Shown piece by piece: positions 1 through 64,000 of a stretch of 64,000 bases of DNA. Position 1 is the first letter of the stretch, and each line of letters starts with the position of its first letter. The stretch comes from an uncultured Eubacteriales bacterium (GTDB taxonomy: Bacteria; Bacillota; Clostridia; UBA1381; UMGS1253), in the NCBI GenBank assembly GCA_902492065.1, contig CABUKE010000002.1, forward strand, positions 131,548 to 195,547, in the 5' to 3' direction. The translations under genes were made by a program, and so were the position numbers. A model generated the notes under the pieces. That model ran no database searches. It was given only the letters and a program-made list of their open reading frames with translations, and had not been told where the DNA came from.

Positions 1-972
1 GGCAATAACAAGACAAATGACGAAATTGAGCTTGCGGTAAAGCACGGCGTCGGCCGAATTGTAGTGGACAATGTGTATGAACTTGGCCGCCTTGATGCAA
101 TATCGGCAAAATATAAGAAAAAAACGAAGATTCTGTTCCGAATCAAACCGGGAATCGATGCACATACGCATAGCTTTATTCAGACGGGTCAGATTGACTC
201 AAAGTTCGGCGTTGCGCTGGAAACCGGCGAGGCGATGGATATTATTGCGCAGGCATCGAAGCTGGCAAATGTGGAGGTTGTCGGGGTACACTGCCACATT
301 GGGTCGCAGATTTTTGACCTGGCTCCGTTTGAGCTGGCGGCAAAGGTTATGACAAATTTCATGGCGGACGTAAAGGACAAGCTCGGCCTCTCGCTTGATG
401 AGCTGAATCTCGGCGGCGGTTTTGGAATCAAGTATCTGGACTCGCATAATCCAGTCGAATATGACGCATATATCCGTTCGGTGTCTGAGGTCGTTAAGAC
501 AACGGCAAACAACCGCGGAATCAGCGTGCCAAAAATTATCATGGAGCCGGGGCGCTCTCTGGTTGGTCCGGCGGGAATTACGCTCTATACTGTGGGCGCA
601 GTGAAAGAGATTCCAAATGTGCGCACATACGTCTCGGTGGACGGCGGTATGACGGACAATCCGCGCTACATCCTGTATCAGTCGGAATATAGCGTATTGC
701 TGGCGAACCGGGCTGGGGACAAGCCGGTAAAGCCGGTCACCATTGCCGGAAAATGCTGCGAGTCGGGCGATTTGCTCGTGGAAGGTGTTATGATGCCGGA
801 GGTTAAAGCCGGCGACACGCTTGCCGTACTGGCAACTGGTGCATACAATTACTCCATGGCAAGCAATTACAATCGGATTCCGCGCCCACCCGTCGTTATG
901 GTAAGCGGCGGTAAGGCGAAAGTTGCGGTTAAGCGGGAAACGTATGACGATTTGCTCCGCAATGACGTGTAA
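1..972 (+). CDS. lysA: diaminopimelate decarboxylase, 5' end cut by window edge
   Basis: Frame 1 is open from nt 1, so track ORF 64..972 is only the part after the first Met. Motifs HCHIGSQ, EPGRSLVGPAG, CESGD, GAYNYSMASNYN. Confidence 0.9.
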   Translation, partial: GNNKTNDEIELAVKHGVGRIVVDNVYELGRLDAISAKYKKKTKILFRIKPGIDAHTHSFIQTGQIDSKFGVALETGEAMDIIAQASKLANVEVVGVHCHIGSQIFDLAPFELAAKVMTNFMADVKDKLGLSLDELNLGGGFGIKYLDSHNPVEYDAYIRSVSEVVKTTANNRGISVPKIIMEPGRSLVGPAGITLYTVGAVKEIPNVRTYVSVDGGMTDNPRYILYQSEYSVLLANRAGDKPVKPVTIAGKCCESGDLLVEGVMMPEVKAGDTLAVLATGAYNYSMASNYNRIPRPPVVMVSGGKAKVAVKRETYDDLLRNDV

Positions 973-1047
973 TGTATTGAATAATGCTGATTCGGCTCTG
1001 CATAAGAGCCGAATTCTTATAGCTGTGCAGGAAAGGACGGGAAACGT

Positions 1048-2001
1048 TTGCGAATCGGCAGCTTTGAAACGGAAAACAATATCTTTTTAGCGCCGATGGC
1101 GGGCGTGACTGATTCGGCTTTCCGCCGGATATGCCGCCGGTACGGCTGCGGCATGGTCTACACGGAGATGGTGAGTGCAAAGGCGCTCTACTACGGTGAC
1201 AAAAAAACGGCGCGGATGCTCACTGTCCATGAGGAAGAAAAGCCCTTTGCCGTCCAAATCTTTGGCAAAGAGCCGGAGATTATGGCGCAGATTGCGCCGG
1301 AGGCGGTGCGCACTGGGGCAAGTATTCTCGATATCAACATGGGCTGCCCGGCCCCGAAAATCGTCAAAAACGGTGAGGGTTCCGCGCTTATGCAAAATCC
1401 TGACCTTGTGTTTCAGATTGTTTCCGCTGTGGTGGGCACAAGTCCGGTGCCTGTAACCGTAAAAATCCGGAAAGGGTTTGACGAGGCGCATTGCAATGCT
1501 GTAGAGATTGCAAAGGCGGCACAGGAGGGCGGCGCGGCAGCAGTAACGGTACATGGCCGCACACGCGAACAGTATTACAGCGGTAAGGCCGATTGGGATA
1601 TCATTGGCAAAGTAAAAGCTGCGCTGCGTATCCCGGTCATTGGAAATGGGGATATCTTTTGCGCGCAGGATGCGCTGGATATGTTTGCCTATACGGGGTG
1701 CGATGCCGTCATGGTCGGGCGGGGCGCACAGGGCAATCCGTTTCTGTTTCAGCAGATTGCTGAGCTTATGCAAGAGGGAACTGCTGAATACCGGCCGACA
1801 CTGAAAGAAAAGGTCAATACCATGCTGTGCCAGCTTGCCATGATGATAGAGGAGAAAGGGGAGTACACCGCTGTGCAGGAGGCACGCAAACATGCGGCGT
1901 GGTATCTCAAAGGGGAAAAACATTCTGCTGCAGTGCGCGGCGCGGTAAACAGCGCGAAGGATGCGGAAGAATTGAAAAATATATTGCAAAGCATTTTATA
2001 A
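1048..2001 (+). CDS. dusB: tRNA-dihydrouridine synthase
   Basis: 317 aa with TTG start. Motifs LAPMAGVTDSAFR, INMGCPAPKIV, VTVHGRTREQ. Confidence 0.9.
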   Translation: MRIGSFETENNIFLAPMAGVTDSAFRRICRRYGCGMVYTEMVSAKALYYGDKKTARMLTVHEEEKPFAVQIFGKEPEIMAQIAPEAVRTGASILDINMGCPAPKIVKNGEGSALMQNPDLVFQIVSAVVGTSPVPVTVKIRKGFDEAHCNAVEIAKAAQEGGAAAVTVHGRTREQYYSGKADWDIIGKVKAALRIPVIGNGDIFCAQDALDMFAYTGCDAVMVGRGAQGNPFLFQQIAELMQEGTAEYRPTLKEKVNTMLCQLAMMIEEKGEYTAVQEARKHAAWYLKGEKHSAAVRGAVNSAKDAEELKNILQSIL

Positions 2002-2012
2002 TGTGCTATAAT
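1984..2012 (+). promoter_or_regulatory. sigma-A type promoter for guaB
   Basis: TTGCAA (1984-1989), 17-nt spacer, extended -10 TGcTATAAT (2004-2012). Lies in the 3' end of dusB. Confidence 0.55.
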
Positions 2013-2014
2013 AG

Positions 2015-3502
<1,488 letters not shown>

Positions 3503-3518
3503 AAATAGCAGCAAGTAA

Positions 3519-3550
3519 CGGCACGGGATGTCTTCCGTGCCGGTTTTTTT
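3519..3550 (+). terminator. rho-independent terminator after guaB
   Basis: Stem CGGCACGG...CCGTGCCG followed by a run of 7 T. Confidence 0.75.
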
Positions 3551-3691
3551 GAGGAAACACCAAACAAATGTTTGCGATTTACATTATAATATGTTACAAT
3601 AATAAACAAACATATATGCGGTTATCAAAACTGACTGTTTGAAACAGGATAAGCTGGATAATTTTTGTTCTAATTTATTTATGTTAAGTCC

Positions 3692-3720
3692 TTTTCATAG
3701 CCGCGCTAATGTGCTATAAT
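3692..3720 (+). promoter_or_regulatory. putative uvrB promoter with extended -10
   Basis: TTTTCA, 17-nt spacer, TGTGcTATAAT (-10 at 3715-3720). This would leave only about 10 nt of leader before ATG 3737. Confidence 0.5.
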
Positions 3721-3736
3721 ATTATGGGTGATTTTT

Positions 3737-5701
3737 ATGAACCGATTTCAGGTAGTATCTGACTATATGCCAAAAGGCGATCAGCCAAAGGCGATTGACG
3801 CGCTTTCCTACGGCATACAGCATGAATATAAAGGCCAGACTTTATTGGGCGTTACCGGCTCCGGTAAGACGTTTACCATCGCAAATACCATTGCAAAGGT
3901 GAACAAGCCGACGCTCGTCCTGGCGCACAACAAGACGCTTGCCGCGCAGCTTTGCAGCGAGTTTAAAGAGTTTTTTCCAAACAGCGCGGTCGAGTTTTTT
4001 GTTTCTTACTACGACTATTACCAGCCGGAGGCGTATATTCCGTATACGGATACGTATATTGAGAAGGACGCTTCGATCAATGAAGAAATCGATAAGCTCC
4101 GGCACAGTGCGACGGCGGCCCTGTTTGAGCGCAAGGACGTTATCATTGTTGCCAGCGTATCGTGCATTTACGGATTGGGCGACCCGATCGACTATAACAA
4201 TATGGTCGTATCGCTGCGCGTCGGCATGCGCAAGGACCGTGACGAGGTTCTGCGTAAGCTGATTGAAATGCAGTACGAGCGCAACGACATTGACTTTTCG
4301 AGAAATAAATTCCGCGTGCGCGGCGACGTGGTCGAGATTTTCCCGTCAAACCAGAGTGAAAACGCAATCCGCGTCGAGTTTTTCGACGACGAAGTGGAGC
4401 GCATTTCTGAAATCAACGCGCTGACGGGCGAAATCGTCGGCCTGCGTGAGCATGTTGTAATTTTTGCCGCGTCCCACTACGTCACGACGCGCGATAAGAT
4501 GGAACGTGCAATCAGCGGCATTGAGGCGGAGCTGGACGAACGGGTGGCCTATTTTGAGAGCCAGAACAAACTCGTCGAGGCACAGCGGATTGCACAGCGC
4601 ACAAAATACGACATTGAGATGATGCGTGAGGTGGGCTTCTGTTCCGGCATTGAGAATTATTCGCGCCATATCAGCGGGCGTGCGCCGGGTAGCGCGCCGT
4701 TTACGCTGATGGACTATTTCCCGGAGGACTATTTGCTCGTGATTGACGAGTCGCACGTGACGATTCCGCAGGTGCGGGCTATGTACGCGGGCGACCGTTC
4801 GCGCAAAGAGGCGCTGGTCGAGTATGGCTTCCGGCTTCCGTCCGCATTTGACAACCGGCCGCTCTGCTTTGATGAGTTTGAGGAACGAATCAACCAGGTT
4901 GTCTTTGTGTCGGCTACGCCAGCGCAGTACGAGCGCGACCATTCGGCGCAGATTGTCGAGCAGGTGATTCGCCCGACGGGATTGCTCGACCCGGAGATTT
5001 TTGTCCGTCCGGTCAAGCACCAGGTCGACGACTTGGTGGAGGAAATCCACAAACGCACGGAAAAGAACGAGCGCGTGCTCGTCACGACGCTGACCAAGCG
5101 TATGGCGGAGGATTTGACCGACTATCTGGAGGATTTGGACATCAAGGTGCGGTATATGCACTCCGATGTGCATACGATTGAGCGTATGGAGATTATCAAG
5201 GATTTGCGCGAGGGCGTGTTTGACGTTTTGGTTGGCATCAACCTACTGCGCGAGGGGCTTGACCTGCCGGAGGTGTCGCTCGTGGCGATTCTTGACGCGG
5301 ACAAGGAAGGCTTTCTGCGCAACGAAACATCGCTTATTCAGACGATCGGCCGCGCGGCGCGGAACGCGGAGGGACAGGTTATCATGTATGCCGACCGGGT
5401 AACGGACTCCATGCAGCGTGCCATTGACGAAACAAACCGCCGTCGCAAGCTGCAAAAGGACTTTAACGATGCGCACGGAATTGTGCCGACCACAATCAAG
5501 AAGTCCATCCGTGAGGTAATTGAAGCAACAAAGCAGGTAGAAGTAGAAGAGGAAAAAACGGCGATAAAGATCGACCCGGTGAACACAGAGCTGACGATCC
5601 TGAAGCTGACCGACCAGATGAACGAGGCTGCGCGGCGGCTTGACTTTGAGCAGGCGGCAAAGCTGCGCGATAAAATTAAAAAACTGAGAGATGAGGTTTG
5701 A
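3737..5701 (+). CDS. uvrB: excinuclease ABC subunit B
   Basis: Track ORF starts at GTG 3728; ATG 3737 ([10 protein letters not shown]) lies behind GGGTGA. Motifs GVTGSGKT and DESH, plus the C-terminal UVR motif. Confidence 0.96.
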
Positions 5702-6098
5702 GGAGATGTTTGAACAAAAGAACAGAGATGCGGTCATTGAGTTTCTGCGCCAGCAGCTCGACCCGGTGTTTATCTATTTTGCAGACCATACAGTCACAGA
5801 AAATATATTTGACGTTGCATATTATTCCGAAGTAACGACCGACGAGTACACTACCTGCCTGCTGGAGAATAAAGTTTCCGAGCTTTTGGGCGTTGAGGTG
5901 GAGCTCAACAATCTGCGCGAATGTGACATGCAGTTTGCAGGGGAGATTATATCGGATGGAAGCGTCGTATATTGCAAAAGCGAACTGGAAAAAAGCCGGT
6001 TTTTAAACAGCCTTGCGCGGGAATTTGAGTCCATGCGGCTTAGCCGCGCTATGCTGATTAACCGAATCAATGAATGTGAAAGCATGTATGAACAATAA
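5691..6098 (+). CDS. hypothetical protein with a degenerate minimal-nucleotidyltransferase (MntA-like) fold
   Basis: 135 aa (alternative start ATG 5706), overlapping the uvrB stop. The layout matches MNT antitoxin-type NTases, but the GS motif reads AD and the DxD motif reads FDVAYY. Confidence 0.6.
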
Positions 6099-6125
6099 AG
6101 CAGAGTAAAACAGAGGGAGAAAACG

Positions 6126-8975
6126 ATGGCAAAAGACAGTATATTTATAAAAGGCGCCAGAGAACATAACCTGAAAAACATTGATGTGACGATCCCGCGC
6201 GACAAGCTGGTAGTACTGACCGGGCTGAGCGGATCGGGCAAGTCCTCTCTGGCGTTCGATACGATTTATGCGGAGGGGCAGCGGCGTTACGTCGAGTCGC
6301 TGTCAGCCTATGCGCGCCAGTTTTTGGGCCAGATGGACAAGCCGGACGTGGACTATATTGAGGGGTTGTCTCCGGCAATCAGCATTGACCAGAAAACGAC
6401 GAGCAAAAACCCGCGCTCCACAGTTGGTACGGTGACGGAGGTGTACGACTACCTGCGTCTGCTCTATGCCCGCATTGGCATTCCGCACTGTCACAAATGC
6501 GGCAGGCCGATTGCACGGCAGAGCATCGACCAGATAATCGACCAGGTATTGGCGCTTCCAATGGGGAGCAAGCTGTTGATTCTGGCTCCGGTTGTCCGCG
6601 CGCGCAAGGGCGAGCACCAGAAAGTGTTTGACGACGCGAAGAAGTCCGGCTACGTACGTGTTCGGGTTGACGGCCTTGTGTATGACTTGTCGGAAGTACC
6701 GAAGCTGGAGAAAAATAAAAAGCATAATATTGAACTGGTCATCGACCGCATGGTACTTCGTGAGGATATCCGCAAGCGGCTGGCTGACTCGCTGGAAACA
6801 GCGCTCAAGATTGCGGGCGGGCTTGTGATTGTGGATGTGATAGACGGCGAGGAAATGATGTTTTCCCAGAATTACGCCTGCGAGCAATGCGGCGTGAGTA
6901 TGGAGGAGCTGACCCCGCGTATGTTCTCCTTCAATTCGCCGTTCGGCGCGTGCGAGGAGTGCAGCGGCCTGGGCTTTATGATGAAGATTGACCCGGAGCT
7001 TGTCGTGCGGGACAAGAATAAAAGCATCAACGAAGGCGCGATCGCCGTAACGGGATGGATGGCACCGGGGATTGAGGACAGCATGGCGGCGGCCTATTAC
7101 CGCGGATTGTCGGAGCACTATGGGTTTAGCCTCGATACGCCGTACAAGGATTTGCCGGATAAAATCAAAGACATTCTGCTTTATGGAAGTAAAGGGGAGA
7201 AATTTAAGGTCGAATTCTCCCGCAGTTATGGACAGAGCACCTATATGACCGACTTTGAAGGGATTGTCAACAATTTGCAGCGGCGGCACAAGGAAACAAA
7301 TTCCGACTGGATGCGCGCAGAGCTGGAGGGCTATATGAGTAACCATCCGTGCCCGTCGTGCCATGGAATGCGTCTGAAGCCGCAGGTGCTTGCCGTCACC
7401 GTCGGTGGGAAGAACATTAACGAAGTGACAGACCTCTCAATCGTAAAAGCGATTGAGTTTTTCAAATCACTTTCGCTTACGCAGAAGGAACAGACGATTG
7501 CGGAGCAGATTCTAAAAGAAATACTCGAACGGCTCGGTTTTTTGAAAAACGTCGGGCTGGGGTATTTGACGCTTTCGCGCTCGGCCGGGACGCTGTCAGG
7601 CGGCGAGGCGCAGCGTATCCGCCTTGCGACACAGATTGGCTCAAGCCTGATGGGCGTACTGTATATTTTGGACGAGCCGAGTATTGGTCTGCACCAGCGC
7701 GACAACGAAAAGCTGCTCGCTACGCTGAAAACGCTGCGCGATTTGGGCAATACGCTGGTTGTTGTGGAGCATGATGAGGATACCATGTATGCGGCGGACC
7801 ATATCATCGACATAGGTCCCGGCGCCGGGATACACGGTGGGTATCTGGTCGCGCAAGGCACGGCGGAGGAGATTATGAAGGTGGAAGGCTCTGCCACGGG
7901 CGACTATATGAGTGGGCGCAAATACATTCCGCTTCCGAAAGAGCGGCGGAAATCCAACGGGAATTATCTCACCGTAAAGGGTGCGGCGCAGAACAATCTC
8001 AAAAATATCAATGTGAAGATTCCTCTTGGCGTGTTCACATGCGTGACGGGCGTATCCGGATCGGGCAAATCCTCGCTTGTCAATGAAATTATCTATAAAT
8101 ATCTTGCGCGCGAGTTAAACGGCGCACGTTCCAAAAACGGTGCGGTCAAGCAGATTACTGGGCTTGAGAATCTTGACAAAGTAATCGACATCAACCAGTC
8201 GCCAATCGGGCGCACGCCGCGCTCGAACCCGGCGACGTATACAGGGCTGTTTTCTGACATACGAGAACTGTTTGCCAGCACGGTGGAGGCGAAGGTGCGT
8301 GGTTATAAGGCCGGACGCTTCAGCTTTAACGTAAAGGGCGGTCGCTGCGAGGCGTGCTGCGGCGACGGCATTATCCAGATTGAGATGCACTTTCTGCCGG
8401 ATGTCTATGTGCCGTGCGAGGTCTGCAAGGGGAAACGCTACTCCAAAGAAACGCTGGAGGTAAAATACAAAGGGAAAAATATCAGCGAAGTCCTCGATAT
8501 GACAGTAGAAGAGGCGCTCTCCTTCTTTGAAAACATTCCGCGCCTGCACCGCAAAATTCAGACGCTTTACGACGTAGGTCTCGGCTATATCAAGCTGGGA
8601 CAGTCGTCTACCACGCTGTCGGGCGGCGAGGCGCAGCGCGTCAAACTGGCGACGGAGCTAAGTAAACGAAGCACGGGCAAAACCATCTATATCCTTGACG
8701 AACCGACAACGGGACTGCATGTGGCAGACGTGCACCGTCTGCTGGATGTATTGCAACGGCTTGTCGACGCGGGTAACACGGTGCTTGTGATTGAGCATAA
8801 CCTCGACGTCATCAAAACGGCGGACTATCTGATCGACCTAGGCCCGGAAGGCGGCGACGCCGGGGGGGAGATTCTCTGCACAGGGACGCCGGAGCAGGTG
8901 GCAAAATGCGAGCGGTCTTACACGGGACAGTATTTGAAAAAGGTGCTTGAAAAGGAAAAACAGCGAAACAAGTAA
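6126..8975 (+). CDS. uvrA: excinuclease ABC subunit A
   Basis: 949 aa. Two ABC modules ([24 protein letters not shown]) and zinc-finger Cys pairs. Confidence 0.97.
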
Positions 8976-8989
8976 ATCTGCCGCACAGA

Positions 8990-9040
8990 GAAGAACCGCG
9001 TAAAATATTTTTCGATATTTTGCGCGATTCTTCTTTACTT
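8990..9040 (+). terminator. long hairpin terminator after uvrA
   Basis: GAAGAAcCGCGTAAAATAT pairs with ATATTTTGCGCGaTTCTTC, followed by TTTACTT. Confidence 0.7.
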
Positions 9041-9120
9041 ATTGGCGCAAAAGAGGTAAAATAAACTGTAATACGTTTGTCATATTTTAATACATCAGCA
9101 CGATTTGGGAGGATGGATAC

Positions 9121-12100
9121 ATGAGTGAGGCAGTACGCCGTATTTTTGTGGAAAAAAGGGACGAGTTTGCCGTTGAGGCACACGGCATGCTGGCCGACCT
9201 GCGGGAGAATTTGTCGTTAGGCGGCCTGAAGGGCGTGAGAATCATCAACCGTTACGATGTGACGGGGCTTAGCGACAGCGAGTATGCGCAGGCGCGCGGC
9301 CTAATTTTTTCGGAGCCTCCGGTAGATATCTGCTATGAGGAAGAAATTGAAATCGAGAAGGGTGCGCGCGTATTTGCCATCGAGTATTTGCCGGGGCAGT
9401 ATGACCAGCGCGCAGATTCTGCCGAGGAATGTATCTCCATTTTAACGCAAAAGGAGCGTCCGACGGTAAAGACAGCAAAGCTTATCGTCCTGTCTGGCAC
9501 GCTTAGCGACAGCGAGTTTGATGCCGTAAAGCACTATATCATCAACCCGGTGGAAATGCGGGAAGCCTCGCTCGAAAAGCCGGACACGCTTGCGCTTGAC
9601 GCAGCTGTTCCGAAGGATGTGGCGACGGTCGAGGGCTTTACGTCCATGGACGAGCAAGCGTTGGCGGAAATGATTCAGAATATGGGTTTTGCCATGGACA
9701 AGGACGATTTGCAGTTCTGCCGTGACTATTTTAAAAACACGGAACGGCGCGACCCTACGGTGACGGAGCTGCGCATGATTGATACCTATTGGTCCGACCA
9801 TTGCCGGCATACGACGTTCGGCACGAAAATAAAAGAAGTTTCCATTCCGGACGGAAAATATGCTTCCTGTATCCGCGAGGCGTACAGAGCATACTTAGAC
9901 ACGAAGCAGGAGCTGTATCCGCAGGGGCGCGACACAACATTGATGGACATTGCGCTCGCTGCTATGAAAAAGCTGAAAAAGGACGGGGTTCTTACCAAGC
10001 TGGACGAGTCGGAGGAAATCAACGCTTGCAGCATTGAGGCAGATGTGGACGTAGACGGAAAGATAGAAAAATGGCTGATTATGTTCAAAAACGAAACGCA
10101 TAACCATCCGACGGAGATTGAGCCTTTCGGCGGCGCGGCGACGTGTCTCGGCGGCGCAATCCGCGACCCGCTTTCTGGGCGTTCTTATGTCTACCAGGCG
10201 ATGCGCATCACCGGCGCGGGCGACCCGCGTAAAACCATGCAGGAAACGCTTCCCGGCAAGCTGATGCAGAAAAAGATTGTGCGCACGGCTGCGGCAGGCT
10301 ACAGCTCCTACGGGAACCAGATCGGCCTTGCGACCGGCCAGGTTGCAGAAATCTATCACGAAGGCTATGTTGCCAAGCACATGGAGTTGGGGGCGGTCAT
10401 TGCGGCGGCACCGAAGGAAAATGTAATTCGTACATGTCCGTGCCCCGGCGACGTTGTAATTCTGCTGGGCGGCAAGACGGGGCGCGACGGCTGCGGCGGT
10501 GCGACGGGTTCCTCAAAAGCGCATACAACCGAGTCGCTCGAAACGTGCGGTGCAGAAGTACAAAAGGGCAATCCGCCCGTAGAACGGAAGATCCAGCGCC
10601 TGTTCCGCAACGGCGATGTAACACGAATGATTAAACGCTGCAACGATTTTGGCGCGGGCGGCGTGTCGGTTGCAATCGGCGAGCTGGCGGACGGGCTTGA
10701 CATTGATCTCGACAAAGTACCGAAAAAATATGACGGACTTGATGGGACAGAGCTTGCGATATCCGAGTCGCAGGAGCGCATGGCTGTCGTTGTCAGCCGT
10801 TCTGACGCTGAGGCGTTTATTTCTCATGCAAAAGAGGAAAACCTCGACGCAGTCATCGTCGCTGTCGTTACAGATAAAAATCGTCTTACAATGACATGGC
10901 GCGGGAAGACAATCTGCGACATATCGCGCGATTTTCTGAACACAAACGGCGCGGCGAAAACGACGACAGTTTCTGTGACACTTCCCTCTGAAAAGGATTC
11001 CCCCTTTACAGAGAAAAAGGGGATTGATTTAAAAGCCGAATGGCTCAAAAAGCTTTCCTCACTCAACGTATGCTCGCAAAAGGGGCTGGTTGAGCGGTTT
11101 GACAGCACGATTGGCGCGGGCAGCGTGTTGATGCCGTACGGCGGCAAAACACAGCTTACACCAACGGACGGCATGGTAGCGAAGGTGCCTGTTCTGCATG
11201 GGAAGACAAACACCGCGACTGTCATGACGTATGGGTACGACCCGTATCTCTCGTCGTGGTCGCCGTTCCACGGTAGTATTTACGCCGTGGTAGAGTCGGT
11301 ATCAAAGGCCGTTGCGCTCGGTGCACGTTATGAGGATATTTATTTGACCTTGCAGGAGTATTTCGAGCGGCTCGGGAGCGAGCCGGCGCGGTGGGGCAAA
11401 CCGTTTGCCGCACTACTCGGTGCGTTTACCGCACAGAAAGAGCTAGGCATTGCTGCAATTGGCGGGAAGGATTCCATGAGCGGCAGCTTTGAAAAGCTGG
11501 ACGTGCCGCCGACGCTGGTTTCCTTTGCGGTCAACACAGTGTGGGCCGATAAGGTCGTATCGCCGGAGTTTAAAAAGGTGGGCAACAGCGTTGTTCTCTT
11601 TAAGGTTAAAAAGGACGAAAACCTGCTTCCGGACTTTGCCGCGCTGCGTGCGCAGTATGAGAAAATATACGAGCTGATTCAAAAGGGCTGTGTACGCGCC
11701 AGCAGCGTTGTTAAGGGTGGCGGCCTGTGTGAAACGGTCAGCAAAATGTGTTTCGGCAATATGCTTGGTTTTACCTTTGATAAAAGCGTCACAAAGCAGG
11801 AGCTTTTTGCGAAAGAATATGGTGCGATTGTTTTGGAAACAGACGACCTTTCCGCATTTGATGGATTGGAATATACGTATCTTGGAATTGTGACGGACCA
11901 CGATTGTATTGAGGCTTGTGGCGAAAAGATTGCCCTTGCTGATGCGGTATCTGCTTGGGAGCATACGCTCGAGGGCGTATACCCGACAAAGGCAGCGGGG
12001 GCGAAGCCGTGCAAGACATATTCTTTTGCGCGTAAAAACGTGCTCATTGCCAAAAACACGTTTGCAAAGCCGCGCGTGTTTATCCCGGTATTTCCGGGAA

Positions 12101-12864
12101 CCAATTGTGAGTACGATACAGCGCGCGCCTTTGAGGCGGCGGGTGCTGTGGTTGATGTCATGCCATTTATCAACCTCACGCCTGAGGATACGGCACGCAC
12201 GCTTGACAATATGGCAGAGGCAATTCGGCAGGCACAGATTGTTATGCTGCCTGGCGGGTTCTCCGGCGGTGATGAGCCGGACGGATCCGGGAAGTATATT
12301 GCGACTGCGTTCCGCAATCCGAAGGTGAGCGAAGCAGTCAACGAGCTTCTCACTAATCGCGACGGCCTCATGCTTGGTATTTGCAACGGCTTTCAGGCGT
12401 TGATCAAGCTCGGTCTTGTTACACATGGGGAAATCGTCGACCTTGCTGAAGATGCGCCGACGTTGACGTTTAATAATATCGGCCGCCATGTGTCGACGAT
12501 TGTTACGACACGGATTGCGTCCAACCGTTCGCCGTGGCTCTATGGCGTTGAAGTGGGCGACTGCCACAGCATTGCCGTGTCGCACGGTGAGGGCCGGTTC
12601 TACGCAAATGAAGAATGGCTGACGCGTTTGATTCAAAACGAGCAGATTGCGACACAGTATGTGGGGCCGGATGGGCAGGCAAGCACGGATATCCCGTACA
12701 CCCCGAACGGTTCGGTCGCGGCAATTGAGGGAATCATCAGCCCGGACGGACGCGTGTTCGGTAAGATGGGGCACAGTGAACGTGCAGGAGAGAATATTTT
12801 CTCTAATATTGCTGGCGAGAAGGATCAGAAGCTCTTTGCATCGGGTGTAAAGTATTTTAAATAG
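9121..12864 (+). CDS. purL: phosphoribosylformylglycinamidine synthase, single-chain large form
   Basis: 1247 aa. FGAM-synthase core plus a C-terminal class-I amidotransferase (GICNGFQAL, HGEGRF). Confidence 0.95.
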   Translation: MSEAVRRIFVEKRDEFAVEAHGMLADLRENLSLGGLKGVRIINRYDVTGLSDSEYAQARGLIFSEPPVDICYEEEIEIEKGARVFAIEYLPGQYDQRADSAEECISILTQKERPTVKTAKLIVLSGTLSDSEFDAVKHYIINPVEMREASLEKPDTLALDAAVPKDVATVEGFTSMDEQALAEMIQNMGFAMDKDDLQFCRDYFKNTERRDPTVTELRMIDTYWSDHCRHTTFGTKIKEVSIPDGKYASCIREAYRAYLDTKQELYPQGRDTTLMDIALAAMKKLKKDGVLTKLDESEEINACSIEADVDVDGKIEKWLIMFKNETHNHPTEIEPFGGAATCLGGAIRDPLSGRSYVYQAMRITGAGDPRKTMQETLPGKLMQKKIVRTAAAGYSSYGNQIGLATGQVAEIYHEGYVAKHMELGAVIAAAPKENVIRTCPCPGDVVILLGGKTGRDGCGGATGSSKAHTTESLETCGAEVQKGNPPVERKIQRLFRNGDVTRMIKRCNDFGAGGVSVAIGELADGLDIDLDKVPKKYDGLDGTELAISESQERMAVVVSRSDAEAFISHAKEENLDAVIVAVVTDKNRLTMTWRGKTICDISRDFLNTNGAAKTTTVSVTLPSEKDSPFTEKKGIDLKAEWLKKLSSLNVCSQKGLVERFDSTIGAGSVLMPYGGKTQLTPTDGMVAKVPVLHGKTNTATVMTYGYDPYLSSWSPFHGSIYAVVESVSKAVALGARYEDIYLTLQEYFERLGSEPARWGKPFAALLGAFTAQKELGIAAIGGKDSMSGSFEKLDVPPTLVSFAVNTVWADKVVSPEFKKVGNSVVLFKVKKDENLLPDFAALRAQYEKIYELIQKGCVRASSVVKGGGLCETVSKMCFGNMLGFTFDKSVTKQELFAKEYGAIVLETDDLSAFDGLEYTYLGIVTDHDCIEACGEKIALADAVSAWEHTLEGVYPTKAAGAKPCKTYSFARKNVLIAKNTFAKPRVFIPVFPGTNCEYDTARAFEAAGAVVDVMPFINLTPEDTARTLDNMAEAIRQAQIVMLPGGFSGGDEPDGSGKYIATAFRNPKVSEAVNELLTNRDGLMLGICNGFQALIKLGLVTHGEIVDLAEDAPTLTFNNIGRHVSTIVTTRIASNRSPWLYGVEVGDCHSIAVSHGEGRFYANEEWLTRLIQNEQIATQYVGPDGQASTDIPYTPNGSVAAIEGIISPDGRVFGKMGHSERAGENIFSNIAGEKDQKLFASGVKYFK

Positions 12865-12873
12865 GAGAACAGC

Positions 12874-13410
12874 ATGAAAGAGATCGGATTGGTACATGTA
12901 TACACGGGAGATGGAAAAGGTAAAACAACGGCTGCCTTTGGCCTTGCGCTACGCGCGTATGAAAACGGGCTGCGTGTATACATTATACAGTTCTTAAAAA
13001 CGTCCCCAAGCGGGGAGGCGGCATTCGTCGAGCGGCTGGATGACGAGCGGCTTCGCGTATTCCGGTTTGAAAAGCCGCACGGCTTTACCTACGACCCGAA
13101 TGCAGAGACGACAAAGGCTCTGCGCGTGGATGTGAAACGGGCGTTGGACTTTATCCAAACGGTTTATCAGGAGCGCTCCTGTGATTTGTTTGTGCTTGAC
13201 GAGATAATATGTGCCTGTCAGCTCGGACTGGTTACCCACGAGGAGCTTTGCGCTCTGGTTGACAAAAAGCCGGCTGCGTGCGAGCTTGTCCTGACCGGGC
13301 GCGGCGCGCCGGACTGGCTGATAAAGCGTGCGGACTATGTAACCAATATGACGCTTGTGAAGCATCCGTTTCAGACGGGTACGGATGCGCGGAAGGGCAT
13401 TGAATTTTAA
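12874..13410 (+). CDS. cobO: cob(I)yrinic acid a,c-diamide adenosyltransferase (CobA/CobO/BtuR type)
   Basis: 178 aa. Motifs YTGDGKGKTTAAFGLALRA and LDEI. Confidence 0.85.
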   Translation: MKEIGLVHVYTGDGKGKTTAAFGLALRAYENGLRVYIIQFLKTSPSGEAAFVERLDDERLRVFRFEKPHGFTYDPNAETTKALRVDVKRALDFIQTVYQERSCDLFVLDEIICACQLGLVTHEELCALVDKKPAACELVLTGRGAPDWLIKRADYVTNMTLVKHPFQTGTDARKGIEF

Positions 13411-13439
13411 TTTCAAAGAAAGGTAATGGAATAACGGCT

Positions 13440-14288
13440 ATGGGTTTGTTTGGAAGAGGATTAAACGCGCCCGGTAAGGGCGTTGAAAAGGACGAACGGC
13501 AAAAGCACCGCTTTTTTATCTTTTTTGACGTGGTGTTCCGGAAATTCATGAAATTTATGCAGCTCAATCTGATGTTTCTGGCGTTTTCACTTCCTTATTT
13601 GCTGCTGCTTTACTGGCTTTCGCCAATCAACGTAACGTCGCTTTCCGGCGTTTCTTTGTCTGGAATCGGTGAGTTTGTGCAAAGTCTGCCCTATGAGGAC
13701 GCGGCGGCGTTCGAGCTTGTGCTCCGCCTGCTTTTCTCGCTTAGCGTTGTAATTCTCTGGGGTGCTGGTCCGGCATCGGCGGGCTGTGCCTATGTCATGC
13801 GCAATTTCTCCCGTGAAGAGCATGCGTGGGTATTCAGCGACTTCTGGGACAATGTGAAAAGCAATTTTAAGCAGAGTATTGCCGTACTGCTGATTGATAT
13901 TGTGATACTATATCTGAGTCTGGTTGCCTTTAACTTTTATTCGCACCAGTATTCCTTGGCGCCGAACAGCATGTTTTTGGTTGCGCAGGGGTTGTTGGCG
14001 TTTCTGCTCATTTTGTATACCTTTATGCACTATTATATTTATCAAATTATGGTGACATATAAGGTAAAGCTTGGTGTGCTGTACAAAAATGCACTGCTGT
14101 TTGCTGTGGCAAAGTTTCCGCAGAATATCTTCTTCACCGTTCTTTCAGGCGGGCTTTTGCTTGGGATTTTTGTGTTGCTGAATGTCTTTGCGGCCCTGGC
14201 ATTCGTCATTGTGTTCACAGTACTGTGCAAGTTTATCATTGAATTTTATACGGCTGAAGTCATTCGAAAAAATACAATACAGAGATAA
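13440..14288 (+). CDS. DUF624 (YesL-like) membrane protein
   Basis: 282 aa, several hydrophobic segments, and an N-terminal F..FF..V.RKFM.....N..F pattern typical of the YesL family. Confidence 0.7.
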   Translation: MGLFGRGLNAPGKGVEKDERQKHRFFIFFDVVFRKFMKFMQLNLMFLAFSLPYLLLLYWLSPINVTSLSGVSLSGIGEFVQSLPYEDAAAFELVLRLLFSLSVVILWGAGPASAGCAYVMRNFSREEHAWVFSDFWDNVKSNFKQSIAVLLIDIVILYLSLVAFNFYSHQYSLAPNSMFLVAQGLLAFLLILYTFMHYYIYQIMVTYKVKLGVLYKNALLFAVAKFPQNIFFTVLSGGLLLGIFVLLNVFAALAFVIVFTVLCKFIIEFYTAEVIRKNTIQR

Positions 14289-15718
14289 TGGAGAAAAGTA
14301 TGAGTCGAAGCAGACAGGATATTCTGATTCCACAGGAGCAAATCCAAAAGCAAAAGGAATATATTCAAAAAATCAAAGCACATTATATACAGCAAAACAT
14401 GCAGCCGCTCGCGTTTCTCGTGACGTATGGCTGCCAGCAGAATGAAAACGACACAGAACGCCTCCGCGGTATGCTTGCCGAGGCGGGCTTTGGATTCTGT
14501 GATAAAGCAGAGGATGCCGACCTGATTCTCTATAACACCTGCGCCATTCGCGACCATGCGGAGCAAAAAGTGTATGGTAACCTCGGCGCGCTGAAAAAGC
14601 TTAAACGCCGCAAGCCGGAGCTGATTATCGGCGTATGCGGCTGCATGATGCAGCAAAAGCAGGTGGCTGAGCGTATCCGCAAAACGTATGACCACGTTGA
14701 TTTGATTTTCGGTACACATACGCTCTACCAGCTTCCCGAGCTGCTGTGGCAGGCGCTTGAAACGCACGGCCGCTGTATCCGTCTTTTGGATACGGACGGA
14801 TTTATTGCCGAGGACATGCCAATTCGCCGCGCAGAGGGTGTGACGGCTTATGTATCCATCATGTATGGGTGCAATAACTTCTGTTCCTACTGCATTGTTC
14901 CGTACGTACGTGGGCGGGAGCGCAGCCGTGGCCCGGAAGCGATTCTGAGAGAAGTGCGCCAGCTTGTACAGGAAGGCTATAAAGAGGTTATGCTTTTGGG
15001 ACAGAATGTCAATTCGTATGGCAAAGACCTTGCAGAACCGCTCGACTTTGCAGATTTGCTGGGACGCGTATGCGGCGTGGACGGGATTGAGCGGATTCGG
15101 TTCATGACGTCGCACCCGAAGGATTTTAACGAAAAGCTGATGAAAACGATGGCCTCACAGCCAAAGATATGCAACCAGCTCCACCTGCCGGTGCAGGCGG
15201 GCTCCAATGCGGTTTTGGAGGCGATGAACCGCCGTTATACAAGGGAGACTTATCTTGAAAAAGTGGCAAAAATCCGCTCCATGATACCAGATATTACGCT
15301 TACAACGGATATTATCGTCGGCTTTCCGACGGAAACGGAGGAAGATTTTGCCCAGACTCTCTCGCTTTTGCAGGAGGTGCGGTTCGACTCGATTTATTCT
15401 TTCATCTTTTCCAAACGCAGCGGAACGCCGGCGGCAAAACTCGATATGGCGCTGTCGGATGAGGTGATTCACAAAAACTTTGACCGGCTGCTTGAGGTAC
15501 AAAATGACATCTCGCGCCAAATCAACGATTCTTATATTGGCCGCATTGAGGAAGTTCTGGTCGAGGGGCAGAGCAAAACGGATGCAAACATGGTTTCTGG
15601 CCGGACGGAGGGCGGAAAGATCGTCCATATGCAGGGTGGAAGCGAGCGGATTGGAACGCTTGTAAAGGTAAAAATCACCGCGGCAAAGACATGGTTTTTG
15701 ACCGGTGAAATCATATAA
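14288..15718 (+). CDS. miaB: tRNA-2-methylthio-N6-dimethylallyladenosine synthase
   Basis: Radical-SAM CNNFCSYCIVPYVRG, N-terminal UPF0004 Cys motif and C-terminal TRAM domain. ATG 14300 behind GGAG is the likelier start. Confidence 0.93.
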   Translation: MEKSMSRSRQDILIPQEQIQKQKEYIQKIKAHYIQQNMQPLAFLVTYGCQQNENDTERLRGMLAEAGFGFCDKAEDADLILYNTCAIRDHAEQKVYGNLGALKKLKRRKPELIIGVCGCMMQQKQVAERIRKTYDHVDLIFGTHTLYQLPELLWQALETHGRCIRLLDTDGFIAEDMPIRRAEGVTAYVSIMYGCNNFCSYCIVPYVRGRERSRGPEAILREVRQLVQEGYKEVMLLGQNVNSYGKDLAEPLDFADLLGRVCGVDGIERIRFMTSHPKDFNEKLMKTMASQPKICNQLHLPVQAGSNAVLEAMNRRYTRETYLEKVAKIRSMIPDITLTTDIIVGFPTETEEDFAQTLSLLQEVRFDSIYSFIFSKRSGTPAAKLDMALSDEVIHKNFDRLLEVQNDISRQINDSYIGRIEEVLVEGQSKTDANMVSGRTEGGKIVHMQGGSERIGTLVKVKITAAKTWFLTGEII

Positions 15719-15732
15719 AGTATATATACAAT

Positions 15733-16134
15733 ATGGAGGAATATAAAATGGATATTTTGGAAATGGCAAAAGAGCTGGGCAAGGCGATTGCCGACAGCGA
15801 GCTGATGGAGTCCGTTAAAAAGGCGGAAGATGTTCAAAACAACGACGAGAAAGCGCAGCAGCTCATTGGTGAATATAATTTGAAACGGATTCAGCTTATG
15901 CAGCGCGCACAGAAGGAAAATGTGACGCAGGAGGAGCTGGAGTCGATTCGGACGGAATTATCCGACGAGTTTGACAAGCTGATGCAGTATGACGTCATTA
16001 ACCGCTACATTACGGCCAAGAAAGAGCTTGACGCTGTACTGGAACAGGTAAATAATATTATCACCTTTTATGTGACCGGACAGACGCCGGGCGGGTGCTC
16101 CGGCTCGTGTTCGAGTTGCTCCGGCTGCCACTAA
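15733..16134 (+). CDS. ymcA: YmcA/RicA (YlbF-family) regulator with Cys-rich C-terminus
   Basis: Helical YlbF/YmcA-like sequence. The position between miaB and mutS matches B. subtilis ymcB-ymcA-(cotE)-mutS-mutL. Likelier start is ATG 15748 behind GGAGG. Tail is GGCSGSCSSCSGCH. Confidence 0.7.
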   Translation: MEEYKMDILEMAKELGKAIADSELMESVKKAEDVQNNDEKAQQLIGEYNLKRIQLMQRAQKENVTQEELESIRTELSDEFDKLMQYDVINRYITAKKELDAVLEQVNNIITFYVTGQTPGGCSGSCSSCSGCH

Positions 16135-16174
16135 GCCGGCTGAGAATAGATAGTAGGGCAAAGGAGGTATTGAC

Positions 16175-18802
16175 TTGGCCGATATTACGCCAATGGTGGA
16201 GCAGTACCAGAAGATTAAAAGCCAGTACGCAGACTGTATTTTGTTTTTTCGGCTTGGCGACTTTTATGAAATGTTCAACGACGATGCGGTTCTCGCTTCG
16301 CGGGAGCTTGAGCTTGTACTGACTGGACGCGGCGGCAAAAAGGGAGAGGACGGCGTGCGTGAAGGCGGCATGCCGATGTGCGGCGTTCCGTTTCACAGCG
16401 CCGACTCCTACATAGCTAAACTGGTCGCAAAGGGCTATAAGGTTGCCATCTGTGAACAGATGGAGGATCCCGCACTGACAAAAGGACTCGTAAAGCGCGA
16501 CGTAATCAAAATTGTCACACCCGGGACAGTAACGGATACCCGTTCGCTCGACGAGAAGAAAAATAATTTTCTCGCGCTGATTTACTGCGGAAGCGGCGCA
16601 CAGACGTCTCTTGTGTTTGCTGATATTTCCACAGGTGAGCTGTTTACGACAAAGCTGCGCGGAATCGACGAGGCCGCGGTACTCGACGAGCTTGCCAGCT
16701 TTAACCCTTCAGAGATTCTGTTCTGCCGCAAGGCAAAGGAAAGCTATGAGCGCGCGGTTAAGGGGCGGTTTGACCTCTATATCGGAAACATTGACGAAGA
16801 ATTTTTCCAGTATGACATGGCAAAAAGCGCAATTCAGGACGAGATGGAAACGGACGACTTTTCGCTCGTCGGCTTGCCGGATGATAAAGACCTCATCTGT
16901 GCAGTCGGCGCCACAATCCTGTATCTGAGCGACACGCAAAAATCCTCCCTGTTCCGTGTGCTGGACATCCGCTATTATGAAACGGAGCAGTATATGGGGA
17001 TTGACTACAATACGCGCCGAAATTTGGAGCTGACGCAGTCCATGCGCGAAAAAGCCAAAAAAGGGACGCTTTTGTGGGTGCTAGACCGGACGAAAACCTC
17101 CATGGGCGGGCGACTGTTGACGCAGTGGATTGAAAAACCGCTTCTTAGCCCCGCCGCTATCGAGAAGCGGCAGCAGGGCGTGGCGGAGCTGAAGGACAAT
17201 ATGATGCTGCGCGAGGAACTGCAGGAGGATCTGGACGGGATTTACGACATTTCGCGCCTGATTGGGCGGATTTCGCTCGGGAGTGCAACCCCGCGCGATA
17301 TGATTTCCCTGCGGGAGTCGCTGCGCGCGCTTCCGGCAATCGAGCTGAAGCTATCAAAGTGTACAAGCCCTATTTTACAGGAACAGCTCGATAATCTCGA
17401 CCTTTTGTCTGACGTAAAAGATTTACTGTATGCCGCTATTGACGACAAAGCGCCGATAAGCACGGCAAACGGCGGCGTCATTAAGGATGGCTATAACGCG
17501 AGTGTGGACGAATACCGCACCGCACAGCGCGAGGGGAAGACCTGGCTGGCGGACGTGCAGCAATACGAACGGGAAAGGACAGGGATTAAAAACCTGAAGG
17601 TCGGCTATAACAAAGTGTTCGGCTATTATATCGAGGTCAGCAAGGGGCAGACGGGCTCTGTGCCGGACTATTATGTGCGCAAGCAGACTCTCGTCAACGG
17701 CGAGCGATACATAACGCCTAAGCTCAAAGAAATTGAAAATGTTATCATTGGTGCGGAGGAACGGCTCGTCCGTCTGGAAGCGCATCTGTTTGATGAACTG
17801 CGGCAGAAAATCTGCGCGCAGATTGAGCGGCTCAAAAAGACAGCGGGCGTAATTGCTGTTACGGACGTACTGTGCGCACTGGCGGAAACGGCACAGCAGA
17901 ACCACTACTGTATGCCGACAGTCGACGCGTCCGGCGTAATCGAAATCAAGGACGGGCGGCACCCCGTTGTGGAGAAAATGCTGAAAAATGAACTGTTTGT
18001 CCCAAACGATACGTTTTTGGATTTGGAAGGTGACCGTCTCTGTATCATCACCGGCCCGAATATGGCCGGTAAATCGACCTATATGCGTCAGGTAGCGCTC
18101 ATTACGCTCATGGCGCAGATTGGGAGTTTTGTCCCCGCGGCGTCTGCACAGATTGGCGTGGTGGATAAGATCTTTACCCGCGTCGGCGCGTCGGACGATT
18201 TGTCGACCGGGCAGAGCACGTTCATGGTCGAGATGAACGAAGTGACAAATATTTTGAAAAATGCGACGCAGAACTCACTGATTGTACTCGATGAGATTGG
18301 CCGCGGAACAAGTACCTACGATGGACTCTCGATTGCGTGGGCAGTAGCGGAGTATATCTGCGATAAGGCAAAAATCGGCGCAAAGACGCTGTTTTCGACG
18401 CACTATCACGAGCTAACGGAGTTAGAGAGCCGTCTGGACGGTGTGAAAAACTATTGCAGTGTTGTAAAAAAACGCGGTGACGACATTACCTTCCTGCGTA
18501 AAATCGTAAAAGACGGTGCAGACGGCAGCTATGGAATTGAGGTGGCCGCACTGGCGGGCATTCCCGCCGAGGTGACGCACCGGGCAAAAGAAATTTTCCG
18601 GATTTTGGAGCAAAACGACGTCAACAAAGGCTCGTATCAACTTGAGGTACTCGACACGGTGGCCTATGCGCCAGCGAGCCTTAGCGAGGAGACTGACAAC
18701 GAGATTACGCGAGAGCTGAAAAACATGGATGTGACGACTTTTACGCCAATTGAGGCACTTAATAAGTTATATGAGCTTGCAAGCCGGGCAAAAGAACTGT
18801 AA
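16175..18802 (+). CDS. mutS: DNA mismatch repair protein MutS
   Basis: 875 aa with TTG start. Motifs TPMVEQY, GPNMAGKST, DEIGRGTST. Confidence 0.97.
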   Translation: MADITPMVEQYQKIKSQYADCILFFRLGDFYEMFNDDAVLASRELELVLTGRGGKKGEDGVREGGMPMCGVPFHSADSYIAKLVAKGYKVAICEQMEDPALTKGLVKRDVIKIVTPGTVTDTRSLDEKKNNFLALIYCGSGAQTSLVFADISTGELFTTKLRGIDEAAVLDELASFNPSEILFCRKAKESYERAVKGRFDLYIGNIDEEFFQYDMAKSAIQDEMETDDFSLVGLPDDKDLICAVGATILYLSDTQKSSLFRVLDIRYYETEQYMGIDYNTRRNLELTQSMREKAKKGTLLWVLDRTKTSMGGRLLTQWIEKPLLSPAAIEKRQQGVAELKDNMMLREELQEDLDGIYDISRLIGRISLGSATPRDMISLRESLRALPAIELKLSKCTSPILQEQLDNLDLLSDVKDLLYAAIDDKAPISTANGGVIKDGYNASVDEYRTAQREGKTWLADVQQYERERTGIKNLKVGYNKVFGYYIEVSKGQTGSVPDYYVRKQTLVNGERYITPKLKEIENVIIGAEERLVRLEAHLFDELRQKICAQIERLKKTAGVIAVTDVLCALAETAQQNHYCMPTVDASGVIEIKDGRHPVVEKMLKNELFVPNDTFLDLEGDRLCIITGPNMAGKSTYMRQVALITLMAQIGSFVPAASAQIGVVDKIFTRVGASDDLSTGQSTFMVEMNEVTNILKNATQNSLIVLDEIGRGTSTYDGLSIAWAVAEYICDKAKIGAKTLFSTHYHELTELESRLDGVKNYCSVVKKRGDDITFLRKIVKDGADGSYGIEVAALAGIPAEVTHRAKEIFRILEQNDVNKGSYQLEVLDTVAYAPASLSEETDNEITRELKNMDVTTFTPIEALNKLYELASRAKEL

Positions 18803-18832
18803 AGGAATATTGCTTTACATGCTGGAAAGGCG

Positions 18833-20782
18833 GTGCCTATGGGAAAAATTAATATATTAGACGCGTCTGTTGCCAACATGATTGCCGCCGGAGAGGTGGT
18901 GGAGCGTCCTGCCTCCGTTATCAAGGAGCTAATAGAAAACGCGCTCGACGCAGGCGCAAGCGAAATCACGGTAGAGATCAAAAATGGCGGCATTTCCTAT
19001 ATGCGCGTTACAGACAATGGGCGCGGCATTGATGCAGGCGACGTGGGTCTCGCCTTTATGCGACACGCGACGAGCAAAATTCTTGAGGCAAAGGATCTTG
19101 AAAAGATTGGGACGCTCGGCTTCCGCGGCGAGGCGCTCTGTTCCATTGCCGCCGTGGCGCGGGTTTCCATGACGACGAAGACGGTGGAGGCGAAGAATGC
19201 TGTTCGCGTCTATATTGAGGGCGGCGAGATGGAGGACGTTGGCGAGGCTGGCGCGCCGAACGGTACGACGGTGGAGGTCAAAAGTTTGTTCTATAACACA
19301 CCCGCTCGCATGAAATTTTTAAAAAAGGATACGACAGAGGCGGGCTATATCACCGATATTGTAGAAAAGTTTGTTCTGTCGCACCCGGATGTGTCGTTTT
19401 GGTTTATCAATAACGGGAAACAGGTTCTTTTTTCCGCCGGGGACGGCAGTATGACGAATGCGATTTATACCGTGTACGGAAAGGATTATGCCCGTTCCGT
19501 TCTGCCGATTGACTACGGCGATTCTGTGATGCGTGCGACGGGATATATCGGAAAGAGCAACCTGAGCCGTCCAAACCGGCGGCAGCAGAGCTTTTTCGTT
19601 AACGGCCGCTCCATCCAGAGCAAAACGATGACGGCCGCTCTGGAAGAGGCGTATAAAAATCAAATCATGATTGGTAAATTCCCTTTTGCAGTCATTGATT
19701 TGCTGGTGAATCCGGCATTTGTGGACGTAAATGTGCATCCGCACAAAACTGAGGTTAAGTTTTCCGACGAACGTAAGGTGTTCGATACAGTTTACTGGGC
19801 GGTAAAAAATGCGCTCTACGAAAAGCCGATTGTGCCGCAGGTTGAGCTGTCGAAAACGACGACCAAAAAAGATGCGTATAAAAGCGAAACATTTGCCGCT
19901 GCGCAGCGGCCTTACATACAGGTTCCCATACCGAGCCGGACAGAAACAGTTGCTCCCGCTCCGCGGGTGCAGGAATATAAGTATGAGCAGCCTGCCGCTG
20001 TGCCCGCACGAGAGCCTGCGCAGGAGCAGATTGTCATAGAGCGAAGTAATACAGTTATGCAGGAGAAAACGGAAACGCCATATCGGGCGGAGCACGTATC
20101 TGTGGCGAAGGATGTGAAGCAGGCCGAGGCGGCCATGCCTGTGCAGCAAAAGCAGGAAGTTGCGCCTGCGTATGCGGCAGAACCCGAATCGTCGGAGCCG
20201 GAATCAAAGGATTATACAATAGTCGGGCAGTTGTTCGATACGTATATTGTGCTTGAGCGCGGCGACGAGGTCTTGCTCATTGACCAGCATGCGGCGCACG
20301 AGCGCCTTGGTTATGAGCAGCTCCGCCGCGATTTGGCACAGCATACGCCGCGGATACAGTCTTTGCTGTCCCCAGTAGTGGTCGATTTATCTGCGCCGGA
20401 GTTTTCTTATGTAACGGAAAATCTGGAGCGTTTTTCGGCGCTGGGGTTTGACGTGTCGGAATTTGGGAAAAATACAATATTAATCAGCGGCGCACCAATG
20501 GGGATTGCGTATGAAGACATTGGGGATTTATTTGTTGAGCTGACCGGACAGATGATGGCACAAAACAAACAGATTATCAGCGAAACGTACGAATATGCGC
20601 TTTACACCATAGCCTGCAAGGCGGCAATCAAGGCAAACCACCGCCTGAGTGAGATAGAAATTCACGCACTGGTCGACGAGGTGTTTGCGCTCGACGGAAT
20701 CAATACCTGCCCGCACGGGCGGCCGATTACAATTTCCCTGACGAAGCGCGAACTGGAAAAGCAGTTTAAGCGTATTGTATAG
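18833..20782 (+). CDS. mutL: DNA mismatch repair protein MutL
   Basis: 649 aa (GTG 18833 or ATG 18839). GHKL ATPase motif ELIENALDAGA and the C-terminal endonuclease region. Confidence 0.95.
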   Translation: MPMGKINILDASVANMIAAGEVVERPASVIKELIENALDAGASEITVEIKNGGISYMRVTDNGRGIDAGDVGLAFMRHATSKILEAKDLEKIGTLGFRGEALCSIAAVARVSMTTKTVEAKNAVRVYIEGGEMEDVGEAGAPNGTTVEVKSLFYNTPARMKFLKKDTTEAGYITDIVEKFVLSHPDVSFWFINNGKQVLFSAGDGSMTNAIYTVYGKDYARSVLPIDYGDSVMRATGYIGKSNLSRPNRRQQSFFVNGRSIQSKTMTAALEEAYKNQIMIGKFPFAVIDLLVNPAFVDVNVHPHKTEVKFSDERKVFDTVYWAVKNALYEKPIVPQVELSKTTTKKDAYKSETFAAAQRPYIQVPIPSRTETVAPAPRVQEYKYEQPAAVPAREPAQEQIVIERSNTVMQEKTETPYRAEHVSVAKDVKQAEAAMPVQQKQEVAPAYAAEPESSEPESKDYTIVGQLFDTYIVLERGDEVLLIDQHAAHERLGYEQLRRDLAQHTPRIQSLLSPVVVDLSAPEFSYVTENLERFSALGFDVSEFGKNTILISGAPMGIAYEDIGDLFVELTGQMMAQNKQIISETYEYALYTIACKAAIKANHRLSEIEIHALVDEVFALDGINTCPHGRPITISLTKRELEKQFKRIV

Positions 20783-20794
20783 AAAGGAATCACG

Positions 20795-21727
20795 ATGGAA
20801 AAAATACCGCTCATTGTGGTGGCTGGGCCGACTGCCTCCGGCAAAACACGTCTTGCAGTCGAAATTGCAAAGCGTTATGGCGGGGAAGTCGTCTCTGCCG
20901 ACAGTATGCAGATTTATAAATACATGAACATTGGTACGGCAAAGCCGACAGAGCAGGAGATGGACGGCGTTGCCCATCATATGCTCGATATCGTATATCC
21001 GGACGAGCCGTTTTCCGTCGCCCAGTACGCAGAATCGGCGCGCAAAAAGATTGCCGATGTCCATGCGCGGGGGCGGATTCCTGTTTTGGCAGGCGGTACG
21101 GGGCTGTATATTGACCATGTAGTACAAGGCGTCCGGCTTGCCGAGATGGAGACGGATTTTTCCCTGCGGGAACGGCTGAACAATGAGGCGAGGGAAAAGG
21201 GAAACCAGTTTCTTTACGACAGGCTGCTCCAACTTGACCCAGAAGCGGCGGCGAGCATCCATCCGAACAATATCCGCCGTGTGATTCGTGCGCTTGAAGT
21301 CTATGAAGCGACGGGGCAAACCTTTACCGAACAGGTGAAGCACTCGAAGGAAAAAGAAAGTCCCTATAATGCTTTGATGTTCATGCCGGATTGGGACCGC
21401 GCGATGCTTTATGAGAGGATCGACCTGCGGGTTGACAGTATGATGAAGGAGGGCCTGTTTGAAGAATTTTGCACGCTTGTACAAATGGGCTATGGGAAAA
21501 AACTCAACTCCATGCAGGCGATTGGATATAAGGAGCTGTACGACTATTACTACGGCCTGTGTGCAATGGGGGAGGCTGTCAATCTCATCAAACGGCATTC
21601 CCGTCGGTATGCAAAGCGCCAGCTTACGTGGTTTCGGCGGTATCCGGAGCTGGTTCACCTTGATGCGGCAGGGGATATAACGGCGCAATGCTTTCATAAA
21701 ATTGATACATGGTTGAAAAATGTATAA
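20795..21727 (+). CDS. miaA: tRNA dimethylallyltransferase
   Basis: 310 aa. Motifs GPTASGKT and SADSMQIYK. Confidence 0.95.
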   Translation: MEKIPLIVVAGPTASGKTRLAVEIAKRYGGEVVSADSMQIYKYMNIGTAKPTEQEMDGVAHHMLDIVYPDEPFSVAQYAESARKKIADVHARGRIPVLAGGTGLYIDHVVQGVRLAEMETDFSLRERLNNEAREKGNQFLYDRLLQLDPEAAASIHPNNIRRVIRALEVYEATGQTFTEQVKHSKEKESPYNALMFMPDWDRAMLYERIDLRVDSMMKEGLFEEFCTLVQMGYGKKLNSMQAIGYKELYDYYYGLCAMGEAVNLIKRHSRRYAKRQLTWFRRYPELVHLDAAGDITAQCFHKIDTWLKNV

Positions 21728-21730
21728 AAT

Positions 21731-21757
21731 GGGCGGGCTTTTGACGCCCGTTTTTTG
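21731..21757 (+). terminator. rho-independent terminator after miaA
   Basis: Stem GGGCG...CGCCC followed by GTTTTTTG. Confidence 0.7.
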
Positions 21758-21829
21758 TACTTTCTTTTCTAAATGATTTTTGTTATTTTGAAAACTTTAT
21801 TCATGCTTTCGACTAAGATTGGAAACTGC

Positions 21830-21858
21830 TTGACTTTGAAATGGCTAACTGCTACAAT
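21830..21858 (+). promoter_or_regulatory. sigma-A type promoter for leuA
   Basis: TTGACT, 17-nt spacer, TACAAT. Confidence 0.6.
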
Positions 21859-21910
21859 AGCTGTAATACATTTTATGTATTTATTTTTTTAAGAAGGAGG
21901 ACGTGTTATC

Positions 21911-23416
21911 ATGTCAGGAAAAATTCGGTTTTTTGATACTACTTTACGTGACGGCGAGCAAACCCCCGGGGTCAACATGAATCTCGAGGAAAAAATGGGG
22001 ATAGCACGTCAGCTAGAACGCATGGGCATAGATGTGATTGAGGCCGGCTTTGCAGCAGCTTCACCCGGCGACTTTCACACAATCAGCGAGATTTCCAAAA
22101 CGGTAAAAGATTCCTTTGTTTGCAGCCTTGCGCGTGCGGTAAAGGGCGACATTGATGCCGCATGGGATGCGGTGAGGGGTGCGAAACGGCCATATATCCA
22201 TACCTTCATTGCAACGAGCGACATCCATATGCAGTACAAACTCAAGATGAGTGAGGAGCAGGTGTTTGAGCGCGCGGTTGAGTCGGTACGCTATGCAAAG
22301 AAATTCTGTGAAGAAGTCGAATTTTCGGCTGAGGATGCGTCGCGCAGCAGGCTTGAATTTCTGTACCGTTTGTTTGAAGCAGTGATTAAAGAGGGGGCGA
22401 CGTGCATCAACGTCCCCGATACGGTCGGCTATACTATGCCGCATGAATTTTTTGCAATGATTCAGAAAATCCGTGAGAATGTAAACGGCATTGATAAAGT
22501 GTTTTTAAGTGTGCATTGCCATAACGACTTGGGACTGGCGGCAGCCAACACGCTCGCGGCTATCCGTGCGGGCGCAACACAGGCGGAGTGTACCATCAAC
22601 GGGCTTGGCGAGCGCGCCGGCAACACCTCCTTTGAGGAAGTTGTCATGTCGCTCAAGACGCGGCCTGAGCTTTACGGCGGCGCAACCCTTGATGTTGACA
22701 CAACGCAGATTGGGCGTACCAGCAAGCTGGTTTCCAGCATTTCCGGCGTTCCAATCAATCCGCTTAAACCGATTATCGGCGCCAATGCGTTTGCACATGA
22801 GTCGGGCATTCACCAAGACGGCGTACTCAAGAACCCGCTCACTTACGAAATTATGACGCCGGAGTCAATTGGCCTTTCCAAAACAAAGCTTGCGCTTGGG
22901 AAGCTCTCGGGCCGCGCAGCCTTTAAAGAACATATCAAAGAGATGGGGTTTGAGCTTGACCAGGAAGCGCTTGATAAGGCGTTTGCAAAGTTTAAAGACC
23001 TTGCGGACAAGAAAAAGACTGTAACAGACGAAGATATTGAGGCGATTGTAAACGAGCGCATGGCGCAGATTCCCGAAGTATATACGATGGAATCGTTCCA
23101 GATCAACAGTGGCAACAACATGATTGCAACGGCCACGGTCACGATGCAGAAGGAAGATAAAACCTTTACTGATGCGGCCACCGGCGACGGCCCGGTAGAT
23201 GCCATGTTCCAGACGATTGACCGCATGACGGGAATCAGCGCAACGCTCGACAGCTATAACCTGCGCGCTGTTACGGATGGCACGGACGCGCTCAGCGAAG
23301 CGAGCGTCATGATTAGCGTTGGAGAGAAAAAATACCGTGGAAAGGCGGTCAGCATCGACGTTATTGAGGCGAGCGCAAAGGCATATCTGAATGCAATCAA
23401 TCGAAGCATGTTATAA
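21911..23416 (+). CDS. leuA: 2-isopropylmalate synthase
   Basis: 501 aa. Motifs FDTTLRDGEQTPG and HCHNDLGLA, plus a C-terminal LeuA regulatory domain. Confidence 0.9.
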   Translation: MSGKIRFFDTTLRDGEQTPGVNMNLEEKMGIARQLERMGIDVIEAGFAAASPGDFHTISEISKTVKDSFVCSLARAVKGDIDAAWDAVRGAKRPYIHTFIATSDIHMQYKLKMSEEQVFERAVESVRYAKKFCEEVEFSAEDASRSRLEFLYRLFEAVIKEGATCINVPDTVGYTMPHEFFAMIQKIRENVNGIDKVFLSVHCHNDLGLAAANTLAAIRAGATQAECTINGLGERAGNTSFEEVVMSLKTRPELYGGATLDVDTTQIGRTSKLVSSISGVPINPLKPIIGANAFAHESGIHQDGVLKNPLTYEIMTPESIGLSKTKLALGKLSGRAAFKEHIKEMGFELDQEALDKAFAKFKDLADKKKTVTDEDIEAIVNERMAQIPEVYTMESFQINSGNNMIATATVTMQKEDKTFTDAATGDGPVDAMFQTIDRMTGISATLDSYNLRAVTDGTDALSEASVMISVGEKKYRGKAVSIDVIEASAKAYLNAINRSML

Positions 23417-25019
23417 AGGGTGTGATTGTTTGGAACGAAAAAAAATCGCAATACTCGATTCGACTTTACGCGACGGCGCGCAGGCGGAGGGGATTTCCTT
23501 CTCCGTCAGCGACAAAATAAAAATTGTAAAGACGCTTGATGAGCTTGGCGTTACGTATATTGAGGCAGGGAACCCCGGCTCGAACCCAAAAGATTTGGAA
23601 TTTTTTGCACAGGCAAAACATATGCAGCTTACGAATGCGAAGCTCTGCGCCTTTGGTTCAACCTGTCGGGTAGGAACGCCGCCGCAGGAGGATGCAAACG
23701 TCCGCTCGCTGCTTGACGCTGACACGCCGGCGGTTTCTGTCTTCGGTAAGGCGTGGGACTTGCACGTTACCGATATTTTGAAGGCGACGCTGGAGCAGAA
23801 TTTGGAGATTATTGCGGATACGATTGCTTTTTTTAAGGAAAACGGGAAGGAAGTTATTTTTGATGCGGAGCATTTCTTTGATGGCTACCGTGCAAACCGT
23901 GCGTATGCGCTTGCATGTATTGACGCCGCACAGGAAGCTGGCGCAGACTGCATTGTGCTCTGCGACACAAACGGAGCCACCTTCCCGAACGAGATTGGGC
24001 AGATTACCGGAGAGGTGGCAGAGCGGCTTCACACAGCAGTTGGAATCCACTGCCACAACGACGTTGGCGTAGCAGTCGCAAATTCCATGCTCGCAGTCCA
24101 GGCCGGGGCCGTACACGTACAGGGAACGATGAACGGAATCGGCGAGCGGTGCGGTAATGCCAATCTTTGCACAATTCTGCCCAATTTGGAGCTGAAGCTT
24201 GGATATTCCTGCCTGAAGCCGGGCAAATTAGAGGATATTACTGATGCCGCGCGCTATATCAGTGAGATTGCTAATATTTCTCACGATGAGCGCCAGCCCT
24301 ACGTTGGCTCCTGTGCGTTCGCACACAAGGGCGGGATGCATGTGGACGGTGTGCTCAAAAACCCAAAAACATTTGAGCACATTGCCCCGGAGAGTGTGGG
24401 CAATACGCGCCGTGTGCTGATTAGCGAAATGGCGGGACGGGCGAATTTGCTAAAAGCGATTCACAAAATTAACCCCACGCTTGATAAACACAGTTCGGCG
24501 GTTGGAAAAGTAATGGACCAACTCAAGGAACTGGAGTATGAAGGATATCAGTTTGAAGGCGCGGAAAGCTCGATGGAGCTTTTGATTCGGAAGATTCTGG
24601 GCAAATATAAGCCGTATTTTGACTTAAACCAGTTTAAAGTAATTGTCAGCGAGCCGAGTGGGGAGGAGCTGAGTTCGTCTGCCCTGATTAAGATTCACGT
24701 TGGCAGCGAGGCATCCATCACAGCGGCGGAGGGTAACGGCCCGGTGGATGCGCTCGACAAAGCGCTCCGCGGTGCGCTCGAGCATTTCTATCCTCAGCTC
24801 GCCTGTGTTCGATTGACGGACTACAAGGTACGTGTGCTTGACAGCCAAAATGCAACGGGGTCAAAGGTTCGCGTTTTGGTTGAGTCGTCGGACGGTGTGC
24901 GGAGCTGGAGTACCGTCGGCGTATCAACTGATATTATTGAGGCGAGCTGGCATGCGCTGGTGGATTCGCTCGAATATAAGCTGCTCTTAGATACAGCAGG
25001 AGCTTCTGAGAAAAAATAA
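23391..25019 (+). CDS. cimA: citramalate synthase (IPMS/homocitrate synthase family paralogue)
   Basis: Motifs LDSTLRDGAQAEG and HCHNDVGVAVAN, length about 530 aa. True start is probably TTG 23430, just after the leuA stop. Confidence 0.8.
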   Translation: MQSIEACYKGCDCLERKKIAILDSTLRDGAQAEGISFSVSDKIKIVKTLDELGVTYIEAGNPGSNPKDLEFFAQAKHMQLTNAKLCAFGSTCRVGTPPQEDANVRSLLDADTPAVSVFGKAWDLHVTDILKATLEQNLEIIADTIAFFKENGKEVIFDAEHFFDGYRANRAYALACIDAAQEAGADCIVLCDTNGATFPNEIGQITGEVAERLHTAVGIHCHNDVGVAVANSMLAVQAGAVHVQGTMNGIGERCGNANLCTILPNLELKLGYSCLKPGKLEDITDAARYISEIANISHDERQPYVGSCAFAHKGGMHVDGVLKNPKTFEHIAPESVGNTRRVLISEMAGRANLLKAIHKINPTLDKHSSAVGKVMDQLKELEYEGYQFEGAESSMELLIRKILGKYKPYFDLNQFKVIVSEPSGEELSSSALIKIHVGSEASITAAEGNGPVDALDKALRGALEHFYPQLACVRLTDYKVRVLDSQNATGSKVRVLVESSDGVRSWSTVGVSTDIIEASWHALVDSLEYKLLLDTAGASEKK

Positions 25020-25039
25020 GAATCAGGAGGGCGGACGGG

Positions 25040-25516
25040 ATGGAACGGGAAATGAGAACGGTAGCAGACTCACGAGTGGAACAGATACAAATTGTCATGC
25101 CGGAACATATCAACGGCTATGGGCGGCTGTTTGGCGGCCAGCTCGTAGCGTGGATTGACGTAGTGGCGGGCGTTGTTGCGCGGCGGCATTGTCATAACGA
25201 GATTACGACAGTATGTATTGACAATCTGATCTTCAAAGCGCCGGCCTATGCAAACGAAACGGTAATTCTGATCGGGCGGCTCAGCTATGTTGGGACAACG
25301 TCGATGGAGGTTCGGGTCGATACGTATGTCGAGGCGCTCGACGGCGCGAGGACACTGGTCAATACGGCCTATCTTGTCATGGTAGCGCTTGATGGAAAAG
25401 AGCGTCCAATGCCGGTTCCGGGGCTTACGCTCGTGTCTGATGAGGAGCGCGCCGAGTGGGAGGCGGGCAAACGCCGCAGCGAGCTGCGTAAGCAGAGACG
25501 GCTGGAGCAGTATTGA
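25040..25516 (+). CDS. acyl-CoA thioesterase (hotdog fold)
   Basis: 158 aa with GRLFGGQLVAWID and a YciA/BFIT-like pattern. Confidence 0.8.
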   Translation: MEREMRTVADSRVEQIQIVMPEHINGYGRLFGGQLVAWIDVVAGVVARRHCHNEITTVCIDNLIFKAPAYANETVILIGRLSYVGTTSMEVRVDTYVEALDGARTLVNTAYLVMVALDGKERPMPVPGLTLVSDEERAEWEAGKRRSELRKQRRLEQY

Positions 25517-25537
25517 TAGACTTAGGAGAATTCTTAA

Positions 25538-26071
25538 ATGTATACAGAGCTTAGAACGCAAAGGCTGCTTTTGCGGCCTTTGAATGTTTGCGATTTGGAA
25601 ACGACGCATGCGTATGCGGGCGATAAAGAATCGACAAAATATATGATAGCATTGCCGAATGAAACACTTGAGGAAACCAAAGAGTTTTTGGAGCAGGCAG
25701 GCGTGGAATGGCGCAAAGAAAAGCCGCAGTCTTACGAATTTGCCATCGATTTAGACGGCTTACACATTGGAGGCATTTCCATCACATTGGATGAAACGCG
25801 CAGAGAGGGCGAGCTTGGCTGGATTCTCCACAAAGATTATTGGAAAAAGGGATATGCCACGGAAGCGGCGCACGCCGTCAAAGATTTTGCGATAAATACC
25901 TTGCGTGTGTCAAGGCTTATCGCGCATTGTGACAGCAGGAACACCGCTTCACGCAGGGTAATGGAGCGGCTTGGGATGACGCTCCTAAGCGACGATGGAA
26001 TCCGGTACAACCGTTCTTCGCCGGAGGCGGCAAAGGAACTTTTATACGGTTTGGATATTGGAGAAGCGTGA
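25538..26071 (+). CDS. GNAT N-acetyltransferase (RimJ/RimL-like)
   Basis: 177 aa. RLLLRPL start and the acetyl-CoA motif WKKGYATEA. Confidence 0.85.
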   Translation: MYTELRTQRLLLRPLNVCDLETTHAYAGDKESTKYMIALPNETLEETKEFLEQAGVEWRKEKPQSYEFAIDLDGLHIGGISITLDETRREGELGWILHKDYWKKGYATEAAHAVKDFAINTLRVSRLIAHCDSRNTASRRVMERLGMTLLSDDGIRYNRSSPEAAKELLYGLDIGEA

Positions 26072-26123
26072 TTTGTTACTTTATGAACAAAGCGTTAAAA
26101 TTGAAAAAATTTCACATACCATC

Positions 26124-26152
26124 TTGACAAATTTGTTATAAGGTGGTATTTT
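26124..26152 (+). promoter_or_regulatory. putative hrcA operon promoter
   Basis: TTGACA (26124-26129), 17-nt spacer, TATTTT. Sits immediately upstream of CIRCE. Confidence 0.4.
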
Positions 26153-26163
26153 TATTATAGTAT

Positions 26164-26190
26164 TTAGCACTCAAATAAAAAGAGTGCTAA
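26164..26190 (+). promoter_or_regulatory. CIRCE operator (HrcA binding site)
   Basis: Perfect match to the consensus: TTAGCACTC-N9-GAGTGCTAA. Confidence 0.93.
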
Positions 26191-26227
26191 CAATGCAGCG
26201 GTGTGCAATGGAAGGAGGCGCTGCAAG

Positions 26228-27274
26228 ATGGACTTAAACGAACGAAAGCGAAAAATACTGGAAGCCATCATCGAAGATTATATTTCCAGCGCAGAGCCGG
26301 TCGGCTCAAGGACGATCTCCAAGCATACGGATATGGGGCTGTCCAGCGCGACCATCCGCAATGAAATGTCGGATTTGGAGGAAATGGGGTATCTCATTTC
26401 GCCGCATACGTCGGCAGGGCGCGTACCGACGGACGCTGGATACCGTTTTTACGTAAACGAGCTGATGGAACAGTATAAAATGGCGCAAAAAGATATTGTG
26501 ACGCTGCGGCGTTTTTTCACAGCAGGCGTCTTGCAACTTGACAGACTGATTCGGCAGGCAAGCAGTATTGTTTCTCAGCTGACGAATTATACGACAATTG
26601 CTGTAACGCCGGAGCTAAAAAGGTCCTATATCAAACGGTTTGAGCTTGTTCCTGTGGATAGCAAAACGGCGCTTCTGGTTCTGGTTACGAGCGAAGGCAT
26701 TGTAAAAAATCAGTTGATTACCGTATCTGAAGATGAGGTTTCCCTGCGAAATCTTTCGCTTGTGCTTAACGAAAAGCTGACAGGTCTGACACTGGAGGAA
26801 ATCAATCTCGTTCGTATTAATGAGATCCAGCAGATTTTAGGGGCGGACAGTGCGGTGTTAATGCCGATACTGAACTTTATCCACCAGGCGATATCGGAGC
26901 TGGATGGGTCGGAGGTATACGTGGCAAACACGCAAAATATTTTAAACCATCCAGAATATTACGACCTTTCAAAAGCAAAGGAACTCCTAAGCTTTTTGGA
27001 AGACAAAGAAAGTGTGAAACATGCGGTTGACCAGGCAGATACCGGTGACGCCATTAATGTTGTAATTGGCAGCGAAAACGAAATGGATGAAATGAAAGAC
27101 ACTTCTCTGGTAACTGCCAAGTATGTATCAAACGGGAAGGTGATCGGTAAACTTGGCATAGTTGGGCCGACGCGGATGAACTACGCAAAAGTGATTGCTT
27201 CGCTTGATTATATCCATAAAAATATGGATACCATTATAAATGAACTGTATCACGAAGAGAAAGGCAGTGATTGA
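26228..27274 (+). CDS. hrcA: heat-inducible transcription repressor HrcA
   Basis: ATG 26228 behind GGAAGGAGG (track ORF starts at 26201). Begins MDLNERKRKILEAIIEDY. Confidence 0.95.
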   Translation: MDLNERKRKILEAIIEDYISSAEPVGSRTISKHTDMGLSSATIRNEMSDLEEMGYLISPHTSAGRVPTDAGYRFYVNELMEQYKMAQKDIVTLRRFFTAGVLQLDRLIRQASSIVSQLTNYTTIAVTPELKRSYIKRFELVPVDSKTALLVLVTSEGIVKNQLITVSEDEVSLRNLSLVLNEKLTGLTLEEINLVRINEIQQILGADSAVLMPILNFIHQAISELDGSEVYVANTQNILNHPEYYDLSKAKELLSFLEDKESVKHAVDQADTGDAINVVIGSENEMDEMKDTSLVTAKYVSNGKVIGKLGIVGPTRMNYAKVIASLDYIHKNMDTIINELYHEEKGSD

Positions 27275-27848
27275 ATTGGCAAAAAATAAAGAAGAAAATT
27301 TAAAAAATACATCTGTGGCAGAGGAACAGGCCGCCACAGATGAGAACATAGAGACGCGGGAGACTGCTTCTGCGCAGACTCAAACAGAGGAAAAAAACGA
27401 AAAAGACTACGATGCACTGGAAAAAAAGTATAATGAGCTGGAGGACAAATATTACCGTCTTGCAGCCGAGTATACGAACTTTCAGCGCCGCAGCCGCGAG
27501 GAAAAGGAAGCGATGTATACAAACGCGGTTTCCGACACTGTGGCGGAGCTTTTGCCGATTCTGGACAATTTGCAGCGCGCGGTTGACACATCCGCCGAAA
27601 CGGCAGACGCAAAGACGATTGCCGACGGGGTTGGCATGATTGCAAAGCTGGCGTCCGACGCATTTGCAAAGCTTGGCGTTGAGCCGATTGAGGCAGTAGG
27701 AAAAGAATTTGACGCAGCGGTTCACAATGCCGTTATGCATGTCGACGACGACAGCTACGGCACGAACGAAGTCGTGGAAGAGTTTCAAAAGGGTTACAAA
27801 TGTAAGGATAAAGTAATCCGATACAGCATGGTTAAGGTTGCAAACTGA
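27240..27848 (+). CDS. grpE: nucleotide exchange factor GrpE
   Basis: GrpE core RLAAEYTNFQRRSREE. The start may be GTG 27267 or TTG 27276 rather than ATG 27240. Confidence 0.92.
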   Translation: MNCITKRKAVIELAKNKEENLKNTSVAEEQAATDENIETRETASAQTQTEEKNEKDYDALEKKYNELEDKYYRLAAEYTNFQRRSREEKEAMYTNAVSDTVAELLPILDNLQRAVDTSAETADAKTIADGVGMIAKLASDAFAKLGVEPIEAVGKEFDAAVHNAVMHVDDDSYGTNEVVEEFQKGYKCKDKVIRYSMVKVAN

Positions 27849-27874
27849 TGTAAAAAATATATTTTACCATATAA

Positions 27875-29749
<1,875 letters not shown>

Positions 29750-29783
29750 TTGTTCTCTGCACGAAAAATATGTACGAATTGTA

Positions 29784-29820
29784 AAGGTTTTGCGTATTTT
29801 TGCGCAAAACCTTCCTTTCG
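29784..29820 (+). terminator. hairpin terminator after dnaK
   Basis: AAGGTTTTGCG...CGCAAAACCTT followed by CCTTTCG, a weak U tract. Confidence 0.55.
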
Positions 29821-29840
29821 TAAGCATTTTGTGCTATAAT
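29812..29840 (+). promoter_or_regulatory. putative internal promoter for dnaJ
   Basis: Extended -10 TGTGcTATAAT (29830-29840) with a weak -35, TTCCTT. Confidence 0.45.
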
Positions 29841-29912
29841 AATTCTACTGTTCTGTTTTTGGACAAACAGGCAGAGCGGACATAGAGTTTCTCTTTAAAA
29901 GGAGAGGTAGGA

Positions 29913-31064
29913 ATGGCGGAAAAACGGGACTATTACGAAGTGCTTGGTGTCAACAAAGGCGCGAGCGACGACGAAATAAAAAAAGCATACCGTGCGGCGG
30001 CAAAGAAGTACCACCCGGACCTCAACCCGGGCAAGGAGGCTGAAGCAGAGGCCAAATTCAAAGAGGTCAATGAGGCGTATGATGTACTTAAGGATAAGGA
30101 AAAGCGTGCCAGGTACGACCAGTTTGGACATGCGGGCGTTGACCCGAGCTACGGAGGTGGCGGAGGCGGCTACAGCAGCTATGGCGGCGGCTTCGGCGGG
30201 TTCGACGTTGGGGATATTTTTGAGTCGTTTTTTGGCGGCGGCTTTGGCGGTGGAACGCAGAGCGCGCGGCGAAACGGCCCCCGTAAGGGGAAAGACATCC
30301 AGGAATATGTGGAGATTACATTTGAGGAAGCAGCCTTTGGCGTTGATAAAGACGTGACCATCTACCGCATGGAAAGCTGTAAGAGCTGCGGTGGCAGTGG
30401 CGCGAAGAAAGGAACAACGCCGGTAACGTGTTCCGTCTGCGGCGGCACTGGACAAATCCGCACGACGCAGCGCACGCCGTTTGGTAATTTTTCTTCTGCT
30501 TCGACATGTAATAACTGTGGCGGTACGGGCCAGACGATTCCAAATCCCTGCCCTGATTGTAAGGGAACGGGACAAATCAAGCATCAGCGGCGTATCAAGG
30601 TCAGTATCCCGGCCGGGATTGACGACGGGCAGACGATTCCGCTGCGCGGCGAAGGCAGCGCAGGGATAAAGGGAGGCCCGAGCGGCGATTTGTATATCAC
30701 AGTCAGCGTGAAAAAGCACCCGTTGTTCTCCCGCAACGGATTTGATGTATCATTTGAAATGCCGATCAGCTTTGTTTCGGCGGCTTTGGGAGATACGATA
30801 CGCGTACCAACACTTGACGGCGAGGTAGAACACAAAATTGCAGAAGGGACGCAGAGCGGTACCGTATACCGGTTCCGCGGCAAAGGGATTCCTCACTTGC
30901 GTGGCAAGGGACGCGGCGACCAGTATGTAAAGTTTGTCGTTGAAGTTCCGCGCAATTTGAGCGAGCGGCAGAAGGAGCTGCTCCGTGAGTTTGACCAGTT
31001 AGACAGCGGAAACGGCAAGGAGCGCGGTAAATTCTTTGATATGCTGAACCGGTTCAAAAAATAA
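29913..31064 (+). CDS. dnaJ: molecular chaperone DnaJ
   Basis: J domain ([11 protein letters not shown]), G/F region and four CxxCxGxG repeats. Confidence 0.97.
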
Positions 31065-31080
31065 ATATACAACATAAAAA

Positions 31081-31110
31081 GTCTGTATAAAATTACAGGC
31101 TTTTTTATTT
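31081..31110 (+). terminator. rho-independent terminator after dnaJ
   Basis: GTCTGTA...TACAGGC followed by TTTTTTATTTTT. Confidence 0.7.
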
Positions 31111-31155
31111 TTCTCTTCAGACGTCTTACAAAGCAGAAAAATTCGGGAAAACCTC

Positions 31156-31183
31156 TTGCAAAATCACAATTTGATGTTATAAT
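31156..31183 (+). promoter_or_regulatory. sigma-A type promoter for the TIM-barrel gene
   Basis: TTGCAA, 16-nt spacer, TGtTATAAT. Confidence 0.55.
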
Positions 31184-31236
31184 GATTGATGTGTATAAAA
31201 CTATTTTACATATATCCTGAAAGGAGATTGTGGACT

Positions 31237-32202
31237 ATGAAATTAGGCGTAATGACAGTACCGTTGGGGTCCATGCCGCTTAAAGAAGCGGCAGAGTATC
31301 TGGCAGGTCTTGGCGTACAGGCATTGGAGCTTGGCGCGGGCGGCTGCCCGGGCAAGGCGCATCTTGACCCGGAAAAGCTTTTGGGCCACAAGGACAAAAT
31401 TGATGAAGTAAAGAAAATTATGAAGGACAATAATCTTGAAATCAGTGTCCTCAGCACACATGGTAACGCGGTGCACCCGAACAAAGAGATTGCAAAGATG
31501 TACCATGACGATTTTGAAAACACGGTTCGCCTTGCAAACGAGCTGGAGGTTGATACGGTTGTCACTTTCTCTGGTTGCCCGGGCGACTGCGAAAACAGCA
31601 AGTATCCGAACTGGGTTACCTGCCCGTGGCCGGACGATTTTCTGGATATTCTCAACTGGCAGTGGAATGAAGTGCTGATTCCGTACTGGCAGAAAGAGGT
31701 TGAATTTGTCAAGAAGTATGGCGTAACGAAGGTTGCCTTTGAGATGCATCCGGGCTTCTGTGTATATAATCCGACCTCGCTTCTGAAAATCCGTGAAGCG
31801 GTTGGCGATATAATTGGTGCAAACTTTGACCCGTCGCACCTGATTTGGCAGGGGATTGACATTCCCTCTGCAATCCGTTCGCTGGAAGGTGCAATCTACC
31901 ATTTCCATGCGAAGGATACGAAGATTTACCGTCCGAACTGCGATGTAAAGGGCGTACTGGACACCGACCATTACGGCACGGAAAAGACGAGAAGCTGGAT
32001 CTTCCGTTCGCTGGGATACGGCAATGACTACGGCTTCTGGAAAGACATTATCAGCACGCTTCGTTTGGTTGGGTATGAGGGTGCTGTCAGCATCGAGCAC
32101 GAGGACAGCCTGATGTCGTCGAAGGAAGGGCTTGAAAAGGCAATTGCCTTCCTGAAAGAAGTTATGATTTACGAAAAGCCCGGCGAGATGTTCTGGGCAT
32201 AA
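31237..32202 (+). CDS. sugar phosphate isomerase/epimerase (xylose-isomerase-like TIM barrel)
   Basis: ATG 31237 behind AAAGGAG (track ORF starts at 31186). Metal-ligand pattern FEMHPG, NFDPSH, HFHAKD, SIEHED. Confidence 0.8.
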   Translation: MKLGVMTVPLGSMPLKEAAEYLAGLGVQALELGAGGCPGKAHLDPEKLLGHKDKIDEVKKIMKDNNLEISVLSTHGNAVHPNKEIAKMYHDDFENTVRLANELEVDTVVTFSGCPGDCENSKYPNWVTCPWPDDFLDILNWQWNEVLIPYWQKEVEFVKKYGVTKVAFEMHPGFCVYNPTSLLKIREAVGDIIGANFDPSHLIWQGIDIPSAIRSLEGAIYHFHAKDTKIYRPNCDVKGVLDTDHYGTEKTRSWIFRSLGYGNDYGFWKDIISTLRLVGYEGAVSIEHEDSLMSSKEGLEKAIAFLKEVMIYEKPGEMFWA

Positions 32203-32235
32203 TAAATAGCGGATTCAGGCTGCACGGCCTGTAGG

Positions 32236-32280
32236 ATTTGCCCTGCACCGACTGGTTGCAGGGCAAATTGCGTTTGTTAT
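32236..32280 (+). terminator. strong hairpin (terminator or attenuator) between the TIM-barrel gene and GH31
   Basis: A 12-bp stem, ATTTGCCCTGCA...TGCAGGGCAAAT, followed by TGCGTTTGTT. Confidence 0.5.
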
Positions 32281-32299
32281 AAGATTAGGAGGTGAACCA

Positions 32300-33826
32300 A
32301 TGAGGCAGGTAAAAGAAATTAAATTGCTGGATGGAGAATACTGGTGGGGCGGAATTGCCGCAGACGGGTACCGGATGCCAATGGGCGATGAAGAACTGCA
32401 CCGCGATTTGCGCGTTGACCAACTCAGCAATCAGACTGCGCCATTTCTCGTATCCAATAAAGGCCGGTACGTTTACGGGTTTGACCCGTTTTCGTATGCG
32501 TTCAAAGACCGCGTTCTAACCATTGAGAGCGAACAAGCGGTTGCATTCGAGGAGGGATACGGAACGCTGCGTGGCGCATACTGTGCCGCGGCAGAGAAAT
32601 ATTTCCCCGCCTGTGGCCGCATTCCCGGTGAGTTGCTATTCACTGCGCCGCAGTATAACGCATGGATCGAAATGATGTATGAGCCAACCGGAGATAAAAT
32701 GATTGCGTATGCCAACGCGATTCTTGAAAACGGGATGCCGGTCGGCGTAATTACAATTGATGATAATTGGCAGGAGGACTATGGCGTATGGGAGTTTCAC
32801 GCCGGACGCTTTCCTGAGCCGAAAAAGACGGTTGATACCCTGCACCAGCTCGGCTTTCCGGTCATGCTGTGGGTTTGCAATTACATAAGCCCTGACAGCT
32901 ATACGTTCCGCGAGCTTGAGAAGTTGGGCTATCTAATCAAAACGAAAGAGGGGAACAGCGCCATCGTTCACTGGTGGAACGGTTACAGCGGTATGCTTGA
33001 CCTGACGAACCCCGGTGCGGTAGCATGGCTCAAAGGGCGGCTCGACGGCCTGATGGAGACGTACGGTATAGATGGGTTCAAGTTTGACGCAGGTGACCCG
33101 GATGTATATGCAGTTGATTTTGTGACCCATCGCACCATTTCCGGTACAGAGTATTGCAAGCTGTGGGCCCAGTTTGGGGAGCAGTACGCATTTAATGAGT
33201 ACCGGGCCTGCTACGATATGGGCGGCCGCGCGCTCGGTCAGCGGCTGTGCGATAAGCGGCATAGCTGGGACGAGGTCAATGGTGTTGCGTCGCTCGTACC
33301 GAACGGGCTTGCACAGGGGATTTTGGGCTATGCGTATAGCTGTCCGGATATGATCGGCGGCGGGGAATTCAGTTGCTTTTTAGATAACCCCGACTTGGAC
33401 GAGGAACTGATTGTGCGGCATGCACAGTGCGCTGCATTATTTCCGATGATGCAGTTTTCCGTGTCGCCATGGCGGATACTGAACGAGAAGCACTTATCCT
33501 GCTGTGTCGAAGCGGCGAAGCTGCATCATGCGCTTGGGGATGAAATCTTGCAGCTTGCACGCGAAGCGGCGCAGACCGGGGAGCCGGTTATCCGTTACAT
33601 GGAATACGTATTTCCGCATTGCGGATATGAAAAAATTACCGACCAGTTTATGCTGGGAGATGATATCTTAGTCGCGCCAGTAGTTACGCCGGATACCGAC
33701 AAAAGGACGGTTGTGTTCCCGGCTGGAACATGGAGCGGTGTAGGCGGTACGGTTGAGGGACCGTGCACAAAGGAGCTGCTTGCGCCCATTGACACGCTTT
33801 TGTGGTTTCGGCGCTTAGGCAATTGA
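32300..33826 (+). CDS. glycoside hydrolase family 31 protein, short form
   Basis: 508 aa. DDNWQ and GIDGFKFDAGD (compare YicI GVDCFKTDFGE). I see no obvious signal peptide. Confidence 0.8.
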   Translation: MRQVKEIKLLDGEYWWGGIAADGYRMPMGDEELHRDLRVDQLSNQTAPFLVSNKGRYVYGFDPFSYAFKDRVLTIESEQAVAFEEGYGTLRGAYCAAAEKYFPACGRIPGELLFTAPQYNAWIEMMYEPTGDKMIAYANAILENGMPVGVITIDDNWQEDYGVWEFHAGRFPEPKKTVDTLHQLGFPVMLWVCNYISPDSYTFRELEKLGYLIKTKEGNSAIVHWWNGYSGMLDLTNPGAVAWLKGRLDGLMETYGIDGFKFDAGDPDVYAVDFVTHRTISGTEYCKLWAQFGEQYAFNEYRACYDMGGRALGQRLCDKRHSWDEVNGVASLVPNGLAQGILGYAYSCPDMIGGGEFSCFLDNPDLDEELIVRHAQCAALFPMMQFSVSPWRILNEKHLSCCVEAAKLHHALGDEILQLAREAAQTGEPVIRYMEYVFPHCGYEKITDQFMLGDDILVAPVVTPDTDKRTVVFPAGTWSGVGGTVEGPCTKELLAPIDTLLWFRRLGN

Positions 33827-33858
33827 CAAATATACAAAAAAAGGAGCATTCAGGTGAT

Positions 33859-34878
33859 ATGCAGAAGCTACGTTCCGTTATCATAGGATGCGGCGCGATA
33901 TTTCCCATGCATGCTGCATCCATTCAGGCAAATGAATATGCAGAGCTTACCGCTGTGTGCGATATTCGCCCGGAGCGGGCAGAACAGCGCGCGCAGGAGT
34001 GCAATTGTAGGTGGCACATAGACTATCAGGAGATGATTGCGCAGGAAAAACCGGACTCCGTTCATATTTGCCTGCCACACTATCTTCACGCACCAGTTAG
34101 TATCTACGCGCTTGAACACGGATGTCATGTGTTGTGTGAAAAACCGATGGCAACCACGCTTGAGGATGCGCAAAAGATGATGGAGGCCGCAAACAGGAGT
34201 GGAAAGACGCTTGACATCATATTCCAAAACCGCTATAATCCCGGCAGCAAATTGATAAAGGAAGCGGTAACGGACGGTACGCTCGGGAAAGTACATGGCG
34301 CACGGGCGATTGTATGCTGGAACCGCTCCGAAGAATACTATCATGAAAGCGGTTGGCGCGGCACGCTTGAAAAAGAAGGCGGCGGCGTATGTGTAAATCA
34401 GGCTATCCATACCCTTGATCTGATGCTGTGGTTTTGCGGCAAGCGCCCCGCCTCGGTTAAAGCGTCGCTTGACACACGGGCGCATACCATTGAGGTGGAG
34501 GACGACGCAAGCGGCATGATAACTTTTGAAGACGGTGTGCGCGCAAATTTCTGGTTCACAAACAATAACTGTACCGATTCTCCAGTGGAAATCACGCTCT
34601 GGGGTGAAAACGGCACGGCAACGCTCATTGGTGATAAGGCGGAAATTGCTTTACACGACGGGCGGATCCTGACGGCGCAAAACGGGGACGAGGTTTTCCG
34701 CTATGGCGAGATGAAGAACTATTGGGGCTTCAGCCACGTCCGGCAGATTAACGATTATTATAATCACCTTGTTCACGGACAATCTTTATTTGTGCCATGT
34801 GAGGCGGCGTATGAAACACACAAGGTCATGTGTGCGATTCTTACTTCGGGAAGGGAAAACCGAAGGGTGGATTTATAA
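33859..34878 (+). CDS. Gfo/Idh/MocA family oxidoreductase
   Basis: ATG 33859 behind AAGGAG (track ORF starts at 33802). Rossmann motif VIIGCGAI and EKP motif VLCEKPMA. Confidence 0.85.
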   Translation: MQKLRSVIIGCGAIFPMHAASIQANEYAELTAVCDIRPERAEQRAQECNCRWHIDYQEMIAQEKPDSVHICLPHYLHAPVSIYALEHGCHVLCEKPMATTLEDAQKMMEAANRSGKTLDIIFQNRYNPGSKLIKEAVTDGTLGKVHGARAIVCWNRSEEYYHESGWRGTLEKEGGGVCVNQAIHTLDLMLWFCGKRPASVKASLDTRAHTIEVEDDASGMITFEDGVRANFWFTNNNCTDSPVEITLWGENGTATLIGDKAEIALHDGRILTAQNGDEVFRYGEMKNYWGFSHVRQINDYYNHLVHGQSLFVPCEAAYETHKVMCAILTSGRENRRVDL

Positions 34879-34885
34879 AAACAAG

Positions 34886-34915
34886 GAGGAAGCAGGCAGC
34901 TTCCTCTCTTTTTAT
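34886..34915 (+). terminator. rho-independent terminator after the oxidoreductase gene
   Basis: GAGGAAGC...GCTTCCTC followed by TCTTTTTA. Confidence 0.65.
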
Positions 34916-35036
34916 GCCACGGTATAGTGCCAAAGGTGATAAAATTTCGCGAAAACATTGAATTTCCGCTCATTTTGTGATATAAATATAGGTATTATGG
35001 TTTTATATTGAATCGAGCGAAGGGACGGTAATTGCG

Positions 35037-36008
35037 ATGACGAATGCAAAGCTGTGGACGGGGGAATTCCTCGGCGTTCCAACAATTGAATTTTCCTGTG
35101 GCGGGTATGAGGGTTCCTTTACGGTAGAAGGGGCAAATTTGGTGCGTTTTGAATATGTGCCCAGACACATTTTCCTTTTACATATGCCAAAGGACGAGTC
35201 TGCGCTGCGGAAACAGAAGATTTATGGTATACCGCTCCTGTTCTTTCCAAATAGAATTAAAGACGGTGTATTCCAATTTGAGGGGAAAACGTATCAATTC
35301 CCAATCAATAGCGAAAACAATATGCACATCCACGGTTTTTTGGATGGTTATACAGATTGGAAGGTTGTAAAACAAGAGGCTGGAGATAATCTTGTGAATC
35401 TTACCTTTGCGCATACCATTCAGCAGGGGAGTGAGATGTACAAGTATTTCGGCTTTGAAATCAGCATTGTGTATGAAAATATCATTACGCCGGATGGTTT
35501 GTATCAGAATATCACATTTGCAAACAAAAGCGATAAAACCATGCCGTTTGGCTTCGCTTACCATACGACGTTTAACGTTCCCTTTAACAATTCGCCGGAG
35601 GATGCGTTCCGGATTGGAATTAATTTAAAGCAACGGTATGAGCTTGATAAGTGTATCCCAACTGGACGGCTTCTGCCGCTTGACACCTTGGAAAGTCAAA
35701 CAGCCGACGAAGGTATGCCGATATTGGCGCGTACATTGGATAATTTATACCTTGCCGACGAAACACAGCCAAACACGGCTGTTATTACGGATACAAACAC
35801 GGGTGAGCAAATTGTATACGAGACCGACCGGAAGTTCCGGCACTGGATACTCTATAATGCCGATGCGAAACAGCGCTTTTTGTCCGTGGAACCACAGACG
35901 TGCTGCACCAATGCGGTAAATTCCACTATGCCGACGGCAAATCTGATAACTTTGGTCCCGGGTAAAGAAATCACCCTTACTACAAAATTGTATGTAAAAG
36001 AAAACTAA
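35037..36008 (+). CDS. aldose 1-epimerase (galactose mutarotase-like) family protein
   Basis: 323 aa. Motifs [27 protein letters not shown]. Confidence 0.7.
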
Positions 36009-36030
36009 TGGATGCTTGGAGGAAAATCAT

Positions 36031-37701
36031 ATGCTGACAGATATCCAAATCGCACAGGCCGCGCATATGCTGCCGATTGAAGAAGTGGCACAGCGGGCAG
36101 GGATTCGCAAAGACGAGATTTACCAATACGGCCCGTATAAGGCCAAGCTGACCGACGCACTGAAGGAACGGGTGAAAGACAATTCCGACGGCAAGCTGAT
36201 TCTTGTTACGGCAATCAACCCGACGCCTGCGGGAGAGGGCAAAACTACGACCACAGTTGGGCTTGGACAGGCGCTGTCAAAGCTGAATAAAAATGCAGTT
36301 ATCGCCCTGCGCGAGCCATCGCTCGGCCCTGTCATGGGAATTAAGGGCGGTGCGGCCGGAGGCGGCTATTCCCAGGTTGTGCCGATGGAGGACATCAACC
36401 TGCATTTTACCGGGGATATGCACGCGATCACGGCGGCGAACAACCTGCTCTCCGCCATGGTGGACAACCATATCCATCAGGGAAATGAACTCGGAATCGA
36501 CTCGCGTACGATTGTATGGAAGCGTGTTTTGGATATGAATGACCGCGCGCTCCGGCAAGTTGTTGTCGGAATCGGCGGCAAGGCGAACGGCTTTGTCCGG
36601 GAGGACGGCTTTATGATTACAGTTGCTTCTGAGGTTATGGCGATTCTATGTCTTGCAGACGACATTGAGGATCTGCGCCGTCGGCTCGGCAACATTATTG
36701 TTGCATATAATTATGACGGCGAGCCTGTTACGGCAAAGGAGTTAAAGGCTGATGGTGCGATGACGCTTTTGCTTAAGGATGCGATACAGCCAAATCTGGT
36801 GCAGACACTGGAGAATACGCCGTGTCTGATGCACGGCGGGCCGTTTGCAAACATTGCGCATGGCTGTAACAGCGTCCAGGCGACAAAGCTCGCGCTCAAG
36901 CTCGCAGACTATGTTGTGACAGAGGCTGGCTTTGGAGCCGATTTGGGTGCGGAGAAATTTTTGGATATTAAGTGCCGCATGGCTGGTTTAAGACCGGATA
37001 TAGCGGTTGTTGTTGCAACGATACGTGCGCTTAAATACAACGGCGGAGCAGCGAAGGAAAACTTAAAAGCAGAAGACACAGATGCGCTTCGGCGCGGGCT
37101 GCCCAATCTGGAAAAGCATATTGAAAATATGCAAAAGTTTGGCCTGCCGGTCGTTGTGGCGCTCAATTTGTTCGATACCGACACAGAGGCGGAAATTGCC
37201 CTTGTCGAGGAGCTGTGCAGTAAAGTAGGTGCGCCATGTGCACGCAGCGAGGTATTTGCAAAGGGCGGAGCAGGCGGTGTCGCTCTGGCGCAGAAGGTGC
37301 TGGAGACGCTGGAAACAAAGCAGTCGCATTATGCGCCGGTTTATGATGTAAACCAAAGCATAGAGGATAAAATTCTTACGCTGACAAAGGAAATTTACGG
37401 TGGCAGCGGCGTGACATATACGCCAAAGGCAAAGAAGCAAATCAAGCAGCTCACGGAGTTAGGCTTTGACAAGCTGCCAATTTGTGTTGCCAAGACGCAG
37501 TATTCTCTTTCTGACAATCCAGCTCTGCTGGGCCGTCCGAAGGATTTCGAGATTACGGTATCAGAAGTGCGGGTTTCCGCCGGGGCTGGGTTTGTCGTGG
37601 TACAGACAGGTGATATTCTGACAATGCCCGGCCTGCCGAAGAAGCCGGCGGCCCAGAGTATCGACATCAAGCCAGACGGCGAGATTGTCGGCCTGTTTTA
37701 A
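36031..37701 (+). CDS. fhs: formate--tetrahydrofolate ligase
   Basis: ATG 36031 behind GGAGG. Motif [15 protein letters not shown]. Confidence 0.97.
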
Positions 37702-37729
37702 GAAATTACGAAAAAGTATGGTGAAGTAA

Positions 37730-38176
37730 TTGGAACGCTATCAATCAAACAGCCGGGAAGAAACGGTAACAATTGCAGAAAATTTTGCAAAAACGCTGCA
37801 AAAGGGCGATATCGTATGCCTGTACGGCGGGCTTGGCGCAGGGAAGACAGCGTTTGTTTCCGGTGTGGCAAAAGGGCTTGGCTATCAGGGGTACACCAGC
37901 AGCCCGACCTTCACGTTGATGAATGAATATATCGCTGCGCTTCCCATATACCATTTTGACGTATACCGGATTGCCGGAAGCGACGAAATGGAGGCCGTTG
38001 GCATTGACGATTATTTGTTTGGCGACGGCGTGTGCTTAATCGAATGGCCGGACAAAATTGCGGACTTGCTCCCGGAAGCTGTTATCCGTGTGGAGATACA
38101 AAAGAGTGATAAAAACGAAAATCAGAGGATAATCACAATTGAGAGGGAGCGGGAAAATGAAACTGCTGGCGATTGA
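37730..38176 (+). CDS. tsaE: tRNA t6A biosynthesis ATPase TsaE
   Basis: 148 aa with TTG start. Motifs GGLGAGKT, SPTFTL, HFDVYR. Confidence 0.9.
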   Translation: MERYQSNSREETVTIAENFAKTLQKGDIVCLYGGLGAGKTAFVSGVAKGLGYQGYTSSPTFTLMNEYIAALPIYHFDVYRIAGSDEMEAVGIDDYLFGDGVCLIEWPDKIADLLPEAVIRVEIQKSDKNENQRIITIERERENETAGD

Positions 38177-38882
38177 CAGTTCGGCAAATGTGGCGTCGGC
38201 TGCATTGATGTCGGACGGCGTTTTGGTCGGAGAAATAAGCACGAATTATAAAAAGACACATTCCCAGACGCTGATGCCGATGATTGATGCGCTTTTGCGC
38301 TTTGTGGAAACAGATATCCAGGACATCGACCTGTTTGCGGCGGCGGACGGACCGGGTTCCTTTACCGGGCTTCGGATTGGGCTTGCAACAATAAAGGGAC
38401 TGGCACACGCGTGCAACAAGCCGGTCGTCGGCGTATCTACCCTTGCCGCACTTGCATATAATGTACCTTGTTGTGAAGGGCTTGTCGTCCCCATTATGGA
38501 CGCGCGCCGCGACCAGGTCTATACGGCAGCGTATATATGGAAAGGCAATGCGTTACAATGCATAATCGACCCTTGTGCTGTGTCGATTTATACGCTTTTG
38601 GAGAACGTAAAGGCGCAGGAGCGGCAAGCCGTATTTTTGGGCGATGGTGTAGACCGCTTCGGAGATGAAGTGCGTGCAGCACTTGGTGAGCGCGCTTCTT
38701 TTGTACCGGGTAACGCGCAGTTGCAGCGTGCTTCTTCTGTTGCGGCAGCGGCACTTGCGCGCTATGCGGAGCAAGGCGCGGTGTTGTATGATGATATTCG
38801 CCCTGTCTACCTTAGAAAGTCACAGGCTGAGCGTGAATATGAGGAAAAACTGAGAGAAACAAACCAGGAGGAACAAAAATGA
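38157..38882 (+). CDS. tsaB: tRNA t6A biosynthesis protein TsaB
   Basis: ATG 38157 (MKLLAIDSS) and GPGSFTGLRIG. Overlaps the tsaE end. Confidence 0.9.
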   Translation: MKLLAIDSSANVASAALMSDGVLVGEISTNYKKTHSQTLMPMIDALLRFVETDIQDIDLFAAADGPGSFTGLRIGLATIKGLAHACNKPVVGVSTLAALAYNVPCCEGLVVPIMDARRDQVYTAAYIWKGNALQCIIDPCAVSIYTLLENVKAQERQAVFLGDGVDRFGDEVRAALGERASFVPGNAQLQRASSVAAAALARYAEQGAVLYDDIRPVYLRKSQAEREYEEKLRETNQEEQK

Positions 38883-39313
38883 TAGCGATTGGAAGCGACC
38901 ACGGCGGTTTTGAACTGAAACGTGAGATTATTGAGTATCTTAAAAAGAAGGAGATTCCTGTTTTGGATTGCGGCTGTTACAGTCCGGATGCCGTCGACTA
39001 TCCGGATATTGCAGTTGAGGTCTGCAGTAAGGTGACAGGCGGCGAAAGCGAGCTGGGAATTTTAATCTGTGGAACCGGAATTGGAATCAGCATAGCGGCC
39101 AACAAAATGCACGGGATTCGTGCGGCGCTTTGCCACAGTACCTTTGACGGACGGATGGCGCGGATGCATAATAACGCGAATGTGCTTTGCCTCGGCGGGC
39201 GCACTACGGGCGTAAGCATTGCGCTTGATATTGTGGAAGCATTTGTCGGTGCAGAATTTGAGGGCGGACGGCATGAAAAACGTGTTGGGAAAATCATGTC
39301 CATTGAGGAATGA
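38879..39313 (+). CDS. rpiB: ribose-5-phosphate isomerase B
   Basis: 144 aa. IAIGSDHGG and CGTGIGISIAANK. ATGA overlap with the tsaB stop. Confidence 0.92.
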   Translation: MIAIGSDHGGFELKREIIEYLKKKEIPVLDCGCYSPDAVDYPDIAVEVCSKVTGGESELGILICGTGIGISIAANKMHGIRAALCHSTFDGRMARMHNNANVLCLGGRTTGVSIALDIVEAFVGAEFEGGRHEKRVGKIMSIEE

Positions 39314-39331
39314 TAGCATGGGAGGTCACAG

Positions 39332-39751
39332 ATGAACAGAAGCGAGGCTAGGTGCGAAGCGTTCAAGCTCGCATTCCAGATAACGGCACAAAAGGAATCA
39401 TACCCAGAGGTCGTAGAGCTGTTTGAAGAAGAGAACCAAGCTCTGAAAAAGTCGGATAAAAAGCAGTACTTGTATATCGTTTCGACTGCAAACGGGATAT
39501 ATGAAAAGCGCGACGCGCTCGATGAGGCAATTTCCCGCAATTTGAAGTCCGGCTGGCGGACGGAACGTCTTTCTAAGGTCAGCCTTGCGGTTTTGCGGCT
39601 GGCGGCCTATGAGCTACTCTACGCAGACGATATTCCAGATAATGTGGCAGTCAATGAGGCGGTTGAACTTGCAAAAGAATATGACATTGAGGAAGCGCCT
39701 TCCTTCATTAATGGCGTTTTAAGCGGAATTGTGAAGGAAAAACGCGGTTAG
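39332..39751 (+). CDS. nusB: transcription antitermination factor NusB
   Basis: 139 aa. Motif AVLRLAAYELLY. Confidence 0.9.
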   Translation: MNRSEARCEAFKLAFQITAQKESYPEVVELFEEENQALKKSDKKQYLYIVSTANGIYEKRDALDEAISRNLKSGWRTERLSKVSLAVLRLAAYELLYADDIPDNVAVNEAVELAKEYDIEEAPSFINGVLSGIVKEKRG

Positions 39752-39778
39752 AATCGTTATATTAGAAGGGGGAGGCAT

Positions 39779-40966
39779 GTGATGGAAGGAAAAATCTATA
39801 CGGCAACCGTTTCACAGCTGAACCGTTTTATTAAACAAATGCTCGACGGGACCTCCATTTTGAATAACATATGGGTAAAGGGAGAGATTTCGAATTTTAA
39901 ACGGCACTATACAGGTCATTGCTACCTGACGCTAAAGGATGAGGGCGGTGTTCTGAAAGCCGTTATGTTTAAGGCCAATGCGGCCCGGCTCGCTTTTGCA
40001 CCGGAAAACGGCATGAAAGTCATGGCCCGCGGGCGCGTTTCGGTCTACGAACGCGACGGTTCCTATCAGCTCTATATTGAGGAAATGCAGCCGGACGGCA
40101 TAGGTTCGTTGCATATTGCATATGAACAGCTAAAGGCACGTTTGCAGGAGGAGGGCCTGTTTGACGCGGCGAAAAAGAAACCGCTTCCTCCGTATCCAAG
40201 CACAATTGGCGTCGTAACGGCGACGACAGGGGCGGCGATTCGTGATATTATCAATATTTTGTCGCGGCGCTATCCCTGCGCAAAGGTGTTGATATATCCA
40301 ACGCTTGTACAGGGAGAAGGTGCAGCGGTCGGGATCGCCGAAGCGATTGAATATTTCAATGCCCACAAGCTTGCCGATGTGTTGATTGTGGGGCGCGGCG
40401 GCGGTTCAATTGAAGATTTGTGGGCCTTTAATGAAGAACAGACTGCACGCGCGATTTATGCCTCTGAAATTCCGATTGTTTCCGCAGTTGGACACGAAAC
40501 AGACTTTACAATTGCAGATTTTGTTGCTGATTTGCGTGCGCCGACTCCGTCGGCAGCAGCAGAGCTTGTTGTGCCGTCGGCAGTAGAGCTGCGTGAGAGA
40601 ATTTTATCCATGCGCTCGCGCATCATTACAGAGGTGCTGCATACAGTACAGATGAAACGCTCCCAAATTGAAAAAATGGCGCTTCGCAGTCCATCGGCCA
40701 AATTGGCGGACAACCGGGTGCTGCTGGACGAGCGGATCAAACACCTTGTCCGCAATATAGATTTGATTCTTGCGCGGAAACGGGAAGAGATAAAAGCCAC
40801 CGCCGGCAAATTGGATGCCATGAGTCCACTCGCCGTGTTGGGGCGCGGGTACAGCATTGCTAAAAACAAGGATGGTATGGTGATTCGGAAAACGGGCGAC
40901 GCTGTTTCCGGTATGGAATTTGAACTTCTTTTATCCGACGGCACAGCTGGGGCTAAATTTTTATAA
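39779..40966 (+). CDS. xseA: exodeoxyribonuclease VII large subunit
   Basis: 395 aa. OB-fold VKGEISNFKRHYTGHCYLTLKD and GRGGGSIEDLWAFN. Confidence 0.93.
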   Translation: MMEGKIYTATVSQLNRFIKQMLDGTSILNNIWVKGEISNFKRHYTGHCYLTLKDEGGVLKAVMFKANAARLAFAPENGMKVMARGRVSVYERDGSYQLYIEEMQPDGIGSLHIAYEQLKARLQEEGLFDAAKKKPLPPYPSTIGVVTATTGAAIRDIINILSRRYPCAKVLIYPTLVQGEGAAVGIAEAIEYFNAHKLADVLIVGRGGGSIEDLWAFNEEQTARAIYASEIPIVSAVGHETDFTIADFVADLRAPTPSAAAELVVPSAVELRERILSMRSRIITEVLHTVQMKRSQIEKMALRSPSAKLADNRVLLDERIKHLVRNIDLILARKREEIKATAGKLDAMSPLAVLGRGYSIAKNKDGMVIRKTGDAVSGMEFELLLSDGTAGAKFL

Positions 40967-41008
40967 AATTACGCATTGAAGTATTTTTTGCGAAAGGGCC
41001 GAATAAGC

Positions 41009-41242
41009 ATGAGTGATAAAAACAATTTTGAAACCAATATCAAAGAGCTGGAAGAAATTGTGGCAAAGCTTGAGAAGAACGACATTTCTCTTGACGAATC
41101 ACTGAAGTTGTTTGAGCGCGGCGTATCACTGTCCGCACAATGCAACAAACTCTTAGACGAAGCGGAACAACGGGTCAATGTCCTGCTCAAAAAAGACGGA
41201 GAAATGACAGAACAGAATTTTTTGATGGAAGATGGAGAATAA
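41009..41242 (+). CDS. xseB: exodeoxyribonuclease VII small subunit
   Basis: ATG 41009 (MSDKNNFETNIKELEEIV). Track ORF starts at 40976. Confidence 0.9.
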   Translation: MSDKNNFETNIKELEEIVAKLEKNDISLDESLKLFERGVSLSAQCNKLLDEAEQRVNVLLKKDGEMTEQNFLMEDGE

Positions 41243-42125
41243 TATGGATTTTGAAACGGTGTTTGCAAGCCGCAGGGCTGCTGTCGAGGCTGCTTTGGAA
41301 CAATATCTGCATACAGCGGATGATGTACCGCCTGAGATTTTGGAGGCAATGTGCTATAGCATTTTTGCCGGCGGAAAACGCATCCGTCCGGTGCTGCTGC
41401 TGGCAGCTTATGAGTTATTTGAATCAGATATTACGCCGGCAGTGCCTTACGCCTGCGCCCTTGAGATGATTCATACGTATTCGCTGATTCACGACGACTT
41501 GCCTGCTATGGACAATTCTGACCTGCGGCGCGGTCGGAAGACGAATCACGTCGTATACGGTGAAGCAATGGCAATTTTGGCAGGCGATGCGCTCCTCAAT
41601 TATGCGTTTGAGACTATGCTTGCCGCGCCTTTCCCAGATGCGAAGCGGGCACTTTCTGCGGTTGCCTATATGGCAAAATGTTCCGGAATTTATGGCATGA
41701 TTGGCGGACAAGTGCTCGATATCCAAAGCGAAAACAAACAAATCAGTCCATCTGACCTGCGGCGGCTGCACGAAAAAAAGACGAGCGGTCTGATTCAAGC
41801 TGCCGTATGCGGCGGCGCAATTTTGGGCGGTGCATCCCAGACTCAGGTTGCTGGGTTGGAGCTGTACGCCTGCCATCTGGGGCTCGCGTTTCAAATCAAA
41901 GACGACATTCTGGATGTAGAGGGGGACTCTGCCGCGCTTGGAAAGCCGACTGGCTGCGATGAAGAAGCCAATAAAAACACATATGTCACCCTTTATGGCT
42001 TGGAAAAAGCCCGGGAGCTTTTGCTTACGCATACGAAAACGGCATTGGATGCACTTGCTCCATTTGGCAAAAAGGCTGAATTTTTACAGGCCATGACGGA
42101 ATATTTGCTGCATAGGAATAAATAG
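41232..42125 (+). CDS. ispA: polyprenyl (farnesyl/geranylgeranyl) diphosphate synthase
   Basis: First Asp-rich motif LIHDDLPAMD and second Asp-rich motif KDDILD. ATG 41244 behind GGAG is the likelier start. Confidence 0.9.
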   Translation: MENNMDFETVFASRRAAVEAALEQYLHTADDVPPEILEAMCYSIFAGGKRIRPVLLLAAYELFESDITPAVPYACALEMIHTYSLIHDDLPAMDNSDLRRGRKTNHVVYGEAMAILAGDALLNYAFETMLAAPFPDAKRALSAVAYMAKCSGIYGMIGGQVLDIQSENKQISPSDLRRLHEKKTSGLIQAAVCGGAILGGASQTQVAGLELYACHLGLAFQIKDDILDVEGDSAALGKPTGCDEEANKNTYVTLYGLEKARELLLTHTKTALDALAPFGKKAEFLQAMTEYLLHRNK

Positions 42126-42158
42126 AGGATAGTATCCAACAGGGAGAGTAGCTATTTT

Positions 42159-42614
42159 ATGGAAGTCTTTAACGAATTGTTTTATAACCAGGTTTTATGG
42201 ACCGCTGTGCTTGCATGGGCGCTGGCGCAGGTTTTGAAGGTGGTTTTTGTTTATATTATAGACCATAGGGTGGATTTTCACCGTTTGGTCGGCGCAGGCG
42301 GTATGCCGAGCTCGCATTCGTCCTTTGTGACGTCGCTCATGATGATGGTGGGGTTTAATTCCGGTTTTCAAAGTCCGCTCTTTGCGGTCTGCTTTGTTTT
42401 TGGATTGATTGTCATGTATGACGCGTCCGGCGTCCGGCGCGCGGCTGGGAAGCAGGCGTCGATTCTGAACCAAATTATTGAACATTGGGATGAAGGGCCG
42501 CAAATCCAGGGCGAACGGCTAAAAGAGCTGCTTGGCCATACACCGTTCGAAGTGTTCGCCGGGGCAATACTGGGCATTGCAGTTGCCTGCATTATGCACT
42601 TTTTCGTATTTTAA
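42159..42614 (+). CDS. divergent PAP2 / DUF212 (YuiD-like) membrane protein
   Basis: 151 aa. Motifs GGMPSSHSSF and YDASGVRRAAGKQA. Confidence 0.8.
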   Translation: MEVFNELFYNQVLWTAVLAWALAQVLKVVFVYIIDHRVDFHRLVGAGGMPSSHSSFVTSLMMMVGFNSGFQSPLFAVCFVFGLIVMYDASGVRRAAGKQASILNQIIEHWDEGPQIQGERLKELLGHTPFEVFAGAILGIAVACIMHFFVF

Positions 42615-42636
42615 CACTATCAAGTAGGAGGAGTAT

Positions 42637-44562
42637 ATGGATACAACAATTGATAAAGTCATTTTGCTTTTTAAAACCCATCTGGATGTCGGATTCACCG
42701 ATTATGCAAGTACCGTCATTGACAATTATATACACAATTATATTCCAACGGCAATCCAGCTTGCGGATACGTTGAAAAAAAGCGGCAGGAAAGAACGCTT
42801 TGTCTGGACAGTCGGTTCGTGGATGATTGAGCGCTATTTGGAAACGACGCAGGAGGCCGAACGAACAGCTATGGAGTGTGCGCTCCGTGCAGGCGATATC
42901 AGTTATCATGCCTTTCCTTTCACGACACATACAGAGGCTATGGATGCAGGGCTTTTCTGCTATGGGCTATCCATCGCAGAAAAGCTCGACCAGCAGTTTG
43001 GAAGAACAACCATAGCCGGAAAATACACCGATGTGCCTGGGCATACAAAAGCTATGATCCCATATCTTTGTGAAAGAGGAATCAAGCTGATTCACATAGG
43101 GGTCAATCCCGCCTCCATGCCGCCGGACATTCCGGACTTTTTTGTGTGGCGTTTTGATAAAGACAGCGAGGTTACTGTCGTTTATAATAAGGGGTATTAC
43201 GGGGAGGCTTGTCGGATTCCAAACACAAACACGATTATCCATTTCGCACACACCAACGATAATTGTGGGCCGCAGAGCATTGCGGATGTTGAAGCAATTT
43301 ATGATGAAATTCGTTCTGAATACCCGAATGCAAACATCATCGCAACCGATTTGAACGGAATGGCGCGCGAGGTGCTTGCCGTTAAGGACTCGCTTCCTGT
43401 TATTACAGAAGAAATTGGTGACACATGGATTCATGGTGCAGGTACGGATCCGCGTAAGGTGAGCAACTACCGTGCACTGCTCCGGCTCGTAGGTACGCTT
43501 CCTGCAGCAGAACGTAATGTACTTTACAAGCCATTGCTTCCCATACCGGAGCATACATGGGGCATGGATGAAAAAACACATCTAAACGACTATGACACCT
43601 TTACGAAGCAAGCGCTGCAAGAAGCGCTCCAAACCGACAAATACCGGCGGTTTATGGCTTCCTGGGACGAACAGCGCAGCTACATAACGCAAGCGGTTAA
43701 TGTGCTCAGCGGAGAGGCAAAAGCGGCTGCTGAAGCAACAGTAAAAGAATATAAGATTGATGTTCCAAATTTGGATAACTATACGCCATGCGATGGGCAT
43801 ACTGATTTGCTGGTGGGTCGTTACACTGTTTCATTTGATAACGCAGGAGCTATTTCCTCACTTTCTCGCGAAGGTAAAGCAGTTTTTTCTTCTTGTCAAA
43901 TCGGTGGTTTTTCCTATCAGGTCTTTGGCTCGGAGGATTTTGACCGCTTTCAGGAGCAATATCTCACACATAAATTTGATTGGGCGTTGGAGGACTTTGG
44001 GAAAATCGGATGTGAAAAGGTATTTCGGCAGGGAAAGAATTATATTCCACGGCTAAAACAAGTCTATCAGCGTGGTACGGAGCTGCTTGTAGAGCTGGAG
44101 ATACCTGAGGAAGCCTATATGCAATTCGGTTGTCCCCGCCGAGTATTTTCTTTGTATCAGTTTAATACAAATACAATATCTATTGATGTATCGTGGTTTG
44201 ACAAGGATGCAAACCGGCTTGGAGAGGCAATATGGCTCGGCTTTCATATACCGCACACAACGTGTCTGGTTCGCAAGCTAGGAAAATGGATTGATACACA
44301 GTCCGTTATCAGCAAAGGCGGACGCACGCTGCACGCAAGCGACTTTGGCGTAAAACTGGTTAGCAATGGTGAAGCCACAAGCATTGAAAGCCTTGATACC
44401 GCGCTTGTTGCACCTGGAGCACCGTCTCTGCTGAATTTTACAGATAATTTGCCAGACCCGACACAAGGAATCGCCTTTAACTTATACAATAATATATGGG
44501 GAACAAACTTCCCAATGTGGTATCTGGAAGACGCACGGTTCCGGTTCGTGATTTCGATTTAA
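42637..44562 (+). CDS. putative glycoside-hydrolase-like protein (GH38 N-domain-like; resembles DUF5054)
   Basis: 641 aa. N-terminal ILLFKTHLDVGFTD recalls the GH38-type metal site. I see no signal peptide. The family name comes from memory only. Confidence 0.55.
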   Translation: MDTTIDKVILLFKTHLDVGFTDYASTVIDNYIHNYIPTAIQLADTLKKSGRKERFVWTVGSWMIERYLETTQEAERTAMECALRAGDISYHAFPFTTHTEAMDAGLFCYGLSIAEKLDQQFGRTTIAGKYTDVPGHTKAMIPYLCERGIKLIHIGVNPASMPPDIPDFFVWRFDKDSEVTVVYNKGYYGEACRIPNTNTIIHFAHTNDNCGPQSIADVEAIYDEIRSEYPNANIIATDLNGMAREVLAVKDSLPVITEEIGDTWIHGAGTDPRKVSNYRALLRLVGTLPAAERNVLYKPLLPIPEHTWGMDEKTHLNDYDTFTKQALQEALQTDKYRRFMASWDEQRSYITQAVNVLSGEAKAAAEATVKEYKIDVPNLDNYTPCDGHTDLLVGRYTVSFDNAGAISSLSREGKAVFSSCQIGGFSYQVFGSEDFDRFQEQYLTHKFDWALEDFGKIGCEKVFRQGKNYIPRLKQVYQRGTELLVELEIPEEAYMQFGCPRRVFSLYQFNTNTISIDVSWFDKDANRLGEAIWLGFHIPHTTCLVRKLGKWIDTQSVISKGGRTLHASDFGVKLVSNGEATSIESLDTALVAPGAPSLLNFTDNLPDPTQGIAFNLYNNIWGTNFPMWYLEDARFRFVISI

Positions 44563-44660
44563 GGTTAATTTAATACAATTTTAATAATTTGTTCTTGAAT
44601 TATTCATTCATTCATAGTATAATAAAGCTATGCAAATCAAGCAAAGGGGGGCGAAAATGT

Positions 44661-44915
44661 ATGCCTATGTATGAAACGATGAAATTTGATAATATGGAAA
44701 ACGAACGCGCAAAAGAAGTGCAGGATATTATCTGTGCGGTGTATAACGCGTTAAAGGTTAAGGGCTATAATCCAGTCAGTCAGCTTGTAGGCTACATTCT
44801 TTCCGGCGACCCGACGTATATTACAAATTACAATAATGCGAGAAGCATTATCAACCGTGTCGAACGGGATGAAATATTAGAGGAACTGGTGAAAAATTAT
44901 TTGAAAGAATTATAA
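44661..44915 (+). CDS. ireB: IreB family regulatory phosphoprotein (UPF0297)
   Basis: ATG 44661 behind AAAGGGGGG. Motifs [21 protein letters not shown] and RDEILEELV. Confidence 0.85.
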
Positions 44916-44916
44916 T

Positions 44917-44950
44917 AAAAGCTCCGCATAAGTAATGTGCGGGGCTTTTA
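44917..44950 (+). terminator. terminator after ireB with A/T tracts on both sides
   Basis: AAAAGCTCCGCAT...ATGTGCGGGGCTTTT. Confidence 0.7.
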
Positions 44951-45099
44951 TTATGCGTCTGTTTCATGTCGGCAAAGAAATGGGGGAGTGAAAAACTTGT
45001 GTTTTTTGTAGAGAAAGTGCTGGATTATAGCCCTTAACCTTTAACAGGAATCTACTTTAAATTGATCCCTGTGCAGGATGGCGTTTGCACAGCCAAAAG

Positions 45100-45150
45100 C
45101 ATAAAAAAGTCCGCAGGAATCAAGGAGGGGCAAATTCCTGCGGAGTATTT
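45100..45150. terminator. orphan terminator-like hairpin in the non-coding spacer
   Basis: An 11-bp stem, TCCGCAGGAAT...ATTCCTGCGGA, with loop CAAGGAGGGGCAA. AAAAAAG precedes it (a U tract if read on -) and GTATTTTAA follows it. Confidence 0.45.
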
Positions 45151-45167
45151 TAACGGCCAAATAAGAT

Positions 45168-45195
45168 TTGACCGGAAATACTGTTTTTTTATAGT
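45168..45195 (+). promoter_or_regulatory. putative sigma-A promoter for the 45295 gene
   Basis: TTGACC, 16-nt spacer, TATAGT. Confidence 0.45.
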
Positions 45196-45238
45196 ATCAG
45201 TCTATGATGCGGCTGAAAATCGGTGACAGATTTTTTGT

Positions 45239-45266
45239 AATTTACCATAAAAGTTTTATGTAAATA
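45239..45266 (+). repeat. dif/cer-like palindromic site, copy B
   Basis: AATTTACCATAAAAGTTTTATGTAAATA. Matches the reverse complement of 50689-50716 at 24 of 28 positions. Lies 28 nt upstream of GTG 45295. Confidence 0.8.
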
Positions 45267-45294
45267 AAAAACCGAAACAAAAGAGGGGAGTCAA

Positions 45295-46047
45295 GTGCGT
45301 GCTTTATCACTTCCATATCTACCAGAACATACCATTTTCGGCGTTCTGGTAGATTTTCGAACAGACCAAAAAATTATAAAAAACATTGAAAAGCTGGGAA
45401 TTGCCGTATACCGCAGCAGGGAGGTGCAAACTGTACATCCGGCCATTCAAGGGCATGCAGATATTGGATTGTGCCATGTCGGAAAAGAAACCTTTGTATG
45501 CGAACCGACACTCTATGAATATTATAAACAGCTTTTTGATGGTTTACCCATAAACTTAATCGCAGGAAAATCGATTTTGACAAGTACATACCCGCAGGAT
45601 ATCGCATATAATGTAGCACGGATTGGAAGCTTCGCCTTCCACAACTTTTCTCATTGTGACCCAAAAATAAGCGAACAGTTTAAACGACTTGGTGTACATA
45701 TGATTACCGTTGCACAGGGGTATAGCAAATGTAATCTGTGCCCGATAAGCGAAAATGCACTTATCACGGAGGATGAATCCATTTATAAACATGCGGTAAA
45801 AGCCGGATTTGACGTATTAAAAATTGCAAAAGGATATGTCCGTTTAGATGGATTTCCTTACGGATTTTTCGGCGGCGCAAGCGGAATGCTCGGGCCAAAA
45901 TGTCTCGCTGTAACTGGCAGCCTTTGTTATCATCCAGACAGAAAGGCCATTAGTGCCTTTTGCGCCAAATATGACGTAAAAATATATGAATTATCACAGG
46001 AAATTCCGGTTGACATTGGCTCTATATTGCCAATTTTTGAAGAATAG
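45295..46047 (+). CDS. conserved hypothetical protein, DUF6873-like (guanidino-group-modifying-enzyme-type fold suspected)
   Basis: 250 aa, GTG start behind GAGGGGAG. Motifs GHADIGLCHVG, ALITED, FFGGASG. Lower G+C than its neighbours. The family name comes from memory only. Confidence 0.65.
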   Translation: MRALSLPYLPEHTIFGVLVDFRTDQKIIKNIEKLGIAVYRSREVQTVHPAIQGHADIGLCHVGKETFVCEPTLYEYYKQLFDGLPINLIAGKSILTSTYPQDIAYNVARIGSFAFHNFSHCDPKISEQFKRLGVHMITVAQGYSKCNLCPISENALITEDESIYKHAVKAGFDVLKIAKGYVRLDGFPYGFFGGASGMLGPKCLAVTGSLCYHPDRKAISAFCAKYDVKIYELSQEIPVDIGSILPIFEE

Positions 46048-46049
46048 TA

Positions 46050-46913
46050 TTGCTTAAAATTGCTTGTATAGATAGGAACACACATGCCATACTAAAATTA
46101 TCGCCGAAAGGATGTGAATGTGTGACGAAAACGGTATCTGTCGGGTTAGTGGAAGAAACAAAAATCAACTATATTACGTTTCAGCTTCATAGCCAGTCGG
46201 AGCTCATATTTTTTTGTGAAGATTTGGCCAATTATATTATAAATAAATATCACAAAAATTTTCTTACCTATATTATCCATAAGAATTATGGATATTTTAA
46301 TAGAAGTGAAAAACAGGCCGTATTTGAATTGGCGCAAAATTTATTTTCGAACATTTATTCTGTTGGTGAAAACATTGAACAGGCATTGATTCAAACGAAA
46401 TTGTACGATTATTTTACACAGGAACAAACTGATACGATTGTATTGGAAGGATTTATCCAATTTCGGCTCATAAATAGCTTCGAAGAGTTGGAATGGCTCG
46501 TTGACAGCGCAGTAGATGAATTTATGATTCAGAAAGAATATGAGAACTTTATATCCATGCTGAAACAGTTTGTCAGCGCACAGGCGCCGCTTGTGCGGCT
46601 TATTCATATCTGTCCGCAAATGAGCGGACGATATGACCTCTATGATGAAAATTTTGATGCGCTCACAGAGAGTCAGATTTTGGGGCTTGATCCGGAATCT
46701 TTTGAAGGATATGTGAATGACGATGATTTGTTGTTGTCGGCGTTAATCAGCCTTGCACCAAAAAAAATATGGATTCATGATTTTCAAAGCTTTACAAATA
46801 AGCAGCTCTATGAAACCATGCAAAAAGTATTTCCAGAACGAATTACTATATGTAAAGGATGCAAATTATGTACCAAAAATAACATTCCAATTCAGATAAA
46901 GAACAATTTATAA
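46050..46913 (+). CDS. ytxC: sporulation protein YtxC-like
   Basis: LEGFIQFRL...VDSAVDEFMIQKEYENFISMLKQFV matches the YtxC signature. Start is uncertain: TTG 46050 has no SD, while GTG 46122 lies behind AAGGA. Very AT-rich. Confidence 0.7.
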   Translation: MLKIACIDRNTHAILKLSPKGCECVTKTVSVGLVEETKINYITFQLHSQSELIFFCEDLANYIINKYHKNFLTYIIHKNYGYFNRSEKQAVFELAQNLFSNIYSVGENIEQALIQTKLYDYFTQEQTDTIVLEGFIQFRLINSFEELEWLVDSAVDEFMIQKEYENFISMLKQFVSAQAPLVRLIHICPQMSGRYDLYDENFDALTESQILGLDPESFEGYVNDDDLLLSALISLAPKKIWIHDFQSFTNKQLYETMQKVFPERITICKGCKLCTKNNIPIQIKNNL

Positions 46914-46958
46914 GAATTAGATTGATGAAGAATTACACACTCCCCCTGTTGAATACAA

Positions 46959-46992
46959 TAAAAAAGCTCCTGTAAAAATACAGGAGTTTTTT
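46959..46992. terminator. bidirectional terminator at the point of convergent transcription
   Basis: AAAAAAG-CTCCTGTA-AAAA-TACAGGAG-TTTTTT. Serves ytxC (+) and aspS (-). Confidence 0.8.
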
Positions 46993-47001
46993 ACTTTCCT
47001 A

Positions 47002-48786
47002 TTATTTTTTATCTTCTTGCGCTAGCGCAATTCCCAATTCCTTCAGTTGTTTGCTGTCAACCATATCCGGCGCATTCATCATCAGATCGGACGCATTCTG
47101 CACTTTTGGAAATGCAATCACTTCGCGGATGGAATCGGCTCCGCACAGGAGCATAACAAAACGGTCAAGTCCATATGCCATACCACCGTGCGGCGGTGTG
47201 CCATATTTGAACGCTTCCATCAGATGCCCAAAGCGTTCCCACGCTTCTTCCTTTGTGAATCCAAGCACCTCAAACATCTTTTCCTGCAATTCAGAATTAA
47301 AAATTCGGATGCTGCCGCCGCCCAGCTCACAGCCATTCAAAATAATGTCATACGCCTTAGCCCGAACCTTCCCCGGTTCACTATCCAGCAACGCTAAATC
47401 CTCGTCCATCGGCGCGGTAAACGGATGGTGCTTTGCCACATAGCGGTCTTCTTCCTCACTGTACTCGAGCAATGGAAACTCCGTCACCCAGAGCAGGTTA
47501 AATTTATTTTTATCAATCAAATCAAGCCGTCTTGCAACTTCGCAGCGAAGCGCGCCAAGTGCGTCAAATACGACATTGTCCCGGTCTGCGACGAACAGGA
47601 GGGTATCCCCTGCCTCAGCCTGCGTCCGATTAAAAATAGCCTCAAGCTCTTCCTCTTTGAAAAACTTTGCAATTGGGGACCGAACACCGTTTTCTTCGCG
47701 TATGATCCATGCAAGCCCCTTTGCCCGGTACGTCTTCACAAACTCGCCTAGGGAATCTATCTCCTTGCGGCTGAGCTTATCCGCACCACCCTTTACATTG
47801 ATCGCCCGCACGCTTCCGCCATTTGCAACTGCACCGGAAAATACGCCAAAGCCACAATCCTTTACCAAATCGCTAATGTTGACAAGCTCCAGCCCGAAGC
47901 GAGTGTCCGGCTTATCCGACCCAAAGCGTTCCATTGCCTCTTGGTACGGCATCCGCAAAAACGGCGTCTGCACCTCTATATCCAATGCTTCTTTAAACAC
48001 ACGCGCAATCATCTGTTCATTAATTGAAATGACGTCGTCAATTTCCACAAAAGACATCTCAAGGTCAATCTGGGTAAACTCCGGCTGACGGTCTGCGCGC
48101 AGGTCCTCGTCGCGGAAGCATTTTACGATTTGGAAATACCGGTCCATCCCTGCCAGCATCAGAAGCTGTTTATACTGCTGCGGCGACTGCGGAAGCGCAT
48201 AAAACTTTCCGTGGTGCACACGGCTCGGAACCAGATAGTCGCGTGCACCCTCCGGCGTACTCTTGGTCAGCATTGGCGTTTCGATTTCCAAAAAGCCGTT
48301 TTCATCATAAAAATCGCGTGCAATTTTTGCAATTTTATGCCGCAGCTCGATATTTCTCTGCATAGGGCTGCGACGTAAGTCCAGATAGCGATACTTTAGC
48401 CGCAGTTCATCTTTCACGTCGGTTTCCGCCTTAATTTCAAACGGCGGTGTTTCCGCCTTGCTCAGAATACGCAGTTCGCTTACTTTGATTTCAATCATTC
48501 CGGTCGGAAGCTTTGGATTCGGCGCGCTGCGTTTTACAATCTCGCCCGACGCTGCGATAACAAACTCATTGCGCAGGGTTGCCGCTTTTTCAAAAATTTC
48601 CGAATTGATATCTGTATCAAAAGAAAGCTGAATAATCCCGTAGCGGTCCCGCAAATCAATGAAAATAAGCGAACCAAGGTTGCGGTACACGTCTACCCAG
48701 CCCATAACCGTTACCGTTTCTCCAATGTTTGCTTCCGAAAGCTGCCCGCAGTAGTGCGTGCGTTTCATACCATGCAATGTGTCCAT
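47002..48786 (-). CDS. aspS: aspartate--tRNA ligase
   Basis: 594 aa. Class II motifs FRDEDLRADRQPEFTQID and GGGSIR. Confidence 0.97.
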   Translation of the reverse strand: MDTLHGMKRTHYCGQLSEANIGETVTVMGWVDVYRNLGSLIFIDLRDRYGIIQLSFDTDINSEIFEKAATLRNEFVIAASGEIVKRSAPNPKLPTGMIEIKVSELRILSKAETPPFEIKAETDVKDELRLKYRYLDLRRSPMQRNIELRHKIAKIARDFYDENGFLEIETPMLTKSTPEGARDYLVPSRVHHGKFYALPQSPQQYKQLLMLAGMDRYFQIVKCFRDEDLRADRQPEFTQIDLEMSFVEIDDVISINEQMIARVFKEALDIEVQTPFLRMPYQEAMERFGSDKPDTRFGLELVNISDLVKDCGFGVFSGAVANGGSVRAINVKGGADKLSRKEIDSLGEFVKTYRAKGLAWIIREENGVRSPIAKFFKEEELEAIFNRTQAEAGDTLLFVADRDNVVFDALGALRCEVARRLDLIDKNKFNLLWVTEFPLLEYSEEEDRYVAKHHPFTAPMDEDLALLDSEPGKVRAKAYDIILNGCELGGGSIRIFNSELQEKMFEVLGFTKEEAWERFGHLMEAFKYGTPPHGGMAYGLDRFVMLLCGADSIREVIAFPKVQNASDLMMNAPDMVDSKQLKELGIALAQEDKK

Positions 48787-48804
48787 TGTTCCCCATCCTA
48801 TCTT

Positions 48805-50055
48805 TTATTTTAAATAATTTTCGATTTTGTCAAGTTCCACGGTGACGCATTCGCCGTCGGCCATCCGCTTTAATACTGCTTTATTCTGTACAATTTCGTC
48901 ATCACCAAGAACGACAACATACTTGTAACCGGACTTGTCCGCATATTTCATCTGTGCTTTCAGGCTCCGGCCCATCCGATCCTTTTCACAGGATATTCCA
49001 TTTTTGCGCAAATTATAAACGAGTGTTTCTGCATATGCGTCTGCTGCCGCGCCGATATTGGCAACAAAAAGCTTCGGCAGTTCAGCCTCGCCAAAGGATA
49101 AGCCCTTCTGCTCCATTACCATAAGCAGCCGTTCCATACCCAGCGCAAAGCCAATCCCTGGCGTCGGCGCGCCGCCCAACTCTTCAATCAGCCCGTCATA
49201 GCGTCCGCCGCCGCAGACCGCAGACTGGGAACCAATATCGTTCGACGTAATTTCAAAAACAGTCTTCGTATAATAATCAAGCCCGCGCACAATGTCCGGA
49301 TCGACGGTATACACTATCCCCATGCCATCCAGCGCAGTCTTTACCGCATCGAAATGCTCCCGGCATTCGCCGCACAAATACTCAATCAGCTTTGGAGCTT
49401 TTTTTGCGAGCGCGCCGCATATCGGCGACTTACAGTCCAGAATCCGCAGCGGATTGCGCTCCAGCCTGCTTTTACATGTATCACAAAGCTCGTCGTAATG
49501 CTCCTTAAAATACGCAATCAAAACCTCATTATATGCTTTCCGGCATTCGGGACATCCAATCGAATTGATATTCAGCGCCAATTCCTGAAGTCCCAGCTCG
49601 CTCAAAAACAGCATTGCCAGGGAAATGATCTCCGCATCAACTGTAGGTGCCTGCGACCCGAACACCTCTACGCCAAACTGGTGAAACTCACGCAATCGTC
49701 CAGCCTGTGGCTTTTCATAACGGAAGCAGGGAATCAGATAAAACAATTTGACCGGCAAGGGCTGTGCACCCAAATTATGCTCAATGTACGCACGAGCAGC
49801 AGAAGCAGTTCCCTCCGGACGAAGTGTGATACTGCGGTTGCCTTTATCCTCAAAGGTGTACATCTGCTTTTCCACAACGTCAGTCGTATCCCCTACACCC
49901 CGCAAAAACAGCTCCGTATGCTCAAAGGTCGGCGTGCGGATTTCACCATATCCGAACCGGCGGCACAAATCGCGCGCCCGTTCCTCAATGTATTGCCATT
50001 TATAACTGTCAGATGCCAAAATATCGTTTGTGCCTCTCGGCGCTTTTGTCAGCAT
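48805..50055 (-). CDS. hisS: histidine--tRNA ligase
   Basis: Start at 50055 (MLTKAPRGTNDIL) behind GGAGGAG; track ORF extends to 50076. Motif RYEKPQAGRLREFHQ. Confidence 0.96.
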   Translation of the reverse strand: MLTKAPRGTNDILASDSYKWQYIEERARDLCRRFGYGEIRTPTFEHTELFLRGVGDTTDVVEKQMYTFEDKGNRSITLRPEGTASAARAYIEHNLGAQPLPVKLFYLIPCFRYEKPQAGRLREFHQFGVEVFGSQAPTVDAEIISLAMLFLSELGLQELALNINSIGCPECRKAYNEVLIAYFKEHYDELCDTCKSRLERNPLRILDCKSPICGALAKKAPKLIEYLCGECREHFDAVKTALDGMGIVYTVDPDIVRGLDYYTKTVFEITSNDIGSQSAVCGGGRYDGLIEELGGAPTPGIGFALGMERLLMVMEQKGLSFGEAELPKLFVANIGAAADAYAETLVYNLRKNGISCEKDRMGRSLKAQMKYADKSGYKYVVVLGDDEIVQNKAVLKRMADGECVTVELDKIENYLK

Positions 50056-50145
50056 GTATACTCCTCCAAATTCCAATTCACCATATGCTTACGTAACAAG
50101 GAAACTCCCCCAAATGGGAGAGTTTACAAGTAAATGCTCTTTATT

Positions 50146-50174
50146 ATTGTATCGTCATTTTCTGCCAAAGTCAA
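50146..50174 (-). promoter_or_regulatory. sigma-A type promoter for hisS-aspS
   Basis: On the - strand: TTGACT, 17-nt spacer, TACAAT. The leader is only about 85 nt. Confidence 0.55.
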
Positions 50175-50188
50175 GGCTTTTTTGCGTG

Positions 50189-50674
50189 TTATCGAGGATA
50201 ACACTTTTCATAATCTACCAAAGTCATGCCTTTATAACTTGTCACGTGCCGTCCTGTTTGGACATAGCTAAGTTTTTCGTATAAATGACAGTTTCCCGCT
50301 TCCTGCAAGATGGTATCTAAGCGCCAACATCTCACAGCAGGATAAAGCAGTTCAAGCTTTCGCATTGCCTCCTGTGCGATTCCCCTGTTTTGATACTCCG
50401 GCAGAACACACAGTGCGCTCACCTGACAACTTTTATCTCGCCCTTCGTGGATTCTGACACAACCGGCAAGCCTTCCTCCAACAAGAAAACCATATGCGGC
50501 AGTTCCGCTTCGGCAAAGTTTTTGGAGTATTACTGCCTCTGTTTCCATAGCGGGGCTTGTATCGTAGTCCTTATACTTTTCCAGCAACGGTAAAAAGGCG
50601 GCCTGCTGGATATGATATATGTTTGAGACGTCCTTTTCCGTTAGCTTAATAAGCTCCAAGTCCAAATCTAACAC
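50189..50674 (-). CDS. GNAT family N-acetyltransferase
   Basis: 161 aa. Acetyl-CoA motif QNRGIAQEAM. TTG 50665 behind GAGGTG is the likelier start. Confidence 0.8.
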   Translation of the reverse strand: MLDLDLELIKLTEKDVSNIYHIQQAAFLPLLEKYKDYDTSPAMETEAVILQKLCRSGTAAYGFLVGGRLAGCVRIHEGRDKSCQVSALCVLPEYQNRGIAQEAMRKLELLYPAVRCWRLDTILQEAGNCHLYEKLSYVQTGRHVTSYKGMTLVDYEKCYPR

Positions 50675-50688
50675 CTCAAAAGCTGCTT

Positions 50689-50716
50689 TATTTACATAAT
50701 ATAATTATGGTAAATT
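50689..50716 (-). repeat. dif/cer-like palindromic site, copy A
   Basis: Reads AATTTACCATAATTATATTATGTAAATA on the - strand. Overlaps the engB stop codon by 2 nt and lies 14-24 nt upstream of the GNAT start. Confidence 0.8.
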
Positions 50717-51314
50717 AATACTCATCTTCACTGGTACGCAATAGGTTGATGATATCCCATACTGTAATTTTCCCCTCATCCTCCTTTATAGAAAACGGCA
50801 CCAGCAAATCCTCCTCCGTCAGTTCCAGCTCTGTATGGATCATCTCAAGATTTTCCTCAAGCTGGCGCTTTGAGAGCTTGTCCGTTTTTGTCGCAATGAC
50901 AACGACGCTTTCCTGATAGGAACGAATCCAATCCAGCATTTGTCTGTCGTCCGCCGACGGCTTATGTCGGCTGTCAACCAGCAAAAACACCTGATAAATC
51001 TGCTCGCGCGCGGTCAAATACGTGTCAATCATCTTTCCCCATTGCTTAATCTCCGCCTTCGAGCGGCTCGCATAGCCGTATCCAGGCAAATCGACCAGAA
51101 AAATTGTATCGTCAATGTTGTAGAAATTGATTGTAGCCGTCTTGCCCGGTGTACCGCTTACCCGCGCAAGCGATTTGCGGTTGAGCAATTTGTTAATCAA
51201 CGAGGACTTCCCCACATTGGAACGCCCTGCAAACGCAAACTCCGGGATTCCCGACTTTGGATACTGTGCCGGGCTTACCGCAGAAATCTCAATAGAAGCA
51301 TTATGAAGATTCAA
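50715..51314 (-). CDS. engB: ribosome biogenesis GTP-binding protein EngB/YsxC
   Basis: 199 aa with TTG start. Motifs GRSNVGKSSLIN, DLPGYGYA, TKTDK. Confidence 0.93.
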   Translation of the reverse strand: MNLHNASIEISAVSPAQYPKSGIPEFAFAGRSNVGKSSLINKLLNRKSLARVSGTPGKTATINFYNIDDTIFLVDLPGYGYASRSKAEIKQWGKMIDTYLTAREQIYQVFLLVDSRHKPSADDRQMLDWIRSYQESVVVIATKTDKLSKRQLEENLEMIHTELELTEEDLLVPFSIKEDEGKITVWDIINLLRTSEDEY

Positions 51315-51340
51315 TGCCCCTTCCCCCTTATCGTTTTCAT

Positions 51341-53764
51341 TTATTGTTTCATCGGCTGCGGTTTTGCCCCTTCCGGATAACCAGCATATGGCACAATAGG
51401 CGTTTCCTTTGCCATTTGAAGCTTAAACCCGCGTTTTTTACTCTTTGAAAGCGCGATTGCCAATACTTCATCGAGCGTTTTTACCGGAACAAATTGAATT
51501 GCATGCTTCACCGTGTCGGACAGTTCGTCAAGATCCCGCCTGTTTTCGTCGGGGATAATCACCGTTTTGACACCCGCCCGATAGGCTGCGAGTGATTTTT
51601 CCTTCAGTCCGCCAATCGGTAGAACCCGACCGCGCAGCGTAATCTCCCCTGTCATAGCAACGTCAGAACGCGCGCTGCGGCCGCTGAGTGCAGAAACGAC
51701 GGCACATGCCATTGTGATACCGGCCGACGGTCCATCCTTCGGCACAGCGCCTTCTGGCACGTGAATATGAATATCCGTTTTTTTATAAAACTCCGGCTCA
51801 ATCCCAAGCGTATCCGCCTTCGAGCGGATATAGCTGATTGCAGTACGCGCGGATTCCTTCATCACATCGCCAAGCTGGCCTGTCAGTTCAATCCGTCCGG
51901 TGCCCGGCATAACATTAACCTCAACGGATAGCGTGTCGCCCCCTACGCTCGTCCACGCCAGACCACGCACTACGCCGATTTCATCTTCTTTTTCTATCTT
52001 ATCATAGTGGAATTTTTGTTTTCCAAGATAGGTTTCCAAATTTGCCGGTGTAACGATAATGCTACGCTTTTTATCAGATACAATCGCTTTGGCAGCCTTT
52101 CGGCAAATGCTTGCCAGCTCGCGTTCCATGCTTCGTACACCGGCCTCACGTGTATAATGCTCAATGATTTCCAAGATGGTTTCATCCTCAATAAGAAGCT
52201 GGCTCGGCTTCAGCCCATGCCGCTTCATTTGCTTCGGAATCAGATGCTGCTTTGCAATATTGAGCTTTTCCTCGCTCGTGTAACCACTGATAGAAATGAC
52301 CTCCATGCGGTCCAGCAAAGCCGCCGGAATCGTATCCAGCGTATTTGCTGTCGTCACAAACATTACGTGCGACAAATCAAACGGCACTTCGATATAATGG
52401 TCGCGGAAAGCGACATTCTGTTCTGCGTCGAGCACCTCCAACATTGCCGCCGCTGGGTCGCCACGAAAATCATTCCCCATTTTGTCGATTTCGTCGAGCA
52501 GCATTAGTGGATTATTACTTTTTGCGTTTTTCATTGCGTTCATAATGCGGCCCGGCATTGCACCGATATATGTTTTCCGGTGTCCGCGGATATCGGCCTC
52601 ATCCCTTACACCGCCTAAAGAAATGCGGACATAGTTACGCCCAACTGCCTCCGCAATCGACTTTGCAATTGAGGTCTTCCCGACGCCGGGAGGCCCGACA
52701 AAGCAAAGAATTGGCGAAGTTATATTTTTGGCAAGTTTCCGAACAGCCAAAAACTCCAAAACACGCTCCTTTACCTTATCCAACCCATAATGCTGTTCGT
52801 TCAAAATTCGCTCAGCCTTTTTCAAATCAAAGCGTTCCTTTGTCGTGTTATTCCACGGCAATTCCAATACCGTGTCAAGATAATTGCGAATCACCGCACC
52901 GTCTGGTGAACCGGACGAAAGCTTCACCAGCTTGTCCGCCTCTTTGATTAGTTTATCTTCGGTCTCTTTACTTAAATTCTTTTCTTTAATTCTCTTTTTA
53001 TATTCCGCTATTTCCGCGCCTACGCCCTCTTTGTCCCCAAGTTCATCAGAGATTGCCTTGAGCTGTTCGCGCAGATAGTATTCCCGCTGATTCTGGTCGA
53101 TCTGGGATTTTACTTTTTCAGATATGCTTTGCTCTAACCGAATAACTTCTATTTCATTTTTTAATATCGCAATTAGCTTCGTTACACGGTCAAAAATTCC
53201 TTCGCTTTCCAAAATCGCCTGCTTGTCCGTGTATTTCAAATTGATATTAGAAACAATCACATCGGTGATTTTTGTAACATCATCAATTGCCATAATGGAC
53301 ATCATAGATTCGGAATTGATTTTATTGTTATAGGAAAAATACTGCTCAAATGTTTCCCGAAGCTGGCGGAGCAGAGCGTCCTCAACAATCTTGTCCTCGT
53401 GTTCCGCATCGCTCATTTCGTCTACATAGCAAACAAAGTACGGTTCGTCGCAAACAATTTCAGAAAGCTTTGCCCGGCAAATACCCTCCACCAAAATCCG
53501 GACAGAATCGCCAGGAAGTTTGACTACCTGTTTGATTTTCGCAATAGTACCAACCGTGTATAAATCCTCTATAGTGGGATCATCTACTTCAATGTCGCGC
53601 TGCGCCACAAGAAAAATCGTCTGGTCGCCAGCCATTGCTGCCTCAAGCGACCGAATCGACTTTGGCCTGCCCACGTCGAAATGCGTAATCATATATGGAA
53701 ATATTACAATCCCGCGCATGGCCATCATCGGTAATTGTTTTTCATAGTTTCTTTCAAACTCCAT
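51341..53764 (-). CDS. lon: ATP-dependent protease Lon
   Basis: 807 aa. Motifs GPPGVGKTS and PKDGPSAG. Confidence 0.97.
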
Positions 53765-53813
53765 TGTGTTCTCCTTTTTGTATCATGCTTTCCTCTTTCG
53801 GTCAGATAGTTTT

Positions 53814-53842
53814 ATTATACGACATCCTTTATATCATTTCAA
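53814..53842 (-). promoter_or_regulatory. sigma-A type promoter for lon
   Basis: On the - strand: TTGAAA, 17-nt spacer, TATAAT. Confidence 0.55.
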
Positions 53843-53890
53843 GTTGTAGTATTGCCAAAAATCTCTCTGACTATGAGAAAAGCCAGTTGA

Positions 53891-53925
53891 TAAAAAACAG
53901 CGCCCAACTTACGAGCGCTGTTTTA
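53891..53925 (-). terminator. rho-independent terminator after clpX
   Basis: On the - strand: CAGCGC...GCGCTG followed by TTTTTTA. Confidence 0.7.
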
Positions 53926-53936
53926 ATCGACTTGTG

Positions 53937-55235
53937 TTACCCGATATCACGGTCTATCATTTTATCCGACTCATATACACTGCGTCCCCGCTTGTTCTCA
54001 TTGCGGATTATCTCAGGTGTTTTACCTTCCAAGACTGTATCCGCATGGACAATGCATCGTTCAATTGTTTCGTCTGAAGGGATATCGAACATAATGTCCA
54101 TCATTGTTTCCTCTACAATTGCCCGCAGGCCGCGTGCACCAGTATTCCGCTCACTCGCCTTATCGGCAATCGCCTCAATCGCCTCACGGTCAAACTCCAA
54201 ACGAACATCGTCCATATCCAATAACTTTTGATATTGCTTGATCAGCGCATTCTTTGGCTCGGTAAGGATACGTACCAATGCCTCACGGTCAAGATTATCG
54301 AGCGTCGCCACAATCGGCAACCGACCGATAAACTCCGGAATCAGTCCATATTTCAATAAATCCTGAGGGGTTATGTTCTTCAGCGTCTTTCCAAATTCAA
54401 GATTCTTTTTGCTCTCTACAACCGCGCCAAATCCCAAAGAATTTTTACCCGTACGGTTATTGATAATCTTATCAATACCGTCAAAAGCGCCGCCGCATAT
54501 AAACAAAATATTCGTCGTGTCGATTTGAATAAACTCCTGATGTGGATGCTTTCTGCCGCCCTGCGGCGGTACAGAGGCAACCGTTCCCTCCAAAATTTTC
54601 AAAAGCGCCTGCTGCACGCCCTCACCGCTGACATCGCGCGTTATGGACGGATTCTCCGACTTTTTAGAAATCTTATCAATTTCATCAATGTAGATAATAC
54701 CGCGCTCCGCCATATCGATGTCGTAATCGGCCGCTTGAATCAACTTGAGCAGAATATTTTCCACATCTTCACCGACATAACCCGCCTCCGTCAAAGAGGT
54801 TGCATCCGCAATGGCAAACGGTACATTCAAAATCCGTGCCAGCGTCTGCGCTAAAAACGTTTTACCGGAACCGGTCGGCCCAAGCAGCAAAATATTACTT
54901 TTTTGCAGTTCCACATCATCGATGTGGTTCTCATGCTCAATTCGTTTATAATGGTTATAGACCGCCACGGACATGACCTTTTTTGCCTCATCCTGCCCGA
55001 TAACATACTGGTCTAAAATTTCTTTTATTTTCTTTGGCTTCGGCACATTTGCCAAATCCAAATCCATCGGTTCCATCTCGTATTCGCCATCCAGAACGCT
55101 CTGGCACAGCGCAATACACTCATTGCAGATATACACGCCCGGCCCTGCAACGAGCTTTTTCACCGCATCCTGTGACTTCCCGCAGAAAGAACACTTCAGC
55201 AGCTTTGTATTGTTAGTCGGTTTGTTACCGGACAT
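53937..55235 (-). CDS. clpX: ATP-dependent Clp protease ATP-binding subunit ClpX
   Basis: Start at 55235 (MSGNK) behind GAGAGG. Zinc ribbon CSFCGK...CNEC and GPTGSGKT. Confidence 0.97.
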
Positions 55236-55258
55236 TGTGTCACCTCTCATTCAAGCAT

Positions 55259-55849
55259 TTATGCTCTGTGTGTAAACACGTCGTCAATCAGGCCATACGC
55301 CTTTGCTTCCTGTGCGCTCATAAAGTTATCCCGGTCTGTGTCGTGTTCGATTACCTCAAGCGGTTTTCCGGTGTTTTCTGCCATGATACGGTTTAACTTA
55401 TCACGCGTCTTGAGCACCCAGTCCGTATGGATTTTCATATCCGATGCCTGCCCCTGCGCGCCGCCCATCGGCTGATGAATCATGATTTCCGCGTTCGGGA
55501 GCGCAAACCGCTTGCTCTTTGCGCCGGAGCTAAGAAGAAACGCACCCATAGACGCAGCCATACCAATGCAGATGGTCGAAACATCGCATTTGATATACTG
55601 CATGGTATCATAGATTGCCATGCCCGCTGTTACAGAACCGCCGGGGCTGTTGATATAAAACTGGATATCCTTATCCGGGTCCTCACCCTCCAGGAACAGG
55701 AGCTGTGCAACAACCAGCGACGACGTTACATCGTTCACTTCTTCTCCCAATATAATAATCCGGTCTTTCAGCAGGCGCGAATAAATATCATACGCACGCT
55801 CACCGCGGTTCGTCTGTTCGATGACGGTAGGCACTAAACTCATATTCAT
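55259..55849 (-). CDS. clpP: ATP-dependent Clp protease proteolytic subunit
   Basis: Start is likely ATG 55849 behind GGGAG; track ORF extends to 55858. Motifs [11 protein letters not shown] and MIHQPMGG. Confidence 0.97.
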
Positions 55850-55885
55850 GCGAATCACTCCCTGTCAATGGAATTGTGTATTTTC

Positions 55886-57181
55886 TTATTTTTCAGTTTC
55901 TTCAACGAAGTTTGCCTTGGCAATTAAAGCGTCAATCGTCTTGTTTGTAATAATATCCTTCTTCAAATCCTCTTCGTTTACAAAGCTCTTCACTTTGTCC
56001 ACGTCCATCTTGTACTGCTCTGCAAGCTTTTCATACTCCTTGGCAACGTCATCCTTAAGCGCCTTGATTTTTTCCTTTTTCGCCATTGCTTCAAGCGCAA
56101 GCATACCCTTAACCTGACGCTCTGCCTGCTCGCGGAACTGTCCGCGGAACGCCGCCATGTCAAGGCCGGCATACTCCAAGTATTTCTCAACCGTCATACC
56201 CTGATAAGACAGACGCATTTCAAAGTCGCGTACGAGGTCGTCAATCCGGTTTTCATACATGATATCCGGAATTTCAGCCTTCATCTTATCAACAACAAAG
56301 TCAATTACTTCATTTTCCAGTTCCTGCTTTTCCCGCTTCTCGGCATTCTCCTTCAGCTTTGCCAAAATATCTGCCTTAAATTCATCTAATGTATCAAATT
56401 CGCTGACATCTTTTGCAAATTCGTCGTCCAGCTCCGGCAATTCCTTCGCCTTAATGCTGTGAATTTTTACTTTAAATACAGCAGGCTTGCCCGCAAGCTC
56501 CGGTGCATGATATTCTTCCGGGAAGGTCACGTTTACGTCAGTTTCCTCGCCTGCATTCTTCCCAACCAGTTGGTCTTCAAAGCCCGGAATAAACTGTCCG
56601 GAACCAAGCTCAAGCTCATAGCCTTCGCCCTTGCCGCCTTCAAACGCAACGCCGTCAACAAAGCCCTCAAAGTCAATTACAACCGTGTCGCCGTTCTGTG
56701 CAGCACGATCCTCTACCGTAAGGATACGCGCGTTCTGGCTCTGGTAACGCGTCAGTTCACGTTCCACGTCCTCGTCTGTTACAGGATATTCCGGCTTCTT
56801 CACATCAATCGTTTCAAATTTGCTGATTTTTACATCCGGCTTTACCGTAACCTTTGCCGTCAAAACGAGGCAGTTTTCCGCATCCGGAAACTGCTTAATG
56901 TCAACCTCCGGACGGGAAACCGGCTCAATCTTTGCTTCTTTAATCGCCGCTTCATACGCGTCTGGGAACACGAAATTGATTGCATCGTCGTAAAAAATCT
57001 CGCTGCCGTACATCTTTTCCACAATCTTCCGTGGCGCCTTCCCCTTCCGGAAGCCGGGGATATTGAAGTGCTTTATATTCTTTATGTAGGAACGCTGCAT
57101 TGCAGACTCAAAGGCATCTTTTTCAATTTCAAATTCAAGCTCAACTACGTTTGTTTCCAACTTTTCAACCTTTACACTCAT
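55886..57181 (-). CDS. tig: trigger factor
   Basis: Start ATG 57181 (MSVKVEKLE) behind GGAGGAAAAAAG; track ORF extends to 57232. Contains a PPIase FKBP-type middle domain. Confidence 0.95.
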   Translation of the reverse strand: MSVKVEKLETNVVELEFEIEKDAFESAMQRSYIKNIKHFNIPGFRKGKAPRKIVEKMYGSEIFYDDAINFVFPDAYEAAIKEAKIEPVSRPEVDIKQFPDAENCLVLTAKVTVKPDVKISKFETIDVKKPEYPVTDEDVERELTRYQSQNARILTVEDRAAQNGDTVVIDFEGFVDGVAFEGGKGEGYELELGSGQFIPGFEDQLVGKNAGEETDVNVTFPEEYHAPELAGKPAVFKVKIHSIKAKELPELDDEFAKDVSEFDTLDEFKADILAKLKENAEKREKQELENEVIDFVVDKMKAEIPDIMYENRIDDLVRDFEMRLSYQGMTVEKYLEYAGLDMAAFRGQFREQAERQVKGMLALEAMAKKEKIKALKDDVAKEYEKLAEQYKMDVDKVKSFVNEEDLKKDIITNKTIDALIAKANFVEETEK

Positions 57182-57242
57182 CTTTTTTCCTCCACACTCA
57201 ATTTTACCATTTAACATTTGTACAAAGAACAATCATTATGAT

Positions 57243-57270
57243 ATTATAGCATACCAACAGGAATTTGCAA
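57243..57270 (-). promoter_or_regulatory. sigma-A type promoter for tig-clpP-clpX
   Basis: On the - strand: TTGCAA, 16-nt spacer, TGcTATAAT. Confidence 0.55.
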
Positions 57271-57289
57271 CCTTTTTTCTGAAAAATTT

Positions 57290-57997
57290 TTAATCTGTTA
57301 ATTTTTTGGGTATAAATTCCAAATAATCACACGAAACCAAGTCGAACTTTATACCATTCTGTTCCCCCACAAAGGCGTACTGTCGTGCGCTGCCATGAAT
57401 ATGCCCATAAATAACATGTTTTATTCCGTATTTTAACATAAGCTCTAAAAATCCAGGATCAATCTGTCCCGCTGCCGTTACAGGCGGATAATGGGTAAAA
57501 AAGAGAATCTCCTTCGGATTATATTTGACCCCTTCTGTCAAGGACAGTTCCGCCCGCATTAATTCCCGCTGGTAAATCTTTGCATCCTCTTCTGTAAAGC
57601 CGCTTGTTGCCGGGCAGTTCCACAGTCTTGTTCCACAGATTGCCGTTGTATTGTATAAGAACGCATTGTTCTGCAAAAAGTGGATAGCTCGGTAGCCATG
57701 CTCCGATACATAACGCCGCAGCTTGCTTACGGTGTCCCACCAGTAGTCATGGTTACCTTTCATTAAAATCTTCGTCCCCGGAAGCGCATCTAAGAAGTCA
57801 AAATCCCGCTTTGCTTCCGAAAGATGCATTGCCCAGCAAAAGTCCCCCGGCAAAACGACCCAATCTTCTTCATTTACAAGTCTGCGCCAGTTTTCGTCCA
57901 GTCGTTCTACATAGTTTTCCCACGCTTTTCCGAATACGTCCATCGGCTTGTCAACGCCAAGCGGCAGATGCAAATCCGAAATTGTAAACAGTGCCAT
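57290..57997 (-). CDS. metallophosphoesterase family protein
   Basis: 235 aa. Motifs ISDLHL, GDFCW, GNHDYW, GHIH. Confidence 0.85.
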   Translation of the reverse strand: MALFTISDLHLPLGVDKPMDVFGKAWENYVERLDENWRRLVNEEDWVVLPGDFCWAMHLSEAKRDFDFLDALPGTKILMKGNHDYWWDTVSKLRRYVSEHGYRAIHFLQNNAFLYNTTAICGTRLWNCPATSGFTEEDAKIYQRELMRAELSLTEGVKYNPKEILFFTHYPPVTAAGQIDPGFLELMLKYGIKHVIYGHIHGSARQYAFVGEQNGIKFDLVSCDYLEFIPKKLTD

Positions 57998-58012
57998 AAA
58001 TCCCCTCCGCTT

Positions 58013-59464
58013 CTACTTTGAATACTGACCTAACAGGCTGTTTTTGATATCCCACAAATTTTGTGACAAATCAACATAATAGTTGTGCGGGTTTTCAAAC
58101 CGTTTTACTTCATCCCACAGCATGCCAACCTGCTGCGCGCAGAACGCCTTGATTTCCTCCAGCGAGGGCGACGTGTATACGCACTCCCCATGCTTGAAAA
58201 TCTGCACCAAGACGGGCTTTGCGTAAAAGTCCTCTACGAGCTTTCGTTTCCAGATATGCTCCGGATCAAAAATCTCATATGGCTTTGTATCGTCAATTTT
58301 CTCGTCGTGCAGCGTAATTACATCTGCAATTGCCATATCGTTTTCCCGGGAATACAGGCGATATACCTGCTTAAAACACGGCGTCGTAATTTTTGTTACG
58401 TTTTCGCTCAGCTTGATTTTCGGCGTAACTGTACCGTCGTATTCCTCCACCGCAACAATTTTATACACGCCGCCAAACACCGGCTCAGAGCTTGATGTAA
58501 TCAGCCGTTCGCCCACGCCAAAAGAGTTGATCTGCGCTCCCTGCATCAACGTATCGCGAATAATGAACTCGTCGAGAGAATTTGATGCAACAATGCCACA
58601 GTCCGGGAATCCTGCATCGTCAAGCATCTTACGCGCCTTTTTGGACAAATAGGTGATATCGCCGCTGTCAATCCGAATACCCTTCGGCCTGTGGCCCATT
58701 GGGAGCAGTACATCGCGGAACACGCGGATTGCATTCGGGATACCGCTCTTTAATACATTATATGTGTCGACCAAAAGTGTGCAGTCCTCCGGATACGTTT
58801 TTGCGTACGCGGCAAACGCGTCGTACTCATTGTCAAAAAGCTGTATCCAGCTATGCGCCATAGTGCCAAGCGCGGGTACGCCAAACTTACGCTCCGCAAT
58901 CGCACACGCAGTTCCGACACAGCCGCCGATATATGCTGCGCGCGCGCCCATAATGGCAGCATTGTAGCCCTGCGCCCGGCGGGAGCCAAACTCCATGACC
59001 GGACGGCCGTCCGCCGCGCGGACAATGCGGTTCGCTTTCGTCGCAATCAGGCTTTGGTGGTTTACTGTCAAAAGAATCATCGTTTCAACAAACTGCGCCT
59101 GAATCACCGGCCCGCGCACCGTAACAATCGGTTCGCCCGGAAAGATGGGCATTCCTTCCGGAACAGCCCACACATCACATTCAAACTTGAAATTTTTGAG
59201 ATAGTCCAAAAATTCTTCACAGAACATGCCCTTGCTGCGCAAAAAGGCAATGTCCTCCTCGTCAAACTTCAAATTTTCCAGATACTCAATCAACTGCTCA
59301 ACGCCAACCATAATGGCATAGCCGCCGCCGTCCGGCACCTTTCGGAAAAACATGTCAAAGTATACAATCTTGTCTACAAATCCATGCTCAAAATACCCAT
59401 TCGCCATAGTAAACTCGTAAAAGTCCGTTAGCATTGTCAGATTTTCTCTGTCCATTCTGTCCAT
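58013..59464 (-). CDS. pncB: nicotinate phosphoribosyltransferase
   Basis: 483 aa. Motifs NLTMLTDFYEFTMANGYF and GTMAHSW. Confidence 0.93.
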   Translation of the reverse strand: MDRMDRENLTMLTDFYEFTMANGYFEHGFVDKIVYFDMFFRKVPDGGGYAIMVGVEQLIEYLENLKFDEEDIAFLRSKGMFCEEFLDYLKNFKFECDVWAVPEGMPIFPGEPIVTVRGPVIQAQFVETMILLTVNHQSLIATKANRIVRAADGRPVMEFGSRRAQGYNAAIMGARAAYIGGCVGTACAIAERKFGVPALGTMAHSWIQLFDNEYDAFAAYAKTYPEDCTLLVDTYNVLKSGIPNAIRVFRDVLLPMGHRPKGIRIDSGDITYLSKKARKMLDDAGFPDCGIVASNSLDEFIIRDTLMQGAQINSFGVGERLITSSSEPVFGGVYKIVAVEEYDGTVTPKIKLSENVTKITTPCFKQVYRLYSRENDMAIADVITLHDEKIDDTKPYEIFDPEHIWKRKLVEDFYAKPVLVQIFKHGECVYTSPSLEEIKAFCAQQVGMLWDEVKRFENPHNYYVDLSQNLWDIKNSLLGQYSK

Positions 59465-59512
59465 CGCCTTTTCTATAATTTTTACAGCCTTAACTCGATT
59501 GTTATAAATATA

Positions 59513-61786
59513 TCATACTTTTTTCAAATTTGCAAACATTGCCATCAAATTTTTTGTGTCGCCGTTTTCAAACTGGATTTGTACCTTATGGTCATTGCCC
59601 AACGGAGTTATTGACAAGACCTTCCCTTTGCCAAACTTTTTGTGCAGAACGGTATCGCCCTCTGCATAGTCGAGCTTGCCGCCGTTTCCGCTTGTTTTGC
59701 GGACATCAAAGCTCTCAAACAGGCTCGACTTTGTGGCGTTTGTGAACTGTGCAATCGTATTTTTGAGTATTTTCGAGCGTTCCGCGCCGCTCAGGGCCAC
59801 AGCTTGCACGGCCTTCTTTTTTCTACCGCCAAACTCAAAGAGCAAATCCTGCGGGATTTCCTGCACAAATCGCGACACGCGCGGGTACGTCGTCTGTCCA
59901 AAAATCATACGCGCTTGCGCTTTCGTAATATAAAGGTTTTCCTTTGCGCGCGTAATGGCAACGTAGCAAAGCCGCCGTTCTTCCTCGATTTCTTCTTCAT
60001 CCACCATCGAACGGGTACCCGGGAAAAGCCCCTCCTCCATACCTGCAAGGAACACGACCGGAAACTCCAGTCCCTTCGCAGAATGAATTGTCATAAGCGT
60101 AACGGCAGGCTGATCCTCGTCGTAATTATCAATATCGGAAATAAGGGAAACATTCTCCAAAAAGTCCGACAGCGACGGTTCCTCTGCCGACGCTTCATAT
60201 TCCTTTACCACAGACATAAATTCGTCCAGGTTTTCCATTCGGCTCTGTGCCTCAATCGAGTTTTCCAGCATTAAAGCCTGTCGATACCCCGTCTTATCGA
60301 GTACCAAATCGACAAAATCCGTCAGGCGCATTTCCGGCTGTGACCGATGCAGCAGGTCAATCATAGCCGTAAAGTCACCAAGCTTTACAGACGCACGCAA
60401 CAGCTCGGAATATCGATTTGCTTCTTTTATCACATCGTACATGCTTGTTCCAAGGCTGTCCGCAATATCCTGCGCGTACCCGACTGTTGTCGCACCAATC
60501 CCACGTTTTGGCTCGTTAATGATTCGTTTCAGACTTACACTATCGGCCGGATTATGAATCACACGCAGGTAAGCGATGATATCCTTGATTTCCTTGCGGT
60601 CATAGAAACGCAGACCCGCCAACACACGGTACGGAATTCCCTGCTTTAAAAGCATTTCCTCGAGTACGCGCGACTGTGCGTTGGTGCGGTACAGGATAAC
60701 AAAATCACTAAACTGTCGCGTCCCCTCTGATACAATTCGGTCAATCTCCCGCGCGATGAAGCGTCCTTCGTCATGTTCATTCTCTGCATCGTAAAAGTAA
60801 ATCTTATCGCCTTCCGCGCCTTCTGTCCAGAGATTCTTCCCCTTCCGCTTTCGGTTGTGCGCAATTACATCGTTTGCCGCGTTTAGAATCGTCTGTGTGG
60901 AGCGGTAATTCTGCTCAAGCTTGATTACCTTAGCGTCCGGAAATTCTTGTTCAAAGTCAAGGATATTGCGGATGTTGGCGCCGCGGAATTTGTAAATGCT
61001 CTGGTCGTCGTCGCCCACGACGCACAAATTCCGATGCGCGCCAGACAAAAGGGAAACAAGCCGGTACTGCGCATTGTTCGTGTCCTGATACTCGTCAACC
61101 ATGATATAGCGGAACTTCTTCTGGTAGTATTCCAGAGCATCCGGATTTTCCTCAAACAGACGGACGGTATTGACGATAATATCGTCAAAGTCAAGCGCAT
61201 TATTCGCCTTTAATATGTTTTGATAGGATATGTAAAGCTGGGCAATTTTACTCATACGAAAGTCGCCGGCATACATCTTTTCAAACTCCTGTGGACTGAG
61301 CAAATCGTCCTTTGCGTTACTGATTTGCGCAAGCACGGAACGCGGCGCAAAGTTTTTGTCTGACAAATTGAGCTGTTTTAAGCAGTCCTTGATGACCGTC
61401 TGCGAGTCGGCACTGTCGTAGATAACAAAACTGCTGTCGTAACCAAGCCGCGTAATGTAACGGCGCAGGATTTTGACACACATCGAGTGAAAGGTCGAAA
61501 CCCAGATATCGTTTGCACTTTCGTCAAACAGACGTGCAACACGCGTTTTCATCTCGTTAGCGGCCTTGTTGGTAAACGTAATCGCCAGTATATTGTACGG
61601 ACGCACCTGCTTTTCCAGCAGCAGATACGCAATCCGATTGACAAGCACGGTCGTCTTTCCGCTGCCTGCGCCTGCCAGAATCAAAAGCGGTCCCTCCGTA
61701 TGCATCACTGCCTCTCTCTGCATCGGATTCAGACCTGCAAAAAGTTCTTTTGTATCGAATTCACCCATTTCGTCTATTTCCTCCAT
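59513..61786 (-). CDS. pcrA: ATP-dependent DNA helicase PcrA/UvrD
   Basis: 757 aa. Motifs AGAGSGKTTVL, VDEYQDTN, TIHSAKGLEF. The Met at 61768 is an alternative start. Confidence 0.95.
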   Translation of the reverse strand: MEEIDEMGEFDTKELFAGLNPMQREAVMHTEGPLLILAGAGSGKTTVLVNRIAYLLLEKQVRPYNILAITFTNKAANEMKTRVARLFDESANDIWVSTFHSMCVKILRRYITRLGYDSSFVIYDSADSQTVIKDCLKQLNLSDKNFAPRSVLAQISNAKDDLLSPQEFEKMYAGDFRMSKIAQLYISYQNILKANNALDFDDIIVNTVRLFEENPDALEYYQKKFRYIMVDEYQDTNNAQYRLVSLLSGAHRNLCVVGDDDQSIYKFRGANIRNILDFEQEFPDAKVIKLEQNYRSTQTILNAANDVIAHNRKRKGKNLWTEGAEGDKIYFYDAENEHDEGRFIAREIDRIVSEGTRQFSDFVILYRTNAQSRVLEEMLLKQGIPYRVLAGLRFYDRKEIKDIIAYLRVIHNPADSVSLKRIINEPKRGIGATTVGYAQDIADSLGTSMYDVIKEANRYSELLRASVKLGDFTAMIDLLHRSQPEMRLTDFVDLVLDKTGYRQALMLENSIEAQSRMENLDEFMSVVKEYEASAEEPSLSDFLENVSLISDIDNYDEDQPAVTLMTIHSAKGLEFPVVFLAGMEEGLFPGTRSMVDEEEIEEERRLCYVAITRAKENLYITKAQARMIFGQTTYPRVSRFVQEIPQDLLFEFGGRKKKAVQAVALSGAERSKILKNTIAQFTNATKSSLFESFDVRKTSGNGGKLDYAEGDTVLHKKFGKGKVLSITPLGNDHKVQIQFENGDTKNLMAMFANLKKV

Positions 61787-61874
61787 ATTTGTTCAGTCTA
61801 AACAGTTACTATATTATTGTACCGCATTTTCAACAGAATGGAAAGGGAAATCCGAAAATTTGTTCATGTTCCCA

Positions 61875-61917
61875 CAAAAAAATTCAGCGTAAAGCCGAAA
61901 TCCGGCCTCACGCTGAA
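61875..61917 (-). terminator. rho-independent terminator after hydA
   Basis: On the - strand: TTCAGCGT...ACGCTGAA followed by TTTTTTT. Confidence 0.75.
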
Positions 61918-61936
61918 GTATTTCCTTTTAAAAATA

Positions 61937-63682
61937 TTAGTACAGATCGCGCTTCACATAATGCGTGTGCAGAAGCTCATGCGCTTTATGCGAACCCGGC
62001 TTTTCAAAATACTCGTCGTAAAGCTTCTTGATGACCGGATTCTCGTGCGATTTACGAATTGGAAGAGACTTATCCTCTGTATAAAGCGCCTTTGCGCGCT
62101 CCGCCTTCAAATCAATCTCCATATGCACCTTCGCCGGAACGATTGGCTGGCCGCCGCCCGTTACACAGCCGCCTGGACATGCCATGATTTCAACAAAATC
62201 ATACGTTTCCTCACCGGCTTTGATTGCGTCGAGCAGCTTCCGCGCGTTGCCGAGGCCGTGCGCCACAGCCGCTTTGATCTTCTTGCCTGCAATCTCAACC
62301 TCAGCGCGCTTAATACCGTCCGTACCACGTACAATACTGTAGCTGTCCTCCGGTACGCTCTCGCCGGAGAGAACCTCTGCAACCGTACGAAGTGCAGCCT
62401 CCATTACGCCGCCTGTCGCGCCGAAAATAACACCTGCGCCCGTCGCCGCGCCAAACGGATTCTCAAACTCTTCGTCCGGAAGCTTTGTAAACTCAATGCC
62501 AGCTTCTTTAATCATCCGGGCAAGCTCGCGTGTCGTCAGTACAATATCGACATCCTTCAAACCGTCATGCGAAAGCTCCTCGCGTCCAGCCTCGAACTTC
62601 TTTGCTGTACACGGCATGATGGAAACATTTACAATGCTTTTCGGGTCAATCCCCTCTTTTTCTGCATAGTACGTCTTGATTACCGCACCGAACATTTCGT
62701 GCGGCGACTTTGCAGACGAAAGATTGTCCAAAAATTCCGGATAGTTGTGCTCGCAGAACTTTACCCAGCCCGGGCTGCAGGAGGTGATAACCGGGAGTTT
62801 GCCGCCGTTTGTAATGCGGTCGATAACTTCCGTGCCTTCTTCCATAATCGTCAGGTCCGCGCCTGTATCGGTGTCAAACACCTTGCTGAATCCGAGCCGG
62901 CGCAGCGCAGCAACCATTTTCCCCGTCACCGGCGTGCCAATCTCCATCCCGAATTCCTCGCCAAGCGCAGCGCGCACTGCTGGAGCAGTCTGCACGACAA
63001 CATACTTCGACTCATCGTGGATAGCATCCCAAACCTTTGCCGTATCATCCTTTTCATACAACGCGCCAACCGGACATGCTACGATACATTGTCCGCAATT
63101 TACACATGCCACTTCCCCAAGCGATTTGTCGAACGCACAGCCGATGTTCGTCGCAAAACCACGATGTTTCGCGTCGATTACGCCGACTGTCTGCACATTT
63201 TTGCAGACGCTGACACACCGGCGGCAAAGGATACATTTATTGTTATCACGCACAATAGACGGCGACAAATCGTCGATTTTGGCCTTGTGTTCGTCCTCTG
63301 TTCCTTCGTACGGGAGTTCCGTAATGCCAAGTTCCTCCGCCAAAGACTGAAGCTCACAATTGCGGTTACGCACACAGGTCAGACATGACTTCTCATGGTT
63401 CGACAAAATCAGCTCCAACGTCGTCTTTCTCGACTCGCGTACGAGCGGAGAGTTGGTATAAACCTCCATCCCCTCATTGACTGGATACACGCATGCAGCC
63501 TGCAAGCTTCTTGCACCCTTGATTTCAACGACGCACATACGGCAGGAACCAATCTGGTTTACATCTTTCAAATAACAGAGCGTCGGTATATCGATATTGG
63601 CAAGACGTGCCGCCTCTAAAACGGTAGAACCCTTCGGCGCGCTCACGTCAATGCCATTGATTTTCAAATTGACCATATCCAT
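61937..63682 (-). CDS. hydA: [FeFe] hydrogenase catalytic subunit (group A; 2Fe-2S plus 4Fe-4S N-terminal domains)
   Basis: 581 aa. H-cluster motifs TSCSPGW, MPCTAKKFE, EIMACPGGCVTGGGQP. Confidence 0.95.
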   Translation of the reverse strand: MDMVNLKINGIDVSAPKGSTVLEAARLANIDIPTLCYLKDVNQIGSCRMCVVEIKGARSLQAACVYPVNEGMEVYTNSPLVRESRKTTLELILSNHEKSCLTCVRNRNCELQSLAEELGITELPYEGTEDEHKAKIDDLSPSIVRDNNKCILCRRCVSVCKNVQTVGVIDAKHRGFATNIGCAFDKSLGEVACVNCGQCIVACPVGALYEKDDTAKVWDAIHDESKYVVVQTAPAVRAALGEEFGMEIGTPVTGKMVAALRRLGFSKVFDTDTGADLTIMEEGTEVIDRITNGGKLPVITSCSPGWVKFCEHNYPEFLDNLSSAKSPHEMFGAVIKTYYAEKEGIDPKSIVNVSIMPCTAKKFEAGREELSHDGLKDVDIVLTTRELARMIKEAGIEFTKLPDEEFENPFGAATGAGVIFGATGGVMEAALRTVAEVLSGESVPEDSYSIVRGTDGIKRAEVEIAGKKIKAAVAHGLGNARKLLDAIKAGEETYDFVEIMACPGGCVTGGGQPIVPAKVHMEIDLKAERAKALYTEDKSLPIRKSHENPVIKKLYDEYFEKPGSHKAHELLHTHYVKRDLY

Positions 63683-63706
63683 TGTTCTTTTCTCCTTTCC
63701 GGCGTA

Positions 63707-64000
63707 TTATTTCGAAATTGCTTTGAACGGACATTTTGCTTCACAAGCGCCGCACTTGATACACTTATCTGTATCAATCTTATACGGCAGTTTCCGCTCG
63801 CCGCTGATTGCGTCTACAGGACACTGCTTCGCGCAGATACCGCAGCCTCTGCACTTAACAGGGTCGATGCTGTAGCTTACAAGGCCCTTACATACGCCGG
63901 CCGGACATTTCTTGTCAACCACGTGGGCAATGTATTCATCCCTAAAGTAGCGCAGGGTACTCAAAATCGGGTTTGGCGCCGTCTGTCCAAGGCCGCACAG
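63707..64000 (-). CDS. C-terminus of the NuoF-like flavoprotein subunit of a multimeric [FeFe] hydrogenase (HydB-type), cut by window edge
   Basis: The ORF stays open to nt 64000. Two ferredoxin-type CxxCxxCxxxCP motifs, directly upstream of hydA. Confidence 0.8.

Follow-up and report, generated by a model that had tools for sequence, protein, structure and literature searches.

Two copies of a 27-28 bp dif-like element, 5.4 kb apart and mutually inverted, flank the presumed replication terminus in an uncultured lineage of gut Clostridia, and are kept in the same places and the same inverted orientation in five species. They are most likely members of a Firmicutes-wide class of terminus-marking sites, rather than a gene switch or a conventional dif. 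The sequence of the pair, its conservation and polarity, the family it belongs to and its place at the terminus are observed; from these we think it rather probable that the two bind XerD in the manner of XDS, arranged as a pair around the terminus, a likeness drawn from the published description of XDS.

Two inverted sites at a strand switch

In the window, by which we mean the whole stretch of 64,000 nucleotides analysed, the relevant features are as follows.

45239..45266, + strand: site B, AATTTACCATAA-AAGTT-TTATGTAAATA; two XerD-type arms around a 5-bp centre
50689..50716, - strand: site A, AATTTACCATAA-TTATA-TTATGTAAATA as read on the minus strand; the same element as site B, inverted
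45168..45195, + strand: sigma-A-like promoter TTGACC-16-TATAGT of DUF6873-ytxC, conserved in relatives
46914..47001, no strand: convergence point of ytxC (+) and aspS (-), where GC skew passes from + to -; presumed replication terminus
46961-46992: bidirectional terminator hairpin within the ytxC/aspS convergence point

A preliminary description of this DNA had reported two 28-bp copies, with all of their differences in the centre and no further full copy in the intergenic regions of the window, and on each of these points, coordinates included, the sequence bears it out. The pattern ATTTACCATAA-N5-TTATGTAAAT has two exact matches in the window, at 45240-45265 (+) and 50715-50690 (-), and still only sites A and B are recovered when up to three mismatches are allowed; no match occurred in 100 dinucleotide-preserving shuffles (expected number 0), and the half-arms alone, with one mismatch, are essentially restricted to the same two places. 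Identity between the copies reaches slightly past the arms (TAATTTACCATAA ... TTATGTAAATAAA), and every difference lies within the 5-nt centre, AAGTT in B and TTATA in A. In A as in B, 5 bp separate the inner boxes ATAA and TTAT, and an asymmetry of the arms, TTTAC-N-ATAA against TTAT-GTAAA, is conserved within the sites. The extra C formerly counted as part of the motif is C, A, T or G in relatives, and the motif is therefore better written TTTAC-N-ATAA-N5-TTAT-GTAAA.

Between the two sites both gene orientation and GC skew change sign, at about 46.9-47.0 kb, with ytxC ending at 46913 and aspS at 47002. Skew is positive over ~54 kb to the left of the switch and negative over ~27 kb to the right, and this passage from + to - at the ytxC/aspS junction is what identifies the presumed terminus. 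There is one site per replichore, B on the left at 1.7 kb from the switch and A on the right at 3.7 kb, each on the leading strand with its TTATGTAAA arm facing the terminus. The inversion of the copies around a flip of gene orientation had been recognised at the outset; that they also bracket the local skew switch emerges from a comparison with GC skew of the sort proposed then. The window and its extensions were scanned with the dif sequences of B. subtilis and E. coli, with relaxed regexes covering N4-N8 and with the XerD arm by itself; sites A and B were the sole matches, and no canonical dif turned up within ~82 kb of the skew switch. The ORFs annotated at about 42.6-55.3 kb include no xer or other recombinase gene and no ftsK.

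The relatives compared carry DUF6873 proteins 49-69% identical to that of the window, and at the same locus in all five species (the window species and four others) both sites are present. The arms are kept, whereas the flanks, like the spacer and the N position, have diverged, in agreement with the earlier suggestion that identical arms with divergent spacers are under selection. The inner boxes are 5 bp apart at 10 of 10 sites, and the centres of A and B are unequal in every one of the species. Site A overlaps the engB stop codon in the window and directly follows it across the five; in the window species it is 24 nt from the GNAT gene, and in relatives that do not have this gene it abuts the engB stop codon ~170 nt from hisS. 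A distance of 14-28 nt to the next gene, once given for both copies, thus holds for the window species and fails in relatives. Site B stands at a nearly constant 30-37 nt from DUF6873 in the four species fetched by protein (the window species, L009, L010 and L012). Two assemblies of the window species span both sites and show the arrangement of the four other species, and in Ca. Aphodoplasma the terminus pattern is the same, genes and skew converging between the sites.

A Firmicutes-wide family with a 5-bp centre

The 5-nt register, remarked upon as odd when the sites were first described, is real and defines a whole family. When TTTACNATAA-N5-TTATGTAAA was run against 185,579 species genomes, at least 120 stretches matched; among the matches listed, 112 of 120 are from Firmicutes, and they share a 27-bp consensus, R-TTTAC-N-ATAA-TWATA-TTATGTAAA-CTA. 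The scan pattern left the centre free, yet among these matches it is TWATA, and the next three bases, also unspecified, are C, T and A at 63, 53 and 67% respectively, which completes the dif XerD arm TTATGTAAACT. Loci fetched through DUF6873, independently of the motif, gave 45 N5 sites against 2 N6 and 1 N7 under a relaxed regex, all real matches having a left arm of TTTAC/GTTAC type.

Members of the family share a polarity. When 3-kb flanks are read in the orientation of the site, positive skew on both sides was found 34 times against 8 for negative (p = 3e-5), and flips from + to - outnumbered those from - to + by 15 to 3 (p = 4e-3), so that among the matches listed the sites lie mostly on the leading strand and are directed towards the terminus, a polarity that both window sites share. 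In Firmicutes, site orientation relative to skew is confounded by gene orientation. Skew flips at 15 of the 80 sites scored among the matches listed, and members are also found far from flips; in two large records among them the sites fall at 51% and 54% of the record. Members lying between genes are flanked by convergent genes in 28 of 89 cases (again among the matches listed), and several Lachnospiraceae have one N5 site in such a position.

Family members are often multi-copy, several other genomes among the matches listed having two to five, and L089 and L026 tolerate tandem copies in direct orientation whose centres are identical. Canonical dif and the N5 family occur together in other Firmicutes: in Fredinandcohnia (L031) and Vagococcus (L122) a canonical 28-bp dif and an N5 site share one orientation and are 583 bp and 3.9 kb apart, respectively. 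In B. inaquosorum the N5 site is between the yngE and nrnB orthologues, as it probably is in B. tequilensis to judge from its sequence. In B. subtilis, where dif is at position 1,942,542, we take yngE and nrnB to be within about 10 kb of it. Neighbouring genes of the Bacillaceae members are unrelated.

Probable XerD binding and the relation to dif

Comparison with canonical dif sequences (supplement of Kono 2011) supports the early impression that the sites are dif/Xer-like. Their right arm and flank match the Firmicutes XerD arm TTATGTAAACT, the window arm TTATGTAAATA agreeing at 9 of 11 positions, and identity to the dif of B. subtilis and S. aureus extends over 9-11 nt. With B. subtilis dif (ACTTCCTAGAATATATATTATGTAAACT) they have in common the right arm and adjoining centre, TATA-TTATGTAAA, the inner boxes ATAA and TTAT, and a location at the terminus. 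They depart from dif as follows: the inner boxes are 6 bp apart in Firmicutes dif and 5 bp apart here, the ATAA-N6-TTAT arrangement being absent from both sites; the outer box of the left arm is CTTCC in dif and TTTAC, which is XerD-like, in the window; and dif is single per chromosome, whereas there are two sites 5.4 kb apart in the window species and in the four others, within a family that is multi-copy.

In B. subtilis, XerD at dif-like terminus sites, the XDS, is reported to unload SMC-ScpAB (Karaboja 2021, as cited in PMC11840125, PMC10945525 and PMC11894783). The window sites would likewise be protein-binding DNA of the Xer/dif class: their XerD-type arms, TTATnGTAAAT and TTATGTAAAT, enclose a 5-bp centre, which is one base pair shorter than that of dif, and XerD would most probably be the binder of both. 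Marking the terminus without recombining, they may serve to unload SMC-ScpAB arriving from the origin, and the 5-bp centre together with the unequal centres would prevent recombination of A with B. Since each site is on the leading strand and turns its canonical XerD arm to the terminus, SMC, FtsK/SpoIIIE, forks or whatever else travels down either arm from the origin meets the same face of the site shortly before the terminus. The XDS of the B. subtilis terminus region (Karaboja et al. 2021, Mol Cell 81:756) are dif-like with an XerD arm, as are the window sites, which are not dif; they also number several per genome, in or near the terminus and distinct from dif, a distribution that the N5 family may share, and in the B. 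subtilis group that family is present beside the dif region. The window sites differ from XDS in being only two, closely set and inverted at 5.4 kb from each other with the skew switch between them, in having a strongly conserved second (left) arm, and in belonging to an uncultured Clostridia lineage. An earlier reading as an undescribed terminus element comes near in conception, but dif-like XerD-specific sites have already been described in the terminus region of B. subtilis.

If the sites do bind XerD, they provide a precise, sequence-level marker of the terminus and carry the XerD/XDS idea beyond Bacillus and Staphylococcus into Clostridia. We know of nothing reported on termination, SMC unloading or dimer resolution in uncultured gut Clostridia. 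The N5 consensus, its 5-bp centre and its polarity make a testable prediction of XerD binding in culturable Lachnospiraceae or Oscillospiraceae, and the motif may help to orient MAG contigs around the terminus.

The strongest competitor to XerD binding of the XDS kind, unlikely in our estimation, is that one or both sites are the functional dimer-resolution site of this clade, a dif variant possibly served by an XerD-type homodimer and recombining between sister copies only. The dif-like sequence at a skew switch speaks for it, as do the absence of a canonical dif from the ~82 kb scanned, two XerD-like arms such as single-recombinase systems have, and the single N5 site between convergent genes in several Lachnospiraceae; moreover, the unequal centres would block a harmful A x B inversion and permit A x A or B x B exchange. 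Xer site centres are 6-8 bp (6 in dif, 8 in cer), however, and the inner boxes here are 5 bp apart; the family is multi-copy, sits alongside canonical dif in L031 and L122, and tolerates the tandem direct copies with identical centres. The same multiplicity, the 5-bp centre and the co-occurrence with dif elsewhere weaken the strict form of an initial proposal that one copy is dif and the other a decoy, while the absence of a canonical dif from those ~82 kb still speaks for it. Slightly more doubtful than dimer resolution is a broader conception, in which the N5 element would be an intrinsically asymmetric, Firmicutes-wide terminus element selected for its orientation and converging on dif or the terminus; in the Aphodoplasma-like clade a minimal pair would have replaced a canonical dif and would by itself define the terminus, a place where SMC, FtsK/SpoIIIE or forks are stopped or unloaded according to their direction, possibly with XerD-only dimer resolution on the 5-bp centre.

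Fork traps, operators and invertible DNA as less likely alternatives

A polar fork trap, or a site for some terminus protein other than XerD (an analogue of RTP/Ter or Tus/Ter, or an FtsK/SpoIIIE stop), would also account for a pair inverted around the terminus, for the conserved intrinsic asymmetry of TTTAC-N-ATAA and TTAT-GTAAA, and for a family polarised relative to replication. Ter with RTP in B. subtilis or Tus in E. coli consists, as here, of asymmetric sites inverted around the terminus. The window sites differ in their Xer-like sequence, and their surroundings showed no gene resembling RTP or Tus. It is the XerD arm, identical over those 9-11 nt to two known dif sites, that makes a known binder the simplest assumption, and N5 members also lie well away from skew flips; we regard a fork trap or other terminus protein as improbable. 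The matS/MatP system of E. coli resembles the window sites in using short palindromic markers of the terminus domain, and is described in PMC10945525 as excluding or unloading an SMC-type complex; its sequence and protein are unrelated, and matS is symmetric and non-polar, unlike the sites here.

Regulation of the adjoining genes has a very low probability in our estimation. A shared operator or transcribed regulatory hairpin for DUF6873-ytxC and GNAT/hisS-aspS, as once proposed, would be consistent with two sites that stand close before genes in the same relative orientation, with the 30-37 nt from site B to the DUF6873 start in the window, L009, L010 and L012, and with N5 sites just before DUF6873 in other lineages. 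The conserved DUF6873-ytxC promoter (TTGACC-16-TATAGT) lies ~45 nt upstream of site B, which is thus placed within the transcribed leader. Site A, on the other hand, is tied to the engB stop codon, upstream of a conserved hisS promoter and at a variable distance from it in relatives; the predicted RNA hairpin has no more than -3.5 kcal/mol to hold it; and the arms do not vary, with no compensatory changes or covariation. About 55 DUF6873 homologue loci have no site, Bacillaceae members have unrelated neighbours, and 28 of 89 intergenic members (among the matches listed) stand between convergent genes. Scanning the entire window against Rfam and for tRNAs gave no match, and hence no T-box before hisS or aspS. 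A sigma-70 promoter within the element was rejected, as its hexamer spacing is unfit and the scan puts the promoters elsewhere, ahead of B and, in relatives, on the downstream side of A.

Least credible by far is that the sites end a 5.4-kb segment that is, or once was, site-specifically inverted, also entertained at first on the strength of inverted repeats between which inversion would keep genes co-oriented with replication: in the seven assemblies listed for the window species DUF6873 adjoins IreB, assemblies of five species show one arrangement only, the A and B centres that would have to cross over differ in every species, none of the ORFs annotated at about 42.6-55.3 kb encodes a recombinase, and the internal skew fits the present orientation.

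An obligate link to DUF6873 was likewise discarded as a general rule, the site being absent from most of 80 metagenome homologue loci; its occurrence near that gene in several more distant lineages could nevertheless reflect a gene-linked role.

Two inverted sites at a change of GC skew

When the window was scanned for ATTTACCATAA-N5-TTATGTAAAT with up to three mismatches, only 45240-45265 (+) and 50715-50690 (-) matched, while 100 shuffles of the sequence gave no match at all and the half-arms, searched singly, were essentially restricted to the same two places. Here these are called site B and site A, respectively. A preliminary description had reported them as the only two full copies in the intergenic regions of the window, and its positions and reading of both were borne out on re-inspection and by the scan; the extra C that it counted as a motif base is a free position, occupied by C, A, T or G across relatives' sites. 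The four differences between A and B all fall inside the 5-nt centre.

Features around the two sites
44589-44915 (+), IreB, among the plus-strand genes on the left side of the window
45168-45195 (+), conserved sigma-A-like promoter TTGACC-16-TATAGT, about 45 nt upstream of site B
45168-45238 (+), this promoter, then leader blocks CAGTCTATGA and GGTGAC upstream of site B, conserved in close relatives
45239-45266 (+), site B
45295-46047 (+), DUF6873, left side
46050-46913 (+), YtxC, last gene of the left side
Right side (-), annotated as aspS, hisS, GNAT acetyltransferase, GTPase EngB, lon, clpX and clpP
50689-50716 (-), site A

GC skew is about +0.13 over the first 46 kb of the window and about -0.16 beyond, and these signs persist on the source contig for another 8 kb leftwards and 10 kb rightwards. 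Convergent genes at a plus-to-minus change of skew are the hallmark of a replication terminus, and the two sites flank the one presumed here, B lying 1.7 kb and A 3.7 kb from the convergence point; each is on its local leading strand, and its TTATGTAAA arm faces the terminus. A bidirectional intrinsic-terminator hairpin (AAAAAGCTCCTGTAAAAATACAGGAGTTTTTT, 46961-46992) sits exactly at the point where ytxC and aspS converge. The hisS and aspS genes are T-box-regulated in Bacillus; here no T-box leader could be detected in front of hisS-aspS (48805-50180, -) and no Rfam match was found in the whole window, and a sigma-70-like promoter, TTGACT-17-TACAAT, lies nearby at 50174-50146.

The window derives from a human-gut Clostridia bacterium, uncultured and closely related to GTDB 'Candidatus Aphodoplasma', with protein identities to it of 80-90% for IreB, aspS, hisS, engB and lon and of 48-50% for DUF6873 and YtxC. 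Gene order is kept in four further species, whose DUF6873 is 49-69% identical to that of the window, and all four carry both sites, inverted, in the same two places. The ten sites of these five species share the consensus TTTAC-N-ATAA-N5-TTATGT(A/T)(A/G)A with a free centre, and in alignments they stand out as islands of identity inside diverging intergenic DNA. The GNAT gene (50189-50674, -) between site A and hisS is peculiar to the window species, the four relatives having engB and site A followed directly by the hisS promoter; with its insertion, spacer and promoter-proximal DNA were lost and site A was left intact. A DUF6886 gene has entered the interval from IreB to site B in the closest other species (L008:9282-9803, L009:3685-4206), where the site itself and its distance to DUF6873 are unaltered.

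A family of elements across the Firmicutes

Scanning 185,579 species genomes for TTTACNATAA-N5-TTATGTAAA matched at least 120 stretches, and of the 120 listed, 112 are from Firmicutes (Bacillaceae and relatives, Lachnospiraceae including many Blautia, Oscillospiraceae and other Clostridia). Positions that the pattern leaves unspecified depart strongly from randomness. The three bases 3' of the motif are C, T and A at 63, 53 and 67% of the sites listed, and so complete TTATGTAAACT, which in B. subtilis, S. aureus and Listeria is the XerD arm of dif (dif sequences from the supplement of Kono 2011). Among the matches listed, the centre reads TWATA, and a purine precedes the motif in 88%. Compared with canonical Firmicutes dif (nnTTCCnATAA-N6-TTATGTAAACT), the inner boxes are identical and 1 bp less lies between them, whereas the outer left box differs, TTTAC being the mirror of GTAAA. 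Read as its complement, TTATnGTAAAT, the left arm shares its register with proteobacterial XerD arms such as those of cer and E. coli dif, and both arms are thus XerD-like. Between the outer boxes there are 14 bp, as two XerD arms around a 6-bp centre would have, and between the inner boxes 5 bp, a conserved asymmetry. When loci fetched via the DUF6873 protein were searched with a relaxed expression leaving the outer left arm free, 45 N5, two N6 and one N7 matches were obtained, every credible one with a TTTAC/GTTAC-type left arm.

In their 3-kb flanks, oriented by the motif, 34 of the listed matches have positive skew on both sides against eight with negative skew on both (p = 3e-5), and at 15 the skew turns from plus to minus against three from minus to plus (p = 4e-3). 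Convergent genes flank 28 of the 89 intergenic sites listed, and many of these intergenic sites adjoin the stop codon of an upstream gene with the same orientation, as does site A. Copy number exceeds one in many genomes, the copies often sharing an orientation and lying from a few hundred bp to a few kb from one another. In Fredinandcohnia humi (L031) the N5 site has a canonical 28-bp dif 583 bp away, and in Vagococcus proximus (L122) the distance is 3.9 kb; in both, the N5 site is oriented as dif and points to it. In B. inaquosorum the orthologues of yngE and nrnB/yngD flank the site, genes presumably within about 10 kb of dif on the B. subtilis map, and a near-identical site in B. tequilensis (L127) is probably orthologous. 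In B. subtilis itself, dif is at 1,942,542 (Kono 2011 supplement); the site of Brevibacillus fortis lies at 51.0% of the complete chromosome. The family is therefore dif-like yet not dif, a multi-copy and polar element with an apparent association with the terminus.

Probable function and its alternatives

XDS of B. subtilis are dif-like, XerD-specific sites of the terminus region at which XerD unloads SMC independently of XerC, dif and catalysis, according to what papers citing Karaboja 2021 say of them (PMC11840125, PMC10945525, PMC11894783), and the profile of the N5 family agrees with XDS as so described. Sites A and B are most likely a pair of putative XDS-type XerD sites flanking the terminus, their arm sequences suggesting that XerD would bind both. 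Xer sites have centres of 6-8 bp and tyrosine recombinases require homology, so the 5-bp centre, and the fact that A and B have unequal centres, should keep the copies from recombining with each other. The earlier proposal of a dif or terminus element was on the right track, given XerD-type arms and a skew change and gene convergence between the sites. XDS-type sites as such are already described, and A and B are most likely a further case; the 5-bp architecture and the polarity, both shared across the family, merit experimental attention.

The pair may also, or instead, provide the dimer-resolution site or sites of this clade, as no canonical dif occurs in the roughly 82 kb examined around the skew switch, and its geometry would suit a candidate fork trap equally well. 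A role tied to the adjoining gene keeps some residual plausibility. An N5 site stands just upstream of DUF6873 in several lineages with only about 40% DUF6873 identity to the window (L023, L030, L089, L092, L106 and L169-L194, the last range being one common human-gut species), and about 55 other DUF6873 loci, most of them free of a skew flip, lack such a site, a pattern that fits a DUF6873-ytxC operon that was ancestrally terminus-proximal; the gene-linked role is retained because the human-gut species has the site with no skew flip within 10 kb (L170 and others). Loci L169 and L170 of this species differ about 5 kb downstream, perhaps through a strain rearrangement. Two strain variants of its site occur (L173:9934-9960 and L182:4356-4383): one without the N base forms the perfect palindrome GTTTACATAA-AAATA-TTATGTAAAC, and the other, on a contig of 1.4x coverage, has a 6-nt centre that may be a sequencing error.

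The suggestion of a shared operator or 5'-UTR hairpin is not supported. The promoter upstream of site B places B inside the DUF6873 leader, whereas site A shares bases with the engB stop codon in each of the five species and in the relatives lies 24-70 nt upstream of a conserved hisS promoter (in the window species GNAT is inserted 24 nt past site A, with no promoter between), so the sites have no common position relative to transcription signals; the palindrome folds as RNA at just -3.5 kcal/mol, the arms are invariant without covariation, and neither site has an Rfam match. An invertible 5.4-kb segment is likewise unsupported, since DUF6873 adjoins IreB in 7/7 assemblies shown for the window species, the two assemblies spanning both sites match the arrangement of the four other species, the centres of A and B are unequal in all the species, and among the ORFs annotated around the sites (~42.6-55.3 kb) none is a recombinase gene.

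Arrays and viral occurrences

Direct-orientation N5 pairs 37-155 bp apart occur in some Clostridia and Bacillaceae (L089:3146-3219, L091:1737-1915, L072:3029-3089). In one Oscillospiraceae MAG, Faecousia sp. JAZNVK01, the 24-mer TTTACCATAATATAATTATGTAAA forms part of a repeat unit 262-361 bp long with GC-rich hairpins and conserved flanks, present in at least 12 copies, partly in tandem arrays and often near contig ends (L026:3988-4684; L027, L042, L048, L049, L063, L120), which may represent either XerD-type sites in a natural array or a cassette or mobile element that exploits Xer. Among IMG/VR viral contigs the exact pattern is found in 34 stretches (L216-L249), including several recurrent sequence families with a dif-like 'CT' extension, such as cccacccaa-TTTACAATAAAGTTGTTATGTAAA-ctag, and these might mark prophage-host junctions or sites of Xer-dependent integration.
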